This document shows, piece after piece, positions 1-39,267 of a stretch of 39,267 nt of DNA (its first letter is position 1; each line of letters starts with the position of its first letter). The stretch is from Azolla caroliniana. Its lineage: Eukaryota; Plantae; Polypodiophyta. The stretch spans positions 1 to 39,267 of the forward strand of contig JBHGNT010000287.1 of assembly GCA_043228905.1 (NCBI GenBank). Reading direction: 5' to 3'. Under the pieces are notes generated by a model that was given only the letters and a program-made list of their open reading frames with translations, did not search any database and was not told the origin of the DNA. The position numbers and the translations under genes were made by a program.

Positions 1-2532
1 ATCAGAGATATCAAGGGTCGAGGTGTTACGAATGTTTCGCTTCCTCTTCCTACCTCCCCTTCTTGTTTGGCATTCAATCATCTCCAATGTATACTTACCT
101 GTAAAAGCATTTGCACTTCTAGTGTTGTACCAATGAACATTTATAGACTTGATCGTGTTTTCTATTTCATGCATTAGCACTTCTAGAATTTTACCAACCC
201 AAAATTGGTGGCCATGTGAGTTCTCATCAGCCGGCGTTGCAATCAACATCCCCGCGGTGAGCTCTTGCAAATTTCCTTGCCATCTAGCTTCGGCTGCTTT
301 GGTCATCCTTGGTCCCACATAAATGTCTCTTTGTTGTGGATGGACCAAGTTGTCATTAATCGCATTTACTAGTCGCTCCGGACTTCTATTTACGCGATCA
401 TGTTGCAGCGACCATGTGAATGGCGTTTCCAAATTCCAATTATCAACAGATACACAATTGTCTATAATTTCTTTCTTATCACTATAAAATACATCCCACC
501 ATGACGTGTCTTGTTGTGCGGCATATTTCTTGGCGGCCTCAATATGCTTTCTTTTTTCTTCTAAGGCTTGGAGCCATGACCGTTTTTGTTCTGATACCAA
601 GTCGCTCTGCAACTGTCCTTTCTTCTCAATTGGCATTTGCTTAGCTCCATGGACAATTGTACTCGGCATACAAAGTAATAACTGGCAACCACCTTCAGGT
701 TCCCATGTTGTAGAAGATGAATATTGTTTAGCATACAAAAGTGTAGAACCACTTATTCCATTTTTCTTTATCAAAAAAATGTGATTGAAACTTATATTGT
801 TTAACTGAGCAAGCACTTTAACATTCCCACCACCCCCATCTAATATATATCTCTTAAAGTCATATACCTCCTTAAAGTGTAACACTTTTGGGCGTGGTGT
901 ATATGCATCACAAATGACATCAAATAGTTTAGGTAAAGTGAAAGCATCATGCCGAGACAACTGTCTAGAGAATGTGCTAAACATCTGATCTATATGGTCA
1001 TGTGTGTGGCCAACCAAAAGGAAATTGACTTTCACTTTCCTAAACAATTCTAGGTTGACCAACATACTTAGATAGCCAAATACAGTTGAATTTTTGTTCT
1101 CTCTAGCAGTATTGTCCAATTGAATGTATAGAACAGGGGGGAAAGGTTGTCCCCAAGACATCAAAACTTGGTGAATCACTGTAACTGTTAGGTTAGGGTC
1201 ATTGTGAACATTGGGGTAAGTAATGAAGACGTGAGGTCGAACAGACCTATTATAAGCCAAGCATCCCACCAAGTGCATTTGAACAAGGCACTCATCATTG
1301 ACATCTTTGGGGAGCCTCCGCATATGCGGCAAGCATGTCTTCTTCTGGTCCATGCCATCTATCATTAAGCACATGTATTGTTCAGGCCTCTTCAAACACT
1401 TCTCTCTATGATGCATCGCCTTCCTTCGTTCTAAGGATTGTGCCTCACGATGCTCTTGTAGTAACTTCTTACTCGTATCCTTTTCCATTGATGTCTTTGC
1501 ACCTTTAGCCAAACTTTTAAGATTTGCACAAATGGAGCAATACCCCATACGTACTTTACGAGGAATAATAACATTTGAAAACCGAGCTCTCCATAATCTT
1601 GTGAATTGGCTGTAGGTGATAGACTTATTACGTGAGCCCAGCATTTCAGATCGATAGACATCATAAACTTCCCGACGGGTATAATTATCAGAAAGATGCA
1701 TCCTACCTGTAGTGGGCATTACTTCACAATTTAACTGAAAGTAAGTTTTCATCCAGCCAATAGCTAGTCTTCCAATTGCACCTTTCATACTTGGAACCTC
1801 TTTACAATTGAGCATCTGATCCCCGCTAAGTAGACGTTGTTGTACTCTATGTAGCCGCATGTTACTAACACATAACGCAATTTTGAATGCAACTCTACAT
1901 ATCTGTTGCGCATGGAAGATATAATACTCGAATGATACTTTGATCCCCGTACATTTGTCAGATACTAGTTGCATATGTGATCCGAGGTAAGTGTCTTGCT
2001 CATCACCGATCATCGAAAAATAGTATCGCCTTAATTCTCGCAACTTTGATTTTCCAATCATAGACATACAACCACGGGCACAACATATTTTGTTGACATC
2101 AAATCCAATCTGTTTATCTGATGTCACCAAGCTAAATCTAGCCAGACGAATTCTTCGTGGGATTCTTCTAATATGCATAGGGCTCCCAGATTTCTCTTCC
2201 TGCATAGAGGTTGGTGTAACCTTGTTACAGTCTAATTCTCTGTTGTGACCATCGCCAATGTTATTCAATGTTTCCCGGGCACTTCCTTCATTCTCGGTAT
2301 CTTTATTAATATCGTATTCTTCAATAGAGAACTCTTCACATGTGTCATTATTTACATTCCCTGTAGATGAGCTCAGACAATATTCTTCGATAGAATATGG
2401 TGAGTCGGTCGACAGACAATATTCTTCAATCGAATATGGTGACTCTGTTGACAAACAATACTCTTCAGTAGAAAACGATGGGTCTGATGACAAACAATAT
2501 TCTTCAATCGAGAACGGTGAATCTTCACTCAT
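1..2532 (-). CDS. Sola1-like / DUF7869-type DDD transposase, intact ORF of at least 844 aa, 3' end outside window
   Basis: Manual translation from ATG at 2532 is open to base 1 (MSEDSPFSIEEYCLS...STLDISD). Motifs: ICCARGC, QICRVAF, GYCSIC, then LMIDGMDQKKTCLPH (D392), LYIQLDNTARENKN (D473), FLLVGHTHDHIDQMFS (D515). C-terminal FWVGKILEV...INVHWY segment and basic RRGGRKRKR. Family assignment is from motif recognition only. Confidence 0.8.
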   Translation of the reverse strand, partial: MSEDSPFSIEEYCLSSDPSFSTEEYCLSTESPYSIEEYCLSTDSPYSIEEYCLSSSTGNVNNDTCEEFSIEEYDINKDTENEGSARETLNNIGDGHNRELDCNKVTPTSMQEEKSGSPMHIRRIPRRIRLARFSLVTSDKQIGFDVNKICCARGCMSMIGKSKLRELRRYYFSMIGDEQDTYLGSHMQLVSDKCTGIKVSFEYYIFHAQQICRVAFKIALCVSNMRLHRVQQRLLSGDQMLNCKEVPSMKGAIGRLAIGWMKTYFQLNCEVMPTTGRMHLSDNYTRREVYDVYRSEMLGSRNKSITYSQFTRLWRARFSNVIIPRKVRMGYCSICANLKSLAKGAKTSMEKDTSKKLLQEHREAQSLERRKAMHHREKCLKRPEQYMCLMIDGMDQKKTCLPHMRRLPKDVNDECLVQMHLVGCLAYNRSVRPHVFITYPNVHNDPNLTVTVIHQVLMSWGQPFPPVLYIQLDNTARENKNSTVFGYLSMLVNLELFRKVKVNFLLVGHTHDHIDQMFSTFSRQLSRHDAFTLPKLFDVICDAYTPRPKVLHFKEVYDFKRYILDGGGGNVKVLAQLNNISFNHIFLIKKNGISGSTLLYAKQYSSSTTWEPEGGCQLLLCMPSTIVHGAKQMPIEKKGQLQSDLVSEQKRSWLQALEEKRKHIEAAKKYAAQQDTSWWDVFYSDKKEIIDNCVSVDNWNLETPFTWSLQHDRVNRSPERLVNAINDNLVHPQQRDIYVGPRMTKAAEARWQGNLQELTAGMLIATPADENSHGHQFWVGKILEVLMHEIENTIKSINVHWYNTRSANAFTGKYTLEMIECQTRRGGRKRKRNIRNTSTLDISD
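2371..2520 (-). repeat. 39-bp (13-aa) coding tandem repeat, 4 copies, at the transposase N-terminus
   Basis: ACAATA(T/C)TCTTC recurs at 2377, 2416, 2455 and 2494. It translates as S(I/T)EEYCLS-based units, with a degenerate fifth copy FSIEEYDI near 2310-2335. Confidence 0.9.
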
Positions 2533-3187
2533 GGCTTAAGGTCTAGATAGGGCTCTCTAAGTTATACTCCTCTCTAAACATATACTCCTCCCTAAACATA
2601 AACTTCTCTCTAAACAAAAGCCAAATCAATAGAATGTCTATATTATGTAATATTCTATTAATACAATACATCTAAAAATTATTTTTAATAAAGTAATTGT
2701 ACTTAAATTATCAATCATTATATAAACTAGATCTAAATGATGTTAAATCAAGTAAAATATAAAACTAATCATTAACAAGCCATGAATATGTTGGATTAAT
2801 GTTAAAATCATTGGCTAATTAATGGCACCCATTTTGATATAGAACGTCTCACGCATTGGTTCTTTAATGCTCACCATTTTAAATATTAGACTTATCAATC
2901 ATTGGTTAATTCATGCCCACATCTTTAATACATAACATTTGAGAGTCATAAAAATTGTTGCTTTTAGTAATCAATCATTGGTACATTCATGAACCTCTAT
3001 CATTGTCTCCTTCATAACCTTTGAAGTCATTGTAGGTTGTTATGACTATAAAAGATTGATCAATATGTTAGTTTGACTTTGTAATCATTAATACAATCAT
3101 AAGTTACTCTAGTTAATGTGACTATGGTTACCCACTAACTATCCTCAAAGTTACCAACCTTGGTTAAGGTGACTATGGTTACTTTAA

Positions 3188-3212
3188 CCAATGTGTTCAA
3201 TCCCTATAAATA
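3188..3212 (+). promoter_or_regulatory. Putative CCAAT + TATA promoter, divergent from the transposase
   Basis: CCAAT at 3188-3192 and TATAAATA at 3205-3212, followed by a CA-rich leader and ACCATG (ATG at 3356). Confidence 0.35.
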
Positions 3213-3238
3213 GGAAGACCTCGTCATATTTCACTCAC

Positions 3239-3325
3239 CAGAGCGTACAGAGCGTACAGAGCACACAGAACGTAGAGAGCACACAAAGCACACAAAGCGC
3301 TCAGAGCACAAAGCACGAAAGCGCA
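3239..3325 (+). repeat. Degenerate 9-bp tandem repeat (CAGAGCACA-like)
   Basis: cagagcgta cagagcgta cagagcaca cagaacgta gagagcaca caaagcaca caaagcgct cagagcaca... Confidence 0.8.
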
Positions 3326-3440
3326 ATCTCCGCCTCCACTTCAACACGATCAACCATGTCTTCAAAGAGAATCGAGCGCGAGGACTCCAGGTAGGCCTCT
3401 GACACTGTGGACATTTTTGTAAATATGTTTCGTTTCTCAA

Positions 3441-4087
3441 GAACTCGATACGCCGTATCGAGTTCATGTATACAATACAAATATTTATACACGAACTCGA
3501 TACGGCGTATCGAGTTCGTGTTTAAAGTGTAGGTTTCAAAAAGAATCTCGATACGCCGTATCGAGTTCGTGTTTAAAACCTACACTTTAAACACGAACTC
3601 GATACGCCGTATCGAGTTCGTGTTTAAAGTTTGAATTTTAAAAAGGAACTCGATACGCCGTATCGAGTTCCTATTTATAGTGTAGGTTTTAAACACGAAC
3701 TCGATACGGCGTATCGAGTTCGTGTTTAAAACCTACACTTTAAACAAGAACTCGATACGGCGTATCGAGTTCGTGTTTAAAACCTACACTTTAAACAAGA
3801 ACTCGATACGGCGTATCGAGTTCGTGTTTAAAACCTACACTTTAAACAGGAACTCGATACGCCGTATCGAGTTCCTGTTTAAAGTGTAGGATCGAGTTCC
3901 TGTTTAAAGTGTAGGTTTTAAACACGAACTCGATACGCCGTATCGAGTTCCTGTTTAAAGTGTAGGTCTTAAACACGAACTCGATACGGCGTATCGAGTT
4001 CCTATTTAAAATTCAAACTTTAAACACGAACTCGATACGGCGTATCGAGTTCCTGTTTAAAGTGTAGGTTTTAAACACGAACTCGAT
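3441..4087. repeat. Array of 12 complete and 2 partial palindromes GAACTCGATACG-S-CGTATCGAGTTC, ~51-bp period, with self-complementary 26-bp linkers
   Basis: Palindromes start at 3441, 3493, 3543 (1-nt insertion), 3595, 3646, 3697, 3748, 3799, 3850, 3926, 3977 and 4028; partial copies at 3891 and 4079. Linker consensus is GTGTTTAAA-N8-TTTAAACAC. Confidence 0.97.
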
Positions 4088-7000
4088 TGAATGGGAAGCT
4101 CATTGCAAAAGGAAAACGACAAGGAAGAATGTTTATTTTGGATGTTGACATGCCTAGACAGATTTCAGCTATGTTTGCAAATGGAATGAGTGTAGTCTCA
4201 GATGTGGAAATGTGGCATAAAAGGATTGGCCACATAAGTATGCAAACCCTAAAGAATATGTTGAGAAAAGATGCAGTGGCTGGACTACCAAAACTGAAAA
4301 ATTGTGAAATGGGAAAGATATGTGAAGCATGTCAATATGGAAAGCAAAATAGGTTGCCATTCCCTCATGAAAGACATGTAAGTAAAAATTTGTTGGATTT
4401 GGTACATACGGATGTATGGGGACCAACTAAGAATGCATCTATCGGTGGCTGCAGATTTTATGTAACTTTTATTGATGATTGCTCAAGGAAAACATGGGTG
4501 TACTTCATGAAAGAGAAAAGTGAAGTGTTTGAATGTTTTCGTAAGTTTTAATGCATGGTAGAAAAGCAGGCAGGTACAAGAATAAAATGTTTAAGATTTG
4601 ATGGAGGAGGAGAGTATTTCTCCAATGAATTTTCTGATTTTCTATGCAATCAGGGAATAAGAAGACAGTTCACATGTAGATATACTCCACAGCAAAATGG
4701 AGTTGCTGAGAGGAAAAACAGAACATTGGTGAACATTGCAAGGGCTTTGATGACAGAGAAGAATATGCCATTGTACTATTGGGCAGAAGCTGTAAATACA
4801 GCAAATTATATTCTAAATAGATGTATAACATCGGGAGTACATGAAGCAACTCCTGAAGAGTGTTTCTATGGAAGGAAACCTAGTATAGAACACTTAAAAG
4901 TGTTTGGATGCCTTGCATATGTACATGTGCCTGCAGAAGTAAGAAGTAAGCTGGATCCAAAGGCAGAAAAATGTATTTTTGTTGGCTATTCAGAAGAACA
5001 AAAAGGGTATAGATGCTATAACCCTGTAACAAAGAAGATTGTGACAAGTAGGGATGTAATCTTTGATGAGTTAGTCAGCTGGTATAGTCCAAAACAGAAT
5101 CCAGAGACTGATGAAGACAATGAGATTGAAGACAAAGACAAATCTGAAAATGTAGAAGACTGCCACAGAGATGGAAGCAAGGTTGGACAGCAAAGTCCAA
5201 CATCAACAGAATGTTCTGGACCATCAAAAAGCTTAGATGGTAAATCTGATTCAAATTCTTGGAGTGGAAAAAGTGGAGGACACAAAAAATGTGATGATAA
5301 AAAAGGAAAACAGAAAATGCCAAAGTATGAAATGTTGGATGACTTGTCTAAAAACATGGAAGATGAGGATTCAGATGTGTCATTGGATGATCTTCTTGGT
5401 ATAAGAGGATTGAAAATCCCTGGTATGGAAAAAGCATTGAAGGATGCAAATCAGAAACTGAGAAGATCAGATAGAGAGAAAAAAACTGTTGAAAGATTTG
5501 GTTATGATACATACATGGCTATGCATTATGCATACATGTCTAAGGTGGTACAGATCCCTGATCCAAGTAGTTTTGATGAGGCTAAAACTGAGAAGAAATG
5601 GGTGGACACAATGCAAGAAGAGATTGATGCATTGGCTGAAAACAGAACATGGGATTTGGTGAAGTTACCAAAAGAAAAAAATGTGGTAGGTTGCAAATGG
5701 GTCTACAAGACAAAGCATGATTCCAGTGGGAATGTAAGTAGACATAAAGCAAGATTGGTTGCAAAGGGATATGCCCAAATGCAAGGAATTGATTATGATG
5801 AGACATTTGCACCGGTTGCAAAGATGGCAACATTGAGGACATTACTGGCTGTAGGTGCAGCCAGAAGATGGTTTCTCCATCATATGGATGTAAAAAATGC
5901 CTTTTTACATGGTAACTTGGAAGAAGAAGTGTATATGTGTCAACCACCAGGTTTTGAAGATAGGAAGCATCCAGATTATGTATGTAAGCTGAAAAAGGCT
6001 CTCTATGGACTGAAACAGGCACCAAGAACATGGCACAGAGAACTTTCAGATTATCTGAAAAAACTTGACTTCAAAATGTCAAAGGCTGATTCATCATTGT
6101 ATGTTAAAAGGAAAGATGATTGTATGGTTGTGATTCTGATTTATGTTGATGATCTCATCATTGGAGGTGATTTCATGGATGAGATAAGTAAGCTGAAAAG
6201 AAATTTGGAAATGAAATTTCATATGAAAGATTTGGGAGATCTGAGATATTTTTTGGGTATTGAAATCATCAGATCTGAAAGTGGTATATGTGTGTTGCAA
6301 AGACAATATGCAACAACTATGTTGAAAAAGTATGGTATGCTTGGATGCAAACCTATTGGAGTACCACTAGATAAAAACTGCAAATTGAGGGCTGATTTGG
6401 GAGCCAAAATAGAAGATGTAAACATGTACAGGTCTATGGTGGGCAGCCTTATTTATTTGACCATAACAAGACCTGATTTGAGTTATGCAGTTGGATTAGT
6501 CAGCCAATTTATGCAACAACCAACAAAGCCGCATTTGGACTGCATTAGAAGAATTCTGAGGTATGTAAAAGCTACTCAGAACTATGGATTGTTTTACAGG
6601 GCTGATTTGGACATAAATCTGGAAGGATATACAGATGCTGATTGGGCTGGAAGCCAAACAGATAGAAGATCCACAAGTGGATATATCTTTACATTGGGAA
6701 GTGCAGGTATTTCATGGAGTAGCAAGAAACAAGCTATTGTTGCATTGTCTAGTACTGAAGCTGAGTACAGAGGAGCTGCCATAGCCACTTGTGAAGAGGT
6801 ATGGATTAGAAGATTGCTTGCTGATTTGGGAGAGTATATAGAAGGTACTGTCACAATCTGGTGTGACAACATGAGCAGCATTCAACTTGCAAAGAACCCT
6901 GTGTTCAATGCAAGAACAAAGCACATTGAAGTGCATTATCACTTTGTTAGAGAAAAAGTGATTGAAGGAGAAGTTGATCTGGTGTATGTGAATACAAATC

Positions 7001-7143
7001 AGCAGGTTGCTGATATTCTCACAAAGGGATTGAGTGTGGAAAAGCATACACAGTTTCGGAACATGATGGGAGTTGTAGACATTGATATGATGGTTGAAAA
7101 GCATCATGAAAAAGAAGTTGTAGATAACCCCAAGAAAGGATAA
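4087..7143 (+). pseudogene. Copia pol (integrase, RT, RNase H) with one in-frame stop at 4549-4551
   Basis: WHKRIGH...CEACQYGK, VHTDVWGP, TPQQNGVAERKNR, MDVKNAFLHG, LYGLKQAPR, IYVDDL, YTDADWAG, RTKHIEVHYHF. ORFs 4087-4551 and 4555-7143 are in the same frame. Confidence 0.95.
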
Positions 7144-7161
7144 GTTGAGCTTGAGGGGGAG

Positions 7162-7707
7162 TGTTGAGAAGCAAGCTCAACATGGTATGCGATGCTTATT
7201 GGGAAATAAGCTATAGTAGTTATTTAGCTACTTGTGAACATAAAGGAGAAACAGCTAATTAGCTACTGACAGCTAATTAGCTACTGACAGCTATTTAGCG
7301 ACTGACAGCTATTTAGCTACTGACAGCTATTTAGCTACTGACAGCTATTTAGCGACTGATAGCTAATTAGCTACAGGCAGCTAATTAGCTGCATACGTAA
7401 GTAACTTATTACTTAGGTAGAAAGTAAGAGAGTAAGAAAAAAGAAGAAGAAGATATACAGGAAATAGAACTCTGAGAGAGAGATAGTGAGTATAGAGAAA
7501 AAGAACTCAGAGAGTGAGAGCAAGAGAGAGAAACAAACGAGAGCAAGTAGAGCTCTGCGCATAATGAAATAGAAGAAGTTTTGGTTGCTACAGAGGTAAG
7601 TCTCCTTCCCCCTTCCCTTCTGTGTTTGAGCACTAAACGATCTAGCACACCACGATCCGCCGCGCACATAAGAAGAGCTCGAGTGCCTTCTTCACGTTTT
7701 ATTAACA
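7162..7707 (+). repeat. 3' LTR of Copia A, including an 18-bp tandem repeat (AGCTACTGACAGCTA(A/T)TT) at ~7252-7390
   Basis: TG start directly after the PPT. The right end is inferred from TTAACA matching TGTTGA imperfectly; there is no second LTR to confirm it. Confidence 0.65.
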
Positions 7708-8364
7708 AGGGCTACGGCAACAAAGGGAGAAGAGGCCAACGCGGAGGTCGGGACTACGGCGGGAGAAGCGTGTAACACGAAGCATGCATTACGGCGTAAA
7801 ACGGAGCATGCACTATGGCCGGCGAAGGGCCAAGAAGCAAGCATGCAGCCGGAAGGGCGGTAACGAGTGACCGACAACGGCGGACCGGTCGAGCCTTTGA
7901 GAGGCAAGCACGTTGCAAGAGACAGAGCGGTGAGTTGCCGGGATCGGCAGATGAACGATGAAAGCGGAGGATGGTGCGCGGAGAGCAAAGAGTTATGCAC
8001 CGGGGAGAGAAAAAGCGGCGTCTCGGAGGACGTGCGGGGCCAAGCGGGCCAAGAGGATGCGAGTCGGGATGAAGCGGTAACGAGAGCCGTGAAGAACCCC
8101 GACACGAAGGTCGGGATGACAATACGCTCTACTACGAGAGAGCACGGAGAGCAAGGGAGAATTGAGGTGCGCGTAATGGGGTCACCTAAGGACCAAAGAA
8201 TGAGCGTGCATTCGGGGGAGCTACAACGAGTGACCGACGATGACGGTCGGAGGAAGCCTTTGAGAGGCAAGCACGGGACGACGGACGGTGCAGCGAGACG
8301 CCAAGATCTGACGGGAACTCAACGCTCCTTATGTGCAACGTTCGGCCACAACTAGAAGTTAGAA

Positions 8365-9330
8365 TGATACACAGAAAGCGGGAAATGAAACACGACACAA
8401 AGAAGAGGAAGATATACAGGAGGTTTACGTGGAAAATCCCAAACTAGGGGAAAAAACCACGGCAGCCCACAGGCTGCAAATTATCACTATGTTGGAATGT
8501 ACAAACAGTGAGTTCACGGAGGCAACGACCTCGTGCTCACGATCTTCGCCACAGACGGCGGTTACAACAGAGGCAACGACCTCTTTCTCTCTCTCTGTAT
8601 AGTTACACACTCTCTCTTTTCTTGCACCAACAAGAAATGACAACAACTACTAAAAGTTTGCCCTAAGTCATATTTATACTAATATGAATTTTCGGCTATT
8701 TACAAATATAGCCTCGATGGACTCTCAGAAACATATTTACGAATATGTCTCTTCATCCGGTTCATACTGGGTCTGCACCATCCGGCTCTCCGAAGCCGGG
8801 TACTCCTCATCCGGTTCATATCGGGTCTGCACCATCCGGCTCTCCGTAGCCGGGTACTCCTCATCCGGTTCATACCGGGTCTGCACCATCCGGCTCTCCG
8901 AAGCCGGGTACTCCTCATCCGGTTCATACCGGGTCTGCACCATCCGGAGGGACCTGTCTCCCAACAAACTCCCCCTTCACTCCGGCATGGGGTGTCTTAC
9001 CAGTCCGATCCTCTTCCGACATGCGTCCAACTTGTCGGGTGTCAGCACTTTGGTCAACATATCTGACCCGTTCTCGACCGTGTGGATCTTCGTCAGTGCG
9101 AACTCCTGGTCATCTACTCTTTCCCGGATCCAGTGATACCTCCGCTGGATATGCTTCGTCCGGGAATGGTAGGCCGCATTCTTAGCAAGGTGGATGGCAC
9201 TTTGACTGTCGCAATAGAGTCGGTATTCCTCTTGCCGGATACCGAGCTCTCCGATGAAGTCCTTCATCCATAATATTTCTTTGCCGGCTTCCACAGCCGC
9301 CATGTACTCCGCCTCTGTGGTTGACAAACC
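8365..9330 (-). mobile_element. Tnt1-like Copia B remnant: RNase H end, PPT and 3' LTR
   Basis: LSTTEAEYMAAVEAGKEILW...HSRTKHIQRRYHWIRE...SDMLTK, stop at 8977, PPT AAGGGGGAG, LTR starting TGTTGGGAG at 8966 and probably ending ...GTATCA at 8365. Confidence 0.88.
8753..8947. repeat. 54-bp tandem repeat, ~3.6 copies, in U3 of the Copia B LTR
   Basis: TCATCCGGTTCATAyyGGGTCTGCACCATCCGGCTCTCCGwAGCCGGGTACTCC repeated; it explains the 18-aa periodic ORFs in three frames. Confidence 0.95.
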
Positions 9331-9770
9331 AGAGAGGCTAATGGATGAATGGAGTCTTTTAACACAAGAGTTTGGGAAACTCAAAAATTATATTTCTAAG
9401 TATAGAATAATCATGTTGCAAATAACTAATATGGATGGTTTTGACAGGTTGCATTGTTTTGTCTATGATTACGACCATCTGTGACGAAAGAGGTAGAGAA
9501 GCTTGAACTAGCTAGCTTGGAGGAGGCAATCCATATAGCGAAGTGTGTGGACGACGATTGCGAGGCCCCCCAACACAAGCATGACTCCATGGAGAAAGGA
9601 GGAATAGCAAGACCTTGCGATCCAACAAGGAATGTGTCGCCAAGCAAGGTGAGTGAGTGAATCACTCCCTCAAACCCCTTGATTGGGAGCTACATACAAC
9701 AGATGTCCCGATTTGACCAAGGTTGCTTCAAGTGTGGTGGACCACACTTAGCTCGCGTAGCTCGACAGTA
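9330..9770 (+). mobile_element. Decayed Ty3/Gypsy gag fragment
   Basis: NYISKYRIIMLQITNMDGFDRLHCFVY, then after a frameshift KEVEKLELASLEEAIHIA, and a zinc-knuckle start CFKCGGPHLAR near 9724. Confidence 0.6.
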
Positions 9771-10084
9771 CCCTATGCTAGAAGGGGGTTCCTATCTAGT
9801 GGGCAGACGCACGAGTCGAAATGGACAAAGAAGACGAAAAGGAACAATCCTTTAGAGCTTGAGTTCATCAAGCTTACAAAATTGTGTTAGGAACTTTGAT
9901 GTCTCGAACCGCACCTTGTGTTGCTTGAGCCACTCTCAACGTTTTGGTCTACATCCCTTCAACGCCTTTCATCCATCTTCCCGGTGCCCACATTGCTCAT
10001 CCACCTTGGTTGAGTAAACCTTGGCCAGACTGCTCAATCTTTTGCTCTAATGCCCTTTTGAGGCCTTTTCTCCATCTTTCTTCC

Positions 10085-10660
10085 ACTTTGCTCCCTCACC
10101 TCGGTTGACCACACCTTCATTGAAGCCACCTTCACTTGGACTCGAGCCACAGACAGATGTTGCAGAAAAGGTACGTGATATGCTACAGAAATACAAACGT
10201 AAAGTCCAGTTATGCTCCTTTAATTCCACAGTAAAATCTTGATAACCAGCTTGCAGCTAAAGACTCACCAAAGAAGGCGGCCGATGAGTTAGATTTAAGG
10301 ATATATCTAGTGTAGTGCAGAGCACAGGCTATATCAATATAAGGGTGGATTATGGGGTGAACAGACTTTAAAGGATGGCGAAGAACAAGGAGTTCGAAAT
10401 GTGGCAATTGTAACAACAACCAACTTACCATGGATGATGGGAATTGCTATAAATCCTCTTTTTCGTGCAACATATCTAGCTAAGAACAGGAAGAAGGTTG
10501 TAACCTTGCTCATTCCATGGTTGTGCAAGGATGACCGAGGTCTTCTATACCAGCACAATATGTGCTTTGATTCACCAGAGGAACAAGAAGCATATATATT
10601 CTCAACTAGCTTGAGGCAAGAGTACCTAGATTCAAATCTAATTTCAAGCTGGTTTCCAAC
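10085..10660 (+). pseudogene. DGD1: Digalactosyldiacylglycerol synthase 1 gene fragment (pseudogene)
   Basis: DELDLRI/SSVVQSTGY/QYKGGLW...RNVAIVTTTNLPWMMGIAINPLFRATYLAK...VTLLIPWLCKDD...FDSPEEQEAY/ILN*LEAR, matching the plant DGD1 glycosyltransferase start. It has three frameshifts, one stop, and an apparent retained GT-AG intron at 10171-10231. The left boundary is approximate. Confidence 0.85.
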
Positions 10661-10792
10661 TCACAATTTTGTAAGCTTGACGGGACTCATCGCAACTCAC
10701 ATTTTCGTTTTGTCGCAATTCTTGGGACTTGTAATATTTTTGAGTTCTAAATAACAAAAGAGCATTGTGTCCCATGTTTGGTCTCCACAACA

Positions 10793-11074
10793 TGTTCTTG
10801 TGTGCAATAAGTCTAATAGTGCTTTTGGGAAATAACAACATACGTGTTCATACATTATACACAAGGGTGGGGAATTTATATAGTAACCCCAAATAGCACC
10901 CTCTACATATTCAAACTTAAAAGTTGTTTTGTTTGTTCTTGTGTGCAATAAGTCTAATAGTGCTTTTGGGAAATAACAACATACGTGTTCATACATTATA
11001 CACAAGGGTGGGGAATTTATATAGTAACCCCAAATAGCACCCTCTACATATTCAAACTTAAAAGTTATTTTGTT
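10793..11074. repeat. Near-perfect 141-bp tandem duplication
   Basis: TGTTCTTGTGTGCAATAAGTC...AAAGTT(G/A)TTTTGTT at 10793-10933 and 10934-11074. Confidence 0.95.
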
Positions 11075-12017
11075 TTCACATTACCTCTTTAGATAGTCAT
11101 TTTCAGATACCAATGAATACTTGTGCAAGCACATGTTAAGGCTTGACGCCATGATAAGAGAATACTTGAGATTTTATATTTTTTATGAAAATCACATAAT
11201 AACTTTTGGGTGCTCATGATATAGACCATTGGATACAATAAAAACCCCAGCAAAACACATTATTTTTAGATATTTCAACAGATAATTGCTGTTTTTATAA
11301 TATTTTTCTTAAATGTTAAATCTTGACTACATGCATAAACAAGAGGTCATTCATTAATTAGCTTTTGAATTGGTCTTAATAGCTTAGAGAAATACTAAAT
11401 TTGCAAGACAACATTATAATTGGTCTCTACTAATTAAAAAAATATTCAGCTTTTTTAGTAGATATTGCAATTAGTTGGAAAACAAATGTTGTAGGTTTAT
11501 GCCACTGTTTAATCTATAGCAACAAAGAACAAGGGTACGATAGTGGCATCATCAAGTTCCACAAATCTCTTCATTCTTATGTATTTTTTTGGATTTTAAC
11601 CAGCACATGCATATGCTGATAATTTTCTAATGTCAATTATCATTACAATTTCTAACATTACATGTTCTATTAGCACTCACAATCTTCATATCACTAGTAT
11701 ATACAACATTAGATGCTCCAACATTCCTCAAGAATAGAGAACATTCAACCAAGGTTTGCCAATCATTCATTCCCACTTCGGTTTGATGTTTGCGAGGACT
11801 CCACAAACAATTAACATACGTCACATTGAACTAACTACAAATGCAAATATTATGATCACATGGTCTACAGCGTACGCCCTTTAATTTATTCAAACGTTTC
11901 AGAACATTATCCATATGTTCATTATTGAATAGAAGATGCAAAACATATACAACAGCCATCATATTAAGGGTATACCTATTATACCCTGCTGATATTTGAA
12001 AATATATTGGTGATCCT

Positions 12018-12309
12018 GTCATAAAAGAGAGCATGTAATTAATGTAGCTAAGTGATAATCTTTCTCGATTAATAAAAACCTCTCTACTTCCTCAACTGAA
12101 GTGCTTCACTCACCCTTCTCATCTTCTTATGAATTTGGACTCACTGGAACTCGATTTCACATCCAGTCATAAAAGAAGTACGTAATTAATGTAGGTACGT
12201 GATCATCTTTCTTGATTAATAAAAACTTATCTTTACTTCATCAACTGAAGTGCTCACTCACCTCATCTTCTTATGAATTTGGACTCACTGGAACTTGATT
12301 TCACATCCA
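12018..12309. repeat. Diverged ~148-bp tandem duplication
   Basis: GTCATAAAAGA...TTTCACATCCA occurs twice, at 12018 and 12166. Confidence 0.9.
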
Positions 12310-12490
12310 GGAAGCAAGACTGTTCCTCAAGAAGGAAGTTAGGAAGTTGCCATCATGTTGAGTATCCATTAGCTCTAAAGCTATCAATAAAGTTATTTTT
12401 GAATAAGCCATGTCTTGTTCATGCTTCAAACGATCACCTTTTCAAAATAGTATCTTAGCCCATTCATGACTTTTAAATGACTTCAGGTAG

Positions 12491-12592
12491 GGCATGATGT
12501 ATAAGGACCTTGTAAGACAACTTCACAATTACACACATCAAACGGCATGATGTATCAGGACCTTATAAGACAACTTCACAATTACATACATT
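12491..12592. repeat. ~54-bp tandem duplication
   Basis: GGCATGATGTAT(A/C)AGGACCTT(G/A)TAAGACAACTTCACAATTACA occurs twice. Confidence 0.85.
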
Positions 12593-13876
12593 AACCCAAT
12601 GCTACTGGACTGAAACACATACCAATCCAAGAGCCTATCGGCTTTGGCTCTTCCAATCTAGAGACCATTGGCTATACAATGTCAGCAATGACCCTTGGCA
12701 ATTCAAAACAAGTCATAGAGGGCCCTCTAGACCAATTTCAAGAATTATGAGGCAAATAAAAATATAAAATAGAATATTTATTTCAGAATATAAACAAGAT
12801 GGGTATAATATTACTATTGCTTTATGTAGTACCACAGATTTTATTGCTCATCTTGGTAGCTTCTCATACATATAGAAATAGAGTCAACCACACCTTTTAT
12901 AAACAATGTTTGTTGTAGTTATGGCAAAAATATTGGTAATTCATGTCAAACATCTATCAGAATACACTTTTCAACAATGAGGGAAAAGATGATAGAACTC
13001 TCAACCTCAAGATTTCACTGTCATGGTTCTAATTGAAGATAATATATTAGGAGTAGGGTTCAAAGGTAAAGGTAAGAAGCTTCCTACTGTCGAAATGGTA
13101 AAATCTTATTGGTAAAAGGAAAGAGATGGGATGAAGCCTTGGTTTCCAAGTGTGTATTTCTTGCTCACAGAGAAAAGAAGGGTGGATACGTTTCAAAAAG
13201 TTAGACTCAGAGATTCCAACTCAAGATGAGTCCAATCCAACTATTAACTTTTTCCAGTTGATTTATATTATACCTGGTTAGTTCCAAAAGGCATCCAACT
13301 TTGTGAAACCTCCCTTATATTATTGTCTACTTGTACCCATGAAAGCCATTAGCCTTGATCCTCCAAATGTACAGATTTGACTTCTTATAAAATTGACCTT
13401 TTCATAACCTATCATGTTGGATTTTTAAAATGAACTTCACAAAAACCTAGTTTTAAGTAGAGTTTGGAATGCCATTTTTCATACAGTTCTAGTTGGTAAA
13501 AACACACTTTACCTCTGAGGCATCTGAACCCCATTGTGTCAAACTTGATTGTTGCTGCAGTAAGATTTTCTTCTGTGTTTCTCATATTAATATGGTGATA
13601 CGTTTGTTCTTGAAAGAATTGTATCATCTATAAAGGATTAGCAAACATGTCCAATGGGGCCTCTAAAGGAGTTAGAACTGAAGATAGTTCAAGTCTCTCT
13701 AATTGTTTATGAACAAAACCAAAAAGTTAAAATAGGAAGTCAAAAAGGGCTTTAAAGAAACATTCCCCCTTAAGTCTACCTTTTACTTCTTCATGACCTA
13801 CTAGTGAAGGGAAAAAGAGGCGAAGTTTTTCTATTTAATGAAGCCTATTTTTCTCACTTTCAATATGGAAATTCAT

Positions 13877-16800
13877 TCATAAAGAAAGACATCTTCCTTC
13901 TGGTAAGGACAATGGCATAGGGAGCGCAATTACATACCTTTCAGGGGGCTCATGATACCCAATGTTATTATCTAAAGGCACATCATAGAAATCTACAACA
14001 AAATCACTTCCATGGTGTTTAGCTAATCTATTTACAGTTGCCAGTTTCTCCAGATCATAGATCTTTCGCCTTAGCTCCATCACAGTCATGAAACAATTGA
14101 GCCTGTTTCAAACCAAGTCAGATTGTAAGTATCTGGCAATAAGAGCAAAGAACTATTCATTTGGTTATTCATGTTTAGCAACAATAAAAACGATCACCAT
14201 TTCACTGGCATAGACTTTGCAAAAGTGATGAAGTTATGCATGCACACTAAAAGTAGTGGAGTTCTATTAGGTTCTAAACATCATACATGCAATGTGTAGA
14301 TTTGGAAATGACGGCAAAATATCATAGGACCTCATAGAGGAGATTTGTGGTCTCGTTTCAAGGTCTACCGGATTCATTCCCAAAGTCAAACATGGATAGT
14401 AATGGACAGGTAACACTAAGCCTTGGGATTAGCAACCTTGGATACCACTAATAGAAGTGAACTTCTCTTTAATGTAACTCTTTTGAAGTTTTGAGGGACA
14501 AGAATGTATAGAAGAAATTATGAGGATTATCAATTGGAATGTATATAAATAAGCATCATAGTTCAAGTTTCATGAAATATAGCATATAGTGTTAGAAAAT
14601 CAGTGGGATGTGTCCTCTTTACAATTGATCATCAATCCCATTATAAGTTTGATTCAAGAAATCGGGTGCTGAAATAATAGATTCTGCTGGTAAGGTCACA
14701 CGGAAAGGGGTAAGGCACAACAATCTCTACAACCTGAGCACACTTACAATCTCTACTGAACAGTGTACTAACACGAAGCAGTGGCATGAGAGATTTGGCA
14801 TCTCAATGTTGCCACGTTGAAGGAGATGAAGATGTTGAGTATGTTAAATATAATCAATGATCGATCCCAAGTTGTCAGTTTATCCCCACATGTATTTTTA
14901 AAGTGCACAATTTGTGGTAGCACCCCAAATGAGTAGCGATTGTACAACCGACCATATGGATCACTGAGGGTCAATGTAAGATACCATAGATGAGAAGGAC
15001 AGAATGTATTTAGGAAAGAGGGAAGTAAGGTAATGGGATTGACTAGTCAGTTCGATTAGGAGAATATTCTCTGTAGGTAATGTACTTAGTCTTGAAGCAT
15101 GTGCCATTCATTTTACGATAAGTACTATCTAGCACTAGTTTGCATATGAAATGACAAGTCAGTTAACGGAAAAGGAATATCCCCACTACTATCAACTGAC
15201 TCGCACATTTAATGTGACAATAAGACCAAACATACAATATAATATCCACCCTCTTTCTCTTACACAGCAGCTGTGAGTATCAACTGTGTCGACTAACTTT
15301 GTAGTTGACTAGTCTAGATTCCATCTAAGCTCTATTGTGTGCATGCACGGGAGGACTAACATTGTGAGGTACTCTCATATGTAATAGTAAGTTTGTATTG
15401 CCACCACGTCCAGACACACTTCCAATTAGCCCAATATCGGCTACTTGGACCAGATTAGCACACCAAGGATTTCTTGGCAGATGTACTGTGTTTACTATGG
15501 ACCATGGCCATATTTTGCAAGATCATGTTCTGTTTGTCAATGTAAACAGAGCCCAAGGATAGGTTAAAAGAACTTTCAGGTAAGCCTCTGAGCTTGTTCC
15601 CTAAAGACCAAAAGCAGTTTATATTTCATGCACTTGGGCCACATCCATCTGGAAAACAGCTCCATAGCGCTTGTTATCAATAAATCAAGGTCATTACCTA
15701 TCTGCGGCCCTGATATTCTTCTTTCACTAGAAAGACCACACCATCTTGGATTGGCCCATGTTGGAGATCTTTTGAGGGCAAAAGTTTCAGTCAATCTAAC
15801 GTCATGTTAGTTATTCAGCTAAGCGGAAAATATGATACCTTATGCAGTTTTACTCTGGTTATACTTTCTTTGATGGCAAGAGAGATCTAGTTTGATTACA
15901 TTATAGATCAAAAGTTGTCATTCTTTGAGCATTTGCATCCTTAATCTTTAGTTGGATTTCTATCACGACCATGTTAGCATAAATTTCAGTAGTAAAGAGA
16001 TAGGAACCGGGAATAAGTCTCAGCTTCAGGACAGAATTCCAATTCCCTGGAAGTCTATGAGGTACAGGTCCATAAACCCACAGTCAATCTTTAAATTATT
16101 TCAGAATTGCAAAACCAGATGTATGGTCAGATATATGCAGTTACCTTGTAAGGCTAATATCCAATTTTTTTATCCTGTCCATAAATTTCACTACAAGCCG
16201 CATCATGGTAACATCCTTTTTCATACTTCTTGTTCTTGTATAATGTCGTCCATCCCTGTTAACAGAAATCTCAAATAAGTAAAACATCACAAATAGACTA
16301 CATTGCAGACTATGAGGCAAACTCACGTGTTAGGGTTTCCCACATCCTTTTGTGAATTTTCAGGTTCTTTCTCAGTCCCTGATAATAGCACACATGCATC
16401 CTCTAATGCAGTTCTTGTAACGTTATATGTCAAACATTCAATATCTCCAGACTTGTTCCCTCGCATTAGGATTCTTGGGAATGGAAGGATCAGTTGTTGC
16501 ACTAACTGTGTAGTAACCCTAAGCCTTCTCTTTGCTCTCCAGAAGGTTCCAGTATGGCTCTCTCCAGTATCCTGTCCAAATAGAAACTTATTTCAGTATT
16601 ACTGGCAATTAACCATTAAGCATCTCCCATCAAAATGGTCGAAGGCTGAGATTAACCTTGTCTGGAAGACGGTTGGTAGCAGTAGCCCACATAAGTTCAG
16701 CCTTGCTGTGGTATAAACATCGATAAATTTACTTTCAACGTCAATCATAAAGCACATTTAACACATAAAACATTTTCATTTTAAATAGATTTTTGCACAT

Positions 16801-19381
16801 GGTATAGAGGCAGTATCATCCACCTAATAGAAGGAAGCTGGCCTTTAGGTTGAGTTGCTCCTATGTGCCAGGGAACAAAGAGAGAGAATGACTTCTTCCT
16901 CTTCTTTGGGAGATCTGAGAATGTCACAGAATATCCATTTCTTGAAACTTGATGTTGAAATTGAGAAGATTGATCTGGCATAGATCCAGCGGTTGTTTTC
17001 GCAGAGAATTCAGAGTCCCCATCCATCAACCCAACAGTAGGACTGCGATATAATCCATTATCATATCCTATACCCTGGCTTTGGCTCCAATCCACCTGAG
17101 GTCGATAATTTAGCTCACTTCCATAAGCATAAGAATAGTGATAACCTGATGGTGGTTGTGACATTACCGATTGTTCATAACATATCGGATGTGATTGCCA
17201 TGTGTCTGCATTCATAGGTGTTGCATTTGTGCTCATGATAGCATCATTCGAAAACAACTTCCTTTGTGAATGTCCACTGGTGCCTGTCAGTGAATTCTCT
17301 ACCTTCTGTTTGATTTCGTGTGCAATGCCTGAGGTGGAGTTACTACATTGTTGCATGGCTTTTACTTCTTTAATACATACATGCTGACCTATTGGCATTA
17401 ATGTGCCATTTTCTTGATAACGGAATGTTTCTTGTCCCACAATTGGAGGATATCCTTGATACAATTTTCTGTTTAATGACTTGTACGTTCTTGGTGCCCA
17501 AGCATGATAGTCACCCTGAGATTGTGCGCATGGATTAAAATGCCTTTCAGTATTAGAGCCTCTTTGAGAAATGCCAATGCTACCTTCAAGAGAAGAAGTG
17601 GCATCTGTAGGATCAATCAAAAACTCCTTCATGCTGACGTTTTCAATTGTGGAACAAGTGGCTCCAAATTGTGCATTTTCTGTAGCAATTGATACTGAAG
17701 GTTCATGATGCATGCGTAATCTCTTGTACATTCTTTCAATCTCTTCAGAGGTATGACTTTCTTGATCCATTTGATTTTCATAACTGGCCCTTGATACAGG
17801 GCTTATATTATGCGAGGCAGGAGGATTCATATTAACATCCTTGATTTCAGAGGATATTTTTAACTCGGATTTGGCATTATATGGAATTGAATTATAAGGC
17901 CTTCCAGAGCCTGCTTCTCGAAGTAATAAAGAACTATGACCATAATGGTATGGATTGTCTGATGCAGCCATGTGAACATGGAAAGATTCTCTTTGTTTCT
18001 TCATATGAGCACCCTATGTTAAATTCAAAGAAACAACTTCATATGAGTGTTATATCAAAAAATAATGTAGATAAACAAATTAAACTATGATGAATATCAA
18101 GTTCTCTTTTAACAAGGAAATCACCTCAATCTCCTTTTTCCATGGAGAACGTCCATCATCTTTATTTGAACTTGGCGGCATTGGCTTAATCTGTTCCTTA
18201 ACATTACCGACATATTGAGCTAAATTATCCTGTTCATGGTTAGCATGAATTTCTTGACATTGTATGGTATTCGGATGATTTTGTTGACCCGATTCATTGT
18301 GTATATTTTCGGAATCCCCGGCCAACTCAATTGTGCTTTCAGAATAGTAGTTATTTTGATGTCCGATGTTGGTATTGCAGATAGGATTCTGGTAATCAGG
18401 TTGGAAATAATTCCCAAAATCTGGATGCGTCATGTAAGACTGGTAAAGATTGGAAGGGTGAATGTTTTGCTGCTGACCGTTGTCAATACCTTGGTGTTTG
18501 AATATTTGTCTCGATGGAGATTTCCAACCTTGATGATGTCTACTTCCATCTGTAAATGTGGATTCATCAACAGGAATATTCGTCTCATTTTTAAAATTAC
18601 AATGTGTTTGCACAGAATTCGGATCAAATATTTGTGTATCACCTCCTGTGACATCAAACGGAGCAGCCTGATACTGTTGTACACCTGAGTTTTGCTCAAA
18701 GTAACCCTGGTTATTTTGATAGCTCAGCCCCATATGATGGCTATTCTGATCCATTGAATACCCTCGATTTTTTGACGGGATGTTTTCCAACATTGTGCTT
18801 TGGTGTACATCATGTGTGTAAAATGATGATCTCGATTCACTACCTGATTGGAATCCATTGGAGTAGGATGGATGTGTACCCACTGAGGAACTAACAGATG
18901 TATTTAAGCAGAATGGTGGATGAAATCCTGATCTTTGATCCCCACCCATAACAAAGCCATATGGGGGTTGCCCATTATTTACAGAATTATCCATGGACCC
19001 ATTACCACCACCTAAATCAGTATGGTTTTCATTACTTTCAATTGATAGATCCCATACTGGGTCAGACTGAGGAGGTGTATCTGGTCCATGTAGAAGAGCT
19101 GAATATGAAGTCATCGAAGACTGTATGTATGGTTCGTGGTACAGATTTTGCTGTTTAGTAGGATCAGGATTTTGTGGCTGGAAATATAAAGACTGTTGCG
19201 GCATCTGCATCTCCGGATGTGCCATCCCTCTTGTGTAGCCAATAAATTGCTGCTCATAGTCTCCTTGCATATGACCTCTCCATGATTGCTGACTTCTGGA
19301 GAGATCATCATGTATATATTTATCACTTACATTGTCATAGTGACCACCCACATTGCTTGCACTTAAATGATGTGGAAACAT
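13877..19381 (-). CDS. Host gene: plant 'dentin sialophosphoprotein-like' uncharacterised protein, ~1025 aa; coding exons 19381-18125, 18013-16824, 16705-16657, 16571-16327, 16255-16145, 14102-13877
   Basis: All five introns are GT-AG with consistent phases (3078 nt in total). The conserved C-terminus is recognisable: PKKRKK...VPWH...LPSISKAELMWATATNRL...RAKRRLRVTTQLVQQL...ALEDAC...DLEKLATVNRLAKHHG...PERYVIALPMPLSLPEGRCLSL*. The N-terminal ~800 aa are low-complexity and Q/S/N-rich. The start codon is uncertain. Confidence 0.88.
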
Positions 19382-20299
19382 GTTAGTACCAATCTAGATC
19401 ACATTTATACATAATCAACTCAATTATGTCAGGCCATCTCAAAAGAATTTGAGATGAGATCAACCTCGAAGCTCTTGAGTGAACCATTGTAAGTCAAGAC
19501 ATCCAATCATCTGAACCCATTTCTGATGAGATATAACCACATATTAAGTTCCTCAAAGTCAATATCTTCAAATCGGTACAGCTAATTAGAAGCCACTGAA
19601 GATTCTTATTAATGTATTCATCTTACCACCCCATGTATCCAACTGAAATACAAAGAATTACAAAGAATGTCATTTGAAGTAATGAACACAATGATAAGGC
19701 AAATGAGATATACATTGCATACAATAATGCGCATATATATTTCTATAATCATAGCTTAAAATAAATCAATGGACTTCAGAAAACCTACCAATGCAATAGA
19801 CATTAGTAAGAATGGTTTTGTACGTATATATTCTAAGATATCTAAAATCTCCAATAGGTTCACTGTGCTGCAAAAACAATAATACGTAAACAGTGACGGT
19901 AACTACAGAGACAGAGAGAATTAACGAAAAACAGGTGAATATTAGGCCAGCAGCCTTGCCCATTGTGAATGCTAAGGTTTGCATGTGAGATTTATCATGG
20001 ATTGAATTTTCATATGCAAGATTTAGGATTTTGAAGAAAGAAAAGCAGCGGCAAAGCGAAAGCAAAAATGAGAAACATAGAGCAAGCCCTTCAAATGGAA
20101 TTTGATTCTGACCTTGAAACGTGGCATATTAAGAAAGAAGACTAAATTAATGTCTTTTAAAAGGCCAGAAAGGCCTTTAAGGCTAAACTGGAGATTACAT
20201 CTTAAAATGTTCTTGCCATTCAGAATGACGAACCAAAATAAACATAACTAAACATAGGTTACTAAAGGATGCCAAAGCAAGGAAAGCACTGTCAATGCC

Positions 20300-21730
20300 A
20301 GGCGATAATGGCCTTTATTTGTTGATGACAATGTGACCAGGATGTATCACACTATGGATCACATGAGATTGATATCTATTCACATAAGGCCTAATAATAA
20401 ATCCATCTTGCAACATGTGAAAAAGGGTCATCTTCCTACCTAGAGATGTTGTGGGGCTCATCCATGTTTTTTTATTATCCAATATTATCCAATTTAATGA
20501 TATCATCTTGGATTACTTGATTCTTTTCTGGTTTAGTCATTTCCAGGTGTGAACAATCCAACCTATATTGGAATGGAGGTGGTGTACATATACTAATGTC
20601 ATGTGACTGGAACTAGTCTTACATTTCGACATACCAACAATGTTATCTCCATGTTCAGCAAGCTATTTTGATGATGTAAGTGCCAATCTTCAGTACCTTT
20701 CCTTGCACAGCTCGCAAATTTGCATACCGATCACTGATCAAAATAATGCTTTGGTCACTACTGGGGCTGCTCCAATCTCTGCCCACACTATATCACAGGA
20801 CAACATTGTTTATGCTTTCCTCATTATCATGCTAGCCATTATTGAGACTAATCTTCACTATGAAGGCTTCGTCCCCAAATTTCTATTGCATATTGACGAG
20901 TTGGGTGCTACAAATACATCAAACAACCTTACTTAGTTCGTGGTTCTTGGAACTAGTATGTGCATATTGCCTTTCAAGGGAGTCAATGGCTGCATTTTCA
21001 TGAGAATGTCAAGCACACACAGCCTCCCTTAGGGAAAACCTGCGCCCCGTGAATGTTACTCCTAGATATGTGAAGGATCATGTGTATGTAACCTTTTCCT
21101 CTCCCTAGAAGAATTCCAGTTCTGATCTCATTATCCATGCTTGAGTGGTGTTCAACACCATCATTTTAGTTTATTAAGGTTGAATAACAAACTTTTATCT
21201 ATACAAAAATGACTTTGAAACATTTAGATGACTTTGTAGTTCTATGAAGAATTGCAGGATCAATGCAATGCCATTGGCATATAGCAATATCAGTATAGTT
21301 TCCACCGTTAAGCATGCTTCTGAACCACCCAATCTCTATATGTAATTAGATATCTCATCTATAGAAAGACTGAAGAGAGTGGGAGACAATGGGCATCCTG
21401 GTTTTACTCCATCGTACAAGCCACGGCCATTGATAACCCCATAGTAGTGTGCATTTTTCTTAACAAATGGTTCATATCCTGCATACAATCCCCATTACCT
21501 ATCTATTAGGATTCCAAGGGCTTCTAATCACTGCATGAGGCAACCATATAGTACAGTAGAGTCAATATGTGATCTGAAGTTGTGAACCTCTTTTAGGAAA
21601 CCTGCCTGTCTAGCTGAACAGTAGCCATTTCTTGCTACCCATACACACAATTCTGACACTGGGATCGAACCATATAGTTTAGCTAAGTTGTGATTGTTCT
21701 CTGTTGATTAGCTTGTGTGGCTGTATTGTT
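20300..21730 (-). mobile_element. Decayed non-LTR retrotransposon (LINE, RTE-like) RT and C-terminal region, in the probable 5' intron of the host gene
   Basis: Minus-strand remnants with many stops and frameshifts: LAKLYGS...ARQAGF...DHILTL; GVKPGCPLSPTLF; LLYANG (YADD site); MMVLNTTQAW...FTYLGVTF; LFD...WAEIGAAP. Confidence 0.82.
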
Positions 21731-21793
21731 GTCCTTCATATCTAGCCTTATAGAAAGCCTTAAGCTTGACCTTGAAATACAAGATGTTTAGCT

Positions 21794-22280
21794 ATAGAAG
21801 AGAGGAATTTGAAACTGGTGAAAATTCAGAAACCATTCTGTAGAGAGTGTAGAATCCTCTGGTAATAGCAGAAAAAATAGAGAATAGTTGGATCACAATT
21901 ATCCATAGAGAAGACAGCAATTTGAAACCAACCTTGAAATTAAGAAACTTTAGAGAAGAAACATTTCAGCTGAGATGCGTAGATTATAGAAATGGCAGAG
22001 CTAGCCTTTATAGAAGAGAGGAATTTGAAACTGGTGAAAATTCAGAAACCGTTCTGCAGAGAGGGTAATCCTCTGCAAATAGCAGAAAAAATAGAGAACG
22101 GCTGGATCACAACTATCCATAGAGAAGACAGCAATTTGAAACTGGCCTTGAAATTAAGAAACTTTAGAAAAAAACATTTCATCTGAGATGCGTAGATTAT
22201 TCTAGAAGTGGCAGAAACTTCATTCAGCCTTGAAATTAAGAAACTATTTCAGCTGAGATGCGTAGATTATTCTAGAAACG
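21794..22280. repeat. ~216-bp tandem duplication plus partial third copy
   Basis: TATAGAAGAGAGGAATTTGAAACTGGTGAAAATTCAGAAACC...CTGAGATGCGTAGATTAT at ~21794 and ~22009; its tail repeats again at ~22228-22278. Confidence 0.9.
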
Positions 22281-23274
22281 GCATGTCTAGCACATTCATT
22301 CGACCAGAAGTGCAAAAGCTTCTAGGAACGGAAGAGAAACTGCAGATCAGAGCTAAACTTAAACAAAGCTCTGGATTTTACCTTTCATAAAACAGGAATT
22401 GTTTGGCAAGAGCGTAAATACCGCAGATGTCTTAAAGTCTTCTAGAGATTGCAGATAAAATGAGAAACCAAAGCAAATCTTACGCACAAAGCATTGAGTT
22501 TTGATCTTAAAATCGGCAACTTTTTGCAAAATGCTTCTACAGAATTGTACTGTGCCAGAAATAGCACAGACATTTCTTGACTTTGGCCTTGAAAATACGA
22601 ATGTCTATCAAAACTGATTCTGCAGATGGGGAAACTCCTCTAGAAATGCAAAGAGAGAGAAAGGATCAGAGAAATTTAACGTGTTTAGAGAAATATTTTT
22701 TCTGCAGGTGTAAATTCTTCTGGACAGCACGTTTAGCACATTCATTTAATTTTGATCTTGAAACACAGCACGTTTAGCAAAGATAGAAAATTTGATGGAT
22801 CGGAGATGATCATGCATGAATCATTCAATATTTGACCTTGGCAATATTTCACTAGAGGAGAATTCTTCTAGAAACGGAAGGGGAAGTTAGTTGGGAAGAT
22901 GCAGATCAGCACTTGTTTTACAGAGAGCATTCGATTTTGACCTTGAAAATAGGACAATTTTAAGCCTAATTTCTCGTGGAGGAACGGAAATGCTTCTGGA
23001 AATCGCAGAGACAAAGACGAATCTGAGCTAATTACCAGTCACGAAAATCACAATCCGGACATTGGAATTATAGGAAATGCTTAGCTAAATTGTTTGTGTG
23101 CGGGAGTTTGAGGAAATTAAAGATAAAATAGAGAGAGAGAGATGAGGGAATCAAGAGGTAACCATGCAGAAACCATTCCGTCTTGGCTATGAAATTATAG
23201 GAAGTGGTAACCTAAAATTGCTTGCACGGGAAGTCTGGAAATTGCAGAGGGAGAATAAAAGACGGAGAGCTAAC

Positions 23275-23560
23275 CTTGACAAAGGCGAATCATTCCGATC
23301 TAGTTGACCGTGAGGAGAAATTCGGAGAGAGAGAGAGAGACAACCAAAAACGATCCAAAAAGAAGTCGAGCGAGGACCGTTTCTTCTGCGGGAGGGAAAG
23401 AGAATCCGTCGACGGGATGGCGATGGCGATGGCGATGGCGAAGGATAAGGATAAGGAGAAGGAGAAGGAGAAGCAGGTGTGCTTCCCCTTCAGAAGCGAT
23501 GGCGTCTTCTCTCTGAATGCGTGCGCGAGCGATGTCTTCTCTCAGTTTTGTTGTTGAGCC
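23275..23560 (-). other. Probable non-coding first exon (5' UTR) of the host gene
   Basis: Pyrimidine-rich leader with (TCCTTC)n, (CGCCAT)n and (CT)n on the minus strand, ending in donor AAG|GTTAG at 23275/23274; T-rich intron-like sequence follows. Confidence 0.55.
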
Positions 23561-23576
23561 TTCACACAGGCGCAGC

Positions 23577-24135
23577 CTCTCTCTCTAGACTCTCTTTCTA
23601 GACACACACACACTGCCTCTCTCTCTCTAGACTCTCTTTCTAGACACACAAACACACACTACCTCTCTGTCTCTCTCTAGATATACACACACACTCTCTC
23701 TCTCTCTAGACTCTCTTTCTAGACACACACACACACTGCCTCTCTGTCTCTCTCTAGATATACACACCCACTCTGTCTCTCTCTAGACACAAACTCTCTC
23801 TTTTTCTCTATCTTTTTACGCCTATCATCATTACTCTTACCTATCATTTATTGAAGTTGTCACTTCACACGCACAGGCATTCTAGAGAGAGGATGTGCAT
23901 GTGGAGAAAACAGCGGAGGCATTCTAGAGAGAGGATGTGCATGTGACGAAATAGCACATGCATTCTAGAGAGAGGATGTGCATGTGGACAAACCAGGAGA
24001 TCCCGTCCCAAGAGGCATTTTCATTCTAGAGAGTGCATGTGTATGTACATATGTATGTGGAAGAAAAAGGGTGGCCCTGTCCAACAAGATAATAGAGAGC
24101 GGATGTGGATTCTAGAGAGCGGATGTGCATGCGGA
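23577..24135. repeat. Compound (CT)n/(CA)n/TCTAGA microsatellite and 42-bp-period repeat GCATTCTAGAGAGAGGATGTGCATGTG, in the probable promoter region
   Basis: Directly visible at 23577-23810; repeat copies at ~23877, 23919 and 23961, with degenerate copies out to 24135. Confidence 0.85.
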
Positions 24136-24567
24136 GAAACGACAATCCAAAGCATGTGCCCAAGTCCAAAGTGAAGAACGTTTTTTAAATCATTTCAGCA
24201 CGAATGTGTAAACTTTCAGATGTCTGTCTATTTGCGTCTCACTTCCAACTTCCAAGGGCATTCTAGAGCCGGATAGAGACAATTTGAGCTCACACCGACC
24301 AACCAACTGACTGCGCCTGGTCCGAAAGCCCTTACCCATCCATCACTCACAATAACCACGTTCGAGAGATGTTACTATGTATATATAGGGTGGACGTATC
24401 TAGCATTACACCCAAGATCGATTGTCTCATACCACCGTGTACGGACATGGATCGTACCTTGGTTTTAAAGAAGGGTGGTGGGACACGTCTTTTCCTTTTC
24501 CTTTCTATAACTGTTTTTAGAAATTTTTGAGTTTTTGTAAACTCTACCTTTTTCTCTCTTTGCACAT

Positions 24568-26828
24568 TGTGAAAATTAACGTGCGAAAGCTAAAAAAAAC
24601 AAACACAACCGGCTCAACCGGATAGCAACAGAGAACACAGAGAATCAATGGAGAAAACATAGAGAATACAGAGTACTCGGGAGAGACACAGAGAGAGAGA
24701 GAGAGAGAGAGCAGAACATTGAAAACTCGATTTCAAAATAACACTCTATACAGTCAAATGTGTTCAAAGAGCACTTTTTATACATATACAAGTCCATAAA
24801 GGACTAATCGAAGTACTAACAAGTATTTCAATACTCATAGCTGAGCTACTGACACTAACTCCTAGGAATATAACTTCCTAGTAATCTAGGATCGTAGTCC
24901 TCTAACAGCCTACCAGCTCACACAGATCCAGTTCTCCGATCCGGCTCTCTAATCCAATCTGGCCCACGTTGAGCTTGCTCGCTCAACAGTCCCCCTCAAG
25001 CTCAACTTGAGGTCCGTCTATCGTGTCAAGATTCGTCGGTCCTTGTCTCTCGCTCCTCTTGGTGTCTTCACGCCTTGCTCGCGTTCCTCAACCCGTCCAG
25101 TCCTGCACACCTCGACCTCCTCGGTCGGCTTGTCTGCTCATCAGGCCCTTCTCAACTCCCTCATTGTCGTGGCATCGACGCCCCTCGACCTGTCTACGCC
25201 TTCATTTCGGTGTCGGCTTTGGCTGCCTCCCTGTCCGCTTGGCCTTCATGTAATTCGACTCATCTGAATCAACCCACTTGACCGAATCGGTTGTCTCTAA
25301 TTTGTTCCCGCTCTTGTCCGAATTGGCTATCTCCAATTTGTCATCCTTCTTCAAGCCCTTAACCACGTCTGACCATGTCTTGGTCTTGGCCTTTTTCTTC
25401 TGGTTGGCTTTGTCCTTGACTCTACCGCCTTTGCCGCATGTCCCAGTTTTTCTAGATGTGTCAACTTCTTTAGTTGATTCAACATCTTCTTCGGCTTCCT
25501 CCTATTGCTCTCCTCCAGTTGTTTCTCCACTTGTTCTCCCCCTCAAGTGCAGCACATCGAGATGTTGCAACCCAAGCATCTCCGAAAAATGCTTCAACTT
25601 GTCCGATCCAAGCACCTTGGTGAAGATGTCTGCAATCTATCGATCGGTTTGAACATATCTGAGTTTAACTTCACCTCTCAGGACCCGCTCGCGCACAAAG
25701 TGATAATGCACTTCTATGTGCTTCATCCGAGCATGGAAAACGGGGTTCTTGGCCAGCTGCATGCTACTAATATTGTCGCAGTAGATCGGAATCAGAGTGT
25801 GAACTTTGACCCGTAAGTCTTGCAACACCTACCGACGCCATATAGCTTCACATGTAGCGAATGTGGCTCCTCGATACTCAACCTTAGTGCTCGATAGGGC
25901 CATTGTCATTTGCTTCTTGTTGCTCCACGCTATAGTCGCGCTTCCAAGAGAAAACATGAAACCTGATGTTGACCAACGATCCATGGTGTCTCCTGCCCAA
26001 CCGACATCAGTATAGCCAACTAGTTGTTCGACTATACCGTGTTGGTACAACAGTCCTCGATCCTTCATGCCGCTCACATATTGCAATATTTGAGTCGCAC
26101 ACTGTGGATGTTTGACAATCGGTCTCTGCATGAATTGACTTATCACACCTACTGGATAGCCGAGGTCAAGTCGGGTGATGGTTAAGTATATTAGGCTCTC
26201 GACAATTTGTTGGAACCGTTTGTCATCGCAGGTCGCTCTTGAGTTGGGACATAGCTTCAAGGTCCTGTTAAGAGGAGTGGAGATGGATTGACAATTTGTC
26301 ATGCCGAATTTGTACAACATATTATACACATAATGTTGTTGAGATATGTTGATGGGGTGTGGATCACTTCAATCTCGAGGAAATAGTGAAGGTCCCCCAG
26401 GTCCTTCATCTCGAATGCTTCCAACAACTTGGACTTTACGCGGCCGATTTCAACAAGGTCGGGTCTAGTGACGACCAGGTCGTCTACATATAGCAAAATG
26501 CAAACCGGAACTTGGGGGAACTTTTCCGAATAAATAGAGAAGAGTTGGAATTGGAGGCCGCGAACCCCATCTTATGCAACTAGTGCGTGATTTTTAAGTT
26601 CCAAGCACGGGGGGCTTGCTTGAGGCCATAAAGTGACTTCTTTAGTCAACATACTGCCAACTTGTTCAGCTTCGACTGAAATCGGGGGGGTTGGACCATG
26701 TATACCTATTCTTCAAGATCTCCTTGAAGAAACACATTCTTCACGTCCATTTGGTGGAGATGTCACCCCCTTTCTGTTGCGACCGCCAACACCACACGAA
26801 TAGTCGTCATCTTTGCTACTGATGCGAC
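24568..26828 (-). mobile_element. Copia C remnant: decayed RT-RNase H, pol 3' extension, PPT and 421-bp 3' LTR (24568-24988)
   Basis: VAKMTTIRVV...QMDVKNVFLQG, LYVDDL, GYTDVGWAG, HARMKHIEVHYHF with many stops. PPT GAGGGGGA, then LTR TGTTGAGCGAG...TTTTCACA. The 5' part is lost at 26828. Confidence 0.92.
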
Positions 26829-28536
26829 TGTGCAAGGTTCAAATCTTACCTTGCATGAGTTTATCTTTGTGGCACGTTTGGTTTATTCGTACTACTATTT
26901 TATTTCTTATCCGAGTAAACATCACGACAACGTGTACGTAACGATTCTAAGACATTATCTATAGGTAAGAGGACTAAACTAGACCCTTGGTTTTGTGGAC
27001 CTTTCACAGTCTTCAAATGCTTTGGTTCATCAACCTATCTCCTCACTCTTTCTAATGGTGTTGGAATCTATCCAGTTTTTCATATAAGTCCTTAAAAGAA
27101 CTTCTTAGTTTTGACGATAATACACTTACAACGGAAACTCTATTTATTTCTAAGGATTTAACTTCTAAACCACATGTACCAAGGAAAATTCTCAATGTTA
27201 AAACAAAACATTTACATTCTAAAACAATCAGAGGGTTTTAAATCAAATGGATGAATAAGTTTATAAAAGATGCTACATGGGAATGAGATAACACCATTTA
27301 AATTAACTTCCCTAACTTTTCATTTGCAATACTGAAATGTTTTAAAGAGGGGGAGTATAATACGAGCATAACCATAACTTATCCCTTGGTAGTTTGTACT
27401 ATAGTTTTCTACACACGAGGATAAGAGTGTGCAGGTTAATCGAGAATGTAAAGAAGGAAGGATTATTTTAATCCTAGGCATTGAGATAACCCTTAGTGGC
27501 TAAGTGTGAACTTTCCTAGGGGCCTTGGGTTGTCTAGCGAGAAATATGAAGCCTTAGCTATCTTCAATAGATATATTTGACTATGTCGACTTTGTGATAT
27601 TGTGTGAACAGGCTCTTCTAGCAAGCGCTCACTATTAACAGGTGCTACTCGGAGCCATATGGGTGGTATGGGATGTCATTCAATGCTCGGGTTCATTCTA
27701 TTCGTTCGCTCGGGGGTGGTCGTGTGAATTGACACCCTTCTTTCTAGACTCTCTTTCTCTTTATTATCTTATCTATTTCCTTATAATATGCTTACATTAG
27801 AAGAAATCTCTAACAAGAATGTACTTGCAAGATGTTTGAAGGTCAAGAAAGGGGTGTTGTAGACGATGACGCCATATCTCACCTTCCCATATGTTTGTCT
27901 TCCTCCTCACAACACAATGAAGTCACTGAGTCGATCAACTTCCATGCTCTCCAATCCTTTGCTCAATGACAGAGAGCAAAAGCCATGACTGTCGCAAGTA
28001 AAATGCATAATAATCGACCTTGTGACGAGCTAGCTACCTTTATTGCAACATAGATCCGAAGAGTTACAATCTTCCAGGAAAAAAGAAAGGGTGAAACCAT
28101 CACTCTATTTTGTTGCTCGTATCTGAAGAGCCAAAGGAGGGAGGATCGAGGATGAAAGAAAAAAGCAAACACAAACTTTTGGTGGTGAGCACCCTAAATA
28201 CCTTTTTCCCTTTCCTACCCAATGCACACTATTGTTTTTTACCTTTTGCTTGGGCGGTCTAGCTAGAATCCAATGTATGCTTAAGTCAAAATTATAATGG
28301 TGCATTCCTACCCTTTGGTAGACCTGTATGTGTATAGACTATAATATAGTCTTGAAAAGTGCATCGCGGGAATTTCTTGTCGCTTCTCTTGTCATAGATT
28401 TGGTTGAGAGATACCTTGAGAAAGAAAAATGGTTTAGTTTAAGATATCAAGATTCTAGTATGTGTTGGGAAACATGTCCTTGCGGATGGGAAGAGAAGTA
28501 CCGTGTTGGTGAAGAGAAGTATCATGTCCTTGCAGA

Positions 28537-28968
28537 TGGGAAGAGAAGACTCGTTCGGTGGCATGTTTAAGCTAACCGACTCCAACTACTCAGTGTGGAA
28601 GTCGAAGATGAGAGACATGCCTGTGTGCAAAGACCTCTGGCTGCCAGTGTAGTTCGAAGATAAAAGACCAGACAAGATCGATGTAGTGACTTGGGAAGTG
28701 TTGCATCTAAAGGTGGCCGCATACATAAGGTGTTTTATAGACATGAGTCTATACAACAACTTCAGCGAAGAAACGGAAGTAGACGTCCTATGGAAGACGA
28801 TCGACGTCATGTTCGAAAACAAGAACGTTGTGAACTGAGTCTCAGTATTTCGAAAAATCGTGAGGCTCCGGTATCAGGATGGCTCCAGTATGACGGAGCA
28901 CATCAATGCCTTCCAAGGATTGATGAACCAAACCACCTCTCTAGAAGTACCTCAGGCCGACGAGGTAC
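28537..28968 (+). mobile_element. Tnt1-like Copia gag N-terminal fragment
   Basis: MFKLTDSNYSVWKSKMRD...KDLWLPV*...AAYIRCFIDMSLYNNF...RLRYQDGSSMTEHINAFQGLMNQ, with two in-frame stops. Confidence 0.8.
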
Positions 28969-28969
28969 G

Positions 28970-30080
28970 CAGGATATTATTTTCATTTAAGTTTTACTAC
29001 AGAAAATTATTGTATATTCCAGATTTCTTTAGAACATTCTAGAAGCTTCAGGACTATTACTGAGAACACTATAAAAAGAGGCACAAGGCATTATTTCGAA
29101 CCAAATTGGTTCAACGCCAGTCTTAAGCCTCATAGCTATTTTGTACTTACTCTTCACATAATATATCATCTGTTATCATTATCCTCTCTCTCTCTCTCAG
29201 CTTCGCTATCTCTCTCTCGTGAGTCTTACGCAGTCCGTCCTCTTAGTACTAATAGTACTTCCCTTCTCTAGTACTAATTCTCTCTCTGTTTTAGTACTAT
29301 TCCTGACAGTTTGAACCAATTCTTCCCTCTGGTCTTCTTTTCGGTTTCCCTCATCCTCTTACCGCTTTTTCCAATACTATGGCTATTGTTAGTGCCCAGG
29401 AATCTCAATCCGTTTTTTTCGAGCTACAATGTCTAAAAGAAAAATTTGTTGCATTGGAACAAGAAAACCAACGATTGTTAGGGGATCTTCAACAAATTTC
29501 TTTAGAAAAATAGCAAACGCAGCAACAACATGGGGAGTTAGCGTTACGCATACAACAACTCGAAGCAACCATCGTAGCATTACAACAACAAGGATCAAGT
29601 CCCCAAGGACTTCATAAAGAGCCCAAGATTGGTCTTTCTATGAAATTCGATGGAACGCGATCACAATTCAAAGGATTCCTTAATCAGGTACGCTTAGTCA
29701 TGCAAATGCATCCTTCCTGATACCCCACTGATGCATCCCGGGTAGGCCTAATAGGCATGATGCTCAACGGCTCAGCCTTGGCATGGTTCGCTCCGCTTTT
29801 GGAAAAACAATCTCCCTTGCTTAATAACTTTGAAGACTTTATTAACGAGTTTAAAGCCTGCTTTGGAGATACCGACAACATCAGGACGACGATCAACAAA
29901 ATCCGACGATTGCGTCAAGGCGATCGTCTAGCCTCTGCCTACGCGGCGGATTTCCGTCTACTTGCCTCAGATATCCCCTGGGATGATCAAGCACTAATGG
30001 AGCAGTTCCACTACGGCCTGTGAAACGACGTCAAAGATTTACTTTTAACCTTTCCCAAAGAACCAAAATCTCTTATAGAG
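28970..30080 (+). mobile_element. Gypsy chromovirus (Tcn1-like): partial 5' LTR (ends 29308), self-priming PBS, and decayed gag interrupted by Copia D
   Basis: TATA at 29070, LTR end ...TCCTGACA, gag KEPKIG..KFDGTRSQFKGFLNQVRL...GSALAWFAPLLE...LRQG...YAADFRLLASDIPWDDQALMEQF. Confidence 0.82.
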
Positions 30081-33003
30081 TGTTGAGCGAGCAAGCTCAA
30101 CCAGATTTGGATCGGCTGAATAAGCCTGAGACGGATCGGTATCCGGATGGTATCCAGAAATAATCGGCCGGATCGGGGAACCGGAAGCCTAGTAGTATCC
30201 TAGACTACTAGGTAATTATTGTCTCGTAGTTAGTGTCAGTCACACGTCTGAGCATTGAAGTACCTGTCAGTCCTTATGGACTTGTATAAATAGTGTTGTT
30301 TAGCACGTTGTATGTACATAGTTTTTGAGTTAATTTTTGAATATAGTTTTATGTTCTGCTCTCTCTATCTCCTTTGTGTTTGAAGCTTTTCCATTAAGCC
30401 TTCATCTCATTTTCTGTTGCTATCTAGCTGAGCCGGTTCTGTCTGACACTTCCACACATTAACATTCACATGGTATCAGAGCGCGAGGGTTGAGAACTTT
30501 TGTAGCCGACATTTGCTTCCGTAGACGAACCCTAGAACCCGGCAACAACAAATAGAGAGAAGATATGGACATCGGAATGACGAGTTCACTTCCAACAGAG
30601 AAGCTCGACCGGAGCAACTATGCATCCTGGTCATATAAAATGCACCAATACCTACTGGGGCATGGATATTGGAGCGTCGTGGAAGGAACAAATGAAGTAG
30701 CACCGGAGCCATCACACAAAGACTTCCCGGTATGGGAGCAAGGAACGAGTCGGGTACTGTACTGTCTCGCGTTTGGTGTGCATGATCAAATGCTCAGCTA
30801 CATCAAGGATGCAAAGACGCCGAAGGACGCCTGGGAAAATCTACGGAAGATTTTCACCGCAAGTACCACAACTCGTAAGTTGCAGCTCCGGCAAAGAGAC
30901 ATGTCGGTTATGGACTACACCACCAAGATAAAGGAGATTTGCGATGCACTCGGGTCCATCAATGTCACGGTGGACGAAGACAAGATGGTACAAATCAGCC
31001 TCGGTGGTCTAGCGCAGAGGTACGGGCCAATCCGGACAACGATCTGCACCTAGGAGAAACCACCGTCTTTCTTCGACTTACAATCGGTGCTGATGGTCGA
31101 AGAAAACCACGTGAGTGGGTCAAGGACCACTCAATCGGACGACTGGATGCTGTACACGGAGACAGATCGGCCCCATGGACGTGGTGGACGAGGTGGGTTG
31201 GCACGCAATGGAGGCGGCCGGAAAGAGCAGGACCGAAGGCACAAAGGAGGTGCCGACAGCAGTTCCGGACCCTCCACAAGTAGGGGGAATCAAAGCGGCG
31301 CTGGGAATCGGCAAGGAAAGGCCGACACGGAATGCTGGTACTGTGGCAAAAAGGGCCATAGGGAAAGCAAGTGTTGGAAGAAGCGCGTTGATTCGGATAA
31401 ATCCGGATCCAGCAAAACTGGTCGGGAGAACCGACAAAGCTCGCACTACGTGGAAGGATCGGAAGGATCCGGAACCGGGAAACTGGTAAAGGGCCAACCT
31501 TCGTGATGAAGCACAAGGCTAACTCGATGAAGAAGACTACTTCCAAATCGGAGGAAGTATGGTACGTTAATTCCGGAGCGTCCAACCACATGACGAGCCA
31601 TGAAGAGTGGTTCTCTTTTTTGGAGAAACTGGAACAACCGGGGATTGTCGAAACCGGAGACGACACCCCTCACCGGATTGTGCATGTCGGAGAAGTCCCT
31701 TTAAGCCATGTCGGACAAAAGGGGAAGCTGATGAACGTACTACACATTCCGACTATCGCAAAGAACCTGGTGTCAGTTGGACAAATCGTCGACTAGGGGA
31801 TGCAGGTGCGGTTTACGCACCTTGGGTGCTTCATCAAGGAAGAGGGCCGGATAATTGCGCAAGGGCGCAGAGACGGGAGGATGTCGGCACTGCTATGTTA
31901 GCGAAAGGGCAGAAGGTCGAATCAGACATCGACCTGTGGCACAAGCGGATCGACCACGTCAATTATCGGAGGCTTCAGGACCTGCAATCGAAACAAGTCA
32001 TTTTCGGTTTGCCGAAATTTAGTGGCCGGAAGGCCGAAATTTGTGAAGCCTGCCAACTCGGGAAGCAACAACGGCTTCCATTCCCCACCGATCGAAATTG
32101 GAGCCATAACAAGCTCGATTTAATCCATTCGGATGTATGGGGACTAACACAAAACGTTAGTCTTGGCGGGAGTTGGTATTTCGTCTCCTTCATCGACGAC
32201 TACAGCCGGCACACGTGGATCTACCTCATCAAGAGGAAGAGCGAAGTCTTCGAGTGTTTCCGAAACCTTCAAAGCTTGGTTGAATGGGAAACAGAGAGGA
32301 AGATCAAGCGCATGCGGTCGGCTGGCAGGAAAGAATACTTTTCTAGCCAATTCAATAGTTATTTGTAGCAGAATGGAATTCGGAGAGAATTCAACTGCAG
32401 GTACACACTGGAGCAAAACAGTGTGGCCGAAAGGAAGAACCAGTTGATTGTCGAAGCGGCAAGGGCAATGCTGGAGGAGAAGAGCATGCCCCATTTATAC
32501 TGGGCTGAGGCAGTCCTGACGATCGTCTACATCCAAAACCGGATCGGTGACAAGGTGTCAGCACATGAGTTGTATTTCGGGTGAAAGCCGAATTTGAGAC
32601 ACCTTCGGATATTTGGTAGCATAGCATATGTGCATGTACCGAATGAGAAGCGGAGGAAGCTGGATCCGAAGTCGGAGAAGTGCATTCTAGTCGGTTACTC
32701 ATATGAGCAAAAGGGGTATAAGTGCTATAACCCCCGGACTAAGCAGGTTCGAGTAAGCCGAGATGTCGAGTTTAATGAGACGGCATCATGGTACTCCTTA
32801 CTAACTCCAACTCCCGACGAAGACCCGATTCCGAAACATGAGGCTAGTGAGCCCGAGGAGGTCCAGGTAGAAGATGAAGACTTCGGCACTCTAGAAGAGA
32901 GTCCGATCTCATTCCGGCTAAGTTGATCGAATGAGCGGATGAGGAACCGACGAGTAGTGGAGACTATGTCGTGCTCTCCCCGCGCAAGGAACCGAGGAGA
33001 CGG
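30081..33003 (+). mobile_element. Copia D: 5' LTR (30081-30470), PBS, decayed gag-protease-integrase; interrupted by a Gypsy element
   Basis: LTR TGTTGAG...TTCACA; gag KLDRSNYASW; knuckle CWYCGKKGHRESKC; protease WYVNSGASNHM; integrase IHSDVWG...FIDDYSR. The LTR is homologous to the Copia C LTR. Confidence 0.93.
30471..30482 (+). promoter_or_regulatory. Primer-binding site, tRNA-iMet
   Basis: TGGTATCAGAGC immediately after the LTR-terminal CA. Confidence 0.95.
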
Positions 33004-33690
33004 TATCGTGGAGAAAACAGTCCCTAGGCGGAAACTGGGTATAACGTGCGTAAACCGGCCCTTACACGTGGGCACAAGTTTTGTTGTATAGTACGTAGAT
33101 AGGTACAAGTCGGCTGAGGTGAAATCCTAGGTAGAACGCATTCATTAGGGAGAAAATTGAGGCGTATCCATGTTTGAAAGGACAGGGAATAAACATGATG
33201 TAACGGGTGGTAATGGCCTCCCTCATTGGGATATAAAAGAGAGGGAGAGGTATGGTAAAAAAAAAAGGAGGAATTTTGTTTTGTGGAGGACGAAGTGCTG
33301 CCGAACTGGAACCGAGCTCTTCTCCTCTGTCTTCTCCATAGTCGCTCTGTGCAGGTTTTCGGCGGGCTGACTCTGGTCCGCGGAACGCCCGAGTGCTTTC
33401 GGCAGAGTCTCCATCTCGCGTTGTGTGTGTGTGTGTATGTGTGTGTGCAGGCGTCAGAGCCTATCACTCGACGGCTTGCCGGTTGTAACTCCTTGATTCG
33501 TATATACATATACATTCGTTCTGTCTCCATTGTTCAGAGTTAGTTGCAACTTCTGTGAGTTTGTGTGTCTGTCGCGTGTGAAGTACATCGGTAGTTTCCT
33601 TCCCCCTCTTCTCATTCGGTTATTTCTCGGTCCAAGGCCCCCATGGTCCCGCCTCGTTCTCCACGCACGCGCGTAACAACGCAACATATT

Positions 33691-33709
33691 TGGTGAACCC
33701 GACGTGAAT
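33691..33709 (+). promoter_or_regulatory. Primer-binding site complementary to the 3' end of plant tRNA-Trp
   Basis: TGGTGAACCCGACGTGAAT, 4 nt after ...GCAACA; it is the reverse complement of ATTCACGTCGGGTTCA-CCA, recalled as the plant cytosolic tRNA-Trp 3' end. Confidence 0.85.
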
Positions 33710-34361
33710 ATGTGATAGAGGAATAGAAAGATGAGAGGGTCGGATCTTGTAGAAGCCATGGCTTCGACTGTGGATCGGATAGTGAGTGTGCGCGAAGGCA
33801 CAAGCACCCTCGATAGGGCTATTGAAGCAGTCGTCGGCACTATAGGCCGGTTCGGTGGGAAGGACGCCACGAGCTATTTGGAGGCTTACCGAGGCGAAAT
33901 GGTGATGAGGGACATCCTGGAGGACAAGCGACTGGCCGGATTCCCTCGGGTGGCGATGCTGGGCATCCACGCAAAGGTGCTTGAGGTATGGGCTGAGAGT
34001 CGGACTTGGGAAGAGTTTGAAGGTCGGCTCCTTGAAAAATACGGGCTTGATGACGCGCTTCGGCTATCGAAGCGGGACTTCATGGAATGGGTGGAGACCC
34101 CCGAAAAGGGGAGAAACGCGTCAATGCTCCTTCGAGAGTTTGAAGAATGCTTCGCACGTCTTTCGGCGCTGGACCGGACCGTACTGGACACAAGTCGTGT
34201 CCTATTGTTTGTTAAATCTGTGGACGTAAGGGACCGGGAGCAAGTGGGCTTCCTGTTGGAGACCGATGACAGCCTAACAACCGACTGGGCCGTGGTAAAG
34301 AGAGTCTACGGCCGTTTTGACAAACGGCGTGAGTGGGTCGATAAAGGCTTGATGGGGGCGG

Positions 34362-35005
34362 TGTCGTGACGATTTTTGGCTACGGTGTGAAACCGAGTGA
34401 GACGAATAAACCAAGGATGTGCAACATTGCACATACACTTAGCAAATAAGCCTAAGGCCTAGTGACACTTGAGTTCATACAGAGGGGTGCAAGCAAGGTT
34501 TGAACCTTGCACCTCTAAGATACAAGATGATTGCCTTACCACTAGGACAACTATCATATAGTGTAGATTTTATGTATTTCCTTTTCATATATGAATTATA
34601 GATGAAACAACCATAGAAAACCATGTGCACAAAACCATGGTTCTAAACCCATGGTTTGTGCATGACATAAGCAAAACCGTGTGCACAAAACCATGGTTTT
34701 AGCCCATGGTTTTGTGCATGTCACAAGCTTCGAAAGACCTATAAAAGCCTCTACTTGAGCTTGTGTAAGGGGGACTCAATATGTGATATCACCAACACCA
34801 TTATCATCAATATAATTATATTTGTCTTTATCTTCTTCATATTTTTCTACTTCTCAAGTGTACAATCTTTCTTCTTCTCAAGTGAACAAATTTCATCTAA
34901 TCTTACATTGATCGTCATCTCTTCGATAATTTTGCGAACATCTTCCCCAGTCTAAGACCCCGGTGGTCGCTCGAGTAGCACACGCACACACGAATCTTTG
35001 CGACA
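34362..35005 (+). mobile_element. 644-bp solo LTR inserted in the Gypsy gag
   Basis: Termini TGTCG...CGACA, AT-rich interior with TATAAAA at ~34740, flanks GCGG/ACGG (4-bp TSD with one mismatch); gag-like sequence resumes after it. Confidence 0.8.
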
Positions 35006-38000
35006 ACGGGTTCTGTAGCGACAAGGAAGGTCGAGGTACCCCCACTGGCACAAAGGGAAGAGACCCGAGACTGGCTTGAGACCGGCTCGACTTCGACTAG
35101 CATGGTCAAAGGCTCATCCGGAGGAGCGGCTCTAGAGGAGCTGACTCAGATGGTGAGGGACCTCCAGATTGCACAAGCAAGGAGGGATGACGGCGAACAA
35201 GTCCGTGACCGAAGGCCTCCGGTTGGGAACCGATGCTTGTTGTGTGACGCGGTCGGCCATGCCCGAAAGGATTGTGGGGACTTCACCGAAGTGATAAGAG
35301 CTAACGTGGTGTACCTATGGAACGGTCAGGTGCACGCTAGCGAGACTCGAAGAGCCCTGGATCTGAATGTCGGACGAGGGGGTATGAAACGGCTAATGGA
35401 AGAAGCGGCGGCTCACCACGCGGAGACCGTCCACTACTCGGCGTCGGCTAGAATCCGGGTTAGAAGTGATGAAGTCCGAAAGACGAAGGAAGCCGGATTC
35501 TGGCCGTTGATGCTGGAAGACCTCGCCGGCGTACGACTGAGGAAAGAGGAAGCGGAATACGCGGAAAGACGGGTCCGAGAGGCAACTGGGTGGAGTGATC
35601 CGGTCGAAGAGAAGACGGGCTTTGTTGAAGCCGCTTGCCAAAACTACGAGGTTCTGGTGGAGGACAAGCATGTGGGTAAGTCCGGAGGGGCCGGACCCTC
35701 ACAACGGTATGAGACCCGGTACGGGCAAAAGCAGAATGATGCCAGTGCAACCGGCGCACCGGATAAAGCCAAGAGGGCCGGGTACCGATTGAGCACGAAG
35801 ATCGAGAGAACCACGGACCTGCGAAAGGTCCTCGAGAAACGTATCCTCGAGAGCAAAGTGGAGCTGTCACTGAGGGAAGTGCTCGGAATCGCCAAGAAGG
35901 AGTTCCACGACTCCATCGTGGACTTGGTGAAGAGAAAAAGGCTTTTGACAGAGCCGGAGCCGGAGAAGTCGGTGGAGGTGTGAACGACACACCTAGAAGA
36001 CATGGCTCTAGAAGACGAGTTGGCAGAGAGCCACTATTCAAGGCCACATTGGGCAAGAGCAACCACAGAGACCCCCGTTAAGATCGGGGATGTTCAGGAG
36101 CTGGTGGTGGTGTTGATGGACTACGGTTCAGAAATCAACTTGATGTCCATGGACTTCTACAAGAAGGGGAAGTGGTTGATCAACACCAAGCACGGGTGGA
36201 AAATACGGGCAACAACGCGCGCCACGGAAGAGCTGCATGGAGTCTGCCCGAATGTACGAGTGAAGATCGGCAATGTCGAGATCGATCAACACTTCTTCGT
36301 GCAGGAGATGTCCTCGCACCCGGTTATACTCGAGGAACCGTACATCACGGCGGCACAGATGGAGACAAAGGTGCTGGACAACGGTTCGGCATATGCACGA
36401 GTCAAGAGTCAGGATGGGCGTCACTCGGTCTAGTTCCTGACGGTGTGATCGAACCATGAGCGTAACCGCGATACCCTCGGTGGCGAAAATCGAGAGGATT
36501 TTTAGAGAGGGCTATCAAGGCGTGGGGCCGCGATAGTCCGGAGACCCCGGAAAAACCCCACAGATGTACTATAGGCAAAAAGACCTGTACCATAGGTAGG
36601 AAATTTTGGTTCTCTGATAGCGGAGGTTGTATGATAGCCGACGTAGTTGGCCGGGAAAAGAAGCGGGTAGAGGAGCGACTTCGAGCATGCGGAGTCCTCG
36701 GCCCTGAAGAGGAAATCAACGGAGCCGTGGAGGCGGTCTCTTTCGACGACACCTTGGGGAAGTTACGGGAGGTGTTCAGAGAAGGCCTTAATGAGGACCA
36801 GACGATTCCGGTATGTTTGGAAAAGATGTACGAAGTCATCGCCGACTTCGGTAATGGACTCGAGTCGGATCGGACGGCCCGAGTGGATACGAGGTACAAG
36901 ACTATGGACTGGAAGGTGAGGCCAGTTGCGGCACCCTTGCTGGAGGGCAGCGAGTTGCGGATAAAGGGGGTCGCGTCAGACCCAAGTTTACGAGATCCGG
37001 GCAGCATAGGACACACGTTCACCGACATAACACTATGGGAGCTCAAGATCGGTGGGGGTGGCTTTCTATTGCCGGCGGAAGAGGTCCGGTTTCGGAGAAT
37101 GCTCGGGAGGCACGAGAAGGCTTTCGCATTCTCACCGGAGGAGATCGGGTGCGTAGACCTGACGATTGTGGAACCAATGGTGATCTTCACGGTACCGCAT
37201 GTGCTGTGGAATCTCAAAACGATTCCGGTACCCAGAGCTCACATCCCGAAGCTGATGGAGCTGCTGAAACAGAAGGTGGAGATGGGCATCCTCGAACCAT
37301 CGAGTGCCCCATACTCGAATTGGTGGTTTACCGTGCCAAAGAAGAACGACACATTGCGCTTTATTCAAGGCCTGCAGCCGGTCAACAAGGTGACCATTCA
37401 AAACGCAAGGATCGGACCGACCATAGACAAGTTCGCGGAGGCCTTCGCCGGAAGATCGATTTACTCAGTCGATGATCTGTACTCGGGGTACGATCAGTTC
37501 CAACTAGCCGTGGAGAGCAGGGATATTACAACAATGCGGACTCCTCTTGGCCTAGTTTGGATGTGTACCTTATCGCAAGGGGGAACTAACTCGGTGGCGC
37601 ACATGGTGAATGCGATGAACAAAGTGCTGAGGGATTGTATCCCAAACATCACCATGCCGTTTCTAGATGACATCCCAATCAAAGGGAGTTCGGTGGAGGA
37701 CAAGGATGAGTCGGTCGGGCCCGATGGTTGCCGGAGGTTTGTGATGGAACACATTCGCGACTACGAGAAGGTGCTACATAGACTCGAGAGTGCGCACGAC
37801 TCGAGAAAAATAAGCCTTCGGACAACCAGAGATCCTGGTAGTCGGACACCTGTGCGGGCCTTACGGCTGGAAGCCGTCCCCAGCGAAGGTAGAAGCCATC
37901 TCCGCGATGAAGGATGATTGCGGGTCGGTTACGGAGGTCCGAAGGATCCTGGGGGCATGTGCGTTCTACCATATCTGGATCCCGCATTACGCCCACATCG

Positions 38001-39267
38001 CAGAGCCGCTCTATGGGTTGCTGAAAAAAGGGCGTAAATTCGAGTGGAGAGACGAGCATATGGAGTCGGTCCGGAAGATGAAAGAAGCGCTTGCCGCGGC
38101 ACTGGCACTCCGAAAGGCTGTCTACGGCAAAGACACCCCGATTTACGTGACCGTGGACACGAGTCCGATCGGGATCGGATGGGTGATCAACCAAGAGGAT
38201 GACGATGGCGCGAGGTTCCCCATCCGGTTCGGCGCGAAAGTCCTCAGTGAGTGACAACGAGGATACGCCCAGGTTAAACGCGAACTCTAGGGGTATCGTT
38301 TCGGCGGTCAAGGCCGATAAAGACTACCTGATTGGGACAGAGGTGATAATCGCGATGGACTGCCTACCGATTCTCAGCATGGTTTCCGGATGCGCGACGA
38401 CGGACTTGGCAATGCTCAGGTGGATAGTGTACATCAAGTCCCTGAATCCGGAAATACGACACATTTCCGGAAAAAACAATGCCATGGCCGACATGCTTTT
38501 GAGAGCGAGGTTCGATGACAAGGACGTCATGGTTTTGGAGGACGAGGAAGTCGGCGTGGGCTTCTTTGAGGCGGCTTATGTAACAACAAAGGGGAGCACT
38601 CCGGCGCTTAACGAATTCGACGAGAGCAAGTACGACGGGGAGTGGCTCCAGATCGGTGGGTTCCTGAAGACAATGACACCAGACGCGGCGTGGACGAAGG
38701 AAGAGACCAACCGGATTCGGAAGAAAGCGTACCGATTCTTCCTACGGGACGAGAGCATATGGAAGCACTCAAAGAAGAGAAACGACATCCCGCTCTGACT
38801 GGTGGCGAAGAAAGAGGAACAGGAAGAATTGTTGACGACATACCACGAGAGTCCCTGGGCCGGACACTGCGGGACGTGGGCCACATTCGAGAAGCTAAAG
38901 GGGAAGTACTAGTGGCCGGGACTATATCGGGACGTGCATCGGTTTGTGACGACTTGCGAAAGCTGTTAGGTGCATTCCATAATCTGACATCGAGACGAGC
39001 TTCACCTGACCTACCCTCCGATCGTCCACTTTAAGTGGATGGTGGATCTGGTGACGATGCCGATGGGGGTAGGGCAGATGCGGTATCTGGTGCTGGCTCG
39101 GGAGGACCTGACGAACCAGGTGGAAGGCCGAGCGTTGCAGAACAAAATGACCGCGGCCGTGTGCCGATTTCTGATCGAAGAAGTGGTATGCCGGTACGGG
39201 TGCGTAGGTAAGATCGTGGCCGACCGTGGAGAATTGGACGCGCAAGAGGCGGAAGAGCTGTTTGACT

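What the first reader, a model, noticed from the sequence alone, without database searches (positions are those of the whole stretch)
3441..4087. Doubly palindromic 51-bp array of loxP/FRT-like units with flippable 8-bp cores, beside an intact transposase
Seen: the array has two symmetry centres per period. Re-framed, each unit is CGTATCGAGTTCGTGTTTAAA-[8 bp]-TTTAAACACGAACTCGATACG, i.e. 21-bp inverted arms around an asymmetric 8-bp core, with units joined by a single C or G. Apart from the divergent first linker, only two cores are used and each occurs in both orientations: ACCTACAC/GTGTAGGT and GTTTGAAT/ATTCAAAC. The order is R,F,B,R,F,F,F,(R),R,R,B',R, and the joining base also switches between C and G. 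Known: inverted arms around an 8-bp directional spacer is the architecture of loxP and FRT sites, and some DNA transposons carry subterminal arrays of transposase-binding sites. Inference: this is a cis-acting module of the neighbouring Sola-like element (binding, synapsis or cleavage platform) whose units are inverted and shuffled. Simple slippage would not flip orientation. This is the best candidate here for an undescribed system.
Basis: partly seen in the sequence, partly recalled or inferred. Interest (0 to 1): 0.88.

Follow-up and report, generated by a model that had tools for sequence, protein, structure and literature searches.

The report
Palindrome array of a truncated fern transposon
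The repeat is real, but it is not a lox-like switch: it is the family-specific array of a 23-bp palindrome found between the two genes of a known kind of plant and algal cut-and-paste transposon, here in a broken copy, and its flipped units look like by-products of palindrome-driven rearrangement.

Summary
Positions 3438-4087 carry 12 copies of a 23-bp palindrome, mostly 51 bp apart. The intervening segments lie in both orientations and the centre base is C or G.

The lox/FRT reading does not hold.
- Any tandem array of a palindrome has a second symmetry centre, so the double symmetry is automatic.
The outer arms, the 8-bp "cores" and the spacing all vary.
- No recombinase is encoded here or in relatives.
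- The unit order follows from one recent 197-bp inverted duplication (98% identical outside one segment), one 26-bp inversion between neighbouring palindromes, a tandem run and a 26-bp deletion.

The array does belong to the neighbouring element, a DUF7869 (Sola1-like) transposon. In relatives from ferns to a liverwort and a green alga, lineage-specific palindromes lie between the transposase and a divergent accessory gene, which carries a DNA-methyltransferase domain in the fern and liverwort loci. This copy lacks that gene and the left end: it breaks inside the last palindrome and joins a 5'-truncated copia element.

The palindromes are most likely binding sites for an element-encoded protein. 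This scan has reported the same family and its arrays on other DNA of this genome.

The parts
1..2532 (-). Open reading frame of a DUF7869 (Sola1-like) DDE transposase. The ATG is at 2532-2530 and 845 codons are open; it runs off the window start, so about 82 C-terminal residues are missing from the window.
   Evidence: Translation. Pfam PF25273, E 2.5e-51. 86% identical over residues 1-847 of the 929-aa P0002. Homologues in ferns, Riccia, Chara and Cymbomonas.
2377..2508 (-). 39-bp tandem repeats that encode a 13-residue repeated motif at the transposase N-terminus.
   Evidence: TRF. The repeats are kept in P0002 and in L003.
2533..3437 (-). Leader or upstream region between the transposase ATG and the array.
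   Evidence: Alignable only to the closest relatives L003, L041 and L038. It is not alignable to the relatives with 74-76% identical transposases, although the palindrome is identical there.
3438..4087 (.). Array of 12 copies of the 23-bp palindrome (11-nt half-site, centre C or G, 11-nt half-site). In this lineage the palindrome extends to about 43 bp and is separated by 8-bp asymmetric spacers. The period is 51 bp. The array ends in a truncated half-site at 4080-4087.
3560..3756 (.). Left arm of a recent inverted duplication inside the array (units 3-6).
   Evidence: 197 nt with 14 mismatches to the reverse complement of 3891-4087.
3891..4087 (.). Right arm of the inverted duplication (units 9b-12). 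It mirrors the cores and centre bases of the left arm, including B and B'.
3671..3696 (.). 26-bp segment between two neighbouring palindromes (unit 5). Either it or its mirror partner in unit 10 was inverted after the duplication.
   Evidence: 11 of the 14 mismatches between the two arms fall here, and the rest is 98% identical. Units 5 and 10 compared directly differ at only 3 of 50 positions.
3866..3915 (.). Two identical 25-bp copies. This partial unit is what remains after 26 bp were lost from one period, and it causes the single 76-bp spacing.
   Evidence: TRF: period 25, 2.0 copies, 100%. Unit 9 is 75 bp long.
4087..4089 (.). Breakpoint. The last palindrome stops 3 nt short of its centre and copia sequence begins. 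The rest of the transposon (accessory gene, left inverted repeat) is absent.
   Evidence: Sequence. tblastn with the accessory exons finds nothing in the window. Other copia copies continue differently upstream of 4089-4090 (loose end and contig pieces).
4088..7143 (+). 5'-truncated Ty1/copia polyprotein (gag-pre-integrase, integrase SH3-like domain, RVT_2). It is not part of the transposon.
   Evidence: Pfam PF13976, PF25597 and PF07727. ORFs.

Best explanation
The array is the internal palindrome array of a DUF7869 (Sola1-like) cut-and-paste transposon. In complete relatives this array lies in the region between the transposase gene and a divergently transcribed accessory gene. That gene has a DNA amino-methyltransferase domain and, according to the literature on a brown-alga element, a ParB-like domain.

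I read it as a binding site for a dimer of an element-encoded protein. In the fern lineages the sites are mostly spaced in whole helical turns (31, 41 or 51 bp), so that many dimers could sit on one face of the DNA.

Of the two candidates I favour the ParB-like methyltransferase loading at these sites (about 40%) over the transposase using them as an internal enhancer or operator (about 30%). That step is inferred, not shown.

The 8-bp 'cores' are spacers. Their two orientations, and the C/G centre base, record rearrangements that such DNA undergoes without any dedicated enzyme. Each inter-palindrome segment is flanked by inverted arms of at least 12 bp. It can therefore be inverted by hairpin-mediated template switching or recombination, and whole blocks can be duplicated in inverted order.

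This copy is defective. It breaks inside the last palindrome and is fused to the interior of a copia element.
For: Shown:
1. The same 23-bp palindrome is repeated upstream of the transposase in L001, L002, L006 and L009, with single or few copies in L003 and L007 (one mismatch in L007). These loci were found through the protein only (74-90% identity). Spacers and periods differ, and the surrounding non-coding DNA is otherwise unalignable beyond the closest relatives.
2. More distant relatives carry a different palindrome at the same place. Ceratopteris L004/L005 are at 56-59% identity, with one of the Ceratopteris arrays in an intron of the accessory gene. Riccia L008 (35%) has its sites dispersed and subterminal. 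L043 is at about 35-40%. Cymbomonas L047 and L044-46 are at 29-33%.
3. A divergent gene homologous to the accessory exon lies on the other side of the array in L001, L003, L004, L005, L006, L008, L043 and L047. PF01555 or methyltransferase-exon matches were seen in six of these, not in L003 or L047.
4. Of 33 contigs found by the palindrome alone, 25 have transposase or accessory hits, and where both genes are present (L016, L040) they flank the array divergently.
5. Inverted-repeat-bounded derivatives without genes (L014, L017, L031; L036 is cut by the contig end) keep 1-3 exact palindromes, while the rest of their sequence is 66-78% identical to L006.
6. Spacing classes in ferns cluster on multiples of about 10.4 bp (R 0.68, p about 0.001).
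7. Inverted duplication plus one 26-bp inversion. Spacers in both orientations also occur in relatives' arrays, with the same order in independent assemblies.

Literature: a Sola1 element of Ectocarpus carries a ParB-like plus methyltransferase gene on the strand opposite the transposase (PMC12477816). Small inversions of 4-50 bp facilitated by hairpins are pervasive in plastid DNA (PMC12371153).
Against: - No binding, methylation or transposition data exist. Which protein binds, if any, is inference.
- I could not confirm the ParB-like domain. Pfam, PHROGs, NCBIfam and PDB profile searches gave nothing significant. The language-model search gave DUF3723 at 0.97 and ParB_N only at 0.90. The AlphaFold model was too poor to use (pLDDT 50).
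- The terminal inverted repeat does not resemble the palindrome.
- Helical phasing fails in the green-alga arrays (periods 67-72), and p rises to about 0.02 when every spacing class is included. The classes are not independent.
- Conservation in loci L010-L042 is partly by construction, because they were fetched with the exact palindrome.
- Concerted evolution of a tandem repeat could mimic part of the conservation within a lineage.
- The exact unit order at this locus is unverified by reads.
Confidence: 0.62

Rival explanations
1. The palindromes are internal transposase-binding sites. They would act as a transposition enhancer or an autoregulatory operator between the two divergent promoters, in the manner of the phage Mu internal enhancer or the En/Spm TnpA sites. 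They would not be landing sites of the accessory protein.
For: - Gene-less, inverted-repeat-bounded derivatives keep exact palindromes.
- A related palindrome (GATAC, 2 nt, GTATC) is conserved 115-130 bp from the right end in L001, L002, L003 and L006, with a one-mismatch variant in L007, and a similar one lies about 260 bp past the transposase stop in L005.
- In Riccia the palindromes also lie 250-400 bp from both ends.
- Earlier unchecked notes of this scan say that Sola2 elements with a different accessory gene also carry palindrome arrays.
Against: - In fern elements the array is central, 4-5 kb from either end (L006).
- The palindrome is unrelated to the terminal inverted repeat that the transposase must bind.
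- In Ceratopteris a second array lies in an intron of the accessory gene.
- Every relative examined also carries the accessory gene, so the two candidates cannot be separated by co-occurrence.
Confidence: 0.3
2. One reading: each unit is a lox/FRT-like recombination site whose 8-bp core is flipped by a site-specific enzyme of the element, so the array is a programmable or shuffled switch.
For: The form fits: 21-bp inverted arms around an asymmetric 8-bp core, with both orientations present.
Against: - No tyrosine or serine recombinase is encoded in the window or in any related element.
- The outer arms and cores are the variable parts across lineages.
- The arm marker flips with the core.
- Most of the order comes from one inverted duplication.
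- Flipped spacers in relatives are old, diverged and fixed across independent samples.
- From general knowledge, Cre and Flp invert DNA between two sites, not the spacer within a site.
Confidence: 0.03
3. The array has no protein-binding role. It would be a self-propagating palindromic satellite that happens to live in this transposon family, kept uniform by concerted evolution, or a host-factor or promoter element.
For: - Tandem repeats are common in transposon non-coding regions.
- Copy number, spacing and orientation are very fluid.
- Some spacers in L041 contain a plant telomere-like word.
Against: - The 23-bp palindrome is identical across lineages whose transposase coding DNA is only 75% identical and whose neighbouring non-coding DNA is unalignable.
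- The position is kept, with the palindrome replaced, from ferns to a green alga.
- Isolated single palindromes are retained in gene-less derivatives, where concerted evolution of an array cannot act.
Confidence: 0.12
4. The unit order at this locus, or the junction with copia, is an assembly artefact of a palindromic repeat.
For: No public contig bridges 4087, and all the data laid were short contigs of a high-copy repeat. Fold-back contigs do seem to occur in short-read assemblies of relatives (L037, L041).
Against: The two inverted blocks differ at 14 positions, including a clean 26-bp inversion, and a fold-back artefact would make them identical. Arrays of the same build occur in many independent assemblies.
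Confidence: 0.05

Closest known systems
[quoted passage not shown]
   Same: The transposase type is probably the same, although this rests on the earlier notes and the shared layout and was not tested against Repbase. The fern and liverwort relatives of this copy also share a divergent accessory gene with a PF01555 methyltransferase domain on the opposite strand.
   Different: The paper does not mention palindrome arrays (0 occurrences of 'palindrom'). This window's copy lacks the accessory gene and one end. These are land-plant members of about 9 kb, against 21.5 kb for the alga element.
En/Spm (CACTA) TnpA-binding motifs and other subterminal transposase-site arrays
   Same: A short element-specific motif is repeated in direct and inverted orientation, and the inverted pairs are suited to dimer binding (own knowledge of Gierl and colleagues' work; not checked here).
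   Different: Here the sites are full 23-bp palindromes in a central array 4-5 kb from the ends. They are not within a few hundred bp of the terminal repeats, and they are unrelated to those repeats.
Bacterial parS/ParB centromere sites
   Same: Clustered palindromic sites lie next to a gene said to encode a ParB-type domain. A central position would let a spreading or sliding protein cover the whole 9-kb element.
   Different: The palindrome is 23 bp with an odd centre, against 16 bp for parS (own knowledge). ParB likeness of the accessory protein was not confirmed here. No partition function is expected in a nuclear transposon.
loxP / FRT sites
   Same: Inverted arms flank an asymmetric 8-bp spacer.
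   Different: There is no recombinase, and the arms and spacer are the variable parts. The resemblance follows automatically from repeating a long palindrome every 51 bp.
Hairpin-associated small inversions of plastid non-coding DNA (Kelchner and Wendel 1996, as cited in PMC12371153)
   Same: A short segment (here 26 bp) flanked by inverted repeats is inverted without any dedicated enzyme.
   Different: This is nuclear transposon DNA, and the stems here are the binding-site palindromes of an array.

Membership tests
loxP/FRT-type recombination site | Inverted arms flanking a short asymmetric spacer | tested here: met
   21-bp arms with an 8-bp core in units 2-12. This is an automatic consequence of tandem palindromes.
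loxP/FRT-type recombination site | A cognate tyrosine recombinase encoded with or near the sites | tested here: not met
   Pfam on the window's ORFs and on the relatives' genes shows only a DDE transposase, a methyltransferase and retroelement proteins.
loxP/FRT-type recombination site | The arms are the conserved, protein-binding part of the site | tested here: not met
   Positions 12-21 of the arms and the cores vary between lineages. Only the 11 nt next to the 'joining base' are invariant.
Sola1-like transposon with methyltransferase accessory gene | DUF7869-type DDE transposase | tested here: met
   PF25273, E 2.5e-51. Assignment to Sola1 in the Repbase sense could not be tested.
Sola1-like transposon with methyltransferase accessory gene | Divergent accessory gene with a DNA amino-methyltransferase domain | tested here: not met
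   Absent from the window. Methyltransferase matches are present in L001, L004, L005, L006, L008 and L043. The window copy is therefore a truncated member.
Sola1-like transposon with methyltransferase accessory gene | Terminal inverted repeats and a short target duplication | tested here: inconclusive
   34-bp repeats bound L006 (4-38 and 8789-8823) and gene-less relatives. Ceratopteris L004 is flanked by ATCT on both sides, but it sits inside a microsatellite. Neither end of this copy is in the window.
Sola1-like transposon with methyltransferase accessory gene | ParB-like domain in the accessory protein | tested here: inconclusive
   No Pfam, PDB, PHROG or NCBIfam match. Atlas gave ParB_N at 0.90 and DUF3723 at 0.97. 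The model had pLDDT 50. The claim rests on PMC12477816 for the alga element.
Subterminal transposase-binding repeat arrays (En/Spm type) | Motif copies lie within a few hundred bp of the element's ends | tested here: not met
   In L006 the array is at 4778-5134 of an element spanning 4-8823. Only Riccia has subterminal copies.
Subterminal transposase-binding repeat arrays (En/Spm type) | The motif is bound by the transposase | not testable with these tools
   Needs EMSA or DAP-seq.
parS-like loading sites | Palindromic sites clustered beside the gene of the binding protein | tested here: met
   The array begins 300-550 bp upstream of the accessory gene in L001, L004 and L006.
parS-like loading sites | Specific binding and spreading of the ParB-type protein | not testable with these tools
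   Needs binding assays, or methylation calls from native long reads.

The most novel reading that the evidence does not exclude
The palindrome arrays are loading sites for the element's own ParB-like DNA amino-methyltransferase. The protein would spread from the centre of the element and mark the whole transposon, including gene-less relatives that keep a few sites. That would be a self-addressed DNA-marking system carried by a eukaryotic transposon from green algae to ferns.
Probability: 0.3. Interest if true: 0.75.

Novelty: new member of a known kind. Interest (0 to 1): 0.3.

Why it matters
On its own this locus is a dead, truncated copy, and the lox-like switch idea falls away.

What remains of value belongs to the family. 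A transposon lineage has kept three things together from a green alga to ferns: a transposase, a divergent accessory gene (methyltransferase-bearing in the land-plant loci), and arrays of a lineage-specific palindrome between them. Gene-less derivatives still keep the palindrome.

The papers I could search describe the gene pair but not the arrays. The arrays give a concrete DNA target for testing what the accessory protein does. This scan had already noted the family and its arrays elsewhere in this genome, so this report adds detail rather than a new kind of system. The added detail is which symmetry centre is conserved, the retention of the palindrome in gene-less copies, and how the flips arose.

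Tried and rejected
- Read support. The only holders were short Logan contigs of a repeat at depths in the hundreds to thousands. None bridges the 4087 junction or orders the units, so the locus-level assembly stays unverified.
- ParB likeness of the accessory protein. Pfam, PDB profile, PHROGs and NCBIfam gave nothing usable. The AlphaFold model from a 4-sequence alignment had pLDDT 50, so I ran no fold search on it.
- Separating the two candidate binders by looking for relatives without the accessory gene. This failed. L043 and Cymbomonas L047 also carry it, and L044-46 are too short upstream to tell.
- A link between the palindrome and the terminal inverted repeat. They share only short words (for example AACACG with the outer arm of this lineage), which I do not count as evidence.
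- Helical phasing as a general rule. It holds for the fern periods but not for the green-alga arrays.
- Large inverted duplications centred on the array in L037 and L041. I do not use them as evidence, because short-read assemblers can fold back at palindromes.

Full report
**What is there**

Positions 3438-4087 hold a tandem array (TRF scores 515-663 at periods 51, 102 and 153). A 23-bp palindrome occurs 12 times, against 0 expected in 100 shuffles. It consists of an 11-nt half-site, a centre base C or G, and the complementary half-site. The centres are 51 bp apart, apart from one 52-bp step and one 76-bp step.

**Why the array has two symmetry centres**

A palindrome equals its own reverse complement. 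When it is repeated in tandem, the copies on either side of any spacer are inverted repeats of each other. In this lineage the palindrome extends to about 43 bp (arms of 21-35 nt) and is repeated every 51 bp, which leaves 8 bp between copies. The look of "21-bp inverted arms around an 8-bp core" follows automatically. The real question is which centre matters.

**Comparative evidence on which centre matters**

The minus-strand ORF 2532-1 is a DUF7869 transposase (PF25273, E 2.5e-51). It is 86% identical to the 929-aa protein P0002 and is open for all 845 codons that lie in the window. I fetched loci through homologues of this protein, so they were chosen without reference to the repeat.

- In L001, L002, L006 and L009 (transposase 74-85% identical) the same 23-bp palindrome is repeated upstream of the transposase. 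L003 (90%) holds one full copy (one mismatch) plus a half-site, and L007 one copy with a mismatch.
- Its surroundings differ. Spacers are 28, 18, 17, 9 or 50 nt, and the flanking words differ between lineages.
- Between these lineages the coding DNA is about 75% identical, and the other non-coding DNA does not align at all.
- Per-position conservation drops sharply after the eleventh base from the centre. Loci L010-L042 were fetched with the exact palindrome, so only the protein-derived loci count as independent here.

**More distant relatives**

These keep the arrangement but carry other palindromes.

- Ceratopteris L004 and L005 (56-59% identical transposase) have a related 23-bp palindrome. 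In L004 it forms 31-bp arrays, one in the intergenic region and one in an intron of the neighbouring gene.
- Riccia L008 (35%) has a 20-22-bp palindrome dispersed through the element, including 250-400 bp from both ends.
- L043 has a third palindrome.
- Cymbomonas L047 and the metagenome loci L044-46 (29-33%) have arrays of yet another palindrome at periods 66-72.

**The element and the state of this copy**

In L001, L003, L004, L005, L006, L008, L043 and L047 a divergently oriented gene lies on the other side of the array. PF01555 or methyltransferase-exon matches were seen in six of these, but not in L003 or L047.

L006 holds a complete element. Its 34-bp terminal inverted repeats lie at 4-38 and 8789-8823, and the array is at 4778-5134, in the middle of the element. 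The Ceratopteris copy spans about 9.5 kb inside a TATC microsatellite.

An Ectocarpus paper describes the same gene pair in a Sola1 element. It calls the accessory protein ParB-like plus methyltransferase, and it does not mention palindromes (PMC12477816).

In the window the accessory gene is absent. The array stops 3 nt short of the centre of its last palindrome at 4087, and the interior of a Ty1/copia polyprotein follows. Other copies of that copia family continue differently upstream of 4089-4090. The transposase ORF is open, but the element has lost its accessory gene and its left end.

**Does the array travel with the element?**

A scan of metagenome contigs for the exact palindrome returned 33 contigs, all from one series of assemblies.

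- 25 of them carry tblastn matches to the transposase and/or the accessory gene.
- Where both genes are present they lie in the expected divergent arrangement (for example L016 and L040).
- The remaining contigs are short or belong to gene-less elements.
- Inverted-repeat-bounded derivatives of about 3-3.5 kb (L014, L017, L031; L036 is cut by the contig end) have lost nearly all coding sequence. They keep one to three exact palindromes, while the rest of their DNA is only 66-78% identical to L006.

The array is a family trait, and it seems to be kept even where no gene needs regulating.

**How the flips arose**

Three asymmetric markers can be read in each period: the centre base, position 13 of the arm, and the core. 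The arm marker flips together with the core. What is inverted is therefore the whole segment between two palindromes, not the 8-bp core alone.

- Block 3560-3756 is the reverse complement of block 3891-4087, with 14 mismatches in 197 nt.
- Eleven of these mismatches lie within 3671-3696. Outside that stretch the blocks are 98% identical, and the centre bases and the rare B/B' cores mirror each other perfectly.
- Units 5 and 10, which should be mirror images, are instead nearly identical when compared directly (3 differences in 50).

The order of units is thus explained by four events:
- one recent inverted duplication of four units;
- one inversion of a 26-bp segment bounded by the 12-bp inverted arms of neighbouring palindromes;
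- a tandem run (units 6-8);
- one 26-bp loss that left the 25-bp doublet at 3866-3915.

Spacers in both orientations are also common in relatives' arrays. There they are older and diverged, and the same order recurs in independent assemblies (L001, L002, L027, L040). Hairpin-associated small inversions of 4-50 bp are well known from plastid DNA (PMC12371153). No recombinase gene is present in the window or in the related elements. None of this points to a dedicated inversion system.

**What the palindromes probably do (inferred)**

Several features together fit a binding site for a dimeric, element-encoded protein: an invariant palindrome with 11-nt half-sites, many copies, a conserved position, lineage-specific replacement, and retention in gene-less derivatives.

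In the fern lineages the dominant centre-to-centre spacings are 31, 41 and 51 bp, with 32, 40 and 73 also seen. These cluster on multiples of about 10.4 bp (R 0.68, p about 0.001). Sites would then face the same side of the helix. This is only moderate evidence. The green-alga arrays have periods of 66-72, p rises to about 0.02 when all classes are pooled, and the classes are not independent.

Two candidates remain.

- For the accessory protein: the central position, from which a spreading ParB-type protein could cover the whole 9-kb element; a second array inside the accessory gene's intron in Ceratopteris; and co-inheritance down to a green alga.
- For the transposase: retention in gene-less copies; subterminal palindromes in Riccia; and a related small palindrome conserved 115-130 bp from the right end in L001, L002, L003 and L006, with variants in L007 and L005.

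I put the accessory protein at about 40% and the transposase at about 30%, with the remainder on host factors or no binding role. I could not confirm the ParB-like fold myself. I also found no relative without the accessory gene that would separate the two.

**Limits**

Public data for this organism were short contigs of a very abundant repeat. They show that the units occur in many arrangements across copies (alternative joints). They cannot confirm the order or the copia junction at this locus.

The palindromic contigs L037 and L041, where the array sits at the centre of a larger inverted duplication, may be assembler fold-backs, so I did not use them as evidence.

**Relation to earlier work of this scan**

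Earlier notes on other DNA of this genome already describe this transposon family with its methyltransferase gene and palindrome arrays, and they point to the 2025 brown-alga paper. I checked that paper and the gene layout myself.

This report adds four points:
- the lox-like form is geometric;
- the flips have a simple rearrangement history;
- gene-less derivatives keep the palindrome.

**Verdict**

This is a real feature and an ordinary, defective member of a known transposon kind. The proposed recombination-site mechanism is not supported. Interest is low to moderate for the locus and higher for the untested family-level question of what binds the arrays.

Noticed in passing
window 7251-7390: Just after the copia polyprotein stop there are 7.8 tandem copies of an 18-bp unit containing the 12-bp palindrome AGCTAATTAGCT. 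This is a second, unrelated palindrome array, inside a retroelement's 3' region.
   Followed up: no
window 2377-2508 (minus strand): 39-bp repeats encode a 13-residue motif (SIEEYCLS-like) repeated about five times at the transposase N-terminus. The motif is kept in the 86%-identical P0002, so it is probably a functional repeat domain.
   Followed up: partly
L001 10847-10866, L002 4010-4029, L003 4692-4711, L006 8706-8725, L007 3668-3687, L005 12319-12338: A small palindrome (TGATAC, 2 nt, GTATCA) is conserved in group A relatives 115-130 bp from the right end of the element (with one mismatch in L007). A similar one lies about 260 bp past the transposase stop in L005, where the element end is not defined. 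It shares the GATAC/GTATC core with the array palindrome but has a centre one base shorter.
   Followed up: partly
L014 3100-3330: In a gene-less derivative, two palindromes sit at the centre of a larger inverted repeat of about 230 bp. Its arms contain a tRNA-like GGTTCGAGTCC word.
   Followed up: no
L041 9189-10259 and L037 606-1242: The array lies at the centre of a larger inverted duplication of its transposase-side flank. This is either a real fold-back rearrangement or a short-read assembler artefact at palindromes.
   Followed up: partly
L041 9526-9650: Some 28-nt spacers contain the plant telomere-like word AAACCCTAA or its complement. Related G-rich cores occur in L038, L011 and L012. 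The window's cores look like diverged versions of these.
   Followed up: no
L047 8102-8526 and 10125-10977; L044 1-229; L045 742-1037; L046 4-104: Cymbomonas and three metagenome contigs share arrays of one 20-38-bp palindrome (core CGTTCATTAGCTAATGAACG) at periods of about 66-72, upstream of a DUF7869 transposase that is only 29-33% identical to the window's.
   Followed up: partly
L008 4043-4063 and 15055-15075: Perfect 21-bp terminal inverted repeats bound an 11-kb Riccia element that lies between two ion-channel gene models.
   Followed up: no
window 8749-8947, 10793-11075, 21793-22200, 23576-23996: Other tandem repeats lie in this transposon-rich window: 54 bp x 3.7 at 95%, 141 bp x 2 at 99%, 214 bp x 1.9, and CT/CA-rich arrays. 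The rest of the window holds further copia and gypsy-type fragments.
   Followed up: no
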